Of a DNA stretch of 64,000 nt, positions 1 to 64,000 are shown one piece after another (the stretch's first letter is position 1; each line of letters begins with the position of its first letter). The notes under the pieces were generated by a model. The model worked only from the letters and a program-made list of their open reading frames with translations, was not told where the DNA came from and searched no databases. Both the position numbers and the translations under genes were made by a program. Source of the stretch: a virus. The stretch lies in the IMG/VR virus record IMGVR_UViG_3300005573_000052; one strand, written 5' to 3'.

Positions 1-7
1 GTTCGCC

Positions 8-1294
8 ATGTTCAAGCGCGACAACCCCGGCGTCAAGGCCAAGCTGCACTTTCACACCTCGTTCTCCGAGAAGGGCATGGGCTGGGACATCGAAAAGCTG
101 GCGAAGTATCACGGTATCAAGACAGAGGACATCCTGTGCACCTACGTGTGCAAGGCGTGCGGTGCGTGGCTTATCGCCCCCTATACCGGCGAAGATATCA
201 ACTGCCCGGTATGTCACGCCGAAAAAAGCATGGTGACCGCCAGCATCGTCCACGGCGTGCCGGGCGACCAGATGAGACTCGTCTATGGGGTTGCGGATGC
301 GTGCCTGAGCATCTTCACCTCGGGCGGACAGGAATACCATAACGTCCAGTCGCTGCTCTGCGGCAAGCCCGTCGCTATCACCAACTATTCATGTGGCGAG
401 GATTTCTGCACCGACGAAACCGGCCCCTTCGTCTACCCCATCCGGTGGAAACCGTATGACGAGGCGGGGACGAATTTCACCAAGGCCGCGAGCGATGCGA
501 CTGAAATCGCCCGTTTCATGCGCAAGGTGGTCAATACGTCGAAGCGTGACTTGGCAGCATCGGCGGAAAAGGGGCGCGACTGGGCGGTGCGTAATTTCAG
601 TATCGAGACCATCGGGGCGCAGTGGGATAAGCTGTTTGCGTCGTTGCCCTCCAATCTGGACTGGAGCACCGTGGACCTGACCAAGGCCGCGCCCAAGAAC
701 CCGGATTATCGCCCCGCAGCGGAAATCACGGACGACGGGAGCTGGCTGAAGGACATCTATCAGGGCATTCTGAATATGGCGGTGTCGGACCGGGATGAGG
801 GATTATTGCACTGGCTGGAGCGACGACGGGCGGGTATCACCCGGGAGCAGATTCTCGCGTTTTTCGTCCAGACGGCCCAGCAGGAGAACCAGAAGAATGG
901 GCATAGCACGGCGGGCGCGCCGACTGACTTTGGCGCGTTGCTGGACAATACGGGCAGGAAGCGAGGGCTAATCGTCATCAAGGAGAGCGTGGGCGACATC
1001 TGCATGGTCACATCCCTGTTCCCCTCATTCCACCGCCAGCATCCTGACACGGACCTGTATGTCATGGTGGGCCCCAAATATGCCGAGTTGCTGGCGGGCA
1101 ATGAGCATGTCCACAAGGTGCTGCCCTACATCCCGGCGGGCGAATTGGAGTTGGCGATGATTGGACAGGGGACGGGGCGGGCTCTGTTCGATTGTTTTTA
1201 TCACCCGGCTATCACCGCTCAACGCCACCTTGGCTACCTCAGTTCGCCCGAGCCCGAGTTCGACGTGAAAGACAAGACGGAGACCCAATCATGA
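8..1294 (+). CDS. Multidomain glycosyltransferase (GT-B/GT4-like C-terminal half, DUF4214-like helical segment, GT9-like N-terminal domain); probably truncated at the window edge
   Basis: GT4-like end (GRDWAVRNFSIETIGAQWDKLF), CKAC..CPVC zinc knuckle, GT9-like GDICMVTSLFPSFHRQHPDTDLYVMVGPKYAELL. Confidence 0.7.
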   Translation: MFKRDNPGVKAKLHFHTSFSEKGMGWDIEKLAKYHGIKTEDILCTYVCKACGAWLIAPYTGEDINCPVCHAEKSMVTASIVHGVPGDQMRLVYGVADACLSIFTSGGQEYHNVQSLLCGKPVAITNYSCGEDFCTDETGPFVYPIRWKPYDEAGTNFTKAASDATEIARFMRKVVNTSKRDLAASAEKGRDWAVRNFSIETIGAQWDKLFASLPSNLDWSTVDLTKAAPKNPDYRPAAEITDDGSWLKDIYQGILNMAVSDRDEGLLHWLERRRAGITREQILAFFVQTAQQENQKNGHSTAGAPTDFGALLDNTGRKRGLIVIKESVGDICMVTSLFPSFHRQHPDTDLYVMVGPKYAELLAGNEHVHKVLPYIPAGELELAMIGQGTGRALFDCFYHPAITAQRHLGYLSSPEPEFDVKDKTETQS

Positions 1295-2565
1295 CCAAGC
1301 TAGTATCCCAATATGCCAAGGCTACAGGCCTGACGGTGTCGAAGCCAAACATCAAGGAGCAGTTCTATCCCATAGCGTTTGACCGGTATGTCACGTTGCA
1401 GACGGGCGCGGGTCAGGACCCCAAAAAATACAGCTACTATCAGGAAGTTATCGCGCTGGTCAAGCCCATCCTCGACGCCAACCATATCATCATCCTGCAT
1501 CTCGGCGGCAAGGACGACCCGCAGGTCAACGGCGTGCATGATTTGCGCGGCAAGACCACCTTCCTGCAAGCCAACTATCTCATCAAGCGCGCGGTCGCCC
1601 ATATGGGCAACGATAGCTGGCTGATGCACTGCGCGGGCTGGCACTTCAAGCCACTGATAGGCCTGTTCGGCTCCACCCACCCGGATCAACACGGCCCCTA
1701 TTGGTGCGACCCGGCCAACACGGTGCTGCTTCAGTCCCACCGCTGGGGTGGAAAACCGACTTACAGTGCGGGCGAGAATCCGAAGAGCATCGACACCATT
1801 CCGCCCGAACAGGTGGCTAACGCCCTCCTGCGCCTCCTCGGCATTAAGGACCAGTTTGCCTACCAGACCCGGTTCATCGGCCTGCTCTACACTGCCACGG
1901 TCATTGACCTCATCCCCGACTCCTTCCCGAACGCCGAGTTCTTGCCGGGCGCGCCGCTCAACGTCCGCATGGACTATTTGCACAACGAGCAGGTGCTGGC
2001 TGACCTGCTGGCAACGGGCCGTAGGGTTAACATCTTCACCAAGGCCCCGATGGACATCAACTTGCTGAACAACCATCGGGGTCAGGTGCTGTCCTACAAC
2101 CATGAGCTGGACGCGGGCACAGACGAGGCCAAGCTGCCCACCCTGCAATACGTGGACTTGATTCGCGCTGTGTGCCCGCACTACGCCTTCTTCACGCGCG
2201 AGCAGGACGCGGCGAAGGTCAGTGCCCTGCGCTTCCGCTACTTTGACCACGTCACGGTCGAGCAGGTCAAGGACTTGACCAAGGAGGAATATCTGGGAGC
2301 GGCGATGGCCTATCTGAACTGGAAGGGCGAAGAGAAAAGGCTTGACTTGGGTAGGGAAGTGGCGCAGACTGGCGGGGTGCTCCGGTTCAAGACCAACAAG
2401 TTCATTTTAGCGGGTGGTTCGGCCTACCTCTCATACGCTCATCTCGCCGCCAAACAACCCACTCAGTCGCTTCAGGCGAACGAGGGGGAGGTAATTGACA
2501 CTCCAGACCTGTGGAGAGATATCAATCACATGATGGTAACTTGGACTCCGGGCACACCCTCTTAA
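1291..2565 (+). CDS. GT9 (heptosyltransferase-like) glycosyltransferase
   Basis: DLRGKTTFLQANYLIKRAVAHMGNDSWLMHCAGWHFKPLIGLFGST matches the GT9 C-terminal motif; ATGA overlap with the upstream gene. Confidence 0.75.
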   Translation: MTKLVSQYAKATGLTVSKPNIKEQFYPIAFDRYVTLQTGAGQDPKKYSYYQEVIALVKPILDANHIIILHLGGKDDPQVNGVHDLRGKTTFLQANYLIKRAVAHMGNDSWLMHCAGWHFKPLIGLFGSTHPDQHGPYWCDPANTVLLQSHRWGGKPTYSAGENPKSIDTIPPEQVANALLRLLGIKDQFAYQTRFIGLLYTATVIDLIPDSFPNAEFLPGAPLNVRMDYLHNEQVLADLLATGRRVNIFTKAPMDINLLNNHRGQVLSYNHELDAGTDEAKLPTLQYVDLIRAVCPHYAFFTREQDAAKVSALRFRYFDHVTVEQVKDLTKEEYLGAAMAYLNWKGEEKRLDLGREVAQTGGVLRFKTNKFILAGGSAYLSYAHLAAKQPTQSLQANEGEVIDTPDLWRDINHMMVTWTPGTPS

Positions 2566-2571
2566 CTTCCT

Positions 2572-3399
2572 ATGTCAACCCCTCCTGACTCCCCCGCTCC
2601 TCTCTCCCGCGCCTTTGAGCGCGACGCCCGCGGCCTCATCAAGGGCGTGGATTACTTCTATACCCCCGAAGGTCTGGTGGACTATCGCCGTATGGTCTCG
2701 CCACGCTTCCTCTATGTCGCCCGTGAACACGAGGCCAAGGTGATTCAGCAGCAAAACAAGCCGTTGGCTGAGATTGACCTGCTGGCTGTGCGCGACGAAT
2801 GGCTGCGCATCAGGATCGGCGGTATCAACCAACTCGCCCAACTGCGCGGGTATACGGACCTGAATTACTCCCAGTTCCAGACTCGCGAGGGATTCGCGGC
2901 GGTCGTGTGCTCGATGACGTTCATCGGCAACTACGAGACCAGCCATCAACCATTCACCTGCTCAGCCATCGCCAGCGCCACGATGCGTTCCGTGGACCGC
3001 AATTTCACCCCCTATCTTGAGACGTTTGCCGAAAACCGGGCGTTCAGTCGATGCGTGAAGCGGGCACTCCAACTCAACATCCTCGCCGATATTGAGATTG
3101 GTGGAGATGGGCGGGATGCGGCCAAGGATAACGGTTCGGACGCTGAGGTTCATGAGGCAGTCATTGGCACGGCCCCGGGCGGCTTTGAGCCCAAGGACGA
3201 GCTGGCTCGCCTCTGCGCGGCGCAGAAGACCCCCATCACGTTTGAGGCCCTGAAGACCGGCGCGCTGAAATACGTGGCGGAACTGAAGTCCAACCCGGCG
3301 GAATGGACGGGGTTTGATTCCATCCAGCCCATTGATGCCTACGTGCTCATCAACAAGATTCGTGACGGGGCGAACAAGGTCAAGGCAGGGCAACGGTAA
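2572..3399 (+). CDS. Possible single-strand annealing/recombination protein (Rad52/Sak/ERF-like)
   Basis: ETFAENRAFSRCVKRAL resembles the SSAP AET.A..RA motif; size and acidic tail fit. Confidence 0.4.
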   Translation: MSTPPDSPAPLSRAFERDARGLIKGVDYFYTPEGLVDYRRMVSPRFLYVAREHEAKVIQQQNKPLAEIDLLAVRDEWLRIRIGGINQLAQLRGYTDLNYSQFQTREGFAAVVCSMTFIGNYETSHQPFTCSAIASATMRSVDRNFTPYLETFAENRAFSRCVKRALQLNILADIEIGGDGRDAAKDNGSDAEVHEAVIGTAPGGFEPKDELARLCAAQKTPITFEALKTGALKYVAELKSNPAEWTGFDSIQPIDAYVLINKIRDGANKVKAGQR

Positions 3400-3688
3400 C
3401 GAAAAAGGTTAGCCATGACGGGCTCTCCCTCAACTCCCGCCGATTCAACGGCCCCGTGTGCCGGCCTCGGCTCTGAGCGATTGTTAGCCGTTTCCTCTGT
3501 GAGCAGGCATGGCACGTTACACGAGTGGGAGCTGTGTGCTGATGGAATCTACTATTCCCGTTGCGGGCGCACATGGGAGAAACCGGAAAACCTACAGAAT
3601 ACCACGGAGGCGATAAAGCGGTGCCGCTTTTGCTTTCCGGCTAATATTGACAGTCAGACGCAGCCACCATCACCAATCAGCCTTAACC

Positions 3689-3913
3689 ATGCCAACCTTG
3701 ACGCCTGAAAACAAAAACGTGAGTGCCAGCCGGACAAATAAGGTCGTTATTCGTGGTGTCCTTGTCAGGGGTCTCCTGAAATCGTGGGCATGGTTCTGGT
3801 GCATAATCGCCGCGCCATTTGGATACATAACCGTGCTCTGCTCCTTAATCGGACTTGGCCCGAAGAAGGCTAAAAATTGGGCAAAACACTGCGGACTTCC
3901 GTGGTTTCCCTAA
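3689..3913 (+). CDS. Small hypothetical membrane protein
   Basis: ORF with hydrophobic stretch WAWFWCIIAAPFGYITVLCSLIGLG. Confidence 0.45.
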   Translation: MPTLTPENKNVSASRTNKVVIRGVLVRGLLKSWAWFWCIIAAPFGYITVLCSLIGLGPKKAKNWAKHCGLPWFP

Positions 3914-3976
3914 CAAACGCACTTCAGACACGAGCGAAGCGAGTCGTCTGTAAAGCAATAGTTAGACTTTCACTTT

Positions 3977-4213
3977 ATGATTAAAGGACGAAAATTTTAC
4001 GAAAAAAACTGGAGACGGCTAGAGCAAAACGAGATTCCAGCTTACGGAGACGTTTGGTTCCCCGGCGGCCCATGTTCAGGATGGAAGCCAAGAGTCTTAA
4101 AAGAAGGCGAGGACTGTTTAGACCCCGTTGGTGCTCAGGATGGGGCTATTTACCGGAAACGTAATGGAAAGAAGCCGGAATTTTGGACGCCTAACGAAAA
4201 AGGCCAAACATGA
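3977..4213 (+). CDS. Hypothetical protein
   Basis: First of three ORFs joined by ATGA overlaps. Confidence 0.55.
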   Translation: MIKGRKFYEKNWRRLEQNEIPAYGDVWFPGGPCSGWKPRVLKEGEDCLDPVGAQDGAIYRKRNGKKPEFWTPNEKGQT

Positions 4214-4470
4214 CGCACTCTCATTCATCTCTAACAAATTATCCGGCAACGTGTGCGGCATTGCCTGTGCCGCCGGATTCGGCGGAGGACGCTTTATTAC
4301 CAGAAACAGAAGTTCGGGCGGAGTATGACCGCCTGTGCAAGCAACTCGACACAACCAAATGGACCGCCGCCGATTACGGAACTTTTTTCTGTTTCTTTTC
4401 CCACGGGTGGTATGGTCGCGCTTCTGAAGCGGCCTATCAACAGAAGCCGAACGGTCCCGATGACGCATGA
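4210..4470 (+). CDS. Hypothetical protein
   Basis: ATGA coupling on both sides. Confidence 0.55.
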   Translation: MTHSHSSLTNYPATCAALPVPPDSAEDALLPETEVRAEYDRLCKQLDTTKWTAADYGTFFCFFSHGWYGRASEAAYQQKPNGPDDA

Positions 4471-4700
4471 TGAAACCGGCCAAAACACTCTCAAAGACGC
4501 AGCGAAATTCGCTGTGTCTGACAGGTGATTGGGCGCAGGAGATGCGAAAGCACCAAGAGCGCGCCGCAGTAGCGCGTGATATGATGTATCGCTCCGATAC
4601 GCTCATTGAGCATAAAAGGTGGAAGGCTTTCTGCGAAAGCCGCGAGCGAATGGCCGAGACATGCGTCCCTCTAGCACCCAACACCAAAATTGTGCCATAA
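4467..4700 (+). CDS. Hypothetical protein
   Basis: ATGA coupling with the upstream ORF. Confidence 0.5.
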   Translation: MMKPAKTLSKTQRNSLCLTGDWAQEMRKHQERAAVARDMMYRSDTLIEHKRWKAFCESRERMAETCVPLAPNTKIVP

Positions 4701-4761
4701 CAGGACGCAGCCTTGAGAAAATGCTTGACAAGCTGGTCAAAGTATGAATAATGGAGAGAAT

Positions 4762-4968
4762 ATGAAAAAACTTACGAAAGAATTGGTTGGCAAAACGCTC
4801 AAATGCGGGGAAGAATGGTATGGTGGTTTTGTTTTTTACGTTGGCGTATACCAAAGTCCTAAGGGCGACTTTTTGGCTGAACGAAAAGTGTATGTAAATT
4901 CATACACGAACAAGATTGAAAGGGAGAAAAAAATGCGGAAGTGTTTGTGCCTTTTGGGTTTGAGATAG
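4762..4968 (+). CDS. Hypothetical protein
   Basis: GGAGAG RBS-like site upstream; AT-rich ORF. Confidence 0.5.
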   Translation: MKKLTKELVGKTLKCGEEWYGGFVFYVGVYQSPKGDFLAERKVYVNSYTNKIEREKKMRKCLCLLGLR

Positions 4969-4998
4969 CCAGCGAATCTGACTTGCCAAACTCTAAAG

Positions 4999-5322
4999 AT
5001 GAACCAGATGGCCAATCTACCTGACATGAAAACCACCAAAAAACATGCGCGCGTGCATCTTGGCTTTGGCGATTTGTTCGGCGAGGGCGCTTGGCCGCTC
5101 CCGAAACGCTTCGATTTTCCGGACGGATCAACGCTGCGGCGCTTTGCCCGCAAGACTCCCCGAGATGGTGGAACTACCGACTGCGTGGACTGCGGCACCG
5201 CAATCTCACAGGGTGCACTCTGCGCCTCGTGCTGGGCAAAATGCGCTTTTCCATCTTCGCTGAACGTGGAGATGAGCCACGGCGCTCGCGAGGACGGAGC
5301 TAAGCACAACCCAAAACCATGA
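4999..5322 (+). CDS. Hypothetical protein with CxxC..CxxC zinc finger
   Basis: CVDCG....CASC motif. Confidence 0.5.
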   Translation: MNQMANLPDMKTTKKHARVHLGFGDLFGEGAWPLPKRFDFPDGSTLRRFARKTPRDGGTTDCVDCGTAISQGALCASCWAKCAFPSSLNVEMSHGAREDGAKHNPKP

Positions 5323-5365
5323 CGCGAGCGACGTTGGTTCTCTATCGACTGGTTAGCCACTTTTT

Positions 5366-5641
5366 ATGGACGCAATACAAAACCCAATAATCCCCGACGC
5401 CTACGCGAACTTCGCGAGGGCTTGCGCTGCGCTCGCCGAGAGCCACGGCATCTCAACCTTCCAACTCAAGATCACGCCGAAGTGGCGCGACCCGATGCCG
5501 CCGAACGTCCAAATTCACGGCGACGTGCAGATCAACTATGCGGCCACGGACGGACGCGGACGCCCATGCACAAACCTCAGCGTGTATCTGACGACCAACA
5601 CGCAACTGGGCGTCGTCCGCACACCGGAGTCTTGTGGCTAA
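5366..5641 (+). CDS. Hypothetical protein
   Basis: ORF collinear with the accessory cluster. Confidence 0.5.
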   Translation: MDAIQNPIIPDAYANFARACAALAESHGISTFQLKITPKWRDPMPPNVQIHGDVQINYAATDGRGRPCTNLSVYLTTNTQLGVVRTPESCG

Positions 5642-5683
5642 CAAACAGGTGAGCAACGCCCCGCAGAGCGTGCCGCCGACCCT

Positions 5684-5950
5684 TTGAAAACCATGAACTC
5701 TCCGAGCGTAGAACAAACTCACGAGCAACCCCCGATGCGGGGCGTTGGCTCTAGCGACAGTTCGGCAATTCGCGAGATGCACCTCGGAACAATGACCGAC
5801 GCCGAGCAGCGCCGCTGCCTCGAAATCGGGAAGCGCATCCCATCGCTGCGCTGGTGGTATTCGATGCACGCAAAACTCGGCTGCTCTCCCCGTGACGCGG
5901 TGGACGCCGGACGTTTCGCCGACGTGGAAGCCCTCTTGCCGAACATTTAG
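5684..5950 (+). CDS. Hypothetical protein
   Basis: ORF collinear with the cluster; start uncertain. Confidence 0.35.
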   Translation: MKTMNSPSVEQTHEQPPMRGVGSSDSSAIREMHLGTMTDAEQRRCLEIGKRIPSLRWWYSMHAKLGCSPRDAVDAGRFADVEALLPNI

Positions 5951-6020
5951 CTCAGCCACGGCGCAAGCCGTTGGCTGGGGCGTCTGGTTGGGCGCTTCCC
6001 GACCGAAAACCAAAACATCA

Positions 6021-6263
6021 ATGCACTACAGAAACGGCCGAGAGGCCAAAAACGGTGACAAAATCGTCCGCCTGAACGGCGGCAAAATCGAAGCCTTCGG
6101 CGTGCTGCACAGCGCCACTCCGGGTAACGACTACTGCAACGGCAATATCGCCGTGGTCCAGTCCGCGCAGGAATACGCCTGCATGTGCGACTGCATCCAC
6201 GTCGATGACCTCGCGGCGATCCTCGCCGAAAAGGGCCTAGATAAACGTCCCGCTGGCAAGTGA
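6021..6263 (+). CDS. Small hypothetical protein (MHYRNGREAKNGD...)
   Basis: A-rich leader, GC3-biased codons, protein-like composition. Confidence 0.65.
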   Translation: MHYRNGREAKNGDKIVRLNGGKIEAFGVLHSATPGNDYCNGNIAVVQSAQEYACMCDCIHVDDLAAILAEKGLDKRPAGK

Positions 6264-6296
6264 TGCCTGACAGCCGGGAAAGACCGGCACCAATCT

Positions 6297-6650
6297 ATGA
6301 ACACTCGAAATCTCAACTGGGCGCAGGTGAAACCGCTGGAAGACAAGCAACTCTTCATCGGGTGCGCGTGCTGCTCGACCGCGTGCCGAATCGCTCACGC
6401 TGACCTGCCAATCGCGGTCGGCTTCGGCTCCGCTGTGCTCACGAAAGACGACGAGCTGATCTACTCCGAGACGCAGGACGGGCCGGTCTGGACCGTGGCA
6501 GACGCCGAAAAGCTCGCCGCAGCCGACCCGGATCACGACTGGCGTATCCAGAAGGACGGGCCGCTGCACGGTGAAACCTTCCAGCGCCACGCGAAAGGCA
6601 AATATGCCGGCCAGTGGGTCTGCATCGAGAGCAACCAAGGCTTCGCATGA
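6297..6650 (+). CDS. Hypothetical protein
   Basis: GC3-biased ORF with CACC motif. Confidence 0.6.
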   Translation: MNTRNLNWAQVKPLEDKQLFIGCACCSTACRIAHADLPIAVGFGSAVLTKDDELIYSETQDGPVWTVADAEKLAAADPDHDWRIQKDGPLHGETFQRHAKGKYAGQWVCIESNQGFA

Positions 6651-6804
6651 TTTCGCCCAACAAAGGAATATGACGACTAGCACCTCATAATCGCCTCTAA
6701 TTAAACAAGCAAACAAATCCGTATCAATGTGTTGCGGCGTTAGCGAGACAACCGCAGGCATTATCAGCTTTGTTTTACTCCGTCCTAAGTTAAGAGCATA
6801 GAGC

Positions 6805-6812
6805 GGTGTATA
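6805..6812 (+). promoter_or_regulatory. Putative phage late promoter GGTGTATA
   Basis: Recurrent motif, 17 nt before the ATG at 6829. Confidence 0.75.
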
Positions 6813-6828
6813 GAAGGGGAACCGCTCC

Positions 6829-7278
6829 ATGTCCTCCCTGTTCACCCCCACCCAGTTAACCAGCTATGACGCCGCGCTGGACAACGTGTTCGACACGTTC
6901 AAGCGCCCCATCATGGCGTATGTCGAGGCGCAGGCTATAACCCTGTCGTCTTCAATGACTTACAGCCGGTTCGGCCAGCATGACCAGAATGTGCTGAACC
7001 CTCCGGTCACCCCCCAAGGCACCCAGATTTACGCGTGTATCAGGTATGGCAACGGTCAAGCTTACGATTTCATGGCCCCGGGCAGTGATGTGCAGTTAAA
7101 ACTGCGCGAATCGGAAGGACTGGTTCGCATCAAGGTAGACGCGACTGGCTACGAAATCATGAAGAATGCCAAAACGGTGGTCTTGGATGGTTTCACTTTC
7201 ACCATTGACTCGACGCCGCGCCCGCATGGGCTGGTCACTCCGCACCGTTGGACATTCATGATGCGGAAAACGGATTAA
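6829..7278 (+). CDS. Putative head-closure / head-tail joining protein
   Basis: First gene of the structural module; size, beta-rich C-terminus and synteny. Confidence 0.5.
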   Translation: MSSLFTPTQLTSYDAALDNVFDTFKRPIMAYVEAQAITLSSSMTYSRFGQHDQNVLNPPVTPQGTQIYACIRYGNGQAYDFMAPGSDVQLKLRESEGLVRIKVDATGYEIMKNAKTVVLDGFTFTIDSTPRPHGLVTPHRWTFMMRKTD

Positions 7279-7282
7279 GGCC

Positions 7283-7942
7283 ATGGCCATCTACATCGAC
7301 ATCCCGTTGCGGACACGCCAAGCCATCATTGAGGAGGCGGGATTGACTGTCCGGCGCGAAGCCGAGCGGGTCATCAAACGGGAGTATTTCGACCCGGCGG
7401 TGGAGCAGATGAAGCAGGATTTTCTGAGCCATCCAGTGACGGAGGAACTGAAGCTGGGAGCGCAAAATGCCGCCAAGACGCCCAATATCAGTGGGACACT
7501 GGAAGGCGATTTCAAGCTGGATGGCGAGGACACAACCACGCCTAACCTGTTCTCGTTCATTGGGTTCAATGAGGGAGAAGACCCCACGGTGCCCATTGAG
7601 GAAGCTCTGAACTCGCGCCAACCGGGCATCGGCCCCACCCTTGAGTTTAAAGAGAAACAGAAGAATGACAAAGGGGTGAGATTCGTGTTTCAGGTGTCTG
7701 CGCCAGACGAGAACGTCATCTACAATGACACTCCCATGCCGGGGTGGGATGACATGTCGTGGGCTTACCGCATCGAGCACGGCATCCCGGGCATCGGGTT
7801 CTTTCTCAATGCCGAGCGCAAGAACAGCTTGTCGGGTGGAGGTATTCAGGTTCGCAATAAACTGCGGGGAGGGCGTTTTCGCCCGGTTAGCTACCTCACC
7901 ACCATCTTCAAGGACTTCCTGCGGCGCGCGACGCCGAAGTGA
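7283..7942 (+). CDS. Putative neck/tail-completion protein (HK97 gp10-like position)
   Basis: Synteny; basic C-terminus SWAYRIEHG...FRPVSYLTTIF. Confidence 0.45.
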   Translation: MAIYIDIPLRTRQAIIEEAGLTVRREAERVIKREYFDPAVEQMKQDFLSHPVTEELKLGAQNAAKTPNISGTLEGDFKLDGEDTTTPNLFSFIGFNEGEDPTVPIEEALNSRQPGIGPTLEFKEKQKNDKGVRFVFQVSAPDENVIYNDTPMPGWDDMSWAYRIEHGIPGIGFFLNAERKNSLSGGGIQVRNKLRGGRFRPVSYLTTIFKDFLRRATPK

Positions 7943-7953
7943 TGGGTAGAGCG

Positions 7954-7961
7954 GGTGTATA
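7954..7961 (+). promoter_or_regulatory. Putative late promoter GGTGTATA
   Basis: Intergenic, upstream of 8004. Confidence 0.75.
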
Positions 7962-8003
7962 GGAGGGGAAAGGTGTGCCTAGGCAGGCCACCGACACTCC
8001 CTC

Positions 8004-8873
8004 ATGGTCCCCCAGTTCTCCAATAACCTATACGCGAGCACCTTCCTCTGGCTTGAACATCAGTTCGCCCAGAAGGCGGTCGCGTATCAGACCCTGACGA
8101 CCCCACTCTACTACGTGCCCGACACCCAGTTGCCAGTGGGTTACGTGCGCTACAGTTCGCCTCTAAAAGGCTGGGTTTATGATTCGGGTGTCAGTGGAGC
8201 AGTGGTGATTCAAACGGTCAGCGGGGCAAGCGGCATTTTGCTCCAACGGTCGAGCGGGATGAAGATCGACTACAACAACGGTGGCATCATCCTACCCTCT
8301 TCTTATGGCACAGGTCTCACGCTGACTGGCACTTACAGCTTCCGTGAGGTCAATATGTATCAGGCCAATGAGACTCAAGAGGCCCTGATTACGCAGGGAA
8401 AGTTCTTCCGCAACCCCCGGTTCGTTTATCAAGCCACCTCAGGTATAGCTCCCTATACCTATGTCACGCCCGCCGTGTTTCTTGACATCCTCAGTTCCAA
8501 AACCGATGCATTCCAGTTTGGCGGGTTGATAGAAAGCACCGTGACCTTCACGGCGACCATTTTGGCTGAATCCACCTTCCAGCTCAACGCGTTGCTGTCC
8601 ATTTCCAGTGACCAGAAATATCAGTATCTGCCCGTCTTCAACGCCATTGATGACGTGGTGGACGAATGGGGCGATACCAAAAGCGGGCTCTACAATTACA
8701 ATGCGCTGGTTGAGATGTGGGGCACGCCCGGCAATCTCGCCTACGTCAAAAACGTGAGAACGGCCAAAATGTCGGACCGGGTCAAGGCCAACCCTCTGCT
8801 GTTCATCGGAGTGGCTGATTTCGAGATAAGCTATGTCCGGCAAGCACCGATTTCGACTAATGTGTTCGTTTGA
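8004..8873 (+). CDS. Putative tail terminator/completion structural protein
   Basis: Synteny before the tail-tube genes; Ser/Thr/Gly-rich virion-like composition. Confidence 0.5.
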   Translation: MVPQFSNNLYASTFLWLEHQFAQKAVAYQTLTTPLYYVPDTQLPVGYVRYSSPLKGWVYDSGVSGAVVIQTVSGASGILLQRSSGMKIDYNNGGIILPSSYGTGLTLTGTYSFREVNMYQANETQEALITQGKFFRNPRFVYQATSGIAPYTYVTPAVFLDILSSKTDAFQFGGLIESTVTFTATILAESTFQLNALLSISSDQKYQYLPVFNAIDDVVDEWGDTKSGLYNYNALVEMWGTPGNLAYVKNVRTAKMSDRVKANPLLFIGVADFEISYVRQAPISTNVFV

Positions 8874-9036
8874 TGACTGTTTCACTCCGCTACCCCAAGT
8901 GTATCTCCTGCTCTCAACCCCTTTTTCCAGTCCAGCTAGCCCAAGGTCCAAGGTAACGTAACCCACCCCGCCCATGCCCAACGCACGTTAGCTCGGGTAA
9001 AAATAACAAGAGAATCTGTCGAATCTTGTTCTGGCG

Positions 9037-9044
9037 GGTGTATA
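9037..9044 (+). promoter_or_regulatory. Late promoter GGTGTATA driving tnpB
   Basis: 9 nt before the tnpB ATG. Confidence 0.7.
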
Positions 9045-9052
9045 GTAGGCCG

Positions 9053-10291
9053 ATGCACAAAGGTTACAGTTTCCGCCTTTACCCGACAGAGACCCAAAAG
9101 GCTCTGCTTGAAAAGCATTTTGGTTGCGCTAGATGGGTCTATAATTGGGCTCTGGAACAGAAAATCGCCTATTACCAGAAAGAAAAAAAGGGAGTGTCAA
9201 TGTATGAGGTGGCAAGGGAATTGACCAAGCTAAAGCGTGAAGAGGGGAAAGAATGGCTTCAAGAAGTGTCGAGTCAGTCTCTCGGCTATTCCATGATGCA
9301 TTTGGATAGAGCTTTTACTAATTTTTTCAAGCACAAAAAGGGATTTCCTAAGTTCAAAAGCAAGAAAAAGAGCCGAGCGAGTTTCACTCACAATTTGAGT
9401 AACGATCTCAACGAAGAGAAGGGGCTTGTTTACGCAACCAATTTTAGAGAGGGGATAAGATGTGTTTTCACTCGTCCTGTCGAAGGGAAGATTAAGCGGA
9501 TGACGTTTTCCCGGACCAAGACGGGAAAATACTATGTCGGGATATTAGTCGAGACCCCGGAGGAGTTCCCCACACCCCCGCCTCCAAGGGAAGAACTCTC
9601 CGTAGGAATAGACTTAGGGCTGAAGACGTTTGCAACATTAGACGACGGAACCAAGATTGATACCCCGAAATTCCTTCAAGGTTCCCTCCAAAGGCTCAGG
9701 CGAGCGCAAAAGCATTTAAGTCGCTGCCAATATGGGTCCAAAAATTGGGAAAAGGCGCGTGACAAGGTGGCCAGACTGCATGAGCACGTAGCTAACTCCC
9801 GAAAAGATTTTCTGCACAAGGTCAGTCATAAACTAGTATGCGATAATCAAGCTACTACGTTATGCATTGAAAACTTGGACATAACAGAAATGATAGAAAA
9901 GGCCCCTTCGCGGCGTAAAAGGTCGATTTACGACGCGGGGTGGAGGATGTTTAGGGGTATGCTAGAATACAAGTGCGAGTGGCACGGCAAAAATTTAATG
10001 ATGATAGGCCAGTTCGAGCCTTCAAGCAAGATATGCTCGTGCTGTGGGGAGATGAACAAAGACCTCGGCAAAAAACGAGAATGGACGTGTAAAAAATGTG
10101 AGACACACCACGACCGAGACATCAATGCCGCCAAAAACATAAAAAAAATAGCCTTTTGCAAGCAGAACACTGTGTCTGCCAAGATTTTACCGCCGGACAG
10201 GCGGGATGTTAAGCCTGTGGAGAGTTCCGTTTTGGAATTCAACGAAGCAGGAACGGAAAAGGATCGCCTAACTCCCTCACGGGGTGTATAG
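9053..10291 (+). CDS. tnpB: RNA-guided endonuclease TnpB (IS200/IS605 OrfB)
   Basis: KGYSFRLYPT HTH, FPKFKSKK, RuvC GIDLG / IENL / RDINAAKNI, zinc finger CSCC..CKKC. Confidence 0.95.
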   Translation: MHKGYSFRLYPTETQKALLEKHFGCARWVYNWALEQKIAYYQKEKKGVSMYEVARELTKLKREEGKEWLQEVSSQSLGYSMMHLDRAFTNFFKHKKGFPKFKSKKKSRASFTHNLSNDLNEEKGLVYATNFREGIRCVFTRPVEGKIKRMTFSRTKTGKYYVGILVETPEEFPTPPPPREELSVGIDLGLKTFATLDDGTKIDTPKFLQGSLQRLRRAQKHLSRCQYGSKNWEKARDKVARLHEHVANSRKDFLHKVSHKLVCDNQATTLCIENLDITEMIEKAPSRRKRSIYDAGWRMFRGMLEYKCEWHGKNLMMIGQFEPSSKICSCCGEMNKDLGKKREWTCKKCETHHDRDINAAKNIKKIAFCKQNTVSAKILPPDRRDVKPVESSVLEFNEAGTEKDRLTPSRGV

Positions 10292-10335
10292 ACGTAAACC
10301 GACTCTGGTGTCAATTTTCTTTCAAGGAGCCCACA
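10185..10335 (+). ncRNA. TnpB omegaRNA (scaffold to about 10314, then guide); 5' end uncertain
   Basis: CCGCC-GGACA-GGCGG stem, GCCTGTGGAG..hairpin..GAAGCAGGAA core, 3' GGTGTCAA able to pseudoknot with loop GACA. Confidence 0.7.
10283..10290 (+). promoter_or_regulatory. Late promoter GGTGTATA overlapping the tnpB stop, driving tail tube 1
   Basis: Motif, 46 nt before the ATG at 10336. Confidence 0.7.
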
Positions 10336-11298
10336 ATGCCTAACACATTTTTCCAAGGTGCCGAACTGGCCATGTCCAGCGGCGTAACGCCCGGAGTAAT
10401 GGCCAACATCCAGCGTCTTCAGGATGTCCGCATTGACTACCAGATTCCCCGCACCGAGGTCCGAACCTTGGGCCGTTTCAAACCCCTGAACGACCGCCCA
10501 GTAATCAATTATACCCCGGTTAACATGTCGGTCAGCTACGTCAAGTCTAACAAGGACGTAGAACGTAATTTAGGCATCCTGAACAGCACGGGTGTGGCTG
10601 TGCAAATCGGTCAGAATGTGGAACTTACAAGCTGGGGCTGTCGGAACTACACGCTTTACAACGCTCCGGTCACATCGCCCAACTACGCCAATGAGTGGGA
10701 CGTTGTCTCAGGCGTCCTCAAGTCGTTCGCGCTCAATGGGTCGGTTGGCCAGCCGGTCAACGGGTCGTTCAGTGTGGAAGCCCTTGATTTACAACAGGCT
10801 GCAAACAACACGGCTCGCACCATTCCCTCCTACTCGGGCAATGTCATCAAGCCGGAAAACACAATCATCACCGGCATCAATTTCACCGGACTTGGCTTTT
10901 CGGGCCTGATTGTCCAGTCGTTCAACCTCCAAACCGCCTTCAATTACGCCCAAACCTTCCGTATCGGCACCCAGTTCCCCGAGCGACGCATGACGGACGC
11001 CATGGCGAGTCTTCAAATCAGCGCGTTTATGGAGGGGACGACCAATACGGTTACCAGCCTGAACCAATATGCCTGTGGGACCTTCATTACCGGGCTTTAC
11101 GTGCTGACCATGCAGCCGAGTTGCACGACCGATGTTCCCACCACCGTAACCATGTCCTATCCCTATCTGGAAAGCCAGTCGCTGGGTGCGCAGGTGGGCA
11201 ATTATATCGCGGTGGAGCTGAGTTTTGTGACGCCCCTGAGCGTCGTGGCCTTTGAAGCAACCGGTGCGAATCAAGGGTCCAATCTGACTATTACCTAA
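10336..11298 (+). CDS. Tail tube-like protein (paralog 1)
   Basis: QRLQDVRIDYQIPRTEVRTLG motif shared with 11368 and 31175; synteny before chaperones and TMP. Confidence 0.65.
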   Translation: MPNTFFQGAELAMSSGVTPGVMANIQRLQDVRIDYQIPRTEVRTLGRFKPLNDRPVINYTPVNMSVSYVKSNKDVERNLGILNSTGVAVQIGQNVELTSWGCRNYTLYNAPVTSPNYANEWDVVSGVLKSFALNGSVGQPVNGSFSVEALDLQQAANNTARTIPSYSGNVIKPENTIITGINFTGLGFSGLIVQSFNLQTAFNYAQTFRIGTQFPERRMTDAMASLQISAFMEGTTNTVTSLNQYACGTFITGLYVLTMQPSCTTDVPTTVTMSYPYLESQSLGAQVGNYIAVELSFVTPLSVVAFEATGANQGSNLTIT

Positions 11299-11312
11299 AC
11301 CCTCCCGCGCTA

Positions 11313-11320
11313 GGTGTATA
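11313..11320 (+). promoter_or_regulatory. Late promoter GGTGTATA
   Basis: Intergenic, upstream of 11368. Confidence 0.75.
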
Positions 11321-11367
11321 AGGGGTGAGCCTTACCATCCCAAGTTTTCCCTTAACCCGCTCCCCAC

Positions 11368-12513
11368 ATGCCTGTTGATATCATTCGTCAAATCTACAAC
11401 GTCCTCGGCGTTTTCGTCGGCCCCTCTCCTGCCACTGGTTTCATGACCAGCTCGGGCACGGTTGCGTCGCCCATTTCGGGGGTTAACCTTCTCAATCCGA
11501 TCCCTCGCGTTCAGTCCGCTTCTATCGACCTGAGCATTCCCCGTCAGGATGTCAACCAGTTTGGTCAGCTTACCCGTTTGTCAAACGTAATTGTTGACAA
11601 CCCCGAAGTCTCCCTCAACCTCGAATACTTGCTCCTCGATGGCTACGCAGAAAGTATCCTTGGTTTTGCTGCCTCAGGACAGCAATCGTTTGTTTCGGGC
11701 TTTATAGATGGAACGCAGTCCGAGAAAAATTACTTCCTCGGCATCGCTCCGCAGGGAACTGACCTGATTAATTATTCCAGCCCTAATTCGATTAATGTCG
11801 CAGCTATCGGTAACGGCACCGTGTCAAACTACTCGCTGAATCTTGCCGTTGGTCAGATTCCCCGCGCAACCGTCACGATTCAAGGTAACAACTTCCAGAC
11901 CTACACGGGTTCGGCAAATAAGGCCTCTCCGGCCATCAACCCTTACACGGCTCTGCCAATTGTTGGTCCGCAATTTAGTCTGCCTACCATGTCGGGTTAT
12001 ACTGGGGTTAATCTACCGGCCTGTCTTCGCCCGGGCGACATTTCGCTTGCGCTAGGAATTTCGGGCTCGCCTTTTGATTATACCAGTGGGGTCGGCACAA
12101 TTCGTGTGCAAGGTCTTTCGATGTCAGTTCCAATCGCGCTCGACCCAATCAAACAACTCGGCAATCCTTATCCGATTGCTCGCCCGATTCGTTTCCCTGT
12201 CAATTGCACCTTGAGCATTGATGCGACCGTGGGTGATGTGCTCCAACAGAATGTGGCGAACTTGTTTTGTTCTGATTTGCCGGTCAATCTTGCCTTCACT
12301 TTGAACAACCCGAACTGCGCCCGTTCGCCGGACAACGCTATCACGGTGTGGTTCAATCAAGCCAAGCTTGAGAACCGCAACTACGCGGCATCCATCGGTC
12401 AAAATAGCACGGTGCGACTGAATTTTTCTAACCAACTTGGCGGTATCACTTCAAATTATCTCGGTCAAGGGGTCATTTTTAGCGGAAGCTATGGCGATAC
12501 CCCTGTAGCCTAA
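11368..12513 (+). CDS. Major tail tube protein (paralog 2)
   Basis: PRVQSASIDLSIPRQDVNQFGQ tube-like motif; own promoter and terminator suggest high expression. Confidence 0.7.
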   Translation: MPVDIIRQIYNVLGVFVGPSPATGFMTSSGTVASPISGVNLLNPIPRVQSASIDLSIPRQDVNQFGQLTRLSNVIVDNPEVSLNLEYLLLDGYAESILGFAASGQQSFVSGFIDGTQSEKNYFLGIAPQGTDLINYSSPNSINVAAIGNGTVSNYSLNLAVGQIPRATVTIQGNNFQTYTGSANKASPAINPYTALPIVGPQFSLPTMSGYTGVNLPACLRPGDISLALGISGSPFDYTSGVGTIRVQGLSMSVPIALDPIKQLGNPYPIARPIRFPVNCTLSIDATVGDVLQQNVANLFCSDLPVNLAFTLNNPNCARSPDNAITVWFNQAKLENRNYAASIGQNSTVRLNFSNQLGGITSNYLGQGVIFSGSYGDTPVA

Positions 12514-12530
12514 TCGTCCAAATCTCGAAG

Positions 12531-12559
12531 AACCGGTTGACGCAAGTCGCCGGTTTTTT
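12531..12559 (+). terminator. Rho-independent terminator
   Basis: AACCGG-TTGAC-GCAA-GTC-GCCGGTT followed by a T tract. Confidence 0.75.
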
Positions 12560-12560
12560 G

Positions 12561-12590
12561 TTGACATCTTCACCATAATCTTGCTAAACA
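12561..12590 (+). promoter_or_regulatory. Possible sigma70 promoter TTGACA-N18-TAAACA
   Basis: Upstream of the LAGLIDADG gene; imperfect -10. Confidence 0.45.
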
Positions 12591-12602
12591 ATACCCACTT
12601 TT

Positions 12603-13844
12603 ATGTTAACTCCTCATTATCGAATCGCGCCAGTTAAACCCGAAAACTCCGAAACAGAGAAACTGATTAGGCTATACTACGTGGAACAAAAACTTGGCCT
12701 TGAGAAAGCCGCAAGCAAGATGGGCCATACGGCAGGATGGATGATTGCCAGACTGAAGGGTCTTGGAATCCCGATAAGGGGGAGACTTGAGTGTCACAAG
12801 AAATATAAGGTTAATGAAAATTATTTTGAACGGATAGACTCCCACGAAAAGGCTCTCGTTCTTGGATTTATCTACGCAGACGGCTGCGTTCATCTCATGG
12901 ACGGCAAGACATTCAGAATGCAAATAGCGCTCCAACATCGGGACATCGACTACCTTGAATATATCAAAGGGTGTCTTGATTACGAAGGTCCAGTGAGAAC
13001 ACACCTATTAAAAAGGAACGGAAGGTATTACTCCTATCTGAACATTGGTAGTGACAAGATGTGTCGGGACCTGATAAAGTTGGGGTGTCACGAAAGAAAA
13101 TCTCTCGTATCCAAGTTCCCCACTGAGGAGCAAGTGCCCCGAGAGTTCCTGTCGTCGTTCATTTGTGGATTTTTCGACGGAGATGGAGGATATGGTCTAA
13201 GCAAGAAACCTTACGTGGATGCACTCTCCCTCAGTTTTGCCATATCTTATGACATGGCCCTCGTCTTTCAGGATTACCTAAAAGACCAATTGAGGGTTCA
13301 TGCCCATATGAGTAAAGAGCCAAGGGATGAAGGTAAGGACCCAAGGACCCACATTTGGAAACTACGCACCGGAGGAAACCCACAGACCCTGAGACTTGCT
13401 GATTGGATGTATTCCCATGCGCCGTTTAAGATGAAACGGAAATACGACATCTACCTGAGCGTTCGTCAGCATTACGACGAAAACCTCGTTTGGATCAAGC
13501 CTGCCCATTGGTTGCAAGAAGTAACCGAAAAAGCCAGAATCAATTCTACCGGACGGGTTTGCTCTGAAGAGACAAAACGAAGAATGAAAGCTTCGGCTTT
13601 GAGCAACAAGAATCGAAATAAATGGCATCCTCTCTCCATCAAGTCCCCTTCTGGTCAGGTCTACCACTCCAACTGTTGCTTCAAGCTTTACAAGGAAATT
13701 TTGAAGGACTTAGGGCTGCACAACACCTACCTCTCCAAGATGGCCTCCGGCAAGATCACTTGCTACAAAGGCTACACCATAGCCACCCCCGCCGAGGTTG
13801 CCGCCGCCCGCGAAAACGGCACGTTGGTTGAGAAAATCTACTAA
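12603..13844 (+). CDS. Free-standing LAGLIDADG homing endonuclease with N-terminal HTH and NUMOD3-like C-terminal segment
   Basis: LVLGFIYADGCV and FICGFFDGDGG motifs; CSEETKRRMKAS; AT-rich. Confidence 0.85.
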   Translation: MLTPHYRIAPVKPENSETEKLIRLYYVEQKLGLEKAASKMGHTAGWMIARLKGLGIPIRGRLECHKKYKVNENYFERIDSHEKALVLGFIYADGCVHLMDGKTFRMQIALQHRDIDYLEYIKGCLDYEGPVRTHLLKRNGRYYSYLNIGSDKMCRDLIKLGCHERKSLVSKFPTEEQVPREFLSSFICGFFDGDGGYGLSKKPYVDALSLSFAISYDMALVFQDYLKDQLRVHAHMSKEPRDEGKDPRTHIWKLRTGGNPQTLRLADWMYSHAPFKMKRKYDIYLSVRQHYDENLVWIKPAHWLQEVTEKARINSTGRVCSEETKRRMKASALSNKNRNKWHPLSIKSPSGQVYHSNCCFKLYKEILKDLGLHNTYLSKMASGKITCYKGYTIATPAEVAAARENGTLVEKIY

Positions 13845-13858
13845 ACCTCTCCTCCCCG

Positions 13859-13866
13859 GGTGTATC
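13859..13866 (+). promoter_or_regulatory. Late promoter variant GGTGTATC
   Basis: Immediately after the HEG, upstream of 13977. Confidence 0.65.
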
Positions 13867-13976
13867 TCCCCGTGACCCCGCCCAATGCGCCCGGTCAAGG
13901 TTTAAGGTTTCCGTTTCGTCTGTCAGGTCTCCAGTTCAGTCATCCCATTCCACCCCGGCACAAGGTTCCATTCCCC

Positions 13977-14315
13977 ATGTCTCTCCCCCCCGGCCAGTCT
14001 TCCCCGCTCTCTCTTGACCTCAATCAGTCAGTCCAATACGCGGTATCGCGCCAAGTCATCACGTTGATGAAGGAATATCTGGCTATCATGGAACAACTTG
14101 CGGAGGAGCACGATGAGGCTCTCGACAAACTCTGCGCCGCGCTGCCGCCCGAATATCACGCCTACGTCAACCTCGCCGACCATTTCACGGAGGAAAAGGA
14201 AGGACGGATTCGCAAGGCGGTCCTTGGGCGCGGCAACGACTGCAAGCGCGCCATATTGGAGGAACTGGACAAGTATGACTTGGAGTTCCGACACGCGCGC
14301 GACGCAGGCGACTGA
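13977..14315 (+). CDS. Hypothetical helical protein
   Basis: ORF downstream of a late promoter. Confidence 0.65.
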   Translation: MSLPPGQSSPLSLDLNQSVQYAVSRQVITLMKEYLAIMEQLAEEHDEALDKLCAALPPEYHAYVNLADHFTEEKEGRIRKAVLGRGNDCKRAILEELDKYDLEFRHARDAGD

Positions 14316-14374
14316 GCCTATTTTTACTTCACCTCATAGAATCTAACCCGGCATAAGGATACAGACACACCATC

Positions 14375-15322
14375 ATGGCTACCAAGCAACTCCACTCGTT
14401 CGTCATCACCCTCCCCAAAGAGGTCGAAGAAGTCACTGTGACCGAGGAAAACGGTCAGAAAGTCACGCGCTCCGGCAAGGTGACAAAACAGGTGGATCAC
14501 ACCATCATTCTCAAGGAGCCCTCGCGCCGCGAAAAGTCCGAGCTGGGGCTGTTCCAGAACGTGACCTACAGTCGCGCCATTACCAATGGGTTGCTGCCCA
14601 AGTTGGTCATGCAGCAGAAGATTGCCAAGGCCGACCCAACATCGTCCCTGTCAGAGGATGAGGACAAGAACCTTGATGCTGTCAATGCCCGGTTGCGCGA
14701 GATTGGGGCGGAGTATGTCCGAATCAACATTGCGGCCAAGGACGAGAAGGACGAGTCGGAGGAGACGAGGCTGCGGCGCGAACGGCTCGCCACCGAGTAT
14801 CTAGTCTTGCAGAAAAAGGCGATTGAAATCAACGCGGCTTATCAGACCGTGTTTGCGCACACCGCCGAGAACCACACTCAGTCCGAGACCCTCAAATGGC
14901 TCACACTATTCCTGACGTATGTCAAGGTCGGCGAAGAACAACGGCCCTTGTTCACGGGGGCGGATTTCGCAGCCAAGGAAAATCACTCCATTGACATGGA
15001 AGAGGCGGGCGATCCCCTGTATACCAAGTTGCTGGAACCAGACCCCCGCACCGGACTACCCCGCTTGTCAGCCTATTGGATGCTCTACCTGTTCAACCGG
15101 GCCAGCTCGGCTGCCGATTTCGCCAAGATTGAGGAGGAGTGGACCAAGCAGCACGAGGCTGAACGCAAAATGAGGGAGGAAGCTGAGAAGGCGGCTTTGG
15201 AGGATAAGGCGGAAGGTAAACCCGCAGAACCCTCTATCGAGGCTGTGGCTACCCCCCAAAACGCCCCTAGCGCGCCCGCTGCGGTAGTAGACCCGGCCCC
15301 CGAGCCCTCAGCGACGGTCTAA
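14375..15322 (+). CDS. Putative tail assembly chaperone (G-like position)
   Basis: Between tube and TMP; helical, acidic. Confidence 0.5.
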   Translation: MATKQLHSFVITLPKEVEEVTVTEENGQKVTRSGKVTKQVDHTIILKEPSRREKSELGLFQNVTYSRAITNGLLPKLVMQQKIAKADPTSSLSEDEDKNLDAVNARLREIGAEYVRINIAAKDEKDESEETRLRRERLATEYLVLQKKAIEINAAYQTVFAHTAENHTQSETLKWLTLFLTYVKVGEEQRPLFTGADFAAKENHSIDMEEAGDPLYTKLLEPDPRTGLPRLSAYWMLYLFNRASSAADFAKIEEEWTKQHEAERKMREEAEKAALEDKAEGKPAEPSIEAVATPQNAPSAPAAVVDPAPEPSATV

Positions 15323-15344
15323 GGGAGGGGTTTAGACCCTTCCT

Positions 15345-16337
15345 ATGCCCGCTCAACCCGCCCTTCCAGCCGCGCCCGTGGGGTTATCCACCCTGCGTCG
15401 CGCCTTCGTAGACATCTGCCGGGGTTATTCGGTCGGGTCTTACCGGGGGACACCAATCTACATCAAGCACCTAAACCACGTCAGTCATCTTGGGTTGGAC
15501 GAGATACAGGACAGATTTGAGCGCGAGGCCATAGCCAAGGGGGCAAAAACCGAGGCTCAGAGGCTAGAGGAGCTGAGGGCAGAAGGCAAATGGTCAGATG
15601 CCAAGGACCTAGACATAGAACGCCAGCGTGACGCCGTTTGGCGATTTGAGGAGGGCCGGAAGAGCATTGTCGCACCGCCTAGTGTTCTACGTTCGCATGA
15701 CACCCAGATTGAGGGTGAGAAGAAGAAGCTGCTGGCGATGATGAACGAGAAGGCACAGTTGATAGGGTTGACAGCGGAGAACTACGCCCAGCGGCTGGTC
15801 AGCGACCATTACATCATCGTCAACCTGTTCGCGGACAAGGAGTTAGCCAGCCCCATGTTTCGCGCCGAGGACTACGACGAGTTCCCCGATTCGGACGTAG
15901 AGGAAATCATGGAGGCTTACGCGGCGGCGGTGGAACCGTGTGCCGAGGCTAACATCCGCAGATTGGCGGTGGCCGACTTCTTCACCTCCTACTACCACCT
16001 GTGTAATGACGACCTGTCGTCCTTTTTTGGCAAGCCCGTCTGCGAACTGACCTACCACCAAGTGCGGCTTGGCAACGTAGCGCGGTATTTCAAGTCGTTG
16101 ATGGAGAATGTAGATACGACAACGCTAGACCCCAAGACACGCAACGACCCAGATGCGCTTGAGCGGGCGTTCAGTGCTAGCAAGGCCAAGAGCAAGATGG
16201 AGGAGAGCGGGCAGGTTCCAGTCGGTATGAGTGCGAGCGATATCAAGGAAATGGGATTGGAAAACCGGTTGTCACAGGTCCGGGGAGAAGAGTCCGGGTT
16301 AGACATCATCAAGCGACTGCGCGGACAGGCGCGTTAG
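15345..16337 (+). CDS. Putative tail assembly chaperone (T-like position)
   Basis: Directly before the TMP; YYHLCNDDLSSFFGKPVCELTYHQ resembles chaperone C-termini. Confidence 0.5.
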   Translation: MPAQPALPAAPVGLSTLRRAFVDICRGYSVGSYRGTPIYIKHLNHVSHLGLDEIQDRFEREAIAKGAKTEAQRLEELRAEGKWSDAKDLDIERQRDAVWRFEEGRKSIVAPPSVLRSHDTQIEGEKKKLLAMMNEKAQLIGLTAENYAQRLVSDHYIIVNLFADKELASPMFRAEDYDEFPDSDVEEIMEAYAAAVEPCAEANIRRLAVADFFTSYYHLCNDDLSSFFGKPVCELTYHQVRLGNVARYFKSLMENVDTTTLDPKTRNDPDALERAFSASKAKSKMEESGQVPVGMSASDIKEMGLENRLSQVRGEESGLDIIKRLRGQAR

Positions 16338-16362
16338 CCTCGTCAATCCCCCCATCAGCACA

Positions 16363-16370
16363 GGTGTATA
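16363..16370 (+). promoter_or_regulatory. Late promoter GGTGTATA
   Basis: Intergenic, upstream of the TMP. Confidence 0.75.
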
Positions 16371-16449
16371 GGGATGCGCAAGCGATGTCCGCCCGGACGC
16401 GCGCGGCACAAGGTCAGGTTCTCTTCTAGTTTCTCTCCCCCAAGGTCAC

Positions 16450-19400
16450 ATGGCCATACCTCCAGTCCAACTCCCCGTTGATGTCTATCTCACCGATAAG
16501 AGCCTCAACAACCTGCGCCGGTCGCTCAGCAACGTGCGCGGATTGGACGTGTTTGCGCAGGCCTCTCAGGGTGTCCGACAGTTCGAGGGGGCACTAGACC
16601 GCGCTAATCAGCGCGTAGTGCTGTTCGGTGCGTCCACCGCCATCCTGTATTCCGCCCTGCGCGGGTTTCAGGAACTGGGTCGCGCGACCCTGACGGTCGA
16701 GAAGAACCTCATCGCCATCAACAGCATCTTCAAGCTGACTAATACCCAGTTGAGTCAGTTCTCCAAGGACCTGTTTAACGTGGCGGTCGGCACCAGTCAA
16801 GCGTTTGAGAAGGTCGCGGACGCGGCACAGGAATTCGCGCGTCAAGGCCTAAGCGTGACCGAAACCACCAAGCGGACCAAAGACGCCATGATTTTGACCC
16901 GGTTGGCAGCGGTGGATACAGCCACGGCAGTCAATACCCTGACCGCGTCGATCAACGGGTTCCAGCGCGAAGCCTTGGACTCCACCACCATTGTCAACAA
17001 GCTGGCCAACGCCGACGCCGCATTCGCCGTGTCGGCCAAGGACCTGTCGGATTCGTTGGTGCGTGTGGGTTCCGCCGCTTCAGACGTAGGTGTCAGTTTT
17101 GACCAACTCATCTCGCTCGTCACTGCCACGAAGCAGATAACTGGGCGCGACGGCGCGGTTATCGCCCAAGCCCTTAACACCATTTTCACCCGTGTTGGGC
17201 GCAAGGACACGCAGGAGGCACTGGAGGGACTTGGCGTCCAGATGCGCGACTTGGCGACCAACAAGGCTTTGCCAACCATTCAGGTTTTGGCTAACTTCGC
17301 TCGCGTCTACGACAGCCTGACCGGCTCAACGCGCACTTGGGCGGCAGAACTGGTGGGTGGCGTGCGAAACCTCAATACCCTCAAGGCTGTGCTGGCGGAT
17401 TTGAGCAAGGAGAACAGCGTCTATGGGCAGGTTATGGGTGTGCTGGGCGACAAGACCAACGCCGCCTACATCCGCAATGAGGAGTTGAACAAGTCACTCG
17501 AAGCTACCATCGAGCGGATGAGTGTTGTCACCAAGCAAATCTACTCCAATATCGGCAATGTTGGGTTCAGTGGGCCGGTCAAGAGTCTGCTAAACGGTTT
17601 GACCAACAACGTTGTCACCGACGCCTTGCGCGATGCAGATGGCACCGCCGAGACGATGGGTGGGCAAATTGCTCAGGGGTTTATCAAGGGATTTGGTAAT
17701 GCGGTCGTGTTCGGGCTTGGCCCCGTGCTTCTCAAGGCCCTGCTGTCCATCTCGACACGCACCTTCCGAAACCTGATTGATGACGTTAAGCTGGCCAGCG
17801 GTCTGACCAAACAACAACAGATTCAGGCTGAGACCCAAGCTCAGATTGTGGGCCTGTATAACAGCGGCAATCAGGCTTTGATGCAGCAGTTGGCTAATGC
17901 TACGTCGCTGACCGAGCGATATCTGATATTGGAGCGAACCCTCCAGTCTATCCGGGCGTCCAACGCGGCCTTTGCATCTGAAGTAGCAGGGGCGACCTCC
18001 TTCTTGATTGGGCGCGGTTACAACCCCAAAGTTCCTCGACGCGCGGCAGGCGGATATCTACCCAGTGCCATTTCAGCGGAAAGTGCAGCGATTAGCATGG
18101 GTATTGGCGGGGCTCCAGCGGGGGCACGACCGGTTACCGTGCCAAATTTCAAGTTTGGGGGCGGGGTAATCGGACCTCTGGTGGCGAACACCAGCGAGTT
18201 CATCGTGCCAAATATGGCGGGCGGAGGCTCGGCGGTTTACAACCGCGAGATGATTCAGAAATTCGGTTTGCCACCCGGAGCCACCCCAGTTGCGGCAGGA
18301 GGGTATGTGCCGAATGCGGCGGGAGGAATGGATAGTTACGATTACTCATCTGAGATAGCGGCATTTGAGGCGCAGCAAAACCGTTCCCGTTACAATCCAA
18401 GACAGTATTCATCTCCTGCTGGTCCGCCTTTTCCCACTTCGGCTCAATGGAAAAAATTGGACCCCGTTGGATATCAGCGGTCTGCGGATTTTGAGCGAGC
18501 GCAAAAGGAACTTGAAAAGGTGGCGAAAGAAGAAGCTCGTCTCGCCAAGATGAAATTGGCCCAAATGGAAGCTGACTGGCAGCAAGAAGAAAGCTCCAGA
18601 GCTGTTAAGCGGGGTTTGACAAAAACCGAGATAGCTTTGTCCGAAAAACAACTCAGAAGTCATCGTGAAGAGGTGGCCCTTCGTCAGGAAGAACTCAGAG
18701 CGGCATTTCTGAAAAGAAAGAGTGTGAAAGAGGCTCCTTACGTGACTGCCCCGCCCTCGGGCAATTGGGAGGCTTATATCGCCTCTCTTCGGGCGAGACA
18801 GGTAGGTGGATCGTTTTTGGCCGGAGACATCCAAAGGATGATGGAGATAGAGGGGGTAATTCCTGCCAACGAAGCTCTCATGGGTTTGGGGAAAATTCAG
18901 ATTCCTCTTCGTCCTCCGGGAGGAGGGACCGGAATTATTGGGGCACCGTCTGCCCCTTCATGGATTTCTCGTGCCCGAGCACAACTAACTTCTCCCATCG
19001 GCAGAGTGGGGCTAGGTATTGGTGCTTCGTTTCTTGGTGGAACCGTTCCCGAGGGAAAAGGCGGCACAGCAAGTGGTATCGCCGGGGGAGCCTTATCCAA
19101 TGCTTTGACCTATGGGGGGGCGGCATTATCTTTCACTGGTAATCCCTATATTGGACTTGGAGCTGCCATAATAGGCGGAGCTGTTGGAGCAATATCAAAG
19201 TTCAATAAATCATTGGACGAGTTAGCGGAAGAAGTGGATCAGTTTAAGAAAAAACTCGCACAGGGAACTGAAGCGGGGGTTAACGTCCTGCGTTTACAGG
19301 AGGAAAAATTGGAGGCTTTGCGTCAAGGCAACACAGCTCGGGTTCAAGAAATTATCCGTCAAGTTGCAGTTGAAATGCGACAGGTGCGGCCAGAATATCT

Positions 19401-22314
19401 TGGATTGGTCAAAGAAAATCTGAATAATCCCAACGGGATTCAGAACTACATTCAGGCTACCTCTCCTGTCAACCGTCGTCTAATTGGGGGGCAGAACTTA
19501 ATTCAGGAACTGGGTGCGAACAGGTCGTCACTGATTAGTGAAACCCTTGCGATATTTGGCAACGGAGTCAGTAATAAAAACATCGCAGCAGGAACGGAGG
19601 CATTCGCCTCTGCTCTTGAACAAGTTCCCACTGAAAAACTTAATGCTCTGAGTCGGCTGCTAACTCAAAACCCCCAAGCGGCACTAAAAGAAGTGGGAAA
19701 TATCGTTGGAGCAGCAAGTAACCCTGATTTCCAGAAATCGCTGGCGAGAGTATCTTCTCGACCGTATTCGGGAGATTTTGGCGACAACAGCGAAACTCAA
19801 CTGGTTCGATTCGCCTTGCGTCAGGCACTGTTCGATTTGACCCGGGGGCGTGCTCAAGGGGCCAGCCAATCGACCCAAGATCGCAATTTCGTGGCACGAG
19901 AACTGGAACTCCGCGACTTGGCCTTTGATTATGATCGGGGGGCTCGGTATACTCAACTTTCCGGGGCAGCACAACAGCGGCTAAATCAGAACAGACAAAG
20001 GCTGCTTCTCACCACGGGAGGAGCTGGAGAACTGGGATCGTTGATTCAACAGGGCGGCTTCGACATTGAAAATATACGAAGCCAGTCTTCTGTCGAGAAA
20101 AGCGTGCTGTTGCAAACCGGACAGAGGGACTTGGTCCGGCTGTTGAAGGCCTCGGGAGCCGATTCGCCAGAATATCGCAAACGAATCGCCGAATTAACCA
20201 GCCTTGGTTCAGTCCAGTCCCTGAAGGGGTTTTTGGACACCCCAGAAGGAAAGCGAGCCGCGCCGAACGCAAACATGTCCCAATTTCTGGACGCCTTGGG
20301 GCAACTCGCTGACCAGCTTGGAGCCTTGGACGAGACAGAAAGACAGAACATCCGGGTGACAGAAGACGCCACTCAGACCAACATCCGGCTTTATCAGTTC
20401 TCCCGTTCGCGAGGAGGGGCACTGGCAGAATCCCGCACCGGGTTAAACGCCGCCTTGGAGGAAGAAAGTGCCGCACGTCGTCGAGGCGAAGTCCCCAGTA
20501 TCCTTAATGAACGTCGATTGGCAAGAGAAGAAGCTCAAGATTTGCTTTATACTCGTTGGAATCCGAATACTGCTGCCGAAAGTGGATTCAATGCGCGCCA
20601 ATATATTAGAAATTTGGAAAGGAGTGTCAATTCCTCGGCCGCCATGGATCAAGCCTATGTTCAGTCTGATCGTGGGCAACGGCTTAGCCTACTTATGACT
20701 CAGGCTCGGGCCTCAGGGCGACGTGGTCAACAACAACGTTTGGATGAGTTGGAGATAACTCGCGCAAATCCTTATGCCACGGGTTCGGATTTGTCCGGGG
20801 CTGCATTCAGCGTGGCGCGTGATAAGGGCACAAACGGCGAGTTTTTCGGGTCTCTCAAAACAGGTTTTGGTTCCGTTTTCGCTGGACTTAAGGCTGACAT
20901 CAAAGACCTTTCCCAACTCGGCGCTCAGCTCGGCCAGTCTCTCGAACAGAACCTCGGCAATGCGTTCGGCAATTTTGTCACTGGCACTCAAACTGCCTCA
21001 CAAGCCTTCCGTTCGTTCACTATTAGCGTGCTTAATGATGCTGCCCGGGCGTTTGCCTCCAAAGCTGTGCAGGGATTGTTGGGGATGCTGTTGGGGAACA
21101 TTGGATTTGGGGGGTTGCTGGGTGGAACAGGGGCAACTGCTGGATCGGGAGGACTATCTTCCGATATCATTGCCGAGGCATCAACCCGGGGCAAAGCCAA
21201 TGGCGGTTTCGTGTTCGCCAACGGTGGCTCTGTTCCAGCCCTGCTCACTGGCGGCGAATATGTGTTTACGCCCCAGCAAGTGAAACGCCTTGGTCCACAG
21301 GCTATGCAGGCCTTGAATACCGGCGCGACCCATGCGGGCGGCGGGATGGTTAACGGAGGCTCTGGCATCCGGGACGACGTGGCTGCACGACTCCAGCCCG
21401 GCTCCTACGTCATCAAGAAGAGCATGGTGCAGAAATATGGAGCCGACTATCTGGACCACTTGGCCAGTGGGGGAGCGGTGCAGCGGCGCTTTTGGGGCGG
21501 CTTCATCCTTCCGGGCGCGCTTCTGGGTGGTATCATCGGCGGGATTTCGGGAGGTAAGAAGGGCGCGCTGATGGGTCTCGTTGCGGGCGCAGCCTTGGGC
21601 GGACTTGGCAATGTGGCTGGGGGCGGTTCCTTCTTTGGGGGCACGGCTGCTACACAGGCCGCAACAGGGATTGGGGCATTGAGCAAGGTCCCACTTACCA
21701 TGGCTCAAAAGCTTATCTTTATGGGCGGCGGGGCAGCTATTCTTGGTGTAGCGGCGGGCATGGCTGCTCCCCGTAATAACCGCCTGATGTCGCAAGCCCA
21801 AATTATCGGCTATCAGGGCGAATTGGAGCGCAATCAGCAGGCCGAGATTGACGCCATGCGCGCAAACGGGGGGTTACCCTATGTCCGCGACGGCGTGCTT
21901 ATGGGCAGTATTGGGGGGTCCAACGCGGGCAACTATGCTCCGGGCATCAGCCGAGTCTATACCGCCTCAACCCGTCAGTTTTTCGGCAATGGCAGCACTC
22001 GGTTTGCCGATGGTGGGGCCAGCGGGTCCATGACCGCGTCGTCCGGTATGGCCTCCGTCATCAACACTCCTACTCCTGTGTTCACGGCAGGAAATCCGCG
22101 CGGTGGCGGTTCCAACGTCGGTATCAATGTCACCATCAACGACAACGGTAGTTCAACGTCTTCAACCAAGAGTAGCGGGGGAGGCATGGACCAGCAGTTT
22201 GGCGAGGTGCTTGGTCGCCGCATCAAGGAAGTCACCATGCAGACCATTCAAGAACAACAGCGTGTTGGCGGTATTCTGCGCCCGCAGAGCCAGATGCGCC
22301 CGGCTTACTCCTAA
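16450..22314 (+). CDS. Tail tape measure protein
   Basis: 1954 aa; TP901-like N-terminal domain (AQEFARQGLS..LTRLAAVD..KLANADAAFAVSAKDL); Gly-zipper segments; GGEYV..GADYL repeats. Confidence 0.92.
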   Translation: MAIPPVQLPVDVYLTDKSLNNLRRSLSNVRGLDVFAQASQGVRQFEGALDRANQRVVLFGASTAILYSALRGFQELGRATLTVEKNLIAINSIFKLTNTQLSQFSKDLFNVAVGTSQAFEKVADAAQEFARQGLSVTETTKRTKDAMILTRLAAVDTATAVNTLTASINGFQREALDSTTIVNKLANADAAFAVSAKDLSDSLVRVGSAASDVGVSFDQLISLVTATKQITGRDGAVIAQALNTIFTRVGRKDTQEALEGLGVQMRDLATNKALPTIQVLANFARVYDSLTGSTRTWAAELVGGVRNLNTLKAVLADLSKENSVYGQVMGVLGDKTNAAYIRNEELNKSLEATIERMSVVTKQIYSNIGNVGFSGPVKSLLNGLTNNVVTDALRDADGTAETMGGQIAQGFIKGFGNAVVFGLGPVLLKALLSISTRTFRNLIDDVKLASGLTKQQQIQAETQAQIVGLYNSGNQALMQQLANATSLTERYLILERTLQSIRASNAAFASEVAGATSFLIGRGYNPKVPRRAAGGYLPSAISAESAAISMGIGGAPAGARPVTVPNFKFGGGVIGPLVANTSEFIVPNMAGGGSAVYNREMIQKFGLPPGATPVAAGGYVPNAAGGMDSYDYSSEIAAFEAQQNRSRYNPRQYSSPAGPPFPTSAQWKKLDPVGYQRSADFERAQKELEKVAKEEARLAKMKLAQMEADWQQEESSRAVKRGLTKTEIALSEKQLRSHREEVALRQEELRAAFLKRKSVKEAPYVTAPPSGNWEAYIASLRARQVGGSFLAGDIQRMMEIEGVIPANEALMGLGKIQIPLRPPGGGTGIIGAPSAPSWISRARAQLTSPIGRVGLGIGASFLGGTVPEGKGGTASGIAGGALSNALTYGGAALSFTGNPYIGLGAAIIGGAVGAISKFNKSLDELAEEVDQFKKKLAQGTEAGVNVLRLQEEKLEALRQGNTARVQEIIRQVAVEMRQVRPEYLGLVKENLNNPNGIQNYIQATSPVNRRLIGGQNLIQELGANRSSLISETLAIFGNGVSNKNIAAGTEAFASALEQVPTEKLNALSRLLTQNPQAALKEVGNIVGAASNPDFQKSLARVSSRPYSGDFGDNSETQLVRFALRQALFDLTRGRAQGASQSTQDRNFVARELELRDLAFDYDRGARYTQLSGAAQQRLNQNRQRLLLTTGGAGELGSLIQQGGFDIENIRSQSSVEKSVLLQTGQRDLVRLLKASGADSPEYRKRIAELTSLGSVQSLKGFLDTPEGKRAAPNANMSQFLDALGQLADQLGALDETERQNIRVTEDATQTNIRLYQFSRSRGGALAESRTGLNAALEEESAARRRGEVPSILNERRLAREEAQDLLYTRWNPNTAAESGFNARQYIRNLERSVNSSAAMDQAYVQSDRGQRLSLLMTQARASGRRGQQQRLDELEITRANPYATGSDLSGAAFSVARDKGTNGEFFGSLKTGFGSVFAGLKADIKDLSQLGAQLGQSLEQNLGNAFGNFVTGTQTASQAFRSFTISVLNDAARAFASKAVQGLLGMLLGNIGFGGLLGGTGATAGSGGLSSDIIAEASTRGKANGGFVFANGGSVPALLTGGEYVFTPQQVKRLGPQAMQALNTGATHAGGGMVNGGSGIRDDVAARLQPGSYVIKKSMVQKYGADYLDHLASGGAVQRRFWGGFILPGALLGGIIGGISGGKKGALMGLVAGAALGGLGNVAGGGSFFGGTAATQAATGIGALSKVPLTMAQKLIFMGGGAAILGVAAGMAAPRNNRLMSQAQIIGYQGELERNQQAEIDAMRANGGLPYVRDGVLMGSIGGSNAGNYAPGISRVYTASTRQFFGNGSTRFADGGASGSMTASSGMASVINTPTPVFTAGNPRGGGSNVGINVTINDNGSSTSSTKSSGGGMDQQFGEVLGRRIKEVTMQTIQEQQRVGGILRPQSQMRPAYS

Positions 22315-22326
22315 ACCCATCTTCTC

Positions 22327-23082
22327 ATGCCCGCAGTCACGAACTACTCTTTTCAGACATGGTCCGCCTCCCGGTCCTACCAGAAATGGGATGTAGTTTA
22401 TGGGGCCAGCGCGACCGATACCCGCTACTTCTACGCCACGGTGGACAACAGCGCCGAAAATCCCACGGGCCGATTCTGGTATAACCCGGCTTCGTTTTCG
22501 CGCCAAGACAACGTCACGAGGATGACGTTCACGCAAACGGGGACCCGATTCTTCCAGCCCGGAAGCATTGTGGTGATTTCCGGGGTAACGGCAGACACCA
22601 CGGTGCAGTATACGGGGACGGTGCTCGCGGCGGGCAGTGGTTATGTGGACTACTTGAACCCCGGATATAATACGTCAAGCAACCTGTTCGCGGGGGGTGT
22701 CATGGCCCCGATTCATCCGTATTGGACCACCGGATTCTACTGGTTGCCGAGCTGGCAAACCACGGTAGACCTGTCCCAAAACGTGGTCAAGACACAGCTT
22801 GGCGAGGGCTACAGCCAACAGTTCAACCCGGTCATCAATGCCAACATGTTGGCGTGGAACATGGTGTTTGCCGAGCGCACGGACAAGGAAACCACGGCTC
22901 TGCTTAACTTCGTGGAGAACTACGGCGGTGCGACGCCGTTCAAGGTAGGATTTCCCGTGGGCAAGCTCTATCCCCTGAAACCGGCGGTCCAGTATATCAC
23001 CATTGGTCAACCGAAGCACGAGATGACCTCGTATGGACTGAACAACGTGACCCTGCAAATAGCCCAGAATTTCAACGTGTAG
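22327..23082 (+). CDS. Distal/minor tail protein (lambda gpM-like) with N-terminal extension
   Basis: LGEGYSQQFNPVINANMLAWNMVF resembles gpM FGDGYEQR..GIN; follows the TMP. Confidence 0.7.
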   Translation: MPAVTNYSFQTWSASRSYQKWDVVYGASATDTRYFYATVDNSAENPTGRFWYNPASFSRQDNVTRMTFTQTGTRFFQPGSIVVISGVTADTTVQYTGTVLAAGSGYVDYLNPGYNTSSNLFAGGVMAPIHPYWTTGFYWLPSWQTTVDLSQNVVKTQLGEGYSQQFNPVINANMLAWNMVFAERTDKETTALLNFVENYGGATPFKVGFPVGKLYPLKPAVQYITIGQPKHEMTSYGLNNVTLQIAQNFNV

Positions 23083-23094
23083 CGGGCTGGCGCA

Positions 23095-23102
23095 GGTGTA
23101 TA
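23095..23102 (+). promoter_or_regulatory. Late promoter GGTGTATA
   Basis: Intergenic, upstream of gpL-like gene. Confidence 0.75.
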
Positions 23103-23161
23103 GGATAGTGCTAGGTAAAGGTTAGGTCAAGTCAACGGAACAAGGTAAACACACATAAGTC

Positions 23162-24085
23162 ATGGCACAACAACAGGTTAATGCGGAAGCAACACTGGGC
23201 AACCCCAGTGCCTTAATCAGTTTGTATGAACTGGACGCGCGCTACATTAGTGCCGCAGGTCAACAATTCTTTTTCCATCCCGGAGTAAACGGGCTCCTGC
23301 AACCGGTCACGTATAATGGAATCACGTATACCCCTTATCCAGTCGAAATTACACAAATGGAAATGCCGGGTAATGGCAGTTTGCCTCGGCCCAAGGTTCG
23401 CGCCGCAAATATCAATGGTTTCTTGAGCCAGTTTCTGCTTACCGAAGGGGACCTTGTGGGAGCCAAGTTCATCCGTCGTCGCGTCTATGCACGCTTTTTG
23501 GACAATTCTAACTTCCCCAACAACGTCAATCCCTTCGGCACCCCGGACCCCACCGCCGCTTACGACGACGAAATTTTCTACATCAATCGTAAGGTGACCG
23601 AGAATCAGGAACTAGTCGAGTTTGAATGTGTGACTCCACTCGAACTGGATAACGTTCAAATCCCCTATCGTAAGGTCCTCGGCACGGTGTGTCCGTTCCG
23701 TTTTCGTGACGCCGAGACCTGTGGATATACGTCGTTCAACGCCGTGTGTGACCGGTTTGGCAAGACCTTCAGCGGGGCGGGAACCTCAGGCTACGGATTT
23801 ACCGGCATGGTTTATACCGGGGCGTGGAACAGTGGGGTGAACTACGGATCAGGCACGGTGGTAAGCATCGTGAGCCAGAATGATTTCACGTATGGGCAGA
23901 CATTCGTGTATGTGTGCCGGGTGGACAATACCAGCGGAATCAGCAATAACCCGCAGTTCAACACGACTAACTGGATTCCCGATGCGTGCCCGCATAATCT
24001 GCTGGGGTGCGGACTGCATTATCCGAATGGACAGTTACCAGCGGGATTTTTTCCAGCGGTTGCAAGGCTTGCTTACGAGTCGTAA
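23162..24085 (+). CDS. Minor tail protein L (lambda gpL-like)
   Basis: ISLYELD, GSLPRPKVRAANING, VEFECVTPLEL, CPFRFRDAETCGY and terminal Cys cluster. Confidence 0.85.
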   Translation: MAQQQVNAEATLGNPSALISLYELDARYISAAGQQFFFHPGVNGLLQPVTYNGITYTPYPVEITQMEMPGNGSLPRPKVRAANINGFLSQFLLTEGDLVGAKFIRRRVYARFLDNSNFPNNVNPFGTPDPTAAYDDEIFYINRKVTENQELVEFECVTPLELDNVQIPYRKVLGTVCPFRFRDAETCGYTSFNAVCDRFGKTFSGAGTSGYGFTGMVYTGAWNSGVNYGSGTVVSIVSQNDFTYGQTFVYVCRVDNTSGISNNPQFNTTNWIPDACPHNLLGCGLHYPNGQLPAGFFPAVARLAYES

Positions 24086-24129
24086 TACTGATTATTAACG
24101 CTTTACGATATGATCGCGCAGCAACACCC

Positions 24130-24861
24130 ATGAACACCCGCCTCAAGCACTCCATCATCGACCTCGCCCGCGCCACGCCGGACTTAGAGGTGTGCGGGTT
24201 CATCTACCAGACTCTGGAGGGTCGCCCCGAAATCGCACCGTGTGTCAACGTGGCTGCAAATTCCGCCGAGGAGTTTGAAATCAGCCCGGACGATTACGTG
24301 CGCGTGAGCACCGAACTAGGCCATATCATTGGGGTATATCACAGCCATCCCAAGGGGCGCGGCGCGTTCAGCGAGGCGGACATTGAGGCGGCTGGTGAAT
24401 TCGCGCTGCCCCTGTATCTCTACGCAGTCGAGACCGGCGAATGGCTGGATTATATCCCGTCCACCTATCGGGTAGAACTGGAGGGGCGCACGTTCAGCGC
24501 CGGATTTGACGATTGTTATGGCACCGTCAGAACCTATTTCAGGCAGGAGTTGGGAGTGTATCTCAGTGACTATGATCGAGATGAGACCAGTGAAGATCGC
24601 AATGGCACCCAAATCCTCGAACGTTTTGCGGCGGAGGGCTTTGTGGAAGTGTCGGGAGGTCAACCCATCATGCTGAATGATGCGCTGTTGTTCAAAGCTC
24701 CCGGTTATACGACGCCCCAACACATGGGTGTTGTGCTGCCCGGAAATAGAATGCTCCACCACCAGATTGCGCGGCTGTCGCGGCTGGATGACTTGGAGGC
24801 GCGCTGGATGAGGCGGCTTGTCAAGGTGCTACGCTATCAAGGAAAAACTGTCACACCATGA
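24130..24861 (+). CDS. Tail tip assembly protein K (JAB/MPN plus NlpC/P60)
   Basis: EVCG, YHSHP, FSEAD JAB motifs; DCYGTVR and HMGV NlpC/P60 motifs. Confidence 0.88.
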   Translation: MNTRLKHSIIDLARATPDLEVCGFIYQTLEGRPEIAPCVNVAANSAEEFEISPDDYVRVSTELGHIIGVYHSHPKGRGAFSEADIEAAGEFALPLYLYAVETGEWLDYIPSTYRVELEGRTFSAGFDDCYGTVRTYFRQELGVYLSDYDRDETSEDRNGTQILERFAAEGFVEVSGGQPIMLNDALLFKAPGYTTPQHMGVVLPGNRMLHHQIARLSRLDDLEARWMRRLVKVLRYQGKTVTP

Positions 24862-25661
24862 GTTCCACAGTTATCACTGCCGACACTCAACCAGTCAACC
24901 CGAACCTGACGACCATCCATCTGGAAGGGGCGCTCGGGGCCAAGTTCGGGCGCATTTGGAGGTTGGATGTCAAGTCCACTGCCGAAGCCATCCGAGCCAT
25001 CGACATCAATCTGCGCGGAGCGCTTCAACAATATCTAGCCGGTCCAGCTCGGAACAAATGGTATAAGATTGCGCTGCAAAAAAAGACGAACGTGATTGAC
25101 CCGAAGGAGATTCAGCACCGGAGCGGTCGGTCGGACATCTGGATTATTCCCACCGTGCGCGGCGCGGGCAAGGGACTGGGCAAGATATTGGCTGGCATAG
25201 CTTTGTTGGCGCTCGTTTATTTCACAGGCGGTTTTGCGGCGGGTGTGGCCGGTTGGGGCAGCACCGCAGCGGGCTCTCTTACTTTTTTGGGACAATTGGC
25301 CGTAGGATTCGGCATTTCTCTCATCCTCGGAGGCATAGTTCAAGCCCTTACGCCAACTCCAGCCGAACCGCCCGACAACAAAAACTCTTTCGTTTTTCCG
25401 GGTAGCACGGCTCCTACTGTTCAAGGCGTATGCGTGCCTGTGATTTATGGGCGTGCACTGGTGGCCCCGGTAGTGGTAGGAGTAGGACTAGATAATGACG
25501 ACTTATCTACCGCTTCTTCGACTTCTCTCGGGGGAAGAGGAGAGGCTGATGTTATCACGATTAATAATGGAAATTCACAAGGGGGGGTTTATCAATATGT
25601 CGTAACCATTGAAAATCTTTACCAATATCCCGACCCAACCAAGCCCCCGGTCCCGGGTTAA
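24858..25661 (+). CDS. Tail assembly protein I (lambda gpI-like)
   Basis: HLEGALGAKFGR, IIPTVRGAG, Gly-rich TM-like segment, VPVIYGR. Confidence 0.85.
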   Translation: MSSTVITADTQPVNPNLTTIHLEGALGAKFGRIWRLDVKSTAEAIRAIDINLRGALQQYLAGPARNKWYKIALQKKTNVIDPKEIQHRSGRSDIWIIPTVRGAGKGLGKILAGIALLALVYFTGGFAAGVAGWGSTAAGSLTFLGQLAVGFGISLILGGIVQALTPTPAEPPDNKNSFVFPGSTAPTVQGVCVPVIYGRALVAPVVVGVGLDNDDLSTASSTSLGGRGEADVITINNGNSQGGVYQYVVTIENLYQYPDPTKPPVPG

Positions 25662-25681
25662 CCATTTGACCATATTATCCC

Positions 25682-28600
25682 ATGGGTAACCCTGTTGAAG
25701 CCCCCAATAACCTTGTTTCCAACACCCGGTTGACTTTCCTCGACTTGTTGAGCGAAGGGACCATTGGCGGATTTTGGCCAGTGAGTGGCGTTTCCGGCAA
25801 CAGCCCCCTGTGTTCGGTTTACTTTGACGGCGTGCCGTTGATGAATGGCGACGGCTCGACTAACTACAATCTGTCCGGTCAGGGTTTCCAGTTCGATTAT
25901 CGGTCAGGCACGAGTGGACAGTTCGCCATTTCGGGATTTGATAAGCCGGAAACTTTTATCCCATTGCCTTCTAACACCCGGACTTACAATCCGCCGACTG
26001 GTGCGGGTTACTACCGCCCCGTAGTTGCGGCATTTAACTCCACTCAGTATCCCGATGCAGAAGCGGTCAAGGTCACGGTAAGAGTTCCCGCCTTGTATGC
26101 CATAGACGACGATCAGAACACCAATACATTTAACATCTCTTATGGCATTGATGTGTCGCTTAATGGGGGGGAATGGCAGCCCGTGATGGGAGACACCATC
26201 TACGGCAAATGCACCAGCGATTATTTTCGCACCACTCTCTGTCCGTTACCCAAGACACCACCGCAAAACACCAATTCATGGAAGGTTCGTGTCCGCCGAA
26301 CGAGTCAGAATATCCTATCCAGCCGGGTAGCTAATGAACTGTTCGTGCATGCCATCGCAGTAGTCTCCTCCAGCACCTACCGCTACCCCATGTCCGCACT
26401 GGCGGGCATTCAGATAACTGCCGACCAATTTGGAAGTATTCCGTCGCGAGCCTATGATATCAAGGGTATCAAGGTCGCGATTCCACAGGGCTATACTCCT
26501 ACTCAGTATAATGTAACCGGCTCGTCGCCCATCACACCCGCCGTTTATCCGGCTGTCTGGGATGGCACGTTTGCGGCAGAAAAACAGTGGACCGATAACC
26601 CGGCGTGGATATTCTACGACCTTATCACCAACAAGCGTTACGGTTTGGGCAATTACGTCCGCACCGAATGGATGGACAAGTGGACTCTCTATCAAATCGC
26701 CCAGTTCTGCGACCAGATGGTGGATGACGGCGAAGGCGGATTGGAACCTCAATTTACTTGCAATGTAGCCATCACGCAGGCACAGGACGCCTACACGTTG
26801 ATGAACAATCTCGTGTCAGTGTTCCGAGGCATGCTCTATTGGGCGAACGGGCGCATTATCCCCGTGGGGTCCGAGACACGCTCGCCAGTTTTCAATTTCA
26901 CCAATGCCAATGTGGTCAATGGCATGTTCAACTACTCGGACACTCCGCGCAACACGCGCAGCACGGTAGTTACGACCAAGTGGCTGGACCCACAAAACCA
27001 GTTCCGTCCCACCCCCGAACGCATCGAGGACACCGAAGGTATTGCCCGGTTTGGCTACGTGGAGAAACAAGTGGGATCATTTGCCTGCACCTCGCGCGGG
27101 CAGGCCATTCGCGGCGCGAACTGGATTCTCACGGTAGAACAGCAGTTGACCGAGACGGTGCTTCTCCAAACCGATCTTGAAGGCCTCTACATGCGGCCCG
27201 GTGACATCTTCGGGGTTTACGACAACTACCGCACCAACCAGCAGCAAGGCGGGCGCATCCTGTCGTTTGACTCCACGCGCAGCGGCATGGTATTGGACCG
27301 ACAGGTTAATCTACAGCCCGGATTGACATATTTCATGTCCACGCTGGTGCCCAAGGCCACCTACACCGCCAGCGGTGACATCACTGGGTCGGACCAGATT
27401 GACTTGATTCGTAACAGTCAGTTTGAAGTGCGGCGCGTCTATACCCCTGCCGGAAGTGGGTTGTCCACTATCACAGTCAGTGGGGCGTTTACCACGGGTC
27501 TGATGCCCGGCGCGCCCTTCATCCTGTCGGCCAGCGGCACCAACGCGACCATTTTTGACCAAGCCATCCAATACCGCTGCTTGGCCACTTCCGAACCCTC
27601 CAATGGTGTGACCGAGATATTGGGCGTGCGTTACCAGACCGGCATCAACACCTATGTCACGCGGAATTACTCGGCCGTTACCACCCCGGTTATCAACGGC
27701 GATCTGACTCCGCCCGGCCCCGCGACCGGGTTGTTTGTTACCGGCGTGTCCGGCCTGATGGTAAACAACGCCTTCTACACCTATGCCGCGCTGGTGTGGA
27801 GCGGGTCCAAGAGCGCCAATCTTGCCTATTACCGGGTGACCGGAATTGATCCCGGTGGAAGTCCCGTCCTGATTGGCCAGCCCCAAACCACCGGGATGAA
27901 TTACTCGCTGCCTGTTACGGGCCGCTATGCCTTCCTTGTTGGCGCAGTCAATGCCAATGGAGTGGGGTCCGCGTTTACCTCCGGGTCGTTTACACTGGGT
28001 TCGGCCAATCCGCTGGGCGTCACGGCCCCCCTTTCGGGCATTTACATCATGCCTGAGGATAATGGGCTGGAAGGTGGCCCGGATTACTACTACACCAATT
28101 CCTCAGGCGCGCCTACGGGCTATATTGGTCTGACCCCGACCTTTGTCTGGAACATCACCCAGACCAATGGGTATGACGAACCCACCTCTCAGTTCATCTC
28201 GGGCTATCGTATCCGGCTGTTGAAACTCGGCAACGAGTCAACCAGTCTGATGAACAGCGATGTCTACATCAGCGGCAAGGAGAACCAGAGCTACCAGATA
28301 CCGGCGGGTTACCTGTATACTGGGTATACGGTTGCGCCTTTGCGCGGATTCACTTTCAGCGTGGATACGGTGGACAATTTTGGCAATACCCGGTCCGGGG
28401 CTCGCCTTGCGGTGAACAATGTCATTCCGCTGCCTCCTACGATTGAGCGTTTTCTGGGTTTCAACGGCGGCTTCAATTACACCATCAACCCAACCGCCAA
28501 CTCGGATGCAAGTGGTCTTGCTTTCTGGTGGAACAATAGCAGCGGCTTTACCCCCACATATGGCAACTACAATCTGGTTACCAACAACATTGTCGGGACA

Positions 28601-29704
28601 GCAAATACGGACAAGACCAATCCGTATTATGTGTGGTATAGCATCTTGGATAATTTTGGAACCGGTGGCTCGTTGGCGACAAGCAACGATTACACTCCGA
28701 CCATTCGCGGTCCCATTGCGATCAATCCCAATTCTGTCATCAGCGGGGTGACCAATTATGGATATACGCTGACTCCAGATGGACGCATCAGTGGAATGGC
28801 GTCGATTGCGCCAACGGGCGGCGGGACGACCACACCATACGGGCGGTTTGACAAGTTGATTTTCGCGGGGTGCGATTTGCAGTCGGATAACTATGTGGCG
28901 GGGTTGTCGGGGTGGCTGTTGACGAGGAATGGTGTGTTTGAGGCGAACAGCGGACTGTTTCGTACGACGTTGGAGATTGGAACCGGAGGAAACCGAATTC
29001 ATATTGATACAAATGGATTGGTAGGTGGATATGGGGATACCGACGGATTAGATGTAAGAATTGGAAATCAAAATGGAATAGATTCAGCCGCATCATTTAC
29101 AGCTAATGTTTCGGGCAATTTTATGGGGCTATGGCAACCGTATCTCATTGGAGCGGTAAAAGGTTCATATCTATTCTTACAGACGATAGGAAGTGGATAT
29201 TCTACTTCAATGACTTACTTTGGAGGATTGTTTTTGGATAAGGCTCCACTAAACATTTCAACGGCTGATGTGACGGTGTCGAATGGCAATATATATACAT
29301 TTAATGGAAATGTGGCTTCTATTTATGGATATGTTTCTGGTCAATCCGGTCTCTTTTACAACGGCCTCTTCACCTCGGGCAACTCCACCATCGGCGGAAA
29401 CAGGCTCGAAAAACAGGGCATCACCCTCGGTTATAACCTTGACGACGTGTATGAGCCATACCTCAGGTTTCAGTCTGAACCGAGTCCGTTCAACGGCCTC
29501 TACAACGCCCGGATTTACCGGGAAGAGGGCAATGTTGGCAACCTGATTATGGAAAACGTGACGGGTGATATCTACCTGTCAACAAGCAATTCGTCCTACT
29601 ATGCCGCGTTTGGCACCTACGTGGGCACACCCGTGACCTCGGCGGGTTACATCACCATCAGGGATCAGGCGGGTAACCTGCGCAAGCTGATGGTGGGAAC
29701 GTGA
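25682..29704 (+). CDS. Central tail fibre / tip attachment protein J
   Basis: DLLSEGTI, YRYPMSALAG, WTDNPAWIFYDLITNKRYGLG, EPQFTCN, CTSRGQAIR; Fn3-like domain. Confidence 0.92.
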   Translation: MGNPVEAPNNLVSNTRLTFLDLLSEGTIGGFWPVSGVSGNSPLCSVYFDGVPLMNGDGSTNYNLSGQGFQFDYRSGTSGQFAISGFDKPETFIPLPSNTRTYNPPTGAGYYRPVVAAFNSTQYPDAEAVKVTVRVPALYAIDDDQNTNTFNISYGIDVSLNGGEWQPVMGDTIYGKCTSDYFRTTLCPLPKTPPQNTNSWKVRVRRTSQNILSSRVANELFVHAIAVVSSSTYRYPMSALAGIQITADQFGSIPSRAYDIKGIKVAIPQGYTPTQYNVTGSSPITPAVYPAVWDGTFAAEKQWTDNPAWIFYDLITNKRYGLGNYVRTEWMDKWTLYQIAQFCDQMVDDGEGGLEPQFTCNVAITQAQDAYTLMNNLVSVFRGMLYWANGRIIPVGSETRSPVFNFTNANVVNGMFNYSDTPRNTRSTVVTTKWLDPQNQFRPTPERIEDTEGIARFGYVEKQVGSFACTSRGQAIRGANWILTVEQQLTETVLLQTDLEGLYMRPGDIFGVYDNYRTNQQQGGRILSFDSTRSGMVLDRQVNLQPGLTYFMSTLVPKATYTASGDITGSDQIDLIRNSQFEVRRVYTPAGSGLSTITVSGAFTTGLMPGAPFILSASGTNATIFDQAIQYRCLATSEPSNGVTEILGVRYQTGINTYVTRNYSAVTTPVINGDLTPPGPATGLFVTGVSGLMVNNAFYTYAALVWSGSKSANLAYYRVTGIDPGGSPVLIGQPQTTGMNYSLPVTGRYAFLVGAVNANGVGSAFTSGSFTLGSANPLGVTAPLSGIYIMPEDNGLEGGPDYYYTNSSGAPTGYIGLTPTFVWNITQTNGYDEPTSQFISGYRIRLLKLGNESTSLMNSDVYISGKENQSYQIPAGYLYTGYTVAPLRGFTFSVDTVDNFGNTRSGARLAVNNVIPLPPTIERFLGFNGGFNYTINPTANSDASGLAFWWNNSSGFTPTYGNYNLVTNNIVGTANTDKTNPYYVWYSILDNFGTGGSLATSNDYTPTIRGPIAINPNSVISGVTNYGYTLTPDGRISGMASIAPTGGGTTTPYGRFDKLIFAGCDLQSDNYVAGLSGWLLTRNGVFEANSGLFRTTLEIGTGGNRIHIDTNGLVGGYGDTDGLDVRIGNQNGIDSAASFTANVSGNFMGLWQPYLIGAVKGSYLFLQTIGSGYSTSMTYFGGLFLDKAPLNISTADVTVSNGNIYTFNGNVASIYGYVSGQSGLFYNGLFTSGNSTIGGNRLEKQGITLGYNLDDVYEPYLRFQSEPSPFNGLYNARIYREEGNVGNLIMENVTGDIYLSTSNSSYYAAFGTYVGTPVTSAGYITIRDQAGNLRKLMVGT

Positions 29705-29741
29705 CCGGATTTTGGTCTAGACACCTGATTCGCGCCGCCGG

Positions 29742-29771
29742 TTGACACGTTCACCCCAACTGATCTATAAT
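29742..29771 (+). promoter_or_regulatory. Consensus sigma70 promoter TTGACA-N18-TATAAT
   Basis: Perfect hexamers upstream of 29782. Confidence 0.75.
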
Positions 29772-29781
29772 TGACGTTGCC

Positions 29782-30075
29782 ATGACCGAGCAACCCCCCT
29801 CAGCCCCTCCTCTCACCCTCCTCTCCGCCTTCGCATCCCAGTTCAACAAGGACTTGGCGGGATTCGATGCCAAGACGAAGGAGGCCGAGGAGCGCATTAC
29901 CCAGCTTCGTGCCCAAATCGCCGAACTGGAGAAGCAACTGGTCGCGCTGGCGGGTGGACGGACCTATTGTGAGTATTGCTTAGCCGAAACGCGCCGGTTG
30001 GAGGCAGAGGCGAAGACAGGTCAAGTTGCTGCTTCCGATTCGCGCGGGCCGGGCGAAACTGGCACAATCGCCTAA
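29782..30075 (+). CDS. Small coiled-coil protein
   Basis: Heptad-like segment; its stop overlaps the stop of the convergent gene. Confidence 0.65.
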   Translation: MTEQPPSAPPLTLLSAFASQFNKDLAGFDAKTKEAEERITQLRAQIAELEKQLVALAGGRTYCEYCLAETRRLEAEAKTGQVAASDSRGPGETGTIA

Positions 30076-31175
30076 CTGGCCGCGCCGCCGGAAAAGATGA
30101 ACCCGTTGGGCGAGCCGATAAGTCCGCGCCACGTAAACCGGACGCTGTCCATGGGACCGATAGAGCTGCTAAAGGATTGATTGGCTAGGCGCAGTTGGTC
30201 GGTGTAAAACCCGAACAGTGTGGTTCCCGCGCATGGCTTGCGCACGATGAGGTTGACCTGCATACCACTACCCAGACAGTCGATGCGCTGGAGCTGGTCG
30301 GCCTGATAGCGCGAAACCACGGCCTCAGCAGTCAGCTCTACCGTCAATGGCCAGATAGTCGTGCGATTGGGCGGATAGACGAAGCCTAGCGGGCGCAATT
30401 CCTGCCGGTTCGCCGTGACACTCAGATTGCAAGACTGGAGATAGCACGCCTGTTCACCCGAGAAGACGGTGGCGAAGGCGGTGGTGGGGGTGTTGAGCGG
30501 TGTGCCGGGCGGAAGAGGGAACTGAAGCAACAGGTCCTTGGCCCCGACCGCCGCGACCAGCTCGTTGTCTGGGTCGTATTGGGGGGTGGCGGGGGGAAGA
30601 AGGAATATCCCGGTGGACTGCGCTCCATCCTGAGCATTGACGGTAGGGACGAGATTGCCTCCGGTGGGCATTCCGGTGTAGAGAAATGCGGATAGACAGG
30701 TAAGCGATGCGGCTGACTGGACAATGCTGCCGACCTGCGCGGACAGATTGTAGGTGTTGAACAGGCCTTGGGAGAATGCCACGACCGTTCGTTCTGTTCC
30801 GGTCACCCCAATCAAATCCGCCCCCTGCTCGTTGTTGATTCCGACGTAGTAGTTCTGCTCCACGTCCACGTTGGTCAGCCCCGTGTAGTAGGGGTTGGTA
30901 AGGACGCCGAGCCCCACCGCCGCTTCATTAGCCCCGTCCGTATCATACCATGCGATGTTGAGGCTGACCGGGGTATAGGTATTGAGAGATGATTCGGTCC
31001 CAGCGTCCAGATAGGCCACCTGTTCCAGCGGGTAGTCGAGGGACCAAGAGGCCTCCTGCACGCGCGCGAGCTGAAGAAAGTTGCCCGAGTAAGACTGGTC
31101 GGATGCGGCCCCGCTGATGGAACAGTAGACGGCCTTGCTGGAGTAGCGTTCGTAGCCGGGGGAGGAGAAGGACAT
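30072..31175 (-). CDS. Tail tube-like protein (paralog 3)
   Basis: LARVQEASWSLDYPLEQV and YLQSCNLSVTANRQELRPLGFVYP align with the 11368 protein. Confidence 0.6.
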   Translation of the reverse strand: MSFSSPGYERYSSKAVYCSISGAASDQSYSGNFLQLARVQEASWSLDYPLEQVAYLDAGTESSLNTYTPVSLNIAWYDTDGANEAAVGLGVLTNPYYTGLTNVDVEQNYYVGINNEQGADLIGVTGTERTVVAFSQGLFNTYNLSAQVGSIVQSAASLTCLSAFLYTGMPTGGNLVPTVNAQDGAQSTGIFLLPPATPQYDPDNELVAAVGAKDLLLQFPLPPGTPLNTPTTAFATVFSGEQACYLQSCNLSVTANRQELRPLGFVYPPNRTTIWPLTVELTAEAVVSRYQADQLQRIDCLGSGMQVNLIVRKPCAGTTLFGFYTDQLRLANQSFSSSIGPMDSVRFTWRGLIGSPNGFIFSGGAAS

Positions 31176-31216
31176 GGTGGCGTGGGCTTAGTCGCGCGAA
31201 ACGGGCGCGTCCCCGG

Positions 31217-31738
31217 TTAAGGCCAAATATAAGCCTGTGACCAAATGGGTCCCAAAATTGAGTAATAGGACACGTCGCGCGGCACGTTGGAATTTTGCAC
31301 ATTTTCCACGTATTGGTTAACCAATTGACGCAACACCCTATTGGCTTCGACGGACATGTCCATATAGACCTTGCCGATGGAGGCGGCGTTGACCTGTGTG
31401 ACCACACCGTCGCCTTCCCGCACGCTCTGCCACGGGATGGTGCTTCCACCTACACCCATGGTGGCCTGACTAAGTGACGAGTAATACGAGGTTACAAACA
31501 TAGCCCCAACAATTGCCATCTCGGCAGCAAAGAGCTGTGGGGTCACATCATAGTTGACTGAACCAGCTCCGGTATAGCCCGAGCCAGAGTAACAGGTCGA
31601 GATATAGGTGTTCAGACGCCCGATGGTGTTGGGCTGGCAAGCATAACCGGAGATGGTCAGAGCCGAGAGATTGGCGGGGCTACCAAGGTCAATCCAGAGA
31701 CCAGTTGACCAGAGTCCGATGAAATCGCTGCTTAGCAT
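31217..31738 (-). CDS. Putative head-tail connector/adaptor
   Basis: Helical, ~170 aa, downstream of the capsid module; SVREGDGVV resembles adaptor S.SEGD.S motif. Confidence 0.5.
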   Translation of the reverse strand: MLSSDFIGLWSTGLWIDLGSPANLSALTISGYACQPNTIGRLNTYISTCYSGSGYTGAGSVNYDVTPQLFAAEMAIVGAMFVTSYYSSLSQATMGVGGSTIPWQSVREGDGVVTQVNAASIGKVYMDMSVEANRVLRQLVNQYVENVQNSNVPRDVSYYSILGPIWSQAYIWP

Positions 31739-31808
31739 GATGGGAATGGGGCTGAAGAAGGGGAAAGGAAAAAGGGTGGGAATCGACCCATGAGTCAATC
31801 CACCCCTC

Positions 31809-31816
31809 TATACACC
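31809..31816 (-). promoter_or_regulatory. Late promoter GGTGTATA
   Basis: TATACACC on + strand, upstream of 31738. Confidence 0.75.
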
Positions 31817-31867
31817 CCTCCCGTCCGCGCGAAAGGGCAAATCAGGCACTACCTAGGGGATGTGTGC

Positions 31868-32104
31868 CTAGCTCTTGAACCAGATAGCGGCGTCACCCAA
31901 TGCCCGGACAAGCCAGTTATCCGGTTTGGACAACCAGCTAACCACCTGAAACGGAATGAGCACGGGTGCGGCGGCGACCCAGAATAGGCCCTGTTTCCAC
32001 CAGCGCGCGAACGGTTGGGGTAGTTGCTCGATGGCGAGGTAGAGGGCGGAGGCGACCCCAATCCAGATGAGAACGGCGAGGACGAAGAGAATGGTGGAAA
32101 TCAT
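31868..32104 (-). CDS. Small membrane protein (holin-like candidate)
   Basis: Two hydrophobic segments in 78 aa. Confidence 0.45.
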   Translation of the reverse strand: MISTILFVLAVLIWIGVASALYLAIEQLPQPFARWWKQGLFWVAAAPVLIPFQVVSWLSKPDNWLVRALGDAAIWFKS

Positions 32105-32117
32105 GGGTGAAAACGGG

Positions 32118-32648
32118 TTAACGGTTGAGAAGTTGGCGGCGAATGGCATTCTGTGCGTCAATCTGCTCCTGTGTGAATCGGGAGGAACGGGGGACGACCA
32201 CCCGGGCGGTCGCAGTCCACTCGGTCTGCAACCGCTTAATCAGGCGCTCCTTGTCGTCAATGGGGACTAGCTTGGCTTCCTCGACAGCGTGGCGATGAAG
32301 CTCGGAGGTGCTGAGCCCGCGCAGATAGGCGGTGTAGTCGGCCATGGTGGTATAGTGAGACATCGAGGCCTTGGAGACCGATTGGGCCGAGCGGGTGAGC
32401 TGGGCCACGTTGGTGATGGGGCCGTTGCCAAGGATGGTGACGGCACCGTGAGCTTGATGGGCGGGCTGTTTGGCTCCGGTGGAAGATTGGGTGGACGGGG
32501 TAGCTGCACCATCGACGGAAGAGGCGGACGCTACGGTTTCGGCAACGGAGGGTGACGGAGCCGTGGTCAGCGCGCCATTTGATTCGATAGGGGTGGAACG
32601 GGCCTTGTTCGCGCGGACGCGACGGGGAGCGGGGGAGGAGTTAGCCAT
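32118..32648 (-). CDS. Hypothetical protein (disordered N-terminus, small helical C-terminal domain)
   Basis: ORF downstream of a late promoter. Confidence 0.6.
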   Translation of the reverse strand: MANSSPAPRRVRANKARSTPIESNGALTTAPSPSVAETVASASSVDGAATPSTQSSTGAKQPAHQAHGAVTILGNGPITNVAQLTRSAQSVSKASMSHYTTMADYTAYLRGLSTSELHRHAVEEAKLVPIDDKERLIKRLQTEWTATARVVVPRSSRFTQEQIDAQNAIRRQLLNR

Positions 32649-32728
32649 GGGATGAGGATTGATGATGGATGTTAACCTTGACCTGCCGGGAAACCTAGAG
32701 CCGGGAATGGCTATAAGTGGCAGGATAG

Positions 32729-32736
32729 GATACACC
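32729..32736 (-). promoter_or_regulatory. Late promoter variant GGTGTATC
   Basis: Abuts the stop codon of the tandem LAGLIDADG gene. Confidence 0.65.
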
Positions 32737-34538
32737 TAGGGCGACGTGGTTTGTGGGGAGGAAGAGATGGGTTCGGTGTAAGTAGTTGGGGATGACCCGT
32801 TTAGGATAGACGTAAAAAAGGATTCGGGGGGCCAGATGTCAGTTCGCGCCTTCCAAAAGTCAACAATAGCCAAAATGGCAGGATTGTCCCATTTGCGGGA
32901 CAGGTTGGGAGTGGGGAGGCGGCGGAGGAGGGTGAAGAGGACGGCGGCTTGGAGACCACGGACCGTGAAGTAGTAGCAGGTTTCGTCATCACCTTGGCGG
33001 ACAAGGGATTCGCGCCCTCGATCAATACGGGGGAGATTGAGGTCGTCTATCGCGCGCTTGATGCCAGCGATTATCTCGCGGTTCACCCCGCAGACCATAA
33101 TGGTCATGGAGCCGGGCTGGTTGGAGCGGGTGACACAGCCGTCGCCGTCAATGAAGCCGCGAAGGAAGCTGAGTTTGGAAATGATGTCGGGGAAGGTGGG
33201 AAGCTCGCAACGAAGAGTCTTGTTGACCGTGATGTTGAAATTGCGTTCTAGGTCAGCGTGCCATTCGGTGGCGCTCTCGATGGAAATACGGCACTGAGGA
33301 GTGGGACCGGCCTTAGCTCCCGGAAGATTGCATTCGGCCATGAAGTTGACAATGGGCTGTTCTAACTTGGTCTCAGCCTTGAACCACTCAAGCAGACACC
33401 GGTCTTTTTCGGCTACTGACCAGCGAACAGCCTTGGAATTCCGGTTGATAAACAGACACCCATCAGTGCAAATCAGGCCCGCCCAGTAAGATGTGCGCGG
33501 GGTGATGGTGGAGAAAAAGGAGCGGTCGTAGTCATACTTGGGGTAGCTGCCGTATTCGCGGGTGCGAAGGGCGGTCATCGACTCAATGTGAGCTATTGCG
33601 CTCGTCAGCCCAAATGTTGCGGCGATTTCGGGTAACGGGTGGGTTTCGCGTAGGGCAGACAGGGCAATTGGGGATACGTTGGCTGACTCGACCATTTCCA
33701 CATAGCGGCGCAACTTGCTCCATTTGCGTTCCAAACGGATGATGTCAAGTGACAGGAATATCTTGGCCAGCCAATAGACCTTGGCTCCGCCCACCGAGTA
33801 ATTGAAGGTGCTGTCGGCCTCCTTGAAGCGCACGATTGCCGCGTCGGACTCGGGCGCCCATTGGTCAAAATGGGCCTTGACCCAAGTAAGCATCGTCTCC
33901 TTCCCGCCCAGCGAAATGTTATACTTGGTTGTGTCGGTTTCGGACACATATTCGACAATCCATCCGTTGCCGTCAATCAGTCCCGAGATGAACGCGGCGA
34001 CGAGGCGCGGGTCTGAGATATTGGGTGGACGCAGGGTCTCGGTCTTGCGCGGAAAGATATTCCAGTGCTCGCCGAGCTTGGCACAGATTTCCCCGCCGGT
34101 TATCTGCATTCGGGACAGCGAGTAGGTCTTCTTGTTACCGTCAGCGTCGGGCTTTACGAACTCGTCAAACGCGTGGTTCTCGGAGTCAAGGATGTTGGCT
34201 GTGGAGTCAAGTGCGGCGCGCACTGCCTCAAGATGAGCCCGGTCCTTGCTGGACATGTTGAAGACGAGGCGGGGCTCTCCAGACGTGACACTGCCGTTTC
34301 CTGCGATGAACCCGGCTACAGCGCAGTTTTGCTCGGTCGGAGTGTCAAAGTAGTGCCGGTTGTGGACGGGCAGCACCTTGATGGCTATTTCCAGCTTCTG
34401 CGCCCGAGAGCGGATGGAGTCGTAAGTGCGCCCCGGGAGAAATGCCATCACCTCTCTGATGGTCTTGCAGGTGGCGAATTTTTCGCGGAGGAGGGCGTCT
34501 TCGGTGGAAGACCAAGGGGTAGAGACAGAGATAGACAT
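32736..34538 (-). CDS. Tandem (four-motif) LAGLIDADG endonuclease with N-terminal Myb-like HTH
   Basis: VAGFIAGNG, ISGLIDGNG, WAGLICTDG, LRGFIDGDG; WSSTEDALLRE. Confidence 0.82.
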   Translation of the reverse strand: MSISVSTPWSSTEDALLREKFATCKTIREVMAFLPGRTYDSIRSRAQKLEIAIKVLPVHNRHYFDTPTEQNCAVAGFIAGNGSVTSGEPRLVFNMSSKDRAHLEAVRAALDSTANILDSENHAFDEFVKPDADGNKKTYSLSRMQITGGEICAKLGEHWNIFPRKTETLRPPNISDPRLVAAFISGLIDGNGWIVEYVSETDTTKYNISLGGKETMLTWVKAHFDQWAPESDAAIVRFKEADSTFNYSVGGAKVYWLAKIFLSLDIIRLERKWSKLRRYVEMVESANVSPIALSALRETHPLPEIAATFGLTSAIAHIESMTALRTREYGSYPKYDYDRSFFSTITPRTSYWAGLICTDGCLFINRNSKAVRWSVAEKDRCLLEWFKAETKLEQPIVNFMAECNLPGAKAGPTPQCRISIESATEWHADLERNFNITVNKTLRCELPTFPDIISKLSFLRGFIDGDGCVTRSNQPGSMTIMVCGVNREIIAGIKRAIDDLNLPRIDRGRESLVRQGDDETCYYFTVRGLQAAVLFTLLRRLPTPNLSRKWDNPAILAIVDFWKARTDIWPPESFFTSILNGSSPTTYTEPISSSPQTTSP

Positions 34539-34592
34539 AAGGTGTCAGTGTTGGGGTATAATGGAGTAGGTAGTGTTGATGGGTGGTATGTC

Positions 34593-34622
34593 ATTATACA
34601 CCTGTGATAGGCTCTCTGTCAA
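34593..34622 (-). promoter_or_regulatory. Hybrid promoter: TTGACA-N18-TATAAT overlapping GGTGTATA (34595-34602)
   Basis: Minus strand reads TTGACAgagagcctatcacaggtgTATAAT. Confidence 0.75.
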
Positions 34623-34661
34623 CCCAACTCGATAAAATAAGTAACCGCCTGAAATGGGCAC

Positions 34662-34690
34662 AAAAAAAGACCCGCCAGTGAAGCGGGTCT
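34662..34690 (-). terminator. Rho-independent terminator after the major capsid gene
   Basis: AGACCCGC-TTCACTG-GCGGGTCT followed by T7. Confidence 0.85.
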
Positions 34691-34720
34691 CGTTGTGTAA
34701 GTCGTTGGACTAGAGGGAGA

Positions 34721-35896
34721 TCAGAAGCTGCATCCAAACTTGGCGCGCCCCTCTACTGAGACGAAACCTTCGCGCTTGGACCCCGTCATCCCGAGTTTCT
34801 CTGACCGCACAGTAAACGTGTCGTCGTTGACAAGCGAGAATTCTGATCCCTCGTCACTTGCACTCAACCGTGCCAGATCGAACATCTCGCTGTTGAGACC
34901 AACAACAATTTGCTCGCTCGCCGGGTCGAATACCGACGTGGAACCACCACCAAAACCGGTGCCGAAGCCCGGGAGCTGAACTGAACCCATGGCCGTGGCG
35001 AAGGTCTGGTTGTAGGGGCGGGAAACACCCATTTCATAGACCTTGTGGAGGATGACATCAAACAGCGTGGGGATGCCACCACCGTTGAAGATTTGCTCGC
35101 GGACGGACTCGGGAGCCGCGATGGACGAGCCGCCCTGAGTGGCAACTGCGCCCTGCACGGTGTTGGAAGGCTGATACGCGATGGCGCGAATCTGGCCCAT
35201 CCACTCGGGCGAACCGAGCATGTCGGTCAGTGCGCGGCGGTCGAGGACCGGGGTGCCACCCACCCACGAAGCGGTGGTGCGGTCGTAACCGATCATCATG
35301 GTGTTGAAGTCGTCCAACTGGAAGCGACCGGCGGTGTTAGCACGGGCCAACGTCAAGTTGTTGGTCGCGGTGTTGGAGGCATTGCCGTCAATGCGGGCAC
35401 CGGCCAGCGAGTTGAAGAGGATGAACGACGCGTTGGTCTCGGAGACCAGCAGCACTTCCTGCACCAGACGGGTCAGACCGTTGGCGAGGTGGTCGATGTT
35501 ACCGGCGCGCAAGTAGTTCTTGTTGAACGAGATGGCGCTGTCCACGGGATAGGTCTGAACGAAGAGTTCAGTTGCACCCTGCTGGAAGTTGGTGGCGGTG
35601 CCGCCCGGCTGGCTGTTGGTCCAAACGTTCAGCATGTTGCGCTGACGGACATCGAAGTAGTCGTCCAGCGGGATGGTGGACGGAGTATTGATGTCGTAAA
35701 CCAGCGTGGTGAACAGGTTCGAGATGACCGGAGCCTGCTCGATGACCTGACGAATCGGACGGGTCATGACCGCCGCGAGAGCCTCGGTGGCAGCAAGGGA
35801 CTCCGTCTTGTTCTTGGAGCCCATGCGCTTGACGAGGTCAAGGGAGGCAGGGGTGCGGTCCAATTGGACCCGAAGATTGCGCTTTTTGATATTCAT
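34721..35896 (-). CDS. Major capsid protein
   Basis: 391 aa; last gene of portal-protease-decoration operon; strongly biased codons; strong terminator. Confidence 0.8.
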   Translation of the reverse strand: MNIKKRNLRVQLDRTPASLDLVKRMGSKNKTESLAATEALAAVMTRPIRQVIEQAPVISNLFTTLVYDINTPSTIPLDDYFDVRQRNMLNVWTNSQPGGTATNFQQGATELFVQTYPVDSAISFNKNYLRAGNIDHLANGLTRLVQEVLLVSETNASFILFNSLAGARIDGNASNTATNNLTLARANTAGRFQLDDFNTMMIGYDRTTASWVGGTPVLDRRALTDMLGSPEWMGQIRAIAYQPSNTVQGAVATQGGSSIAAPESVREQIFNGGGIPTLFDVILHKVYEMGVSRPYNQTFATAMGSVQLPGFGTGFGGGSTSVFDPASEQIVVGLNSEMFDLARLSASDEGSEFSLVNDDTFTVRSEKLGMTGSKREGFVSVEGRAKFGCSF

Positions 35897-35945
35897 GATA
35901 AGGGTAAGTAGATTGGGATACCGAGGTGGTGGTTGGGGTTACTGG

Positions 35946-36569
35946 TTAGAGTTCCAGCTTGAGCTGGGCATAACCACCGAAAGCGGAACCGGAGTAGCTG
36001 AGCCACTTGCCGACGATTTGGGAGCCAGTGTAGGTGTAGCCGCCAGTAGCGAGCTGACCAGCGATGGCTCCGGCGGGATTGACCGCCTCGACCTTGCCCG
36101 CGCCGCCCGTCGAAACCACGGCGACGTAGCCCGGGAAGGGCGTGCCGATGATCTGGCTGAGCTTGAGGGTCACAATGCCGCGCGACAGAATCGGGGTGGC
36201 GAAACCGGTCTGGACAAAGCCACGGTCGAGGGTCTTGTCATAGGGCTGGTTGGCCAGCAAGTTGCCGTTTTCATCGGTAAGAGCCGTGGTATGCAGGGTG
36301 ATGCCGAGAGTGTTGTAGCGGGTGTCGCCAGCCTGCGTCGGGCGAACACGACGGGGCGTGTTGTAGCGATAGGAGGTGACGTTGGTGAAAGCCGCAGCGA
36401 CCGCTTGGGTCGTGTATTGGCCAGCGGACAGAGCAGGGTCCTGATTGCCGGTCTGGAGAGCGACCAGTTGGCCGTTCAGACCCGTGCCATCAAGAGCATA
36501 CCAGTTGATCACTTCAGCCGGGTCATATTGGCGGAAGGGGAGGAGATTGCCATCAGTGAGGATACTCAT
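35946..36569 (-). CDS. Head decoration/cement protein
   Basis: Position between scaffold and MCP; beta-tulip-like TPILSRGIVTL..G. Confidence 0.6.
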   Translation of the reverse strand: MSILTDGNLLPFRQYDPAEVINWYALDGTGLNGQLVALQTGNQDPALSAGQYTTQAVAAAFTNVTSYRYNTPRRVRPTQAGDTRYNTLGITLHTTALTDENGNLLANQPYDKTLDRGFVQTGFATPILSRGIVTLKLSQIIGTPFPGYVAVVSTGGAGKVEAVNPAGAIAGQLATGGYTYTGSQIVGKWLSYSGSAFGGYAQLKLEL

Positions 36570-36609
36570 ATTGGGTGGGGATTAATCGCTAGAGGGAGAG
36601 TTGGAAGTC

Positions 36610-36617
36610 TATACACC
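36610..36617 (-). promoter_or_regulatory. Late promoter GGTGTATA
   Basis: Upstream of decoration and MCP genes. Confidence 0.75.
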
Positions 36618-36651
36618 GAGCAGTCGGTGGTTTATAGAATTGGGGTGAAAA

Positions 36652-39243
36652 TTAACGCGTTTTGCGGGTGGACTTTTTGGCGGCTTCGGCGAGGTCGGCG
36701 ACCTTGGTGCCACCGATGGAGGCGACTTGAGCGAAGGCTTCCATGTATTTGTCCTTCAGGCTTTGACCGCGAGCGGCGTCGCCGAGGTCATTGACCACGG
36801 GAGCATCAGTCGGATTGGCTTGGGCAGAAGCGAGAGCCTGTTGAGCAGCAGCCTTGCAAGCTTTGTCATCAGCGTCATCATCCGGCTCCTTGTCGTTCTT
36901 CTTATCGCCGAGCTTTTCACCGCCCTTGTCGGGGAAAGCGGCCTTGGACCAGCCCTTATAGAGCTTCTTGGCGCGGGCAAGCCACTTGGCGAACGCGGCG
37001 TCATCGGCGCAGGCCTTGATCTCGTCAATCACTTCGGCGCGAGTCTCGTCGTCAAAGGCGAAATTCGCCTCGACCGTGGCCATGCGCTCGTTGAACTGGG
37101 CCTCGGCGGCAGCGGCCTGCTGCGCGGCGACAGCCTCGTCATGGGATTTCTTGAGAGCAGCAAACTGGCGCTGCATGTCTTCAAGGGCGGCTTGTGTGGT
37201 GGCCTGAGCGGCAACGGCGTCGGCGCGCTCCTTGGCGAACTTCTCGCTGGCCTTGGCGATTTCCTCGGTAAAGAGGGCTACGTTAGCCATGGCGGTAGGA
37301 AGCTCTTCCACGGTTTTGACAGACGCAATGGTCTGCTTGATGTCATCGAGATTCATGGTAGGTGATACGGTGGGGTTGGGAGTGGAAACTGATACACCTG
37401 CGGTGGCGGTGTTTGTGAGAGTCGGCATGAGAGCGCGCCCGGCGGCGGAGGCAAAAATGGCGGCGAGACGGGCGAAAACGTCATCCAGCGCGGCCTTGAT
37501 GGCATTGTCCGTGTAAGGCGCGTTGCGACCCTTGTCGTTCAGTGCGTTGTTGGCATCCTGCTTCAGCGCGGCCTCGGGGCGCACGGTCGGATATTGGTCG
37601 CCGATGCGAGGGTGAACGAGCTTGGTGTCGTCAGTTTGTGGCGGCATACCGGGCGTCATGGAGGTGATGGTGACATGCGGGGGCATGGCCAGCTCTTTTT
37701 CCAGTTGTAGCGTCGCGCCGTCGAAAATCTTGACATTGGTTAGCTTGGTGCCGTCCGACAGCGTAACATCCACGCCGTTGACCAGCGGCGCGCTTCCGTT
37801 GTTGGGCAATTGGATGTTGGCGAGGGCATTCTGCCACTCGGGGGTAAGCTTGAGGAAACAGGAGGAAGTCGTGGACATAGGAATGTCGGCTGTGGGGGTA
37901 TACACCTGCTCGGCAGAGGTTTGACGGAGAGGGATTTCCACCGGGTCGCCGGTATGGGGGCGGAACGAGAGGGAATTGAAGGTCATGGCGTGGCCCATAA
38001 ACCGCTTGTCGCCAACGTATTGCGCGGCGCGGCCCTTCTTGGTATAGCACAGGGTTAGGTGGGGTTGAAAATCGAGCCACGCATAGTCGTTATCCGTGGA
38101 GGTGCGAAGTAGGTGATGGAGGGTGTGGATGTCCTGTCCCTCGACCGTGACCTTGAGGACATCATAAGGGGCATCGTCGCGCTCGAAAGCGGAAACTTCG
38201 CCCATCGTGATGGTAGCCGGACCCATGTCAGCCAGTGCGGTTTGGATAGGCGCGGCATCGGCGGTTTTGATGCCGTATAGCACGGTGGCATGGCTTTCCG
38301 TCTCCCGCCCATATTTGCCCGCCCCCTCGCCCTCCCCATAATACAAATCGTCCTCCGGGATACTCGCCGCAAACTCCAGATAGCGCGCCGCGTCGGCGGA
38401 CGAGAGAGTGAACTGAGTGGAACTGCGACTATAAAGCCCGGCATCCAGCACGTCGGCCAACGGGTGGACGAAATTGGGGTTGGACAGCACTGGAGCAATG
38501 CCCTTGACGGCTGCGGCGGGCACCGCGACAATCCCGGCCCCGAGCGGCACAATCTCGCCCCTCAGCACCCGCGCGACACGCTCGCCAGTCGATGCAATCG
38601 CCCCCTTGCCGCCATTGCACCTGAGGGTCTTGTCCCACTTCTCCCAGTCGCCGGAATCGGGTGTGATGAGTTTGGTCGCCAGAGCTAAGTCCGACTTCCC
38701 CTTGGGCAGCACGACCACATCGTAGTCATCGAACCCGACCTCGAATGACAGGGACAGCCTGCCCTTGTCGCGCGAACCGGGCGCGGCGGACTGGATGATG
38801 AAATTGCACAGGTCCTTGTCGGCGACCTTCCAGATGGCCATGGCGATGGCGATGTTGCATGGCTTGTTGGCTTCCCTCGCCTCGTCCACGGTGAGTAAGC
38901 GGTCGGTACCGATTTCGGACAGCCCAGCCTTGACGATGTAGCCCACAATCACGCCACGGTTGTGTTCGATATCGACCAGTTGGCCCTCGAACTTGGGGTA
39001 GACTCGGAGAGTGTCTTCGAGACTGACTGCGTCATCATTGAGGTTACAGACTCCGCCTACTGCCAGATTGCCAACGACATACAAAATGGTCGGATGATCC
39101 TCCGGGTTGATAGAGGAGGGAAGCAGCCCCTTCAGTCGGTCAATCGACGCGCAAATCTCGTTTCGCTCTGCATCGGAGGGCGGGTGATAGTGGCCGACTG
39201 CCTCGAAGCGGGCCTTGTATTTGGGCGTGTAGAACTCGGGCAT
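36652..39243 (-). CDS. Prohead protease - 2H phosphoesterase (Acb1-like) - scaffold polyprotein
   Basis: N-terminal DIEHNRG / LSFEVGF protease-like motifs; HATV (H318) and HLTL (H395); C-terminal Ala-rich coiled coil; between portal and MCP. Confidence 0.75.
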   Translation of the reverse strand: MPEFYTPKYKARFEAVGHYHPPSDAERNEICASIDRLKGLLPSSINPEDHPTILYVVGNLAVGGVCNLNDDAVSLEDTLRVYPKFEGQLVDIEHNRGVIVGYIVKAGLSEIGTDRLLTVDEAREANKPCNIAIAMAIWKVADKDLCNFIIQSAAPGSRDKGRLSLSFEVGFDDYDVVVLPKGKSDLALATKLITPDSGDWEKWDKTLRCNGGKGAIASTGERVARVLRGEIVPLGAGIVAVPAAAVKGIAPVLSNPNFVHPLADVLDAGLYSRSSTQFTLSSADAARYLEFAASIPEDDLYYGEGEGAGKYGRETESHATVLYGIKTADAAPIQTALADMGPATITMGEVSAFERDDAPYDVLKVTVEGQDIHTLHHLLRTSTDNDYAWLDFQPHLTLCYTKKGRAAQYVGDKRFMGHAMTFNSLSFRPHTGDPVEIPLRQTSAEQVYTPTADIPMSTTSSCFLKLTPEWQNALANIQLPNNGSAPLVNGVDVTLSDGTKLTNVKIFDGATLQLEKELAMPPHVTITSMTPGMPPQTDDTKLVHPRIGDQYPTVRPEAALKQDANNALNDKGRNAPYTDNAIKAALDDVFARLAAIFASAAGRALMPTLTNTATAGVSVSTPNPTVSPTMNLDDIKQTIASVKTVEELPTAMANVALFTEEIAKASEKFAKERADAVAAQATTQAALEDMQRQFAALKKSHDEAVAAQQAAAAEAQFNERMATVEANFAFDDETRAEVIDEIKACADDAAFAKWLARAKKLYKGWSKAAFPDKGGEKLGDKKNDKEPDDDADDKACKAAAQQALASAQANPTDAPVVNDLGDAARGQSLKDKYMEAFAQVASIGGTKVADLAEAAKKSTRKTR
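37391..37398 (-). promoter_or_regulatory. Internal late promoter variant GGTGTATC before in-frame ATG 37356
   Basis: Motif 35 nt upstream of M630 (MNLDDIK, scaffold start). Confidence 0.5.
37899..37906 (-). promoter_or_regulatory. Internal late promoter GGTGTATA before in-frame ATG 37878
   Basis: Motif 21 nt upstream of M456, just after the 2H domain. Confidence 0.55.
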
Positions 39244-39276
39244 AGTGGGGAGGTTGACCGTTGAGGGTTAAGAGCC

Positions 39277-39284
39277 TATACACC
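39277..39284 (-). promoter_or_regulatory. Late promoter GGTGTATA
   Basis: Intergenic, upstream of the protease polyprotein. Confidence 0.75.
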
Positions 39285-39289
39285 CGGCC

Positions 39290-41410
39290 TCACTTGCCGT
39301 CAAAATCCACCTTGCTCCGCATCAGCACCGAAGCCGTCCACGAGTCAACGGGGTGCTCCGGGGTGTCAAAGGTCGCGCGAATCTCGGTAATCTCGGCCAA
39401 CACGTCCTTGGGCAGCTCCTTAGGAGTCTTGATGTAAGACCCCACGGCCTTCTTCCATTTGCCCGCGTCCGGCTCATTGAACACAATGGACTGGGCGATG
39501 GACGCCGCGACCTGCTGCTGTGCGTCGGTCAGCCCACCCTCCACCTTCCACTTCTTGACCAGCGCCTCCTCCACCCCGGCCTTCAGCGCGTTCATCTCGG
39601 CCAGAGCCTCAGCCACGCGAATCATGCCAAAGTGATACTTGCCGTCGCCGGGGCGCACGATGTCGGGCTCGGTGCCATCCCAATTGGCGGTGCGAACTTG
39701 TTTCTGCCCGATGGGCGTGGTGACCTTGCGCGGAGCCGGAGTGCCACCCGTGCCAGCGGGACGCCCCTTGCCCACGCTGCCCTTTCCACCCTCCTCATCC
39801 GCGCCGGTTTCGGGCGCAAGTGGAGTATACAACCCCTTGTCCCGCGCCTTCTTATACTCCTCCTGATTGACCAGCGACTCGTCCTTGGTGGGCAGCACAC
39901 CGGTCTCGATGGCAGTATTGACCTCGTCCGCCGTAAGCAAACCAAGCTGCCCCATCTGCACATACAGGCGGTTGAGCATGGCTTCGTCCTGAATCTGGAT
40001 GGGCTCAAATTCCACCGTGGGCTCGTCGCGGAAATTCATCTGCTGGCAGACCTTCTTGATCTCCGGGATGAGGAAATTTTCCAGAAAGGCGCGGCGACCC
40101 TCCTTGAGCGACTCGATGAAAATCTTGACCTTGATCGACGCGTTGGCAAACTTGGACTCCTCACCGAAGAACATGTATTGCAGCCCCTCCTTGATGTCCT
40201 TGTCCACGCGCTCATACTTGGCGGGGCCGAGTAGCTCCTTGAGGTCGGGGATGACCCATTCAGCTTTGGTGGTGTAGTCGGCCACGAGCACGCGCCCGAT
40301 GGTCTGGGACTGGAAGATGTTTTGCAAGGCCTGCAACTGCTTGGCCGAGGGAACCTGATTCCACTGGTCCGCCGCGCGCCCCGCCGTGACGAGGAGAACG
40401 ACCTGTTCCATCGTGCTGGCGAGGGTCATGTCGATGCGGCGAAGCTGGAGCTTGAACTCGATGTCGTTCATGACTGGGAAGGCCATGGGGATGGCGAGGG
40501 GCTCGTAGTCGGCCTTACGGTAGAACACGTAGTAAAGGCGTGTCTGGTCGAGCGGGACGTAGATGTAGCGCCACGCGCCGCCCTGCTGAATCTGCCGCTG
40601 GATGTCCTCGGGGAACGACTCGAAGACCTGCTTGTCCTCCTCGGTCTGCGGGTTTTTCAACCGCTGGATTTCGTAAGTGCTCAACATGCGGACGTAACCG
40701 TAGGCGTAACTCGCGCCGCGCTGGAGGTAGACCTGCATCGGATTGAGGATGATGTAGCGGATGGGCACCGTTTTGCTCTTGCGCGACGCAGCGGAGGTCT
40801 CATGGCGCATGTCGGACGAGTAGGCCGTCTTCAGCATGTTCATCCCGTCCTCGCTGATCTTACCGGAGAACTTGTAGATGAAGACGTTGCCGGAGCGGTA
40901 GTATTCGAGGAAGAACCGGGTCATGAACTGGTTGATCTCGATGGATTCCAACCACGTCTTGATGAAGGTACGAACCCGCTTGTTGGGCGTGTTGATGATG
41001 AGGTCGGAGATGGAGAAGTCTACGAGGAGGTTGAGCAGGTTGCGCAGGGGAGCGTAATTATACGAACATTGGTAGACGAGACTCACGGCTCCGGTGGCCC
41101 CGTAATAAGCCCCGTCGCCCGAGATATCGAAAGGCATGATGCCGGTGCGGATGTTCGGGTAGACATTTGGGTCAAGAACCGTGGGGGCTGCCCCGTCACG
41201 ATAACCTGTCGGATTGAACGGCCCGCCACCACACGCGGCCTTGGCGGAATAGTGAGGAGCCCCGTCAAACGCCGGTTCCATGTCAATATGCGCGGCTTGG
41301 GCGATTTGGGTGGTAGGCTGACCAGCGGTAGCGGGAGAGGAGGCCGTGACCACGATGGGCTTGCGGGGCGACTGCCAGTAGCTGGACGACTTGCGATAAG
41401 GACGGGGCAT
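39290..41410 (-). CDS. Portal protein
   Basis: 706 aa between TerL and protease; FLEYYRSGNVFIY and FKLQLRRID portal-like helices. Confidence 0.8.
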   Translation of the reverse strand: MPRPYRKSSSYWQSPRKPIVVTASSPATAGQPTTQIAQAAHIDMEPAFDGAPHYSAKAACGGGPFNPTGYRDGAAPTVLDPNVYPNIRTGIMPFDISGDGAYYGATGAVSLVYQCSYNYAPLRNLLNLLVDFSISDLIINTPNKRVRTFIKTWLESIEINQFMTRFFLEYYRSGNVFIYKFSGKISEDGMNMLKTAYSSDMRHETSAASRKSKTVPIRYIILNPMQVYLQRGASYAYGYVRMLSTYEIQRLKNPQTEEDKQVFESFPEDIQRQIQQGGAWRYIYVPLDQTRLYYVFYRKADYEPLAIPMAFPVMNDIEFKLQLRRIDMTLASTMEQVVLLVTAGRAADQWNQVPSAKQLQALQNIFQSQTIGRVLVADYTTKAEWVIPDLKELLGPAKYERVDKDIKEGLQYMFFGEESKFANASIKVKIFIESLKEGRRAFLENFLIPEIKKVCQQMNFRDEPTVEFEPIQIQDEAMLNRLYVQMGQLGLLTADEVNTAIETGVLPTKDESLVNQEEYKKARDKGLYTPLAPETGADEEGGKGSVGKGRPAGTGGTPAPRKVTTPIGQKQVRTANWDGTEPDIVRPGDGKYHFGMIRVAEALAEMNALKAGVEEALVKKWKVEGGLTDAQQQVAASIAQSIVFNEPDAGKWKKAVGSYIKTPKELPKDVLAEITEIRATFDTPEHPVDSWTASVLMRSKVDFDGK

Positions 41411-41454
41411 GGGAGTTGGATGAAAGTGACTTTGGTTCTGACTTTATGCGGGGA

Positions 41455-41462
41455 GATACACC
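41455..41462 (-). promoter_or_regulatory. Late promoter variant GGTGTATC
   Basis: Upstream of the portal ATG. Confidence 0.65.
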
Positions 41463-41479
41463 GTGGGAAGGAGGGCTTA

Positions 41480-42229
41480 TTAGATTTGGTAGTCGCTAAT
41501 CCACAAATCGTCGCCCTTTAATTGGTTGTGTTTCTGCCACATCGGAAAGAGATTACTCCAATGAAAGCATTGTTTTTGCTGTTCTGGATCGGTCAAATCA
41601 AAGTAAGTGCAGGGAAAGTAGTGATCTATGTTCCACTTGTCGGGTCCAAACCCGTAGTTGTCCCACGTCATCCCGTTTTCAAAATTTTTTTCTAGCCACT
41701 GTTTGAAAAAATCAACGGTGCAGCCTAACAAATCCAACGTCGAAGCACTTTTCTTTTTGCGTCTCAACGCGCAGGAAAGCCTTCCTCGAAGCCTATTAGT
41801 AATTTTATACTGAATGTCGGTTTTTTCTCGTTCTTTTCTTCTCTTGCGATTGTTGGCATTAATTTCTTTTCTTCGACTCTTTTGGTATGCAGCCAATTTT
41901 TCTTTGTGGCGAAAATCGTAACTAGTCTTATTTTCTTTCACAAAGGCCCTCGCTTCTTCTCTTGTTCGGTTTTCCTTTCTAGCTTTTCGTTTCAATTCAG
42001 AAGAGTGCCCCTTGTAATATAACTGGGTGGCTGCGTAATACTCTCTGTTTTCTTCTCGCCATTTATAGACATTAGCCTTGACTCGTTCCCAATTCTTTTT
42101 CCTGTATTCCTTATTTTTGACCCGACTACACGCCCGACAAATAAACTTATAACCACTCTTGGTATACTTATCTTTGACAAAGTCTACCAATGGCTTCTCT
42201 GTCTTGCAGCAATAACACGTCTGATTCAT
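41480..42229 (-). CDS. HNH-type homing endonuclease with N-terminal CxxC..CxxC
   Basis: WNIDHYFPC...HWSNLFPMWQKHNQLKG; AT-rich; ATGA overlap with TerL. Confidence 0.75.
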   Translation of the reverse strand: MNQTCYCCKTEKPLVDFVKDKYTKSGYKFICRACSRVKNKEYRKKNWERVKANVYKWREENREYYAATQLYYKGHSSELKRKARKENRTREEARAFVKENKTSYDFRHKEKLAAYQKSRRKEINANNRKRRKEREKTDIQYKITNRLRGRLSCALRRKKKSASTLDLLGCTVDFFKQWLEKNFENGMTWDNYGFGPDKWNIDHYFPCTYFDLTDPEQQKQCFHWSNLFPMWQKHNQLKGDDLWISDYQI

Positions 42230-45200
42230 CGTAGAGCAAGCATCACAGGTATAAATTCGTCAACCTCGGGAGAAGGTAACTCTTGGGAAGCCAAATAAAT
42301 TTTTAGAGCCCAATTTGCAAGCCAGAGAGCACTGTAACTATCGCGCCGATTACGCTGGACATTCTTCCGGTTCTTGGTCATGTGGCTGGGCAGGTCGAAA
42401 CTGATATGGCCCAGTGCCGTGCTGCTCACTTCAATCAGCGCACACTCTTTCTTGGTCTGTTCCATGAGCACGTCCTGATGGTTGACGAACTCATAGGCAT
42501 TTCCCATCCCCTCCACGTCCTCGTCGTGAAAGGCGGGGTGGGTTTGATGAATCGACCCAATATCATAGCCCGCCAACTCGGCAGTCTTACCCACAGAGGC
42601 CGCGTGAGAAGCGAAGATAATGGCCCGTTCATTAAGACAGGCACGAAGATAATCGTTGCCCGCCTTGATGATGGATGTGCTAAAATACTGCTTCTGCACG
42701 ATGCGCTTGACACTGCTGTCTCGGTTGTAGGACTTGGCGACCTGACCGACAATGGTCTCAAAGTCGGCCCCGGCGAAATCTGCATCAATGGCGTTCAATT
42801 CCAACTTGGCCTGCTTGAACACCTCCGACTCATTGCATGCACTGATGAAGTCGCCTTGGTCACCGTGGGACGTATCGCAAATGAGATAGACGATGTTGAA
42901 ATGGGTCAGGATGAACATCAGATAGGCCATGTGGTGCTTCAAACCCACTCCGGCGCAGGCGTATTGGTGGACGACCATGCCTACCTTGCGCCCGTCTCTC
43001 GCGCGCGCCACCACCTTCATCACACACATGGCGAAATGGTCGCCCGCTGGATCGGAACTCATTGACGGGTCAATGGCGAGGATGTACTCTGCGCCCTTTT
43101 CGCCCGTCACCTCGATGCAAGGTAATTGCCCCGGAGCCACACTGCACTCGTGAATTTCCTTGGCACTGAAGAAGCCACCAGATTCGTCAATGAACTGTGC
43201 CTCATATTCGCGTTTGATGACAGATTCTGGGATACGCTTTTCGCGGATTTCTTGCAGAATACCCGCGTCCATCAGGTCGGGATTGCCAACTTTGTAGGAT
43301 AATTGGTGGACAAGGTACGTTGCTGCGCCAGCGTCTGTTTCCTCTGCCTTGGCTGCCCCTTCGATGTCACTCTTCTCGATGATAGCTCGATACTGTTTAT
43401 ACATCGAGTACAGCTCTTCCCACTTGTAGGATGCCGAAGACAGCACAATCATCTTGGAATCGGCCTTGAATACGGTCTTGTCCTTTTCCTGCATCTTGCC
43501 CGCCTCGATAAGCCGTGCCTCGCGACGACGCAAGAGCTGCTTTTTGGTCGGGTCTGCGCCGCCCGCGAGGAAGGGCTTGAGCACCATGTTGATGGTGTGG
43601 TGGGAGATAAGGAGACCTTCGTCAATGCCGAGCAGGTTGCACCGGAAGCCGCGTAAGTTATCAGGGTCGCCCAAGGGGACGGCGGTGATAGACGAGCCAT
43701 TCTTGAACACGATTTTGATGAGGTCCTGTCGCTTGATCATGTCGCGCTCAAAGGTCTGGCGGAGCAGGGCACCTTTGGTCTTGGGATTGGCCCATTCGTC
43801 AATGCGCTCCACAATCTGGCGACTGGAACGGAAAGTTGCGGCGCAGATTAGGATGTGGTGGCCCGGATTGAGGAGGCAGTAAAGGTAGCAAAAGTGGGAA
43901 AAAACTGTGGAGTTGTGATTGACGAATCCTCCGCTCCAATAACACTCCTCCTTATCGACCTGAATATCAATCGTTTCCGTCTCGGTCGGGGAGATAACAC
44001 GGATTGAGTCGAAATAGCACTGAGAGTCAAGAATCGCTCGAATCTTAGCCTTGTCTGTCTCGTCAACGAAGGGGCAATCCAAAAATTCGGCCAAACGGGC
44101 AGTGGAAATCCAATCCAAAATTCGTAGGTCGTAAGCGCGCCTGAAGGCTTGTCCATACTTGGCCCGAAAATACGGACCGACCCTTAGCATGTTGTGCTTG
44201 TAGGCTGAATTGGTCGGCTTGGACAGATAAAGGTCGAGCTTGGCCTGCTTGCGTTTAATCCCAAACCCAATCTCTCGGCTGAAGATTTCAAGACTTCGGC
44301 GGTCAAATATATCAATGGCCCACGCGTTGTGGGTTTGATAGTCTTTGCCGTTGGAGAAGCGATGGGTCCCAGCTACATGTTTTTGGGTGACCGAGGCGAG
44401 AATCCCGTAGTTGAGAAGGATGGAATGGACCTTGTCAATGATATCGCGAGACGAGCTACCCAGCTCGATTTCACACCGATTGGTCTTGGGATTGAGAGTG
44501 CAACTCCCATCCGTATCAAAAAGGCCGCGCAAAAAGGCGGACACCTTTGGTTTGCTAACCGATAGGATTTTTGCTGGAACCGTCTTTTGATAGGCTAACT
44601 CACTGTCGAAGCCCATGTAACGAAGGAAGGCCTTAAAGCGGACGCTGCAAAACATGTAATCCTTGGCCGCGCTGTCTTTGACTTTGACTGAGACCTTGGT
44701 GTTCGGCAGGTGGTCTCGAATCATGGTATAGACAGAATCAACCACCTCTTGGTCCATTGAGCTTACCCCGACAGTTCCTCCCTGTTGGCGCATCGTTCCG
44801 TCCCCAAGGATGACTCCCATTACGTAATAGAGGTTCAGGTCCTCATCCAGAACCATAGGGTGAGAGGGATGCCCGGGTTTGGTTCCTCGGTCCGGCTGGA
44901 AATAGTTGGCGATAGGGGTCTCATTTCCCCAATGGTCCATACCGCGACGGATTGGGATGATTTCATTGCCCTTCAAGGTCTCAATGTTTTGCCACGTAAA
45001 CTCCAAGGATGACGAGTCAAATACCCAAACCTTATGTCCGACCTTTCCGGTGCAGATATACCCACGGTTTGTCGTGACAGTGAATCCCGGTTCCTTGGGG
45101 TTCTCGACCTTAGCTAGCACCGTCTGGGGAGACCGGTTAGCCCAAATACGTTCGCCAACCTTGACTTGGTGGATTTCCTTAAATCCCTCGTCGGTAAGCA

Positions 45201-45474
45201 CTAAGGAGTTCCGGTCGATGCATTTACCAAAGCTACGTCCTGCGACCGTGAGGGAAAAGTTCTTCTGCATCCACCCCTTGACCACGATGCGCTGATAGGG
45301 CTCCAACAGCTTGCCGGTGAGCAGCCAGACCAGCACGCCAAGGTTGTGCATGAGGAACTTGCCCAAGGTGCGGCGCGCCACGTCCTCGGACAGTTCACCC
45401 TCCAGCTTGAGGAACTCGGCGTTCCAGTCGGTCTGGTCAGCCGTGGTCTTGGTCTTGTCTCCGGCAATCCACAT
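42226..45474 (-). CDS. terL: Terminase large subunit with intein
   Basis: GRSFGK|S Walker A, LRGFRCNLLGIDE Walker B, EYEAQF, ILAIDP RNase H nuclease, RRDSYSAL. Confidence 0.9.
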   Translation of the reverse strand: MWIAGDKTKTTADQTDWNAEFLKLEGELSEDVARRTLGKFLMHNLGVLVWLLTGKLLEPYQRIVVKGWMQKNFSLTVAGRSFGKCIDRNSLVLTDEGFKEIHQVKVGERIWANRSPQTVLAKVENPKEPGFTVTTNRGYICTGKVGHKVWVFDSSSLEFTWQNIETLKGNEIIPIRRGMDHWGNETPIANYFQPDRGTKPGHPSHPMVLDEDLNLYYVMGVILGDGTMRQQGGTVGVSSMDQEVVDSVYTMIRDHLPNTKVSVKVKDSAAKDYMFCSVRFKAFLRYMGFDSELAYQKTVPAKILSVSKPKVSAFLRGLFDTDGSCTLNPKTNRCEIELGSSSRDIIDKVHSILLNYGILASVTQKHVAGTHRFSNGKDYQTHNAWAIDIFDRRSLEIFSREIGFGIKRKQAKLDLYLSKPTNSAYKHNMLRVGPYFRAKYGQAFRRAYDLRILDWISTARLAEFLDCPFVDETDKAKIRAILDSQCYFDSIRVISPTETETIDIQVDKEECYWSGGFVNHNSTVFSHFCYLYCLLNPGHHILICAATFRSSRQIVERIDEWANPKTKGALLRQTFERDMIKRQDLIKIVFKNGSSITAVPLGDPDNLRGFRCNLLGIDEGLLISHHTINMVLKPFLAGGADPTKKQLLRRREARLIEAGKMQEKDKTVFKADSKMIVLSSASYKWEELYSMYKQYRAIIEKSDIEGAAKAEETDAGAATYLVHQLSYKVGNPDLMDAGILQEIREKRIPESVIKREYEAQFIDESGGFFSAKEIHECSVAPGQLPCIEVTGEKGAEYILAIDPSMSSDPAGDHFAMCVMKVVARARDGRKVGMVVHQYACAGVGLKHHMAYLMFILTHFNIVYLICDTSHGDQGDFISACNESEVFKQAKLELNAIDADFAGADFETIVGQVAKSYNRDSSVKRIVQKQYFSTSIIKAGNDYLRACLNERAIIFASHAASVGKTAELAGYDIGSIHQTHPAFHDEDVEGMGNAYEFVNHQDVLMEQTKKECALIEVSSTALGHISFDLPSHMTKNRKNVQRNRRDSYSALWLANWALKIYLASQELPSPEVDEFIPVMLALR
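43912..45222 (-). mobile_element. Intein (437 aa) with LAGLIDADG homing endonuclease
   Basis: N-terminal CIDRNSLVLT, C-terminal GFVNHN followed by Ser; MGVILGDG and LRGLFDTDG motifs. Confidence 0.92.
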
Positions 45475-46478
45475 CAGAGAAGGCCCCGCTCGTGGAGGTG
45501 TTGGAGGTCTACGCGGCGAACCTGTTCGCCCATCTGAAACAGGCGGACGACAGTCTGGGCCATCTCGATTCGGCCATTCAGAAACAGGACTTGGAAATGG
45601 AGAGGGTGACGGGTGAGCAGCTCGCGCAGGTTGTGGAAGACATAGGCGGGGCTGGCTTTGACCCATTGGGTCTGGGGCAGTTGGTCAAACCGTTGGGCAT
45701 CAATGATGTCGGCTTCAACTACCATGATGACATAGAGGTTCTGTTCCCGGGCGCGGGCCAGTTCGCGGTCGAACCGGTCAAACGCGCAATCCTCGGTCCG
45801 CCCGGTGCCCTTGCGTCCACCCTTGCGCTCCACCTTGCGTCCGCTGAGGGTGCCACAGAAATCGCCAAGGCTCTTGCGCTCGATGCGGATACCCAAATCG
45901 TGTGGCGCGGCCAGTGCGTAATCGCCCACTTTCAGGGTCTCGTTGCGGGTCGGGATGGACAGATGAAGGGGGGCCTGTTCACGGGTGTCGCTGATGACCA
46001 CCGCGTCTTTGGTTAGGGCCGGATGAAACACGGGCAGTTCGTCGTAATAGCGCGGCGCGAATCCAAGAGCCTCGGTAATACCGTAATACCCACCCTCGCT
46101 GACTCCAACGGTATCGTAGTAAGGCATGGACGGACAGGTTAACGTCCGTAACTCCACTTGCGACGGCGCATAAACCAACCCCTTGCTCTCCTTGCGCTTC
46201 ATCAACCACTCCTTGGCCCAAGCCAGCCCTTCGGCGCGGTGTTTGGTCAGCCATTCCCTCAGGGTCTCCTTGGACACGAAGTCCTGAGAAAAATACTGAT
46301 CTACGTCGGTGAATGGAATCAGTTCGCCGTTGACCCGGTCCTTGCGCGGGTGATAGGTATGGAAAAACTTGGCTCGGGCGACCCGAAACCGCTTCAGGTG
46401 GGCGTAGAGCGACGCCAAATCGGGGTGGACGGTCTGGTCGAAGGGGCAGGTATAGGGGAAGGTGAGGGCGGAGGCCAT
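45474..46478 (-). CDS. ERCC4/XPF-domain nuclease with N-terminal zinc-finger-like segment
   Basis: ISDTREQ, GDYAL, IERKSLGDFCGT, IMVVE; TGATG overlap with TerL. Confidence 0.82.
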   Translation of the reverse strand: MASALTFPYTCPFDQTVHPDLASLYAHLKRFRVARAKFFHTYHPRKDRVNGELIPFTDVDQYFSQDFVSKETLREWLTKHRAEGLAWAKEWLMKRKESKGLVYAPSQVELRTLTCPSMPYYDTVGVSEGGYYGITEALGFAPRYYDELPVFHPALTKDAVVISDTREQAPLHLSIPTRNETLKVGDYALAAPHDLGIRIERKSLGDFCGTLSGRKVERKGGRKGTGRTEDCAFDRFDRELARAREQNLYVIMVVEADIIDAQRFDQLPQTQWVKASPAYVFHNLRELLTRHPLHFQVLFLNGRIEMAQTVVRLFQMGEQVRRVDLQHLHERGLL

Positions 46479-46479
46479 G

Positions 46480-47718
46480 TTATACAGCGGCGTCTTCCTC
46501 GGTCTGGCCACTCACGAGAGCGACAAGGTCATCAAGGTCCCTCAGCCGCCCGACCTCGCGCTTATCCTCCAGCTTTTCGCGCTGCCCCATCGCGATGATG
46601 TCCTTGCGCTTCTGCTCGTCCGTCATCCACGCCTCAAACAGGGTGAGCACGGTCGCATTGCGTTCGTCGCGCGCGGACAATCGCTTGGACCGGCTGGTTT
46701 CCAGCGAGGCCATCAGGTCTTTGAGCCGCCCCTTGGCTTGGTCATGCTTGGCGCGCATGGCGTTGATCAGCTCGATGTCGGCCATGCCGAGCTTCTTCTT
46801 CTTGCCGTTGTCGTCCAGCTCCAACCCCATGGAGATGGCTTCATGCAACTTGTCAAGCCGCTGGATGGACCGGTCAATCTGCGCGATGTTGACGCGCTCA
46901 GCGGCGGCGCTTATCATCTGGTCCACCTCAATCTCGGTGAGGTCAGGTTTGTCATGGGTCCAGCGCACGAAGGTGCTAACGAACAAGTCCCGATCAACCT
47001 GCTTGTCGTATTGGCTGGCGACGTAACCAAATGTCCTGATACGGATATACTTGGAGAGACTCTTGAGACACCGTTCGTCCGACACGCGCAGGTTGGTGTG
47101 GTTGTAGGCTTTGCGGTCCGGGTCGCCGGTCATGACGTGCCGATTGGCAAAGGCTACCAACGCAGTAAACGTGGTGGGAGCGGTGAATGAATCTTCCTCC
47201 ACCGGTTCATCGTTAACCTTCACCCCCTGTGGATAGACCTCCTTGTAGTGGGCGTAGACCGCCCGCCATTCGCGCGTTTGAGGACGCAGGGACGGATTAC
47301 GGAATACAGCTTGAGTTATCTCCATCACGCTGTCCATGACAGGGGCCAGCTCCTCAATCTGCCGTTTTTGCTCACTGGTCAGTGCGATCTTGATGGGTTG
47401 CGGGCTTTCGGTCGTTTTGATATCCTTGTTGAGCCCGGATAGAAAGAATCGGATGCTGCGACCTTCCATGGCGCGACCGTCAAGATAAGGATCGTCCCAG
47501 ACGAACTTGGTCAGTTCACCCAAGGTCATCTTGGTATAGTTGTCCAGCACAACCTGTTTCTGTGCGTCGGTCAACTCATACAACTCATACTTCCCGTCCA
47601 TGAAGCGCGGATTGGGACGCTTGTAGGTCTTGATTTCGGCGGTGGACGGTTCCACCTCGCCTGTCAGGAGAGCTTCAACCGGAGAAAGACTATTGGTGTT
47701 GGGGCTGGTATCGGCCAT
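46480..47718 (-). CDS. Hypothetical helical protein (possible small terminase/packaging factor)
   Basis: 412 aa coupled into the sigma-ERCC4-TerL operon; C-terminal coiled coil. Confidence 0.5.
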   Translation of the reverse strand: MADTSPNTNSLSPVEALLTGEVEPSTAEIKTYKRPNPRFMDGKYELYELTDAQKQVVLDNYTKMTLGELTKFVWDDPYLDGRAMEGRSIRFFLSGLNKDIKTTESPQPIKIALTSEQKRQIEELAPVMDSVMEITQAVFRNPSLRPQTREWRAVYAHYKEVYPQGVKVNDEPVEEDSFTAPTTFTALVAFANRHVMTGDPDRKAYNHTNLRVSDERCLKSLSKYIRIRTFGYVASQYDKQVDRDLFVSTFVRWTHDKPDLTEIEVDQMISAAAERVNIAQIDRSIQRLDKLHEAISMGLELDDNGKKKKLGMADIELINAMRAKHDQAKGRLKDLMASLETSRSKRLSARDERNATVLTLFEAWMTDEQKRKDIIAMGQREKLEDKREVGRLRDLDDLVALVSGQTEEDAAV

Positions 47719-47731
47719 ATGGGTAAACCCT

Positions 47732-48517
47732 CTATCGCTTGGACGGGGGCAGAAACAGCTTCAAGTCATAACCATCGCGGCGCAAGTGCTCAAACATCAT
47801 GGCTTTGAAGATGCGCTGTTGGACGATGACATAGTTGTAGTCGCAGCCCTCGTCGTGCTTAAGGGGGCGTTTGCGAGTCTGAGCCGCGCGCTCCAACTGT
47901 TTGGCCGTTTCACTGGGTGTAAGATGCTTGACGAACAGCAGCTTGTAGGTCAGCCTCTCCCATTGAGTCAGTTCTTTGAGCATCTTGGCGTGCAAGTCTT
48001 GCTCGATGGCGTGAATGTCAGTGAAATCGCGCTGGATATTGGAGACTTCCTGAGAATGGTTCTCAAGCGAGACATTGGACTGAATATTGAATTGAGGCTG
48101 GCGTTCGCGCACCCACTCGGCATACAGGGGACACTCTTCGCACTGGACCTTGGATTTCACCCATGGAGCCCCGCAGGTGTTGCCGCCGAGGTTATAAAAA
48201 CATGATTTCCCGTTCGTTTTGCCACCGCCGATGCAGGGCTTTGCATAACGGAGATAGAGGTCGCGGCGCAGATTATGGAACTCGTTGGTGATAATGCGGT
48301 TTACCCAGTTTTCCAACTTGGGAGCGCGACTCGGCTGGTAAGTTCCCCACTTTTTCCAAACCCGCGTCAGCAGGTCTTGACGCACTTCATCCCATGACTT
48401 CAGACTGAGATAGGTCCATCCAGCCTTGCGACGGGCAATGATATTGATGATTTCCTCAGAACACTCCTCAAAGGTGGGCTTTGTTTCGCCCTGTTGTGCG
48501 GGTGTGGCGTTACTCAT
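47732..48517 (-). CDS. Phage-encoded ECF-like sigma factor with Cys-rich insertion
   Basis: Region 2 DEVRQDLLTRVWKKW..ENWVNRIITNEFHNLRR; region 4-like LTQWERLTYKLLFVKHLTPSETAKQL. Confidence 0.8.
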   Translation of the reverse strand: MSNATPAQQGETKPTFEECSEEIINIIARRKAGWTYLSLKSWDEVRQDLLTRVWKKWGTYQPSRAPKLENWVNRIITNEFHNLRRDLYLRYAKPCIGGGKTNGKSCFYNLGGNTCGAPWVKSKVQCEECPLYAEWVRERQPQFNIQSNVSLENHSQEVSNIQRDFTDIHAIEQDLHAKMLKELTQWERLTYKLLFVKHLTPSETAKQLERAAQTRKRPLKHDEGCDYNYVIVQQRIFKAMMFEHLRRDGYDLKLFLPPSKR

Positions 48518-48972
48518 GCCCCGGGTTTGCCGCACCAGTTGGCAAAGGTGACAGGTTTGTCGTCATCGTCTCCGACATGAATATCTGCGGGGTCAATGCT
48601 TGCGATGAGTTGACGGCGCAGGGCGTTCTTCTGGCGGGGGTCAATATATTCTCCGTCGTCATCACCCTCTTCGTCGGGGCCTAGCGCAGGCTCGGGTGAA
48701 GTGACGGGCTCGGATCGTGCATAGGTAGCCAACTTGCGTTGCCCGGGTTTAAGTTGGGCCGTGGTAGGCCGGGAAAGACGGGAAGAGCGAGGTGCATCGT
48801 AATCTTCGGCGTCGAGCGCGGATTCAGCAGCGGGAGGCTCGTAGCGAGGGGTGGATGCAACAGTTGTCTTGAATGCGGCGGAAAACGGCTTCTCGCATTT
48901 GGGGCAGACCTTGGGCGAAGTCACCTCGTAGGTTACCTTAGCCGCGCAATGGGGACAGAATTTGGTTGACAT
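48514..48972 (-). CDS. Zinc-ribbon protein
   Basis: FCPHC..CPKC N-terminus; overlaps the sigma start. Confidence 0.7.
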   Translation of the reverse strand: MSTKFCPHCAAKVTYEVTSPKVCPKCEKPFSAAFKTTVASTPRYEPPAAESALDAEDYDAPRSSRLSRPTTAQLKPGQRKLATYARSEPVTSPEPALGPDEEGDDDGEYIDPRQKNALRRQLIASIDPADIHVGDDDDKPVTFANWCGKPGA

Positions 48973-49025
48973 GGAGAGGAAAAGTGGGTAAAAGTGGAGA
49001 AAAAGTGACAATCGCCCTACAAGGC

Positions 49026-49055
49026 ATTGTAGGCAGAAAAGGGCACAAGTGTCAA
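49026..49055 (-). promoter_or_regulatory. sigma70 promoter TTGACA-N18-TACAAT for the sigma/terminase operon
   Basis: Near-consensus hexamers; overlapped by palindrome 49016-49033. Confidence 0.75.
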
Positions 49056-49063
49056 CTATGGGG

Positions 49064-50122
49064 CTACTTGTCTCCCGTTTCCATGAGACGCGCGTCGATG
49101 TGTTTGATGGCGGTGAGGTCGGGAACGGTCTTGCCGGTAGCCTTGTCATACTTGGTTACCCACTGGGTAAGAGTGGGCTTCAACACCCGCTCATAGTCCT
49201 CCTTCGCGTTGTCCTTGACCGACTGAATGGCACGGTAAACATCCGTCGCGGTCTTGGACTCGATGTAATGATTACGCGCGGCCCAGAGAATGAGGACGAG
49301 GATGCCTACCCCGCCCGCCAGCGCGACCATCCAGCCCTCGATGAACCAGATGGCCACGGCAGCAAACGAGAGGATTCCCGCCGCCAGCGCGAACTTAGTT
49401 TTCATCACGGGACTCCAAATCGCGCCCGCGAGACAGGCGAGAGCAATAACGCCCAGAATCGAGGACAGCTTGGTCTTGAGGGCCTGAAGCTTCTTGGCAT
49501 CCTCCGCTTCCTTGGTCTTGCGCGCCAACTGCTCGTCCTGCACCTTATCCTTCTCGGCCTGTAATTCGCGCTCTTTGGCGCTCCCCGCCTCCACGACCTC
49601 GACTCTCTCGGCCTCTACCGCCTTCAACCGGGTATCAATCGCCACCACCTCCTCAGACTTGGCTTTCGCCTCTGCTTGCGCCGCGCCCAGTTCGCGCGCG
49701 TATTGGGCCTTGAGCTGCTCAACCGTCGTCTTGGCTTCGTCCAGTTCGGTTTGGAGCTGACGGAATGCCTCAGCCTGCACGGCGGGCGACGCGGCAGGTA
49801 AATTAGCCGCTGTCAATTGGATAGACTGACCCATAATCATCTCGGGGCGAGTGGGGGCTTTCAACATCCCATACATGGCACTCCCCTTGAACAGATAATT
49901 GGAAGAGGTTTGGAGCACAGACTCGTAAGAAAGAATCTTGTCGCGGAGCAGTTTGACCTGCTCGTCAGTAAGCAGTTTGAGATGGGTCTCAGTTTCCGCC
50001 CGTGCCGCCGCAATGCGCTTGTCAATCTCTGACCGTTTGGTCACGGTGTAATCCAGTGTCTGACAGGCACTTAGGCAGAACATCGACGCAACCAAGGTGA
50101 TGATGGAAAGCAATTTACGCAT
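49064..50122 (-). CDS. Lipoprotein with coiled coil and C-terminal TM helices (unimolecular spanin-like)
   Basis: MRKLLSIITLVASMFCLSAC lipobox; long coiled coil; three hydrophobic segments. Confidence 0.55.
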   Translation of the reverse strand: MRKLLSIITLVASMFCLSACQTLDYTVTKRSEIDKRIAAARAETETHLKLLTDEQVKLLRDKILSYESVLQTSSNYLFKGSAMYGMLKAPTRPEMIMGQSIQLTAANLPAASPAVQAEAFRQLQTELDEAKTTVEQLKAQYARELGAAQAEAKAKSEEVVAIDTRLKAVEAERVEVVEAGSAKERELQAEKDKVQDEQLARKTKEAEDAKKLQALKTKLSSILGVIALACLAGAIWSPVMKTKFALAAGILSFAAVAIWFIEGWMVALAGGVGILVLILWAARNHYIESKTATDVYRAIQSVKDNAKEDYERVLKPTLTQWVTKYDKATGKTVPDLTAIKHIDARLMETGDK

Positions 50123-50148
50123 GGGTGGAGAGGGTGAGCAAAGGAAAC

Positions 50149-50156
50149 TATACACC
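50149..50156 (-). promoter_or_regulatory. Late promoter GGTGTATA
   Basis: Upstream of the spanin-like gene. Confidence 0.75.
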
Positions 50157-50163
50157 GCCGGAG

Positions 50164-50193
50164 TTGACACCGAGGGATGAACAGGGCTACAAT
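50164..50193 (+). promoter_or_regulatory. sigma70 promoter TTGACA-N18-TACAAT
   Basis: Near-consensus; back-to-back with the late promoter. Confidence 0.7.
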
Positions 50194-50199
50194 GGGAGA

Positions 50200-50335
50200 G
50201 TCAGAGCCGCCAAGTGATGAGGGTCGGAGAAGCAGAAAAAGGGCGGGTAAACGTAGACGCAAGAGGTATAAGGCCGCGCGGCTCAGTTATCGGGCGGGTT
50301 GGTGAGGCACGGGTCTCCCAACCCGCCCCTTTTGT
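50200..50335 (+). ncRNA. Candidate small RNA
   Basis: Promoter-to-terminator unit of about 135 nt with no credible ORF. Confidence 0.35.
50292..50335 (+). terminator. Rho-independent terminator
   Basis: 11-bp stem GGGCGGGTTGG/CCAACCCGCCC followed by CTTTTGT. Confidence 0.7.
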
Positions 50336-50394
50336 AAACGCGCGTTAAGACCACAAAGGCAGACAGGGCGACGCCCAAAATGCGCCCGCCCACG

Positions 50395-50402
50395 GGTGTA
50401 TA
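50395..50402 (+). promoter_or_regulatory. Late promoter GGTGTATA
   Basis: Upstream of 50489. Confidence 0.75.
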
Positions 50403-50488
50403 GCTCATCGGCGCGGCATGGCACCCGTTCCCGTTCTCTACGTCTACGCCTATTTCTACGCATACCACACCCCCAGCTCTCCGCTCCC

Positions 50489-51160
50489 ATGCCCACTCCC
50501 TATACCCCCACCCAAGCCAGCCGGTTTTACTCCGCCCCCGGCAACAATGGCAATATTGTCATGGAGTATCTCTGGGACCCCACGGCCCTGATCACGGGCA
50601 ATGGTCAGCCCACGACCGGATGTTGGAGACCTTACAGCGCGATTGATACTGCCGGTTCAAGTGCCGGTTCAATGACGGTTATCACGGGTGGATTCCAACG
50701 GTATACCGGCAATGCCACGGCTTACTCGGCAGGAGCGGTTATATCCACTTCGCTGGTCAGCGGCGCGATTAACGTGTTGGAGAACGCGGCGTTGCTTCCC
50801 GGTAATGGCGGTATCATCCAGAATCTTGTGCTAAGCAAGAATACGTCAGGCGTTACCAATGCATCGTTCACGGTTGATTTCTGGAATGGAACTGGCAATA
50901 TCTCCTCGCCCGGCGGCGACGGGTCTGGTTTTGCATCATTCACGACCAATATCCCTTACTATCTCGGCTATCAGAACATGGGTCCGATGATAGCGGGCAC
51001 TGGACCGACCAGCACATCAGCCTCGGCGGTGTTGACCAATGTGGCTATGCTTTACAGTTGCCAAACCACCCAACTGGGTTGGACCGTTCGGGCTAATTCG
51101 GCCTATACGCCAGCTAGCGGAGAATGCTTCTACCTCAACGCGGCGGTTATTCGGGACTGA
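50489..51160 (+). CDS. Virion structural protein (fibre/decoration-like)
   Basis: Gly/Ser/Thr-rich beta protein under a late promoter. Confidence 0.55.
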   Translation: MPTPYTPTQASRFYSAPGNNGNIVMEYLWDPTALITGNGQPTTGCWRPYSAIDTAGSSAGSMTVITGGFQRYTGNATAYSAGAVISTSLVSGAINVLENAALLPGNGGIIQNLVLSKNTSGVTNASFTVDFWNGTGNISSPGGDGSGFASFTTNIPYYLGYQNMGPMIAGTGPTSTSASAVLTNVAMLYSCQTTQLGWTVRANSAYTPASGECFYLNAAVIRD

Positions 51161-51212
51161 GGACCGGATTAACCCGGCCTTGACGAGAGGGAAAACCCAA
51201 ATCGTAACCCAA

Positions 51213-51911
51213 ATGACCGACAATTGCGGAGTATATGCCATCAGGAGCCGATTGAACCCCGAGCGGGTTTACGTGGGATCGTCGGTTAACTTGAGAAAGA
51301 GGGAAAATGAGCATTGGAGGAAGCTGGCGACAGGAAGACACCATTCGATCAAGCTCCAGCGGGCCTATGACAAGTATGGAAGGGACCAGTTTTGGCTGGA
51401 GGTGTTGGAGTATTGCGAGCCGGGGGAACTGCTTGCGCGCGAACAGGCCCAGATGGAGCGGCTTAATGCTGTCCACGCCGGGTATAACATCTGCCCGCTA
51501 GCCGGAAACAGCCTTGGTTGTAAACGGACCGATGAAACGAAAACTAAGATATCGAGGGCTCTCGTGGGCAATACCCATACGCTGGGCCACAAATTGAGTG
51601 AGTCTCACAAGGCTGCGCTCAGGGCAGGTAGCTCCAACCGCGTCGTCACGCCAGAACAGCGCGCCCAGATTGCGGCGCGGAACCGGGAGACCGGACAGGT
51701 GAAGTATCTGCATACGGAAGAGTCCCAGAAGAAGGCTGCACTGGCTAGGACCGGGTTGAAGAGGTCTGCTGAAACCAAGGCTAAAATTGGCGCGAATTGG
51801 AAGGGGCGGAAGCATAGTCCAGAGTCGTTGGCCAAGATGCGTGAAGCGGGGCTGAGACGCGAGGCAGCCAAGCGAGAGAGATTGGCTCGCGAAACGGAGA
51901 CCCAATCATGA
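51213..51911 (+). CDS. GIY-YIG homing endonuclease with NUMOD3 repeats
   Basis: CGVYAI..VYVGSS..R..EH; HKLSESHK, SAETKAKIG, KHSPESLAKM. Confidence 0.9.
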   Translation: MTDNCGVYAIRSRLNPERVYVGSSVNLRKRENEHWRKLATGRHHSIKLQRAYDKYGRDQFWLEVLEYCEPGELLAREQAQMERLNAVHAGYNICPLAGNSLGCKRTDETKTKISRALVGNTHTLGHKLSESHKAALRAGSSNRVVTPEQRAQIAARNRETGQVKYLHTEESQKKAALARTGLKRSAETKAKIGANWKGRKHSPESLAKMREAGLRREAAKRERLARETETQS

Positions 51912-53266
51912 ATATAGCGCAGAAGAAAAAGTTATGGGCCGCAGTGCTCAATCCATTTAACCCGTATACCTTGCCAAACCTTGCGGCGCGTTATTCGCTT
52001 GATGGACCCCGGGGTCCAACCACTTACCTGCTTAACGGCAGCAACGTCGCGCTCATCGCGGATCGTTCGTCTAATTCGGCGGTGAATGGGTTGGTGCTGA
52101 ATGGGGCCAGTGGGCAATGGGCATCATCTCCCGATTCAGCGGCAACATCTGTGTTTGGAACAGGTATTGATGTTCGTGTAGATTTGTCGTTGGTTAATTG
52201 GACAATTGCTACCGTTCAGCAGGTGATAGGAAAATTCGGAAGCAATGGGGAATACCGCCTAGTAAATGATACTGGAACATTAATTTTCGCGTGGAAAGAC
52301 TCGGGCGGAACCAGTCGTTCAGCGTCGGCAACAACAACACTATCATTTTCCGCCTATCAACGCTCGTGGGTTAGGGCTACGTTGTTGTTCAATAACGGTT
52401 CTGGCGGAAATAATGTTACTTTTTATACATCCGATGATGGATCAATGTGGACCCAACTTGGCGGAACCGTTACACAAGGTTTTACGACTGATATAATTGA
52501 TTCAACGTCAGTTGTCTCTATTGGTTCTAACAATGGGGCTAACTCCATATCCACCGGAATCATCTACCGTGCCCAAATCTACAATGGCATAAATGGCACA
52601 TTGGCCTTCGACGCCAACTTCACCACCGTCGCCAAACTCGCCACCTCCTTCACCGAAAGCAGTAGCAACGCAGCGACCGTCACCATCACCAGCTCCGGCG
52701 ACCTAGGCGCGCGCATCTGCGGGGCGCGGGATTTGGTTCAGTTGACTGCGGCGAAGCAACCCGCATTCAGCACGAGCAGCGGGTATAATACGGCGACGTT
52801 TGATGGCAGCAATGACTACATGAAGTCGGCGACGTTTCCGCTGAGTCAGCCGTTTTCCAGATACAGCGTGTTCTCTGGGACGTGGGTGATAAACCGCTAC
52901 ATAGCCGACGGGGCTACTGCTGATAGCACCGAGCTGCAAGCCTACTCAAGCTCGCCCAAACTCCTCATACATGCCGGGGCGACGGCTTCTTCAATCGCAA
53001 ACGGAGGACTTGCGACTGCAACTCGCGGCGTTGTGGCCGAAGTATTTAGCGGCGCAGCGTCATCGCTCCGAGTGAATACAAAAGCAGCTACTAGCGGCTC
53101 TATCGGAACAAACGCGGCCAATGGGCTGACGATTGGAGCCAAAGCAGACGGGTCAGTTCCTTACCGCCTAGTATGGAGTGAGACGTTCCTGCACTCCGTA
53201 GCCGACCCCAACCCTCTGCAACTCAGCATCGCCAGATACCTCATGCGCGAATGGGGAATAACCTGA
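51908..53266 (+). CDS. LamG/concanavalin-like domain virion protein (putative receptor binding)
   Basis: GLVLNGASGQW, TFDGSNDYM, GLTIGA motifs; Ser/Thr-rich. Confidence 0.65.
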   Translation: MNIAQKKKLWAAVLNPFNPYTLPNLAARYSLDGPRGPTTYLLNGSNVALIADRSSNSAVNGLVLNGASGQWASSPDSAATSVFGTGIDVRVDLSLVNWTIATVQQVIGKFGSNGEYRLVNDTGTLIFAWKDSGGTSRSASATTTLSFSAYQRSWVRATLLFNNGSGGNNVTFYTSDDGSMWTQLGGTVTQGFTTDIIDSTSVVSIGSNNGANSISTGIIYRAQIYNGINGTLAFDANFTTVAKLATSFTESSSNAATVTITSSGDLGARICGARDLVQLTAAKQPAFSTSSGYNTATFDGSNDYMKSATFPLSQPFSRYSVFSGTWVINRYIADGATADSTELQAYSSSPKLLIHAGATASSIANGGLATATRGVVAEVFSGAASSLRVNTKAATSGSIGTNAANGLTIGAKADGSVPYRLVWSETFLHSVADPNPLQLSIARYLMREWGIT

Positions 53267-53268
53267 CC

Positions 53269-53571
53269 ATGACCGCCTCCCGCCAATTCGTCCTTTGCCC
53301 CGATTACGACTCCGCGCTCGTCGTTGAAACCGCCGCGCTGGACTGGCTGCATGAAAGCGGGCAACTCCGCTGCAATGCGTGGGCTGGGGTCAGCGTGCGC
53401 GATGATGGCGCGTTCGGCGTGCTCTGGGGCGAGCCGGTGCGGGCTGCGCTGGGCGACGGGCTGGAGCTGAACACGGAGGTGTTGGGAGAGGACGGCGCGA
53501 GCAACTGGGCAGACTATGTGCCGGATGTGTCGGAAGGGGATGCTCCGAAGCCCGCCGAAGGAGAACCCTGA
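53269..53571 (+). CDS. Hypothetical protein (fibre chaperone-like position)
   Basis: Acidic ~100 aa ORF following the LamG gene. Confidence 0.55.
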   Translation: MTASRQFVLCPDYDSALVVETAALDWLHESGQLRCNAWAGVSVRDDGAFGVLWGEPVRAALGDGLELNTEVLGEDGASNWADYVPDVSEGDAPKPAEGEP

Positions 53572-53573
53572 CC

Positions 53574-53795
53574 ATGGCTGGCGGCGTTATTAACACCGCA
53601 TTGTCGGCGATTTTTATCGGCTCCGGTCTCGAACTAGTCAGCAGCACGTTGCAAATTGCGCCGGGCGTCAGCGGGGTGCAAGGGGTAACGTGGGGATTGG
53701 GAGAGGTGACCACGGGAAGCGTGACTCTGGATACCACCCGATATGTCGTGGTGACGATAAACGGGGTGCCGATGAAGCTGTTGGTGGCGAACTAG
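53574..53795 (+). CDS. Small structural-type protein
   Basis: C-terminal VTINGVPMKLLVAN resembles fibre C-termini. Confidence 0.5.
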   Translation: MAGGVINTALSAIFIGSGLELVSSTLQIAPGVSGVQGVTWGLGEVTTGSVTLDTTRYVVVTINGVPMKLLVAN

Positions 53796-53838
53796 TTGGT
53801 CGCCCGGTTCGCGCGAATTGGGTGAGCCGCGAACGGGC

Positions 53839-54615
53839 TTATTCCCGTATGACCCCGACCTTGCGCATGACAAAGCGAAGAAATCCACTTCGCACGATGT
53901 CCGAGGAGTCCTTGAGGTCAAATGTGTAAACCCCGTTCTCCCGGCTCTCATCGTCATCAAATGCGTTCATGAAGCGCCGGTAGCCCGACCGGTCGCTTAG
54001 GTAGACCTGATTGACGGTGTCACCAAGGAAAAAGATGCGGGTGAACGGCCCGCACCGGCTGATGATAAGCATCAGGTCCTCCCAGCTCATCGACGCGGCC
54101 TCGTCCACGATGATGGCGGTGCAGTTGTAAGAGCGACCCTGAAGGAACCCGGTCGGGATGCACTGCACCCGCTCGTCCTTGATGAGCTTGTCCACGTCGG
54201 ACTTGGGGAGCAGCTCGTCCAGTTTCTCGCTCAGCACGGCGGTATACGGGGCCATCTTCTCGTTGAGGTCTCCGCTGAGAAACCCAACGCGCGAGTGCTG
54301 GGAGGCTTCAATGGGCGAGCGCACATACAGGATGGACTTGACTCGTCCGCTGTTGAGCAGTTTGAGTGCGGCGAGAGTGGCGAGGTAAGACTTACCGGTG
54401 CCCCAGATGCCGTCAATCATGACACAGCGCGTGTCACGGTCCATCGCCGCCTCCAGAATGACCTTCTGGCGCTCGGTCAGGTCGTTACGTTCCCGTATCT
54501 CAAGCGTCCACGCTATCTTGTCCCGCTGGTGGACAGCAGGACTTCGGTCGCCCGCCTCGGCAACGACATTGGTGTGGACAAGCGGGGTGGATTTGGCAGG
54601 ACGCTTCTTGCTCAT
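53839..54615 (-). CDS. phoH: PhoH-like ATPase
   Basis: GIWGTGKS, LSGDLNEKMAPY, FLQGRS, IIVDEA, LGDTVNQ, DIVRSG. Confidence 0.9.
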   Translation of the reverse strand: MSKKRPAKSTPLVHTNVVAEAGDRSPAVHQRDKIAWTLEIRERNDLTERQKVILEAAMDRDTRCVMIDGIWGTGKSYLATLAALKLLNSGRVKSILYVRSPIEASQHSRVGFLSGDLNEKMAPYTAVLSEKLDELLPKSDVDKLIKDERVQCIPTGFLQGRSYNCTAIIVDEAASMSWEDLMLIISRCGPFTRIFFLGDTVNQVYLSDRSGYRRFMNAFDDDESRENGVYTFDLKDSSDIVRSGFLRFVMRKVGVIRE

Positions 54616-54870
54616 GGGAGGTGGGACTACCGACTGGAACCGAGGCGCGCGAATCGCCACCGGCCCGATGGGGGTTGGTTGGGTTGGTGCGGCTTTCCCT
54701 ACGCCGTGGCAACGCCACGATTCGCGCGAAGAGGGGACGCAAAACAGCCCGATCAGCTTCTGTTCCTACGGCGCGCTGGTTAGGCTGCTGGGGAGAAGGG
54801 GCGGGCATAGACAGGGAGAGATACACGAAAGGGACGGGGTAAAAGTGGGGTTCAATGAGGCGGCGTGGGC

Positions 54871-54878
54871 GGTGTATA
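54871..54878 (+). promoter_or_regulatory. Late promoter GGTGTATA
   Basis: Intergenic, upstream of 54968. Confidence 0.55.
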
Positions 54879-54910
54879 TGACTTACCCCGGTGAATTGCG
54901 GATTTTCTGG

Positions 54911-54940
54911 TTGACACAGGCCTATCAACTAGGCTACCAT
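54911..54940 (+). promoter_or_regulatory. sigma70 promoter TTGACA-N18-TACCAT
   Basis: Upstream of 54968. Confidence 0.65.
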
Positions 54941-54967
54941 GACGGTGAGACCCTGCCCTACCCCGCT

Positions 54968-55540
54968 ATGCCCAACCACCCCTCTGAAACCCCCGATTCG
55001 CGCGCCCGGACGACCAGCGCGTATACCGATTCGGGGCGACTAGGTTTTTTGTATGTGTTGTCATCACCCGTCCTGCGCACGGCAGCCGGGATACCGATTG
55101 TAAAAATTGGGGCTACCCGCCAACATCCCCTCAAGCGCGCGAAGGAGCTGAGCGCCGGAACGGGAGTCCCCGAGGGCTACGAACTGGCCTATTACCTCGA
55201 CTTCGACGACTGCTTCAAGGCCGAAACCCTTGTGCATGAGCACTTCGCCAAGCAGCGGCTGAACTCGGCAACAGAATTCTTCAGCGTAGAACCAGCCGAA
55301 GCGGTGGCGTTCATCAGTGCTCTGGCTACATCTTCGGCCTACAAGACCGGGCTGGTTTCGCAAGGGGTAAGTGGCGGAACTGTCACCGCGCCTTGGACAG
55401 GAGCCACCCACTGGGACGTGGACACCCCGTTTGCGGAATTGTTTGCCTCGTTCGGTGAAGACAACGGCGAAGCGCGCGAATTGACAGCGGAGGAACAGGC
55501 GGCGTGCCGGGAACTAGAAGGGCGGATGGCGAAGATATGA
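54968..55540 (+). CDS. T5orf172/MUG113 GIY-YIG domain protein
   Basis: GFLYVL..VKIGAT..R.KEL..TGVP..E..VH..F..R..EFF. Confidence 0.85.
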   Translation: MPNHPSETPDSRARTTSAYTDSGRLGFLYVLSSPVLRTAAGIPIVKIGATRQHPLKRAKELSAGTGVPEGYELAYYLDFDDCFKAETLVHEHFAKQRLNSATEFFSVEPAEAVAFISALATSSAYKTGLVSQGVSGGTVTAPWTGATHWDVDTPFAELFASFGEDNGEARELTAEEQAACRELEGRMAKI

Positions 55541-55866
55541 GCCCGGAGGCACAATGGATAGCTATCGCGGAGGTGTGCGGGTGGACAGAAGTGACTCCAT
55601 CCAAGATTTGGCCCGGACGAATCATCGGTTCCGGACCACGCGGAGGGATTCGGTCCGACATCCCCGACTACCTCACCGACCTGAACGCTATGCATGCGGC
55701 AGTGGATGCTGTGCTCATCGAGGCAGGACGTAAGGGCGACTGGCGCGGGTGGGATAGCTACGTTGTTAACCTGACAGAAATGGTTGGCGGTGAAGGAGCC
55801 ATCGAGGCTACCGCCTCCCAACGCGCCGAAGCGTTCCTGCGCACATTGGGCAAATGGGTAGACTGA
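55537..55866 (+). CDS. Hypothetical phage protein (NinX/ABA-sandwich-like)
   Basis: IAEVCGW..PDYLTDLNAMHAA pattern; ATGA coupling. Confidence 0.55.
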   Translation: MSPEAQWIAIAEVCGWTEVTPSKIWPGRIIGSGPRGGIRSDIPDYLTDLNAMHAAVDAVLIEAGRKGDWRGWDSYVVNLTEMVGGEGAIEATASQRAEAFLRTLGKWVD

Positions 55867-55879
55867 CCAACCCACCCCC

Positions 55880-56092
55880 ATGACCAAACTCCCCATCCCC
55901 ACATTCACTCTTGGCTCCACCGTCTACCTGCGCATCGACCCTGAGTCGCGCGGGATGGTTGTGGGTTATGTCGTTAGGCCCGAGAATACGCTGACCTATC
56001 TTGTGCGCTGGGCGGAGGATGGGGTGGAAGAAGTGGAGCACTGGGGGCTGGAGCTGACGGCGGAGAAGGATTACTTGGCGGGTGGAGAGTAG
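55880..56092 (+). CDS. Small hypothetical protein
   Basis: SH3-like beta pattern FTLGSTVYL..G.V. Confidence 0.6.
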   Translation: MTKLPIPTFTLGSTVYLRIDPESRGMVVGYVVRPENTLTYLVRWAEDGVEEVEHWGLELTAEKDYLAGGE

Positions 56093-56232
56093 GTCGGGTT
56101 CTCAGTTACGCAAAACAGGCGTAACAAAAAAGCCCCGCCGAAGCAGCCCGGTGATCAAGTCGGTCTGCCCCAGCGGGGCGATGATTTCTGCGCTATGCTG
56201 TAGGGGGACTGGGCTACCGGCAAATGAGCCGG

Positions 56233-56370
56233 TTACTTGGAATCCCAATCCGCGTTAAGCTCGCGTCGGGGGCGGTAATCGAGGTGGCAAAGAGCCGCCA
56301 AACCAAAAACCACGCCGTAGGCGAGCAAAACGGGCATCATCTGGAGGGCGGCTAGATAAGTAGTCGTCAC
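56233..56370 (-). CDS. 45-aa single-TM peptide (not in the ORF track)
   Basis: AGAAAGGA RBS and GTG start; MTTTYLAALQMMPVLLAYGVVFGLAALCHLDYRPRRELNADWDSK. Confidence 0.5.
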   Translation of the reverse strand: MTTTYLAALQMMPVLLAYGVVFGLAALCHLDYRPRRELNADWDSK

Positions 56371-56527
56371 GGATGGTGTCCTTTCTGGTATGTGTGCCCG
56401 CGTCCCGAGGGATGGCGGGCGGGTTTACTGACTGATGCTAACAAAGAACGGCTGGGTTGACTGACTGGCAGACGACCCGGCAGGGTGAGACACACCCCGG
56501 TAGACGGTCCGATGGCCCTGAACCTAA

Positions 56528-57007
56528 CTAGGAGACAGTAATCCGTTTGGGCGCGGGAGTCAAGGCCTTTTTGATCACAATGGTCAGGAGACCATTCTTC
56601 AGCTTGGCGGTCGCGCTATCCGGTTGGATGTCAGAGGGTAGGGCGATGGAACGGGTGATGAGGTTGGAGCCAAGTTGTCCATTTGCGCGCTTGGAAACCC
56701 CTTCGCCGGTTGCCCGCTTGGCCGTGACGGTGAGATGGTTGTCTTGTGTCAGCTCGACCTCGATTTCCTCGCGCGCGAACCCGGGCAGTGCGACGATGAA
56801 CTCATAACCCGAATCGTCCTCGGTGGCTGAGAAGCGCGAATCGGTCAAGGCGGCGGCGGACGGCCCCAACAATGACTCGAATAGGGAGTCAAAGGGGTCG
56901 GTAAACTGGTCCAGTCCACGCCAAAGCGTGCGACGTGAAACGGGACTGAACAGGTTGTTGAGGGCGACGAACTGGGGAGCGGATTGATGGGGGATGAGAG
57001 TAAGCAT
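56528..57007 (-). CDS. Small heat-shock protein (Hsp20)
   Basis: ALPGFAREEIEVEL, ITRSIALP, AKLKNGLLTI alpha-crystallin motifs. Confidence 0.9.
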   Translation of the reverse strand: MLTLIPHQSAPQFVALNNLFSPVSRRTLWRGLDQFTDPFDSLFESLLGPSAAALTDSRFSATEDDSGYEFIVALPGFAREEIEVELTQDNHLTVTAKRATGEGVSKRANGQLGSNLITRSIALPSDIQPDSATAKLKNGLLTIVIKKALTPAPKRITVS

Positions 57008-57226
57008 GGTTGAGATTATTGGGTTGGATTTGGGTGGGTTATGGTTTGATTGATGTGATGGCCGAGCGAAAAAAACGATGCGCTCAGCGCCCGACCTAGT
57101 AGCCATTAGCGTGCCGGATAGGGAAATTGATGTAACTAAGTCATAACGAGTTAGTTAGGCTAAAACAGGTGTTGGCAAACAGTGTCAGCGTGACACAGTG
57201 GCGGCGCACATTGGGCAATTTTGTGC

Positions 57227-57256
57227 TTGACAGTCACGGGATAACTATGCTAGGGT
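57227..57256 (+). promoter_or_regulatory. sigma70 promoter TTGACA-N18-TAGGGT
   Basis: Upstream of the metallophosphoesterase. Confidence 0.55.
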
Positions 57257-57280
57257 AAGCGGCATAGCAATACTGTCCCG

Positions 57281-57988
57281 ATGCCTTCCTCCCCCAAACC
57301 AATCACTCTCGCCCTCATATCCGATACCCATGGCTATCATCGCGCCATGCCAGATATCCCACCTTCAGATATCCTCGTTCATGCAGGCGATAGCACCGGG
57401 CATGGGACCCTCCATGAATTGCGCGAGTTCTTGACTTGGCTGGAGGCGCAACCTGCTGCTGCCAAGGTGCTTATTGCGGGGAATCACTGCTGGGAGTTTG
57501 AGAGGAACGAGGCCGAAGCCCGCGCACTGGTAAAAGAATTAGCCCCAAGCGTCTATTACCTGCAAGATAGTGGGGTGACCCTGATGGGCTTGCGCTTTTG
57601 GGGTAGCCCTTACACTCCTCGTTTCCTTGACTGGGCGTTCAACTGTGACCGGGGCTCCGCCATCCGCGCTCATTGGGACAAGATACCGACAGGCGAGGTG
57701 GATGTGTTGGTCACTCATGGTCCGCCTTCAGGTGCAGGTGATTTGGACTACGTGCCGCGCGACCGGATTAATGTAGGAGACCGAGACCTCTATGATGCGA
57801 TTCGTCGAGTCAGACCGGTCATCTCCGTTCACGGTCATCTTCACCATGGATATGGGTTGGCGGATATCCTCCACGAGGATGGGACTTTGACGACCTGCTA
57901 TAACGCGGCAATTTGCACAGAGGATTATCAACCCGTTAATGAACCGTGGGTTGTTGAGGCGGTTCCTTGGCGGGCGACGCAAAAGTAG
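57281..57988 (+). CDS. Calcineurin-like metallophosphoesterase (MPPED/239FB-like)
   Basis: SDTHG, HAGD, GNH, THGPP, HGHLH. Confidence 0.9.
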   Translation: MPSSPKPITLALISDTHGYHRAMPDIPPSDILVHAGDSTGHGTLHELREFLTWLEAQPAAAKVLIAGNHCWEFERNEAEARALVKELAPSVYYLQDSGVTLMGLRFWGSPYTPRFLDWAFNCDRGSAIRAHWDKIPTGEVDVLVTHGPPSGAGDLDYVPRDRINVGDRDLYDAIRRVRPVISVHGHLHHGYGLADILHEDGTLTTCYNAAICTEDYQPVNEPWVVEAVPWRATQK

Positions 57989-58001
57989 GAGCAACCTAAC
58001 C

Positions 58002-58445
58002 ATGTCCTTCGCCCTGTTTAACCCCCTGAACTACCTCCGCCGGGTCTCCCGCCGGTCTTTCGTGCGTGCCGGATTGCCAGCGTTTGGAGGAAAGGGATGG
58101 AGAAATGGCCCGGTGGATGAGATTACCTCGATGAGTAAAAGGGAGCTGAACCACGCCATAGATATGGCATTGGGGGTGGAGAGACTCAACGCCACAATGG
58201 TCAAACCGTTTGGGTGGGTGGGACCCGGGGTGACGATAGCACGAAAGGGTAGGATAGGGATAGATAGCGCATCCAAATCGCGCGAATCGGGGGTGGCAAG
58301 AGGTGGCGCGCCGCGCCTTAGGGCGCAGGTGGCATGGAAAAGGCGGGTGGAACAGGGCTGGAGTAAGGAGTGTCCGCCTGCGGTTTGCGCGGATGGAGGG
58401 TTGAGGGGTGGGGCGGCTAAGGGTGGGCGAAGAGGGCGGTTGTGA
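58002..58445 (+). CDS. Hypothetical protein
   Basis: AGGAG RBS; low-complexity C-terminus. Confidence 0.35.
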   Translation: MSFALFNPLNYLRRVSRRSFVRAGLPAFGGKGWRNGPVDEITSMSKRELNHAIDMALGVERLNATMVKPFGWVGPGVTIARKGRIGIDSASKSRESGVARGGAPRLRAQVAWKRRVEQGWSKECPPAVCADGGLRGGAAKGGRRGRL

Positions 58446-58672
58446 CCATGGGGTTAAATAGTGAAAAAGATGGCGGCGCGGGCAATATTAATGATCAACT
58501 CGGCGCGTTGCCAGTTTGGCGCGAAAAGGAATGTGTCGATTGCGGGCGGACGCCCCAAGACTCACGACTGAATATCGAGGGAGTGATACATCACGGGATG
58601 GAATTGAGATGTGTTGAGAGGAAGAGTTGTGAAAGGTTGAAACGGAGAGAGAAAGGGAAATTGGGAAAATGA
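58442..58672 (+). CDS. Hypothetical Cys-containing protein
   Basis: CVDC...C...C motif. Confidence 0.4.
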   Translation: MTMGLNSEKDGGAGNINDQLGALPVWREKECVDCGRTPQDSRLNIEGVIHHGMELRCVERKSCERLKRREKGKLGK

Positions 58673-58904
58673 GGCCCGGAAATTTTTGGAGGTCGAGTTT
58701 ACCCCCACCCGGGGGTCTACACGACCACAGGTGATGAGTATGTCTAAGGGGGGGGAGAGCCAAGGAGGGGTAGAAAGGACTAGGGGAAGATGAGGACTAG
58801 AGCCAAGGCAAAATCAGGCTTGAGCGGCGGAGTGGGAGCCCCCGCGCGGACCGACTGGGGGGTTCCCCCTAGTCAATTTTTGAGTAATTCCCCCCATTTC
58901 CCAG

Positions 58905-58977
58905 TTAGGGTAAAACCCCTAGGCATATCTTGCTATAAGCGGAAACACCCTAGGGAGATTAGGGTAAACACCCTAGG
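58905..58977. repeat. Quasi-palindromic direct repeats TTAGGGTAAA(AC/CA)CCCTAGG
   Basis: Copies at 58905-58923 and 58959-58977, partial copy at 58943-58954. Confidence 0.8.
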
Positions 58978-59296
58978 CAGTAGTTTTGCTTCACTTGCGC
59001 AGCAATGGCCATTGCGTGCCATTAGAGCCAATTTGATTTTTGGCTGGGCTAGGGTATAGGCAAACCAGATTTGCCCGGAAACGGCCTTTGCGTGAGATTT
59101 GCGGGCATTTGAATACTCAGGGGAAACCCTGAGATCGAGTCCCAATAGCTAGCTAGATGAGAATGGGTCGCAATAGGGGGATGGGGGTAGATAGACACAA
59201 AAAAACCCGCTTGCGGGTTAGGCAAGCGGGCAAGATGTGTTGCGCTATGGGTTAGGACAGGCGGGAAGAAAATCCGCCAACGATAACGGCGGCGGT

Positions 59297-59653
59297 TCAA
59301 CGGTAAAATCGGGCATTTGGCAGCCGGTCGCGGACTCTGGCTTTCGCTTCTGCCCGATCCTTAGCTCGCACAAAGATTTCCGCCCGAGTATCCCCGCAAT
59401 CGATAGCCCGATAAATATCATCGGACGAGGGAGAGCGGCCCCAATATGCGCCGCCTTGATCATAATCGCCCTCAACCCAGCGCAGCCGCACGAGGCGCAG
59501 TTTGCGAGGGCTCTGTCGATTGGCTGCATCTGGCATAGTATCAATCCGCCCCGCCGCGCCAGTGCAGACAAAGCGCCCGGTTTCGGCGCAGGTGAATCCA
59601 TTTAGGCCGGAGCGCAACGGAGGAAGGGTGGGGGCAAGTGCTTTTTTTTTCAT
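59297..59653 (-). CDS. Hypothetical phage protein
   Basis: LRLVRLRWVEGDYDQGGAYWG, a protein-like core. Confidence 0.6.
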   Translation of the reverse strand: MKKKALAPTLPPLRSGLNGFTCAETGRFVCTGAAGRIDTMPDAANRQSPRKLRLVRLRWVEGDYDQGGAYWGRSPSSDDIYRAIDCGDTRAEIFVRAKDRAEAKARVRDRLPNARFYR

Positions 59654-59773
59654 CGGGCAGCACACTAGGCGAAAGATTGGGCGATAGTCAAGAAAAAAGA
59701 TAGAGGAATTGGCCAAATTGAGGTATTTACCCTAGACCCTGTCAAGCCTCGATTCGCGCCGTTGTGGTAAGAA

Positions 59774-60241
59774 TTAGGCCACAACTGCCAATCCGCGCGT
59801 ATAAACTGAATCAATTGAATCGGTTCCAAGCTGCTCCCGCGTAATGAGATACAGCGCGCAACCCCGGGGGTCCGGCTGATGATAAAAGCGGATGAATCCG
59901 GGCGAATCGTTCATCGCGACGCCGGACTTAATCCAATTGCGCGTGTTGCGGTCAGATACGATCTTGGCAACCCGTTTCAACGCTCCCTTTTCCCGGTCGG
60001 GGATGGCGCGGCGGCGCATTTTGCCGGTGTGCGGGTAGGTGACCATGAAGGGTTTGCCGGTCGCTTCATCCCGCTCAATTGCCCATGAGGCAAAATTGTT
60101 GCCGTCGCCGCATTCCTGTTCGCCCCAACGGTGGAGCGCCATTTCGGCACGGCGCAAGGCGATGGATTCGGCCTCAGTGAAGCCGAGGGCGGCAAGTTGG
60201 CTGTAAAGCCGGGCGATGGATTGTGCGCGTTTGATGGTCAT
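59774..60241 (-). CDS. Hypothetical phage protein
   Basis: AGAAAGGA RBS; GC3 bias. Confidence 0.7.
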   Translation of the reverse strand: MTIKRAQSIARLYSQLAALGFTEAESIALRRAEMALHRWGEQECGDGNNFASWAIERDEATGKPFMVTYPHTGKMRRRAIPDREKGALKRVAKIVSDRNTRNWIKSGVAMNDSPGFIRFYHQPDPRGCALYLITREQLGTDSIDSVYTRGLAVVA

Positions 60242-60555
60242 GGTCGGTTTCCTTTCTTTAGGTTTGTTTCTGGCGGGTTGGTTGACTGGTTGGGCTAAGG
60301 GCGGGAGTGCCCTAGAACATCGCCCACAGTGCGCGAACGTAGGGCGAAAGTAAAGGAGAAAAATGGGGCAGGCCTAACCCAGTAGACCGACTACTGAGCC
60401 GTATCCGTCCTCAGAAACAGCGCTAATGATGACGGCTAGAACAAAAAGAACGAACAGGAATAGGAGCATGGCGGACAGGCGGATGGGCTAAGGGTTAGAG
60501 GGTGGAGGTTACCCCGGGGCGGATGTCTCGCGCGCCCGGGGCTAGGTGAATTGGA

Positions 60556-61125
60556 TTAGGCCGCGACCGGGGCCGGATAAGTGAGGAGCAGGGGGAGCGC
60601 CGCCACATCGGCCTCGAATCGGGCTTCACTCTCGCCCAATAGCGTCGCCTCGATCACCCAAGCCGCGCCCGCCGGGATGGCCGGGACGAATTCCTCGACG
60701 GGGGCCGGGACGAAATCAGGGGGAAGCAATTCGTCATCGGGCGCGAGGTTGACCACGGGGGCGGCGGCCTTGACGAACTGATTCCCCGCCAGCTTGTTAC
60801 GGTGATAAGTCTTGGCCAATTCGCGGCGCTCGGCGGGGGTGAGGATGAAATGGCTGTCACTTTCCCCCCTGAGCCCGAAACCGCCGGACGCGGGCTCAAA
60901 ACGGAGCGAGGTGAATTCAGGTTTGGCCGGGGCGAATTCGTCGCCCGTGGCGGTCGAATCGTCCATGCCGTCAGCAACCTCGGATTTGACGGATTGGGCG
61001 ACCCCGCGAACCTCGGCGCGAGACGGGGCAATCAGGCCGGAGGTTAGGGCGACGCCGAAAAGGGCGGCATAACGACTGCGCAGAAGGGCGAGACGGGAAG
61101 ATTTGGTTTGAGTAGTGGTATTCAT
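60556..61125 (-). CDS. Hypothetical protein
   Basis: GC3-biased ORF; Ala/Pro-rich. Confidence 0.55.
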   Translation of the reverse strand: MNTTTQTKSSRLALLRSRYAALFGVALTSGLIAPSRAEVRGVAQSVKSEVADGMDDSTATGDEFAPAKPEFTSLRFEPASGGFGLRGESDSHFILTPAERRELAKTYHRNKLAGNQFVKAAAPVVNLAPDDELLPPDFVPAPVEEFVPAIPAGAAWVIEATLLGESEARFEADVAALPLLLTYPAPVAA

Positions 61126-61844
61126 CGGGGGAGAGCTTAGCAAAACGGGCAGGAAGAAATCAATAGGGTAGATACCTCAATTTTGGACTGGGGTATTTAC
61201 CCTAGGTCGAAAAGGGGAGGAAAGAAGGAAACAGAATCAGCTCCCCTCGTTGTAAGCCGCCAATTCCTGCCGGACCACCTTGGCACAGTCGTCGTTGAGG
61301 TCTGCGTAGCTGATCCATTTGCCCAAATGGGCACCCTCGACCCCTTCACAGTGCTGACAAAAGCCCTGAGGGGAAAACGGGTCAGAATGGTATAAGACCG
61401 ATGATTGGGCGAAAGTGTCTCGGATTTTCTTGGAGACCCTCTCGGGCAAGGAGTTTTCTGATGCGGCTGCTTACCCAACATTTTGGGATGAGTTTGTTTT
61501 TTATCTGACACAATGGTTCACGGCTAACCCTAAGGATAATCAACTGGTAATTAAAAGGTTAGACTTGGTTGCCTCGTTAGACAAGAGGCCAATAGGTCGA
61601 AGGACAAAGATTGCTCAGCGAATCTGTGGTTTGCTGGATAAGAATCCGGCATTGGGGTTCCACCAAAACGATGTCTTTACCTTTAACCGGGCTATCATTG
61701 AGCAAAGCTTCCAACAGCATCTTAGCCAAACAGATAGAGGCTATTATGAGAGACTGGCTACCAGTGCGGGCTAGCTTGCGTTAAAATGGCTAGATTAAAC
61801 CAAAAGCAGTTAGATTCAGCCTAAAACGGTTAAATCGGGTGAAA

Positions 61845-62096
61845 TTACTCGCCAACCAATCGCCCCGCCAGCGTCCGGCGCTGGCCGGTCAATGGCATGG
61901 CGGCAAAGCTAACCCGGTAATAGGAGTCTTGAAAATAACCCACGACACACTTGAAACCTAGCCTCTTATCGGTCACGGTCAACCTCCTATTTCCCCACCT
62001 CTGCCAGCCAGCACGGGTGCGTTTGGCACCATTGCTAACTGGTTGGTTGAGAGAGTTTAACGCGATAGCGTTAGGTGATTCAATGAAGTTGGGCAT
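61845..62096 (-). CDS. Hypothetical protein
   Basis: Downstream of sigma70 promoter 62104-62133. Confidence 0.45.
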   Translation of the reverse strand: MPNFIESPNAIALNSLNQPVSNGAKRTRAGWQRWGNRRLTVTDKRLGFKCVVGYFQDSYYRVSFAAMPLTGQRRTLAGRLVGE

Positions 62097-62103
62097 GGGA
62101 GAG

Positions 62104-62133
62104 ACAGTAGCACAGAGGCTAGGGCTATGTCAA
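62104..62133 (-). promoter_or_regulatory. sigma70 promoter TTGACA-N18-TACTGT
   Basis: Directly upstream of 62096. Confidence 0.6.
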
Positions 62134-62395
62134 GGGGATTCTTTCCCCCATAGGGGAGAGACATAGAAGGGAGACTAGGAGAGGGGCGAGAATCGCCCAA
62201 ATTCCCCCGCCAATTCTTCCCATTTTATACATGGGTGGGGATAGAAATAGACTAGCTTGACCGGCGCGATTTTGGAGTAGCAAAATATACATGGGCGACC
62301 AGTTAACCATCGTCACCCGGCTCTATCTGGTGACGTTAGTCAACCGGTTAATCACCGCCAAATTTCCGCGCTTTTTGGCGTTGGTTAGTCGCAAC

Positions 62396-62620
62396 CTATT
62401 GCGCCGAATCAGGCGAAGCCGGAACAAATTCCCATCCGTCCCGTTGCTCTTCTTCGATCAGCTTTGCCCACTCCCGACAGGTCAAAGGGCCATAGGTTCG
62501 CACCTTTTCTCCCTTCCGCATCGTGGCGAAGTATTTGGGCTTAAGTGCATCTGCTGCAATGCCATACATAAACTCAGTGAAGGGTTCCCGGGCTTGCCCG
62601 GGTTTAGAAGAGTTATCCAT
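62396..62620 (-). CDS. Hypothetical protein
   Basis: Downstream of sigma70 promoter 62630-62659. Confidence 0.5.
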   Translation of the reverse strand: MDNSSKPGQAREPFTEFMYGIAADALKPKYFATMRKGEKVRTYGPLTCREWAKLIEEEQRDGWEFVPASPDSAQ

Positions 62621-62629
62621 AGGGGAGAA

Positions 62630-62659
62630 AGACTAGCACTAGAACCGGGCTAGTGTCAA
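62630..62659 (-). promoter_or_regulatory. sigma70 promoter TTGACA-N18-TAGTCT
   Basis: Directly upstream of 62620. Confidence 0.6.
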
Positions 62660-63334
62660 GGGTAAAACTGACAGAGGGGAGAAAGGAGGGTTTTGCATAG
62701 ATTCCCCCACCCCACCCAAACCAAAACCAAGAGGCTTTTCAGAGGAGAAACCGGGGAACTGTATGAGGGGGTGTAGGACAGTTTTGCATAGATTCTCGCA
62801 TGGATATGGCGGAATGAGGTTCCCTGCTGTTGAGGGGTCAACAGCCTCCCCCCTTCCCCTCCCCGTTCCGTTACACCCTGCTCCCTCCCTGTCTTGTCCC
62901 CCTATGTGTTCCCCCTATACCCTTCGACTATCATGCTATGGTCTGACAGAAGTGGTTTACCTATGAAAACCGGGGTCCGAGAGGGGTGGTGTCAAAGAAC
63001 GGGGGAAGTAGGTTGAATTACAACTCAGAAGCCCCAAAATAGGGCGAATTAATGAAGTCGAAACGAGTTGGCCCACGACGTGAAGACTTTCTCGGCCGCT
63101 TTGTGATCATAAGTCGCATCAAAAAGCCAGACAAGTAAATGAGCCATTGTAGCAGTATTCGGCTTTGCCGCCGACTGGATGGCGTGATACATTCTCGCCG
63201 CCGGACAGTCAGGATGCAGATGGCGGGCATCAGTGCGCCGCACGATGCAATGTGGGGATTCGATGGTCGTAACTAGCAGATTGGCCGGGGTGGAGTCAAG
63301 CTCTAAAAATCGGTCTGTTGCGCCGGGATTGCGA

Positions 63335-63547
63335 TCAAATGTCGCCCGTTTTGGCCAAGATGGCGTCGCGCACATCCCACCACGCTTTCCCGCCTATGCT
63401 TTTGCATTCCACTCCACTAAACTCATGGCACTCCACGGCAACCAAGAGTTCGCGCAGTCTTTGGTTCTCAATTTCCAGCGCGGCGCACTCGTCGCGCAAG
63501 TATTTGTGACCGTTATCGGCGGCTCGATTGGTTCTGGGTGTATTCAT
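63335..63547 (-). CDS. Hypothetical protein
   Basis: Short ORF with coiled-coil segment. Confidence 0.45.
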   Translation of the reverse strand: MNTPRTNRAADNGHKYLRDECAALEIENQRLRELLVAVECHEFSGVECKSIGGKAWWDVRDAILAKTGDI

Positions 63548-63610
63548 GAAGGAAAAGATTAATCTGATTGCAGAGCCAAGATAGCACAGGACTTGGGCTC
63601 AGGTCAAGCC

Positions 63611-63853
63611 TTAATCCCGCTGATAAACCGTAAACCGGACATTGTGCCCGGTTGTCTCGCCCGGAGCCGAGCGATAGCCAATAAAGGCGTTATATTCGGC
63701 CAAACTGCCGTCAGACGCCCAAGACTCAAGGTTGCAAAGGCGCACATAACCCTTGCGCCCGAATGCAGCGCGGGCCTTGCGGGCGGCGAATTGGGTGGCA
63801 GCTTCGATCATGGACTCGGCGCGGATTGGACGATGGGATTCGCAAGTGAACAT
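63611..63853 (-). CDS. Hypothetical phage protein
   Basis: FAARKARAAFGRKGYV; downstream of a TTGACA at 63911-63916. Confidence 0.55.
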   Translation of the reverse strand: MFTCESHRPIRAESMIEAATQFAARKARAAFGRKGYVRLCNLESWASDGSLAEYNAFIGYRSAPGETTGHNVRFTVYQRD

Positions 63854-64000
63854 GGGATTGGGGGTTGGAATGGTTGAGTGGTGACTAAGGTGGCAGAACA
63901 GGCTAGGGCGTGTCAAGCCCGATTAATGCTGTGTTATCCAACCTCCGCCGCCCGGAATGTAAGCCGCGACGGTAACGATGATGCTTTTGCGATTGGAACA

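Follow-up and report, generated by a model that had tools for sequence, protein, structure and literature searches.

The tnpB gene and its guide-RNA scaffold

The window, that is, the whole stretch of DNA analysed here, comprises 64,000 nucleotides of a hot-spring phage (IMG/VR record IMGVR_UViG_3300005573_000052). The locus under study lies among its structural genes and consists of a tnpB element whose immediate neighbours are conserved phage genes (Table 1). The upstream one, which gave no Pfam or PHROG match, encodes 289 residues, and the order of a 277-291-aa gene followed by the tail-tube gene is also kept in the relatives L054, L055, L056, L097 and L100. Self-comparison indicated that tnpB is single-copy in the window.

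Table 1. Coordinates of the features at the tnpB locus (positions of the window)
Feature	Position	Strand	Remarks
Upstream structural gene, 289 aa	8004-8873	+	Directly left of the tube gene in every relative
Native intergenic region	8874-8973	+	Outside the element; aligns with L054 1393-1499, with an identical CCAAGGTCCAAGGTAACGTAACCCAC block
Old tube-gene head, first 10 nt (ATGCCCAACG)	8974-8983	+	Contiguous with native DNA; homologous to the L054, L059 and L055 starts
Candidate TAM CAACG	8979-8983	+	Inferred from the flank
Element left part, 69 nt	8984-9052	+	Contains GGTGTATAG; without family-type LE hairpin
tnpB	9053-10291	+	412 aa; catalytic triad and zinc finger intact
Conserved omegaRNA core	10185-10253	+	Fold, covariation, covariance model
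Hairpin 1	10190-10194/10200-10204	+	Loop GGACA
Long-range stem	10214-10217/10248-10251	+	Covarying core
Lineage-specific 55-nt insert	10254-10308	+	Scaffold variable region; carries GGTGTATAG
Scaffold and right-end terminus TGTCAA	10309-10314	+	Common to relatives; pseudoknot
Guide template, old tube head nt 11-27 (TT TTC TTT CAA GGA GCC)	10315-10331	+	Joined-flank reading
Junction CACA between old head fragment and intact gene	10332-10335	+	Tube homology stops after 10331
Intact tail-tube gene, 320 aa	10336-11298	+	89 homologues, best 92% identical; weak Phage_tube_2 match

The product of tnpB matches the Pfam families HTH_OrfB_IS605, OrfB_IS605 and Cas12f1-like_TNB, which together span its full length (E-values of 1.6e-19, 2.4e-29 and 4.4e-23, respectively, all above the curated cut-offs), as well as phrog_506 (2e-123), and aligns with ISDra2 TnpB with an E-value of 8e-65. 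Residues D187, E273 and D356 fall in this alignment on D191, E278 and D361 of ISDra2, confirming the intact RuvC triad that a preliminary description of this DNA had reported; judged by its residues, TnpB is catalytically intact. The absence of tnpA claimed in the same description also stood, since no Y1 transposase adjoins tnpB and none was found among the 37 ORFs of the window that were scanned. A regular-expression search for the Y1 transposase returned zero matches anywhere, control loci included, and was thus uninformative. The closest TnpB relative is 53% identical, with none higher among 5.8 billion proteins, and the TnpBs at 49-53% identity all come from large phage-like contigs that lack an annotated tnpA. 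Among them, one belongs to a related phage, in which the gene occupies a different site. The phage under study also harbours LAGLIDADG sequences, namely a free-standing gene and probable inteins.

The omegaRNA core, first recognised by its motif CCGCC-GGACA-GGCGG, continues with GTGGAG, hairpin 2 and GAAGCAGGAA (10190-10253); it folds better than its shuffled versions (z -3.5) and contains two helices that covary. Across relatives, the core pairs were occupied in all 45 cells and six of the nine pairs showed compensatory changes, a count made on five collinear cores, the MAFFT alignment of 12 whole scaffolds being too poor in the variable region. A covariance model, with the window's own sequence in its training set, gave 78.8 bits on the core as the sole match in the window, and an independent match appeared in L063. 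Rfam returned a weak RAGATH-18 match on the core and otherwise nothing, and therefore no intron.

The scaffold terminates in TGTCAA, a terminus found also in L025, L027, L029, L038, L043 and L065, the flanks diverging directly past it. Its TGTC (10309-10312) can pair as a pseudoknot with the GACA of the hairpin 1 loop (10196-10199), and the covariation of loop and tail across relatives agrees with the pairing originally proposed. Hence, the guide is taken to start at 10315, where the coding-sense flank begins; the right end had been correctly placed at 10314, and the TTCAA at 10321-10325, offered as an alternative end, was not borne out. The 55-nt insert that precedes the terminus is lineage-specific: L065 and L067, the closest relatives, have 0 nt at this location, and distant relatives have the RE hairpin there. 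An imperfect stem of ~53 nt had been described here, but shuffled sequences fold equally well (z +0.16). A short CTCCC/GGGG hairpin is possible on the right, ~24 extra nt away from TGTCAA. An origin of the insert by duplication of a promoter region located elsewhere in the window was considered and rejected, because self-BLAST matched the insert only to itself.

The element contains GGTGTATAG at 9037-9045 and again at 10283-10291, where the TAG of the motif is the stop codon of tnpB. This motif is over-represented (24 matches against 6.3 expected) and appears upstream of non-structural genes as well; the late expression attributed to it earlier was not confirmed. The promoter earlier assigned to tnpB was supported as a motif, but the spacing of 9 nt assigned to it was not, the distance to the ATG being 7 nt. 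Another conserved promoter-like sequence, AAGTGTATCT, is located at 8897-8906 in the native intergenic region, and a scan for sigma-70 promoters and terminators gave nothing relevant on the plus strand. If the putative motifs within the element are promoters, they would keep the downstream gene transcribed.

Limits of the insert and the two heads of the tube gene

Read from the alignment, the insert is 8984-10314, because the empty relative L054 aligns across 8875-8983. The preliminary description had instead placed the left end at a TAM TTGAT (8870-8874) and viewed the element as an intergenic insert bounded by it; however, 8875-8983 turned out to have its homologue in the intergenic region and gene start native to L054, and the compact operon expected after excising 8875-10314 was not confirmed either. 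Relatives that share the right-end terminus have left flanks of the TTAC/TTAT type, which CAACG, the left flank here, does not resemble. The left part of the element folds no better than shuffles, whereas that of relatives extends over ~150 nt and displays a CCCC..TTTAG..GGGG hairpin. The GC content is 46% in the element versus 55% in the flanks. Together, the start of the old tube head and the first bases of the element make up a five-codon ORF, MPNAR and stop (8974-8991).

When the flanks are joined, the sequence ATG CCC AAC G/TT TTC TTT CAA GGA GCC encodes MPNVFFQGA, the conserved N-terminus of the tube protein (chance P ~3e-8), and therefore the element sits after nucleotide 10 of an old tube-gene head, which differs from L054 at three positions, all of them synonymous. 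The fragment of this head kept 3' of the element measures 17 nt counted from the presumed TAM, about one guide length. Rather than being aimed at the ribosome-binding site and start of the tube gene, as initially thought, the guide corresponds to tube codons 4-9 in their old spelling and happens to contain AAGGAG (10324-10329), which is now the candidate Shine-Dalgarno sequence of the intact tube gene. The target codons (VFFQGA) correspond to the family consensus, FFQGA being conserved across the family, and no other site matching the guide was found in the window.

The intact gene opens with its own head, MPNTFFQGA (10336-10362), in a spelling that differs from the guide. It shows TAACA followed by CATTTTTCC, versus CAACG for the presumed TAM, and mismatches the guide at seven of 20 positions, four of them among the first 12. 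Its Thr4 is unique among 26 sequences, as all 25 relatives have Val, Leu or Ile at this residue, and the change falls at the presumed TAM/seed junction.

Empty alleles, proposed mechanism and competing explanations

The cassette was absent from 11 of 11 alleles of relatives, including one whose tube protein is 92% identical, and no omegaRNA remnant was detected in these empty alleles. The preliminary description had suggested that such alleles should equal TAM plus guide. They are indeed homologous to the flank plus the guide, but the site differs from that predicted and all 11 carry 5-9 mismatches in 20 positions, at least two of them in the first 12, so that none matches well enough. Since the guide differs from the alleles of relatives only at synonymous positions, it may perhaps be evolving to track the alleles present in the population. 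In viral contigs, neither the guide nor the old spelling was detected by exact or degenerate scans, and the same scan of genome contigs produced 29 matches attributable to chance, of which 0 encode a tube homologue. The metagenome scan yielded only five additional tube loci, all five empty. Public runs with this DNA contained the carrier form only, in contigs that possibly derive from the source sample and are therefore uninformative on empty alleles in the population. The flanking genes had no match among INPHARED phage records at either the DNA or the protein level, and IMG/VR contained no relative of either one. The possibility that the L065 element, too, lies beside a duplicated gene end was considered and rejected, as the similarity was not above the null.

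We favour, with a probability of roughly 0.5, the reading of 8984-10314 as a TnpB-omegaRNA cassette of IS200/IS605-type origin and without TnpA, which would act by RNA-guided homing or cleave-and-rescue against the tube gene of rival phages. The omegaRNA would carry ~16-17 nt of the old tube spelling as guide, and in a mixed infection the ribonucleoprotein would cut rival genomes whose tube gene presents the old spelling preceded by CAACG. With the carrier as repair template, the cassette and the resistant head would then be copied into the rival, resulting in homing with co-conversion; as an alternative outcome, the cut rival would merely lose an essential gene. The carrier itself would be immune because its old target is separated from its TAM and its working head, predicted to be resistant, is altered at TAM and seed. 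The motifs before tnpB and inside the scaffold, plus the AAGGAG in the guide DNA, would keep the tube gene expressed. The retained 17-nt fragment is counted in favour of homing, given that the guide of ISDra2 measures ~16 nt and its cut falls 15-21 bp away from the TAM (PMC8612924). The earlier proposal that this TnpB behaves like a phage homing endonuclease gene and not like an insertion sequence is in line with an intact TnpA-less TnpB with guide RNA in a structural module, but the anatomy on which it was built did not hold. Homing or cleave-and-rescue is weakened by the lack of a target-matching allele among the 11 known and the empty pattern scans, by the carrier-only public contigs and by a presumed TAM that departs from the left flanks of relatives.

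A matching allele missing among the known ones would also be expected from a fossil, an IS200/IS605-type element that landed in a duplicated tube head and, deprived since then of its ends and transposase, persists as inert cargo. On this account, tnpB would still be open because the event was recent, as the nearly decay-free flank suggests, and the motifs and AAGGAG would persist because the phage needs tube expression; the single copy, the lack of a close relative anywhere and the missing or disrupted LE and RE hairpins fit as well. We nevertheless regard a fossil as rather unlikely, in view of an ORF that has kept its full length and all its catalytic and zinc-finger motifs, alongside a covarying scaffold. 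Moreover, the two embedded motifs match the phage's own consensus and fit a long stay in the phage family, the unique amino-acid change of the intact head lies exactly at the TAM/seed junction, and the nearest TnpBs likewise reside in phage-like contigs without annotated tnpA.

Much less probable is an ordinary non-autonomous insertion sequence moved by a host TnpA in trans, in which TnpB would serve only for restorative homing after excision. In its favour, the element is inserted precisely, its own ends showing no duplicated target, and some relatives occur in several copies in varied contexts, the L001 family among them. The right end of IS608-type elements finishes in TCAA, and the same four bases close the element. 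Nonetheless, the features of IS200/IS605 mobility are missing, there being no TnpA gene in the element or among the 37 ORFs scanned, no subterminal LE and RE hairpins at fixed distance and one copy in the window. The 55-nt insert replaces or displaces the RE hairpin region, putting ~24 extra nt before the cleavage site, and both the CAACG flank and the lack of any protein above 53% identity argue against this option. We give similarly little credence to co-option for the benefit of the phage without self-copying, either as a regulator of the tube operon or as an RNA-guided weapon that kills competitors. The wiring of the cassette into phage promoter-type motifs and tube translation would suit both roles. 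TldR-type regulators have lost their catalytic residues, which are intact here, and the guide matches no other site of the window. Regarding a weapon, competitor killing is a known side-benefit of phage homing genes (PMC13565253), but repair would copy the cassette into the homologous allele anyway, and co-option is therefore hard to separate from homing.

Relation to known systems and significance

Among the closest known systems is ISDra2 TnpB with its reRNA/omegaRNA, from the IS200/IS605 family (Karvelis 2021, PMC8612924; PDB 8BF8/8EXA/8H1J). Domain order, length, D/E/D triad and zinc finger are alike, and in both cases the scaffold is encoded by the 3'-terminal part of tnpB together with the right end, the DNA just past that end serves as template for the guide, and a pseudoknot lies beside the guide. 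Unlike ISDra2, the cassette is devoid of tnpA and LE hairpin, carries the 55-nt insert with a phage promoter-type motif in the RE hairpin region, is flanked on its left by CAACG and not TTGAT, and is placed within an essential phage gene kept working by a second head. In IStrons, which fuse a group I intron to an IS200/605 tnpB (PMC10690162), the element also lies inside genes without killing them and TnpB is kept after loss of TnpA; however, IStrons are removed by RNA splicing, whereas the gene rescue at this locus occurs at the DNA level through the second head.

TnpB homing has been described as restorative (Meers et al., bioRxiv 10.1101/2023.03.14.532601) and as 'non-restorative' when directed into plasmids or co-infecting phages, homing between phages being a theoretical case in a 2026 OMEGA review (PMC13565253). 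The locus shares with TnpB-driven homing a guide equal to the sequence expected beside the TAM in an element-free allele and an insertion that splits TAM and target in the carrier, but here the target is coding and the cassette brings a presumably resistant replacement of the cut gene part. Likewise, free-standing homing endonuclease genes of phages, such as T4 SegF and Mob in 'intronless homing' (PMC13565253), lie among conserved structural genes, are present in one phage and absent in relatives, and distinguish self from non-self by substitutions in a nearby conserved gene, with co-conversion of the flank expected; in the present phage, LAGLIDADG genes and probable inteins add to this context. 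The difference is that recognition would be exerted by a guide RNA instead of a protein, and that the old target is kept as guide template.

The arrangement also resembles synthetic home-and-rescue (HomeR) gene drives (Kandul et al. 2021, PMC7968924), in which a nuclease and a guide are aimed at, and inserted in, an essential gene while a recoded piece restores the gene and resists cutting. Unlike those, it is natural and phage-borne, uses TnpB in place of Cas9 and replaces only nine codons, so the likeness is one of design, not of descent. We put forward, more tentatively than the general reading as homing or cleave-and-rescue, that the locus might be a natural RNA-guided home-and-rescue drive and its mobile unit, instead of an insertion sequence, a package made up of a nuclease, a scaffold, a guide of ~17 nt taken from a rival allele and the re-spelled replacement head for an essential gene. 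Such a package would pass between related phages by cutting rivals at the conserved head of the tube gene.

A known role of TnpB is to keep a transposon in place by cutting the site it has vacated. This locus provides a concrete candidate for transposase-free spread between co-infecting phages, a theoretical case in the review cited above (PMC13565253), and displays an unusual solution, an element inside an essential structural gene with a guide-length piece of the old gene as template and a presumably resistant second head after it, a design that engineers also reached for home-and-rescue gene drives. It further illustrates how a host-type promoter motif can be incorporated into a guide-RNA scaffold, and how the DNA that templates a guide can also act as a ribosome-binding site. 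Provided that they are active, cassettes of this type would influence how phages recombine and compete, and would supply compact nucleases, probably heat-tolerant, with new TAMs.

TnpB and the limits of its insertion

The tnpB gene is single-copy within the 64-kb window, a portion of a large uncultured phage from hot-spring metagenomes. Its product can be aligned over residues 2-368 with ISDra2 TnpB (8BF8/8EXA; E 8e-65), and in this alignment D187, E273 and D356 correspond to the ISDra2 catalytic residues D191, E278 and D361, with both CxxC pairs retained. The protein matches phrog_506 'transposase' (2e-123), and the closest protein among 5.8 billion searched shared 53% identity.

The limits of the insertion were derived from alleles devoid of tnpB. 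Among 89 homologues of the tube protein (10336-11298), the closest (92% identity) is encoded on L054, a 2.8-kb contig where tnpB is absent and 107 nt separate the tube gene from the 289-aa upstream gene. The window matches L054 without interruption to ~8981 and again from ~10330 (BLAST, MAFFT); therefore, 8875-8983, assigned to the element in the preliminary description, are native intergenic DNA plus the first tube-gene bases, and the TTGAT at 8870-8874, proposed there as boundary and target-adjacent motif (TAM), becomes irrelevant. Joining the 10 nt at 8974-8983 (ATGCCCAACG), which precede the insert, to the 17 nt past its terminal TGTCAA (10315-10331) gives ATG CCC AAC GTT TTC TTT CAA GGA GCC, which translates to MPNVFFQGA, the N-terminus of the L054 protein (family consensus MxNxFFQGAEL); the chance of a random 17-mer producing this reading is ~3e-8. 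All five differences from L054 over these 27 nt are synonymous. The joined flanks thus indicate an insert of 1331 bp (8984-10314) exactly between nucleotides 10 and 11 of the tube-gene head, a clean insertion with zero bases gained or lost. The GC content of the element is 46% versus 55% in its surroundings. In 10 further alleles of more distant relatives (L055-L062, L097-L100), tnpB is absent and both genes are adjacent, and a covariance-model search of these alleles detected no scaffold remnant.

The element shows signs of being past mobilisation by TnpA. Its left part spans 69 nt and lacks the family-type hairpin, versus ~150 nt with a hairpin in relatives, and alterations are also present in the hairpin region of its right end. 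A Y1 transposase was found neither next to tnpB nor among the 37 window ORFs scanned, and we know of no second copy of the element.

The omegaRNA scaffold and a promoter-type motif

The scaffold core (10185-10253) folds with -25.3 kcal/mol (z -3.5 versus shuffles), and the scaffolds of four relatives are collinear with it: L065 and L067, the two closest, plus L042 and L044. With the window's own fold as the structure tested, pairing held in 45/45 alignment cells of hairpin 1 and the long-range stem formed by CCUG 10214-17 and CAGG 10248-51, and six of nine pairs in these two stems showed compensatory changes; 0-1 of 500 shuffles attained these values, and slid controls collapsed. The loop of hairpin 1 is complementary to the last bases of the scaffold, as GACA:TGTC in the window, L025, L038 and L043, GGCG:CGCC in L001, GGCAC:GTGCC in L050 and GAAC:GTTC in L042. 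With loops picked by eye, at least four Watson-Crick loop-tail pairs were present in 7 of 12 cognate combinations versus 5.6% of non-cognate ones. The sole Rfam match, a weak one to RAGATH-18 (28.9 bits, under the gathering score), lies within the core.

The conserved right end of relatives stops at ...TGTCAA, with sequences diverging immediately past it. As this terminus and the independent coding-sense boundary of the flank agree, the previously proposed right end (10314) and guide start (10315) hold, and the alternative right end at 10321-10325 does not. Identical CATGA follows the scaffold end in L065 (6204-6208, after TGTCAA) and L067 (6222-6226, after TGTCAG), reflecting either right ends 5 nt longer or a common target preference. 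A second omegaRNA-type scaffold copy (L027:814-960, ending ...TATGTCAA) lies ~4 kb upstream of the L027 tnpB.

Between GAAGCAGGAA and TGTCAA the window carries 55 nt (10254-10308), versus 0 nt in L065 and L067; in more distant relatives this region holds a right-end hairpin of 22-60 nt with a TCTTTAG loop. In L065 the hairpin is wholly absent and the tnpB ORF continues through the guide. The 55 nt fold no better than shuffles (z +0.16), so the ~53-nt imperfect stem described earlier is unsupported. They contain GGTGTATAG (10283-10291), and the TAG of this motif serves as the tnpB stop; another copy at 9037-9045 lies 7 nt from the tnpB ATG, a spacing that would predict a leaderless mRNA. The window harbours 24 matches to this motif with at most one mismatch (6.3 expected), 13 of them exact, and nearly all exact copies are located 7-80 nt 5' of ORF starts, in the same orientation and on both strands. 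The tube gene of relatives L099, L061, L097, L100 and L056 likewise has the motif ahead of it, and GGTGTATAG is thus a family-wide promoter-type motif. Non-structural genes are preceded by it as well, and no -35 partner was seen.

A second tube-gene head and a proposed homing cycle

Downstream of the 17 nt, CACA leads into the complete tube gene, whose head, ATG CCT AAC ACA TTT TTC CAA GGT GCC, is unlike the split copy at 7/27 positions. The AAGGAG serving this intact gene belongs to the old copy, where it is read in the codons caA GGA Gcc; leaders of most other genes in this phage are C-rich and SD-less. Codon 4 is ACA (Thr) in the intact head, GTT in the split copy, and Val, Leu or Ile in 25/25 relatives; this unique change spans the last base of the presumed TAM, CAACG (8979-8983), and the first two guide bases. 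As to the origin of the double head, a scar from repair of a TnpB cut and illegitimate recombination at GCC/CCC microhomology are our guesses.

The ISDra2 guide consists of the ~16 nt of flank that follow the right end, and its RNP cleaves at a distance of 15-21 bp from the TAM (PMC8612924). The old gene is retained past the right end for exactly 17 nt, with gene homology ending within an ISDra2-type cutting zone. We propose that a rival phage would be cut in the essential, conserved head of its tube gene if that head reads CAACG and then TTTTCTTTCAAGGAGCC, and that carrier-templated repair would introduce the cassette along with the intact head. The carrier would be doubly protected: its old target has lost the presumed TAM, because GTCAA now stands directly 5' of it, and its working head combines TAACA in place of CAACG with guide mismatches (positions 1, 2, 5, 8, 14, 18 and 20). 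Such a cycle would follow the principle of 'intronless homing' in phages (PMC13565253), and the cassette resembles engineered home-and-rescue drives (PMC7968924) in design.

A recent fossil insertion is a serious rival, to which we give a fairly low probability. Flank differences confined to synonymous positions are compatible with a recent insertion or with a guide that has stayed in register with real alleles. Against homing, the 11 known alleles show 5-9 mismatches to the guide over 20 positions, at least two of them in the first 12, so that none would be a good target, and pattern scans for an allele matching the guide found none. Likewise, CAACG is dissimilar to the TTAC/TTAT-type left flanks of relatives with a TGTCAA terminus (boundary placed by eye), which also counts against homing. 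Phage tnpB genes have been reported, for example, in cyanophage A-1(L) (bioRxiv 10.64898/2026.02.14.705889) and Thermus Lalka phages (PMC11437467), and a 2026 review treats homing into co-infecting phages as a theoretical case (PMC13565253); the literature searched contained no account of a tnpB cassette lying within an essential phage gene whose function a second, resistant head restores.

Homing elements in the phage family

The nearest TnpBs (49-53% identity) are encoded in large phage-like contigs, where tnpA is not annotated. The L065 metagenome-series assembly accessions neighbour those of L055 and L056 (GCA_0403841xx-0403844xx); L065 and L056 both carry GIY-YIG and Glyco_transf_9 genes, and L065 also a LAGLIDADG gene. 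The window encodes a phage HSP20 small heat-shock protein (56528-57106, minus strand), as does the 203-kb contig behind L063, which bears a related tnpB. Residues 315-409 of an 863-aa ORF (36652-39243, minus strand) gave weak, sub-threshold 2'-5' RNA ligase/anti-CBASS Acb1 matches.

Coding features and exact motif copies
Feature	Coordinates	Strand	Details
tnpB ORF, 412 aa	window 9053-10291	+	HTH_OrfB_IS605, OrfB_IS605, Cas12f1-like_TNB, each over Pfam cut-offs
Nearest tnpB (53% identity)	L065:5001-6230		structural module of a related phage, other site, between 572-aa and 639-aa genes
Free-standing LAGLIDADG gene, 413 aa	window 12603-13844	+	PF14528, phrog_4645; 3' of second tube-like gene
LAGLIDADG within 600-aa ORF	window 32736-34538	-	also Hom_end match
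LAGLIDADG within terminase-large-subunit-like ORF, 1146 aa	window 42226-45666	-	
GGTGTATAG, examples	window 6805, 7954, 9037, 10283, 16363, 23095	+	exact copies
GGTGTATAG, examples	window 31816, 36617, 39284, 50156	-	exact copies

Relatives L055, L056, L097 and L100 carry different genes 3' of their 382-384-aa homologue of the second tube-like gene, and hence the free-standing LAGLIDADG gene resembles another homing-type insertion, the second within the tail module. The LAGLIDADG domains inside the 1146-aa and 600-aa ORFs are probably inteins. Taken together with the LAGLIDADG gene of L065, these genes and domains indicate that this phage family is rich in homing elements.

Follow-up and report, generated by a model that had tools for sequence, protein, structure and literature searches.

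Fusion of a protease to a scaffold, with nested expression of the latter, is the arrangement of herpesvirus UL26/UL26.5, lambda C/Nu3, and Mu I/Z. The protein analyzed here likewise starts with a protease, whose predicted fold is that of assemblin and the T4 protease gp21, and continues into a tail that we read as scaffold. These classical systems, T4 gp21 included, are not known to carry enzymatic cargo between protease and scaffold. Cargo of another design is found in T4, whose internal proteins and Alt are capsid-targeted, processed by gp21, injected with the DNA, and counter host defence; there, the cargo consists of separate proteins bearing a short capsid-targeting peptide. The route that we propose below is the same, with the difference that the proposed cargo is covalently part of the protease-scaffold.

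2H phosphoesterase domains have been described in polyvalent, MuF- and portal-fused proteins and proposed to degrade host-defence nucleotide signals (Iyer et al. 2017, PMC5512222). The domain examined here falls in the same sequence clade and follows the same logic of an enzyme placed on a capsid-interior protein, whereas its carrier is a gp21/assemblin-fold protease plus scaffold in which the 2H domain forms an internal insert rather than a terminal domain on a MuF protein, portal, or giant. Protease or scaffold carriers are unmentioned in that paper ("prohead" appears there solely among the references, and the word "scaffold" is absent), and our literature search found no described fusion of Acb1 or another 2H domain to a prohead protease or scaffold. 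Acb1 itself (T4 gp57B; Erwinia phage FBB1, PDB 7T26/7T27; PF23474) shares with our domain the 2H fold, the HxT/HxT tetrad, and a second motif of the form aromatic-x-P-H-x-T-L-x-Y, and differs from it in being a free cytoplasmic protein of about 150 aa, compared with about 170 aa embedded in a head protein. The enzymes of the LigT/ThpR type (E. coli ThpR 5LDI-5LDQ, Deinococcus CPDase 5H7E, and Thermus TT0787 1IUH) are two-lobed 2H proteins of similar size and give the best superpositions (Z 14.5-15.5, rmsd 2.4-2.9 Å over 149-155 residues); their sequence identity is 13-16%, and they are cellular housekeeping enzymes unfused to virion proteins. More generally, 2H enzymes are of the type that phages use against bacterial alarm nucleotides; the source phage of the present DNA is uncultured and large.

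The window, which is the whole stretch of 64,000 nucleotides analyzed, carries on its minus strand an uninterrupted ORF for an 863-aa protein (Table 1). The preliminary description had placed this gene between portal and capsid; a portal-like gene does lie directly upstream, an order also found in homologue locus L003, whereas a 207-aa gene intervenes on the other side and the capsid gene is the second gene past the ORF. The 391-aa product of the latter was assigned as capsid because its look-alikes in the ESM Atlas are Mu GpT-like/HK97-fold capsid clusters (score 0.98; TM 0.65-0.87); searches of Pfam, PHROG, and the phage-record database returned no matches for it, and NCBIfam returned none for the four head genes. 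A tblastn search of 50,697 phage records yielded a single match, covering the 2H part alone, in a 595-kb uncultured phage, and this result, together with the unmatched capsid, means that no cultured relative was found among these records. When the full 863-aa sequence was compared with PDB sequences by phmmer, the only match was an ABC-transporter binding protein at E 0.47, dismissed as chance.

Table 1. Features of the head-gene region, in window coordinates
Feature	Position	Strand	Basis
Head-morphogenesis gene, 863 aa (protease, 2H cargo, small domain, scaffold-like tail)	36652..39243	-	single ORF
Prohead protease domain, predicted T4 gp21/herpesvirus assemblin fold, aa 1-256	38476..39243	-	AF2, VIA-align, and Foldseek
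Variable-length linker before 2H domain, aa 257-269	38437..38475	-	alignment columns
2H phosphoesterase domain, accessory insert, aa 270-440	37924..38436	-	Pfam/PHROG matches, conserved motifs, AF2 fold
First HxT motif, H318-A-T320	38284..38292	-	invariant in alignment A1
Second HxT motif, H395-L-T397	38053..38061	-	invariant in alignments A1 and A2
Small conserved domain, in-frame Met456 to ~560 (KLSxGWQ...LSDGR...MTPG)	37564..37878	-	conserved block in A1
Ala/Lys/Asp/Glu-rich tail read as scaffold, aa 630-863	36655..37356	-	composition, position
GGTGTAT preceding the start codon (ATG) by about 28 nt, candidate late promoter	39278..39284	-	
Internal GGTGTAT, 21 nt before in-frame Met456, encodes nearly invariant V447-Y448	37900..37906	-	
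Internal GGTGTAT, about 35 nt before in-frame Met630, encodes nearly invariant V617-S618	37392..37398	-	
Portal-like protein, 706 aa, directly upstream of the 863-aa gene	39290..41410	-	weak matches: Pfam Phage_portal E 0.073; PHROG 2739 portal 7.6e-4
207-aa gene between the 863-aa gene and the capsid gene	35946-36569		
Probable major capsid protein, 391 aa, downstream	34721..35896	-	ESM Atlas look-alikes

The N-terminal region, described beforehand as protease-like, returned no matches in Pfam, PHROG, or NCBIfam, and its assignment was obtained from structure prediction. Its AF2 model (pLDDT 87), compared by VIA-align with 48,161 chains, ranked T4 gp21 (5jbl) first with Z 10.2 (144/165 residues), followed by the VZV (Z 8.5) and HCMV (Z 6.9) proteases; these were the sole chains at Z >= 5, unrelated chains reaching at most 4.8. 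Foldseek likewise placed herpesvirus proteases and gp21 in its top rows, all at E > 0.001. Across 43 sequences, E93, H94, R96, S166, F167, and E168 are invariant, and His94 and Ser166, the candidate catalytic residues, are spaced 72 residues apart, similar to the roughly 69 residues of the herpes enzymes. The modelled fold confirms the protease-like character of this region, a prohead protease domain with the gp21/assemblin fold (MEROPS S77/S21).

The second domain had been proposed at 37935-38430 (aa 272-437) from two HxT motifs 77 aa apart, ETESHATVLYG (H318) and DFQPHLTLCY (H395), and both are present. Conservation was examined in two alignments, A1, comprising 35 full-length relatives, and A2, comprising the window's domain with 25 stand-alone homologues (26 rows). 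H318, T320, H395, and T397 are invariant in A1, while A2 retains both histidines and the second threonine without exception and the first threonine in at least 90% of rows. Profile matches to the 863-aa protein were obtained for PHROG 755 (1.3e-7) and, under the Pfam cut-off, for 2_5_RNA_ligase2 (7.7e-5) and Acb1 (3.2e-4). Against a cut-off of 27 for each, the domain alone scored 25.4 bits with PF13563 and 24.2 bits with PF23474, and both families match 26/26 rows of A2 (best E-values 3e-15 and 1e-9, respectively). These assignments were further strengthened by an AlphaFold2 model of aa 257-440 with mean pLDDT 92, for which the Foldseek matches shown against the PDB (E <= 0.0016) are nearly all 2H enzymes or 2H-like domains, as are nearly all of the top VIA-align matches. 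Residues ~270-440 are thereby confirmed as a real 2H phosphoesterase domain with its catalytic residues intact.

That an assembly or frameshift artefact fused two genes, or that the two HxT motifs arose by chance, has a next to negligible likelihood, given this confident fold model and the 34 full-length homologues (42-56% identity to the 863-aa protein), which come from independent assemblies (NCBI, JGI, ENA, and Logan) and show the same continuous architecture throughout. One gene, not separate genes, is thus what the survey supports. It also revealed 13 related proteins that lack precisely the 2H segment, their matches skipping roughly aa 257-437 while both the protease and the tail at the C-terminus are retained. 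In the phylogeny of the protease domain, 2H presence and absence change four times, and at least two of these changes are forced by well-supported branches (2H-bearing P0022, for example, is sister to 2H-less P0038), and the module is therefore accessory to assembly. The linkers flanking it vary widely in length and some relatives carry an additional insert, DUF6582, in the same inter-domain region, a pattern expected of a cargo slot. Taken together, these findings show the 2H insert to be dispensable. A domesticated 2H fold with a purely structural role in the prohead core, as a non-catalytic spacer or assembly module, would fit the position between two assembly domains, and nothing else speaks for it; the invariance of four catalytic residues in 35 diverged relatives (42-56% identity) and the repeated absence of the module from close relatives that still make heads render it very improbable.

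The 2H domain lies, as had been described, between the gp21/assemblin-fold protease and a helical tail. Ahead of it, the linker columns diverge strongly in length and sequence, with [D/E]-A-G-[L/M] recurring directly before the domain; this conserved acidic-Ala-Gly is possibly a processing site, and a search for a protease cleavage motif established no consensus common to the linker and the capsid protein. The tail consists of 24% Ala, 11% Lys, 10% Asp, and 8% Glu, begins at a nearly invariant Met630, and is kept in relatives both with and without the 2H insert; its position and composition point to a scaffold role. The GGTGTAT upstream of the gene is common to other structural-gene starts and was read as a candidate late promoter. 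Its internal copies precede in-frame methionines, and in the homologue L003, the motif stands 11 nt ahead of the Met equivalent to Met456. Conserved internal starts, each with its own promoter-like motif, suggest separately made scaffold products. A conserved "VY" after the 2H domain was initially considered as a cleavage or docking motif and was dropped, its conservation being attributed instead to the GGTGTAT that encodes it.

The name "Acb1-like", given to the 2H domain beforehand, is valid at the level of the superfamily only, the window's domain being about equally far from T4 Acb1 and E. coli LigT/ThpR. With hhalign, the clade profile gave 37.8 (77%, E 2e-5) against the single sequence of T4 Acb1 and 35.8 (66%, E 5.6e-5) against that of E. 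coli ThpR/LigT. The whole protein reached 20.9 bits with Pfam Acb1, so that the gathering threshold is missed with or without its flanking regions, and among BFVD viral models, annotated Acb1 entries rank 30th or lower, after other phage 2H groups. Against the Acb1 family, hhalign reported 97.3% probability (E 2.8e-11, 79 columns) with both HxT motifs aligned, covering the HxT-to-HxT core only (Acb1 columns 40-119). Acb1 employs a tetrad of H44, T46, H113, and T115 together with nucleobase clamp and lid residues Y12, W74, F107, E141, and W147, the last in a C-terminal lid (Hobbs et al. 2022, PMC9117128). Of these, the N-terminal Y12 region and the E141/W147 lid region, which both clamp the cyclic dinucleotide, have no aligned counterpart in the window's domain, and an aromatic residue, W389, stands six positions ahead of H395, as in Acb1. 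Structural comparison, which had been suggested for separating Acb1 from LigT, supported the 2H fold and did not bring Acb1 closer: VIA-align gave Z 15.5 for Deinococcus CPDase, 14.6 for LigT, about 14 for Usb1, and 12.6 for Acb1, and because all values fall within 11.7-15.5 and Z grows with chain length, Acb1 being the smaller protein, Acb1, LigT, and Usb1 are inseparable by structural ranking.

An RNA-directed enzyme is a further reading, which we regard as unlikely. It would be either a 2',3'-cyclic phosphodiesterase of the LigT/ThpR kind, repairing RNA ends left by host anticodon nucleases or toxins, or an RNase resembling Usb1 that attacks host RNA once delivered. The top structural scores go to CPDase, LigT, and Usb1, with the caveat of chain length for Acb1; LigT_PEase (PF02834) matches 20/26 A2 rows but is absent from the matches listed for the window's own domain; and the viral models ranking closest bear annotations of cyclic phosphodiesterase or of the 2'-5' RNA ligase superfamily. 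An RNase role is, furthermore, one option considered by Iyer et al. 2017 (PMC5512222), where, on the other side, the clade was never seen linked with RNA ligases. Within the window, no RNA ligase or kinase partner stands beside the gene and no second 2H copy is present, and by sequence profile against the PDB, Acb1 proteins are the best matches, ahead of LigT-type chains. In P0068 and P0097, the clade's 2H domain is joined to LigD_N, DNA_ligase_A_M, and DUF192; this fusion with an ATP-dependent ligase hints at nucleic-acid end repair, favours the RNA-directed reading, and counts against a signal-degrading role.

The wider relatives of the domain were collected by an exhaustive HMMER search, which returned 3822 representatives; a word-indexed search for short homologues of aa 258-440 had returned none, and this larger number identifies the empty result as a limit of sensitivity. 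Among the best 142 domain matches outside the whole-protein relatives, 68 exceed 2000 aa and 25 are at most 260 aa. With 35-50% identity and E-values from 1e-42 to 1e-22, the window's domain matches polyvalent giants (2000-6000 aa), and two of three giants scanned contain polyvalent-protein domains (Kinase-PolyVal; LPD38). Mid-size matches are Mu-type and lambda-type portals with the 2H domain C-terminal. These matches place the window's domain in a phage 2H clade whose members are mainly parts of giant polyvalent proteins, C-terminal extensions of portals, or stand-alone proteins, and the annotated carriers show a clade habitually joined to head-interior proteins.

The insertion of the 2H domain into the protease-scaffold probably serves to load the enzyme into the capsid. 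This part of the preliminary description gains comparative support from the repeated occurrence of the same clade on polyvalent giants and on Mu- and lambda-type portals; packaging itself, like protease release, retention, injection, and the substrate (cyclic oligonucleotide hydrolysis), is what we infer. The polyprotein would read, in order, as a gp21/assemblin-type serine protease, a flexible linker, a predicted-active 2H domain, a small domain, and a helical scaffold-like tail. Protease and scaffold tail would carry the protein into the prohead core, where the 2H domain would become capsid-interior cargo, and on firing of the protease, the flanking linkers would probably be cut. The freed enzyme, a folded 20-kDa protein, would remain in the head and exit with the DNA at the next infection, like T4 internal and polyvalent proteins. 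Counting against such retention, segments linked to scaffold are commonly degraded and expelled. After delivery, the 2H enzyme would act as a hydrolase on a 2'-OH-dependent phosphodiester target, most likely host immune signals, namely CBASS or type III CRISPR cyclic oligonucleotides or 2'-5'-linked signals. We give the explanation as a whole, a head-assembly polyprotein delivering 2H cargo against host immune nucleotide signals, an even chance of being right.

The same enzyme could also act earlier, in the producing cell, where the 2H domain, attached to the protease or just freed from it, would work late in infection and destroy the cyclic-nucleotide signals that follow activation of host CD-NTases by the prohead protease. 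Such a trigger-coupled antidote would do without injection, which is compatible with the cargo reading, so that both could act. T4 gp21 cleaves a CD-NTase activation loop and thereby switches CBASS on (Hobbs & Kranzusch 2026, bioRxiv 10.64898/2026.03.04.709575), CBASS-escape mutations have been found in prohead protease genes (Richmond-Buccola et al. 2023), and the N-terminal domain of the window's protein has the predicted gp21 fold. The gene also lies among head genes with a putative late-promoter motif, so that enzyme and trigger would appear together. A free-standing late gene could, however, do the identical job, and packaging accounts better for the fusion of the same clade to portals and polyvalent virion proteins; we consider the antidote reading unlikely. 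A combination of the two, in which each copy of the CBASS-sensed protease would have a 2H quencher welded to it in cis, and the quencher, freed after head maturation, would also be injected and forestall signalling in the following host, appears quite unlikely.

Head-associated, signal-degrading 2H domains had already been predicted (Iyer et al. 2017), and the value here lies in the specific protease-scaffold architecture and its testability, not in the principle. If the domain is indeed loaded into the capsid and acts on immune nucleotides as a degrading enzyme, the phage could counter CBASS or type III CRISPR from DNA entry onwards, before phage gene expression. It would also be the first instance of one polypeptide uniting a known CBASS trigger, a head protease of the gp21 type, with a candidate signal-destroying enzyme. 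The natural presence or absence of the 2H domain and the variable cargo slot in otherwise similar proteins provide a ready comparison for experiments, and both suggest how phage heads might by design be loaded with enzymes.

Both HxT motifs that the preliminary description had located in the 863-aa head gene were recovered, with H318 and H395 separated by 77 residues, and the interval assigned to the domain (37935-38430) corresponds to aa 272-437. The domain is a genuine 2H domain, as indicated by an invariant catalytic-type tetrad, a confident model and 2H enzymes as its structural matches. H318, T320, H395 and T397 do not vary among 35 aligned full-length relatives (42-56% identity), and in A2, our alignment of the window's domain with 25 stand-alone homologues of 145-255 aa, H318, H395, T397 and Y400 are likewise invariant. 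The AlphaFold2 model built from A2 reached a mean pLDDT of 92 and a pTM of 0.85, and 2H enzymes or 2H-like domains made up nearly all of the matches listed by Foldseek against the PDB. Profile searches pointed the same way, with two Pfam matches at aa 315-409, both below cut-off (2_5_RNA_ligase2, 7.7e-5; Acb1, 3.2e-4), a match of the head protein to PHROG 755 'RNA ligase' (1.3e-7) and 3822 cluster representatives at E <= 1e-3 when aa 257-440 served as query for an exhaustive HMMER search.

The protease-like character proposed for the N-terminus was borne out by its fold. When the AF2 model of aa 1-266 (pLDDT 87) was compared by VIA-align with 48,161 representative PDB chains, only three reached Z >= 5, namely the T4 gp21 capsid-assembly protease (Z 10.2), the VZV protease (8.5) and the HCMV protease (6.9), and the weak top rows of a Foldseek search again belonged to the gp21 and herpesvirus protease families. 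The domain matched no curated family model in Pfam, PHROG or NCBIfam. H94 and S166 are invariant among 43 sequences, which would be compatible with a Ser/His protease. The last 234 residues (24% Ala, rich in Lys, Asp and Glu) are kept in all relatives by BLASTP and are read as the scaffold part by position and composition only.

The placement of this gene between portal and capsid holds in part: weak portal matches lie upstream and capsid look-alikes downstream, but a 207-aa gene precedes the capsid-like gene. The latter encodes a 391-aa protein with no match in Pfam, PHROG or the phage database, whose ESM Atlas look-alikes are Mu GpT-like and HK97-fold capsid clusters. The order terminase, portal, head gene, ~200-aa gene and 391-aa gene is repeated on a 219-kb JGI contig. 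Separately, an intein bearing a homing endonuclease of the LAGLIDADG type appears to split the 1146-aa terminase, given a LAGLIDADG_3 match (Pfam, 2e-16) at aa 375-467, a Terminase_6N match that begins only at aa 586, a weak Intein_splicing match (Pfam) and a length of ~655 aa in relatives' terminases. Two selfish-element-like genes also sit among the head genes.

Coordinates of the head gene, its motifs and neighbouring features
Feature	Position	Strand	Remark
Head gene, 863 aa	36652..39243	-	single unbroken ORF
Portal-like gene	39290-41410	-	upstream neighbour of head gene; weak portal matches (Pfam, PHROG)
Terminase large subunit, 1146 aa	42226-45666	-	
H318, first motif	codon 38290-38292	-	ETESHATVLYG
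H395, second motif	codon 38059-38061	-	DFQPHLTLCY
Double LAGLIDADG protein, 600 aa	32736-34538	-	directly downstream of capsid gene
249-aa protein, HNH-like by eye	41480-42229	-	between terminase and portal; no Pfam match
GGTGTAT upstream of head gene	39278-39284	-	
GGTGTAT inside head gene	37900-37906	-	21 nt before in-frame M456; encodes V447-Y448
GGTGTAT inside head gene	37392-37398	-	about 35 nt before in-frame M630; encodes V617-S618
Further GGTGTAT sites	36611, 41456, 34596, 32730, 31810; L003:9260		

The domain had been called Acb1-like, after the T4 enzyme that degrades CBASS cyclic oligonucleotides, and this stands as homology over the HxT-HxT core and not as family membership. Searched against all PDB sequences, the A2 profile ranked Acb1 proteins on top (9Q2G, 4.4e-7; FBB1 Acb1, 3e-5), with LigT-like chains next (1e-3 to 0.09), and hhalign of A2 against 14 T4-type Acb1 proteins gave 97.3% (E 2.8e-11) over 79 columns only, from the first HxT to the second. 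Left outside this alignment are the parts of Acb1 that grip the cyclic dinucleotide, around Y12, E141 and the lid with W147 (Hobbs et al. 2022, PMC9117128). Like-for-like hhalign scores against single sequences were 37.8 (77%) for T4 Acb1 and 35.8 (66%) for E. coli ThpR/LigT. In structure, the resemblance to Acb1 (VIA-align Z 12.6, covering 134 of 137 Acb1 residues) is accompanied by higher scores for Deinococcus CPDase (15.5), E. coli LigT (14.6) and Usb1 (about 14). Among viral models, the library search placed other phage 2H proteins nearest (TM up to 0.80; identity 33%), carrying the annotation 'cyclic phosphodiesterase-like' or '2'-5' RNA ligase superfamily'; entries annotated as Acb1 begin at rank 30. 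Because the hhalign match is confined to the core, the Acb1 and LigT scores are nearly equal, the Pfam Acb1 score is under its cut-off and Acb1 models rank so low, we assign the domain to a separate phage clade of 2H enzymes, homologous to Acb1 but outside it. Its substrate is not readable from sequence.

Other carriers of this clade place it in varied proteins. Among the 142 top HMMER representatives, excluding those already found as whole-protein relatives, 68 exceed 2000 aa and 25 have at most 260 aa; polyvalent-protein domains occur in two of three giants scanned (Kinase-PolyVal; a Strawberry-notch-type helicase alongside LPD38), and mid-size members combine a Mu-type portal, 2H and LPD3, or are lambda-type portals with a C-terminal 2H domain. 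The capsid interior is where portal C-termini, MuF and polyvalent proteins reside, and they leave it with the DNA on ejection. A protease-scaffold carrier would bring the 2H domain into the same compartment, and this comparative argument is our main ground for favoring a capsid-cargo reading. An RNA-repair or RNase role nevertheless carries real weight, since LigT, CPDase and Usb1 are the domain's neighbors in structure, and clade members fused to a ligase agree: P0068 and P0097, which join a LigD_N 3'-phosphoesterase, an ATP-dependent DNA ligase, 2H and DUF192, suggest nucleic-acid end repair over signal degradation. Iyer et al. (2017, PMC5512222) had already described 2H domains in polyvalent proteins, solo phage genes and MuF or portal fusions, found none of them together with an RNA ligase, and proposed that they are RNases or degraders of host-defense nucleotide signals.

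A BLASTP survey of the insertion in related protease genes found the 2H segment skipped in 13 proteins (552-746 aa), whose matches cover aa 1-~256 and pick up again at aa ~438. In an ML tree of the protease domain, four of these lie inside a well-supported 2H-bearing clade, P0022, which has 2H, pairs with the 2H-less P0038 as its sister (support 97/83), and four label changes are needed, at least two of them forced by starred branches. The linkers on either side of the domain differ widely in length; P0009 has a Cys-rich, zinc-ribbon-like insertion (CPECG...C..H) before it, and in four relatives (P0006, P0011, P0013 and P0016) a further domain, DUF6582, follows the position corresponding to aa ~585. 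The 2H-less relatives, the tree, the variable linkers and DUF6582 argue that the protease-to-scaffold region acts like a cargo slot and that 2H is dispensable for head assembly. Logan contigs L001 (181,218 bases) and L002 (181,220 bases) belong to a related phage that encodes a protease-scaffold without the insert (P0035, 671 aa), only about 56% identical although the contigs are nearly the same size as the window's own contig (181,217 bases); no 2H copy was found within 8 kb of the P0035 gene.

GGTGTAT occurs on the minus strand shortly 5' of the head, portal, 207-aa and homing-endonuclease genes, and twice within the head gene. Since V447-Y448, V617-S618 and M630 are nearly invariant despite hypervariable linkers around them, and L003, a homologue with 51% identity, has the motif 11 nt ahead of the corresponding Met, the internal copies suggest promoters or starts yielding scaffold-only products, like those from internal starts in lambda C/Nu3 and herpes UL26/UL26.5. 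The full-length, 2H-bearing protein would then be the minor species.

Under the capsid-cargo reading, the scaffold tail and protease domain would co-assemble into the prohead core and the protease would cut the linkers, where an acidic-Ala-Gly motif recurring directly before the 2H domain is a candidate cleavage site. The compact 2H domain would be kept in the head and ejected into the next host, where it might hydrolyze immune nucleotides, the virion-delivered anti-CBASS activity originally envisaged. A complementary possibility is that 2H, as a signal-degrading enzyme on the same chain as a gp21-fold protease, would silence the alarm raised by that protease: T4 gp21 switches on CBASS by cutting a CD-NTase loop (2026 preprint, Hobbs & Kranzusch, bioRxiv 10.64898/2026.03.04.709575), and CBASS-escape mutations map to prohead protease genes (Richmond-Buccola et al. 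2023). In T4, acb1 (gene 57B) adjoins ipI, the gene for an injected internal head protein (L004:3592-4411), which may be coincidence. Our literature search found no paper on a 2H or Acb1 domain within a prohead protease-scaffold. The principle itself was published in 2017 (Iyer et al., PMC5512222); what is particular here is a carrier with the gp21/assemblin fold, an insert that is internal, between protease and scaffold, and its presence-absence polymorphism in a clade of phages of 180-220 kb that are uncultured.
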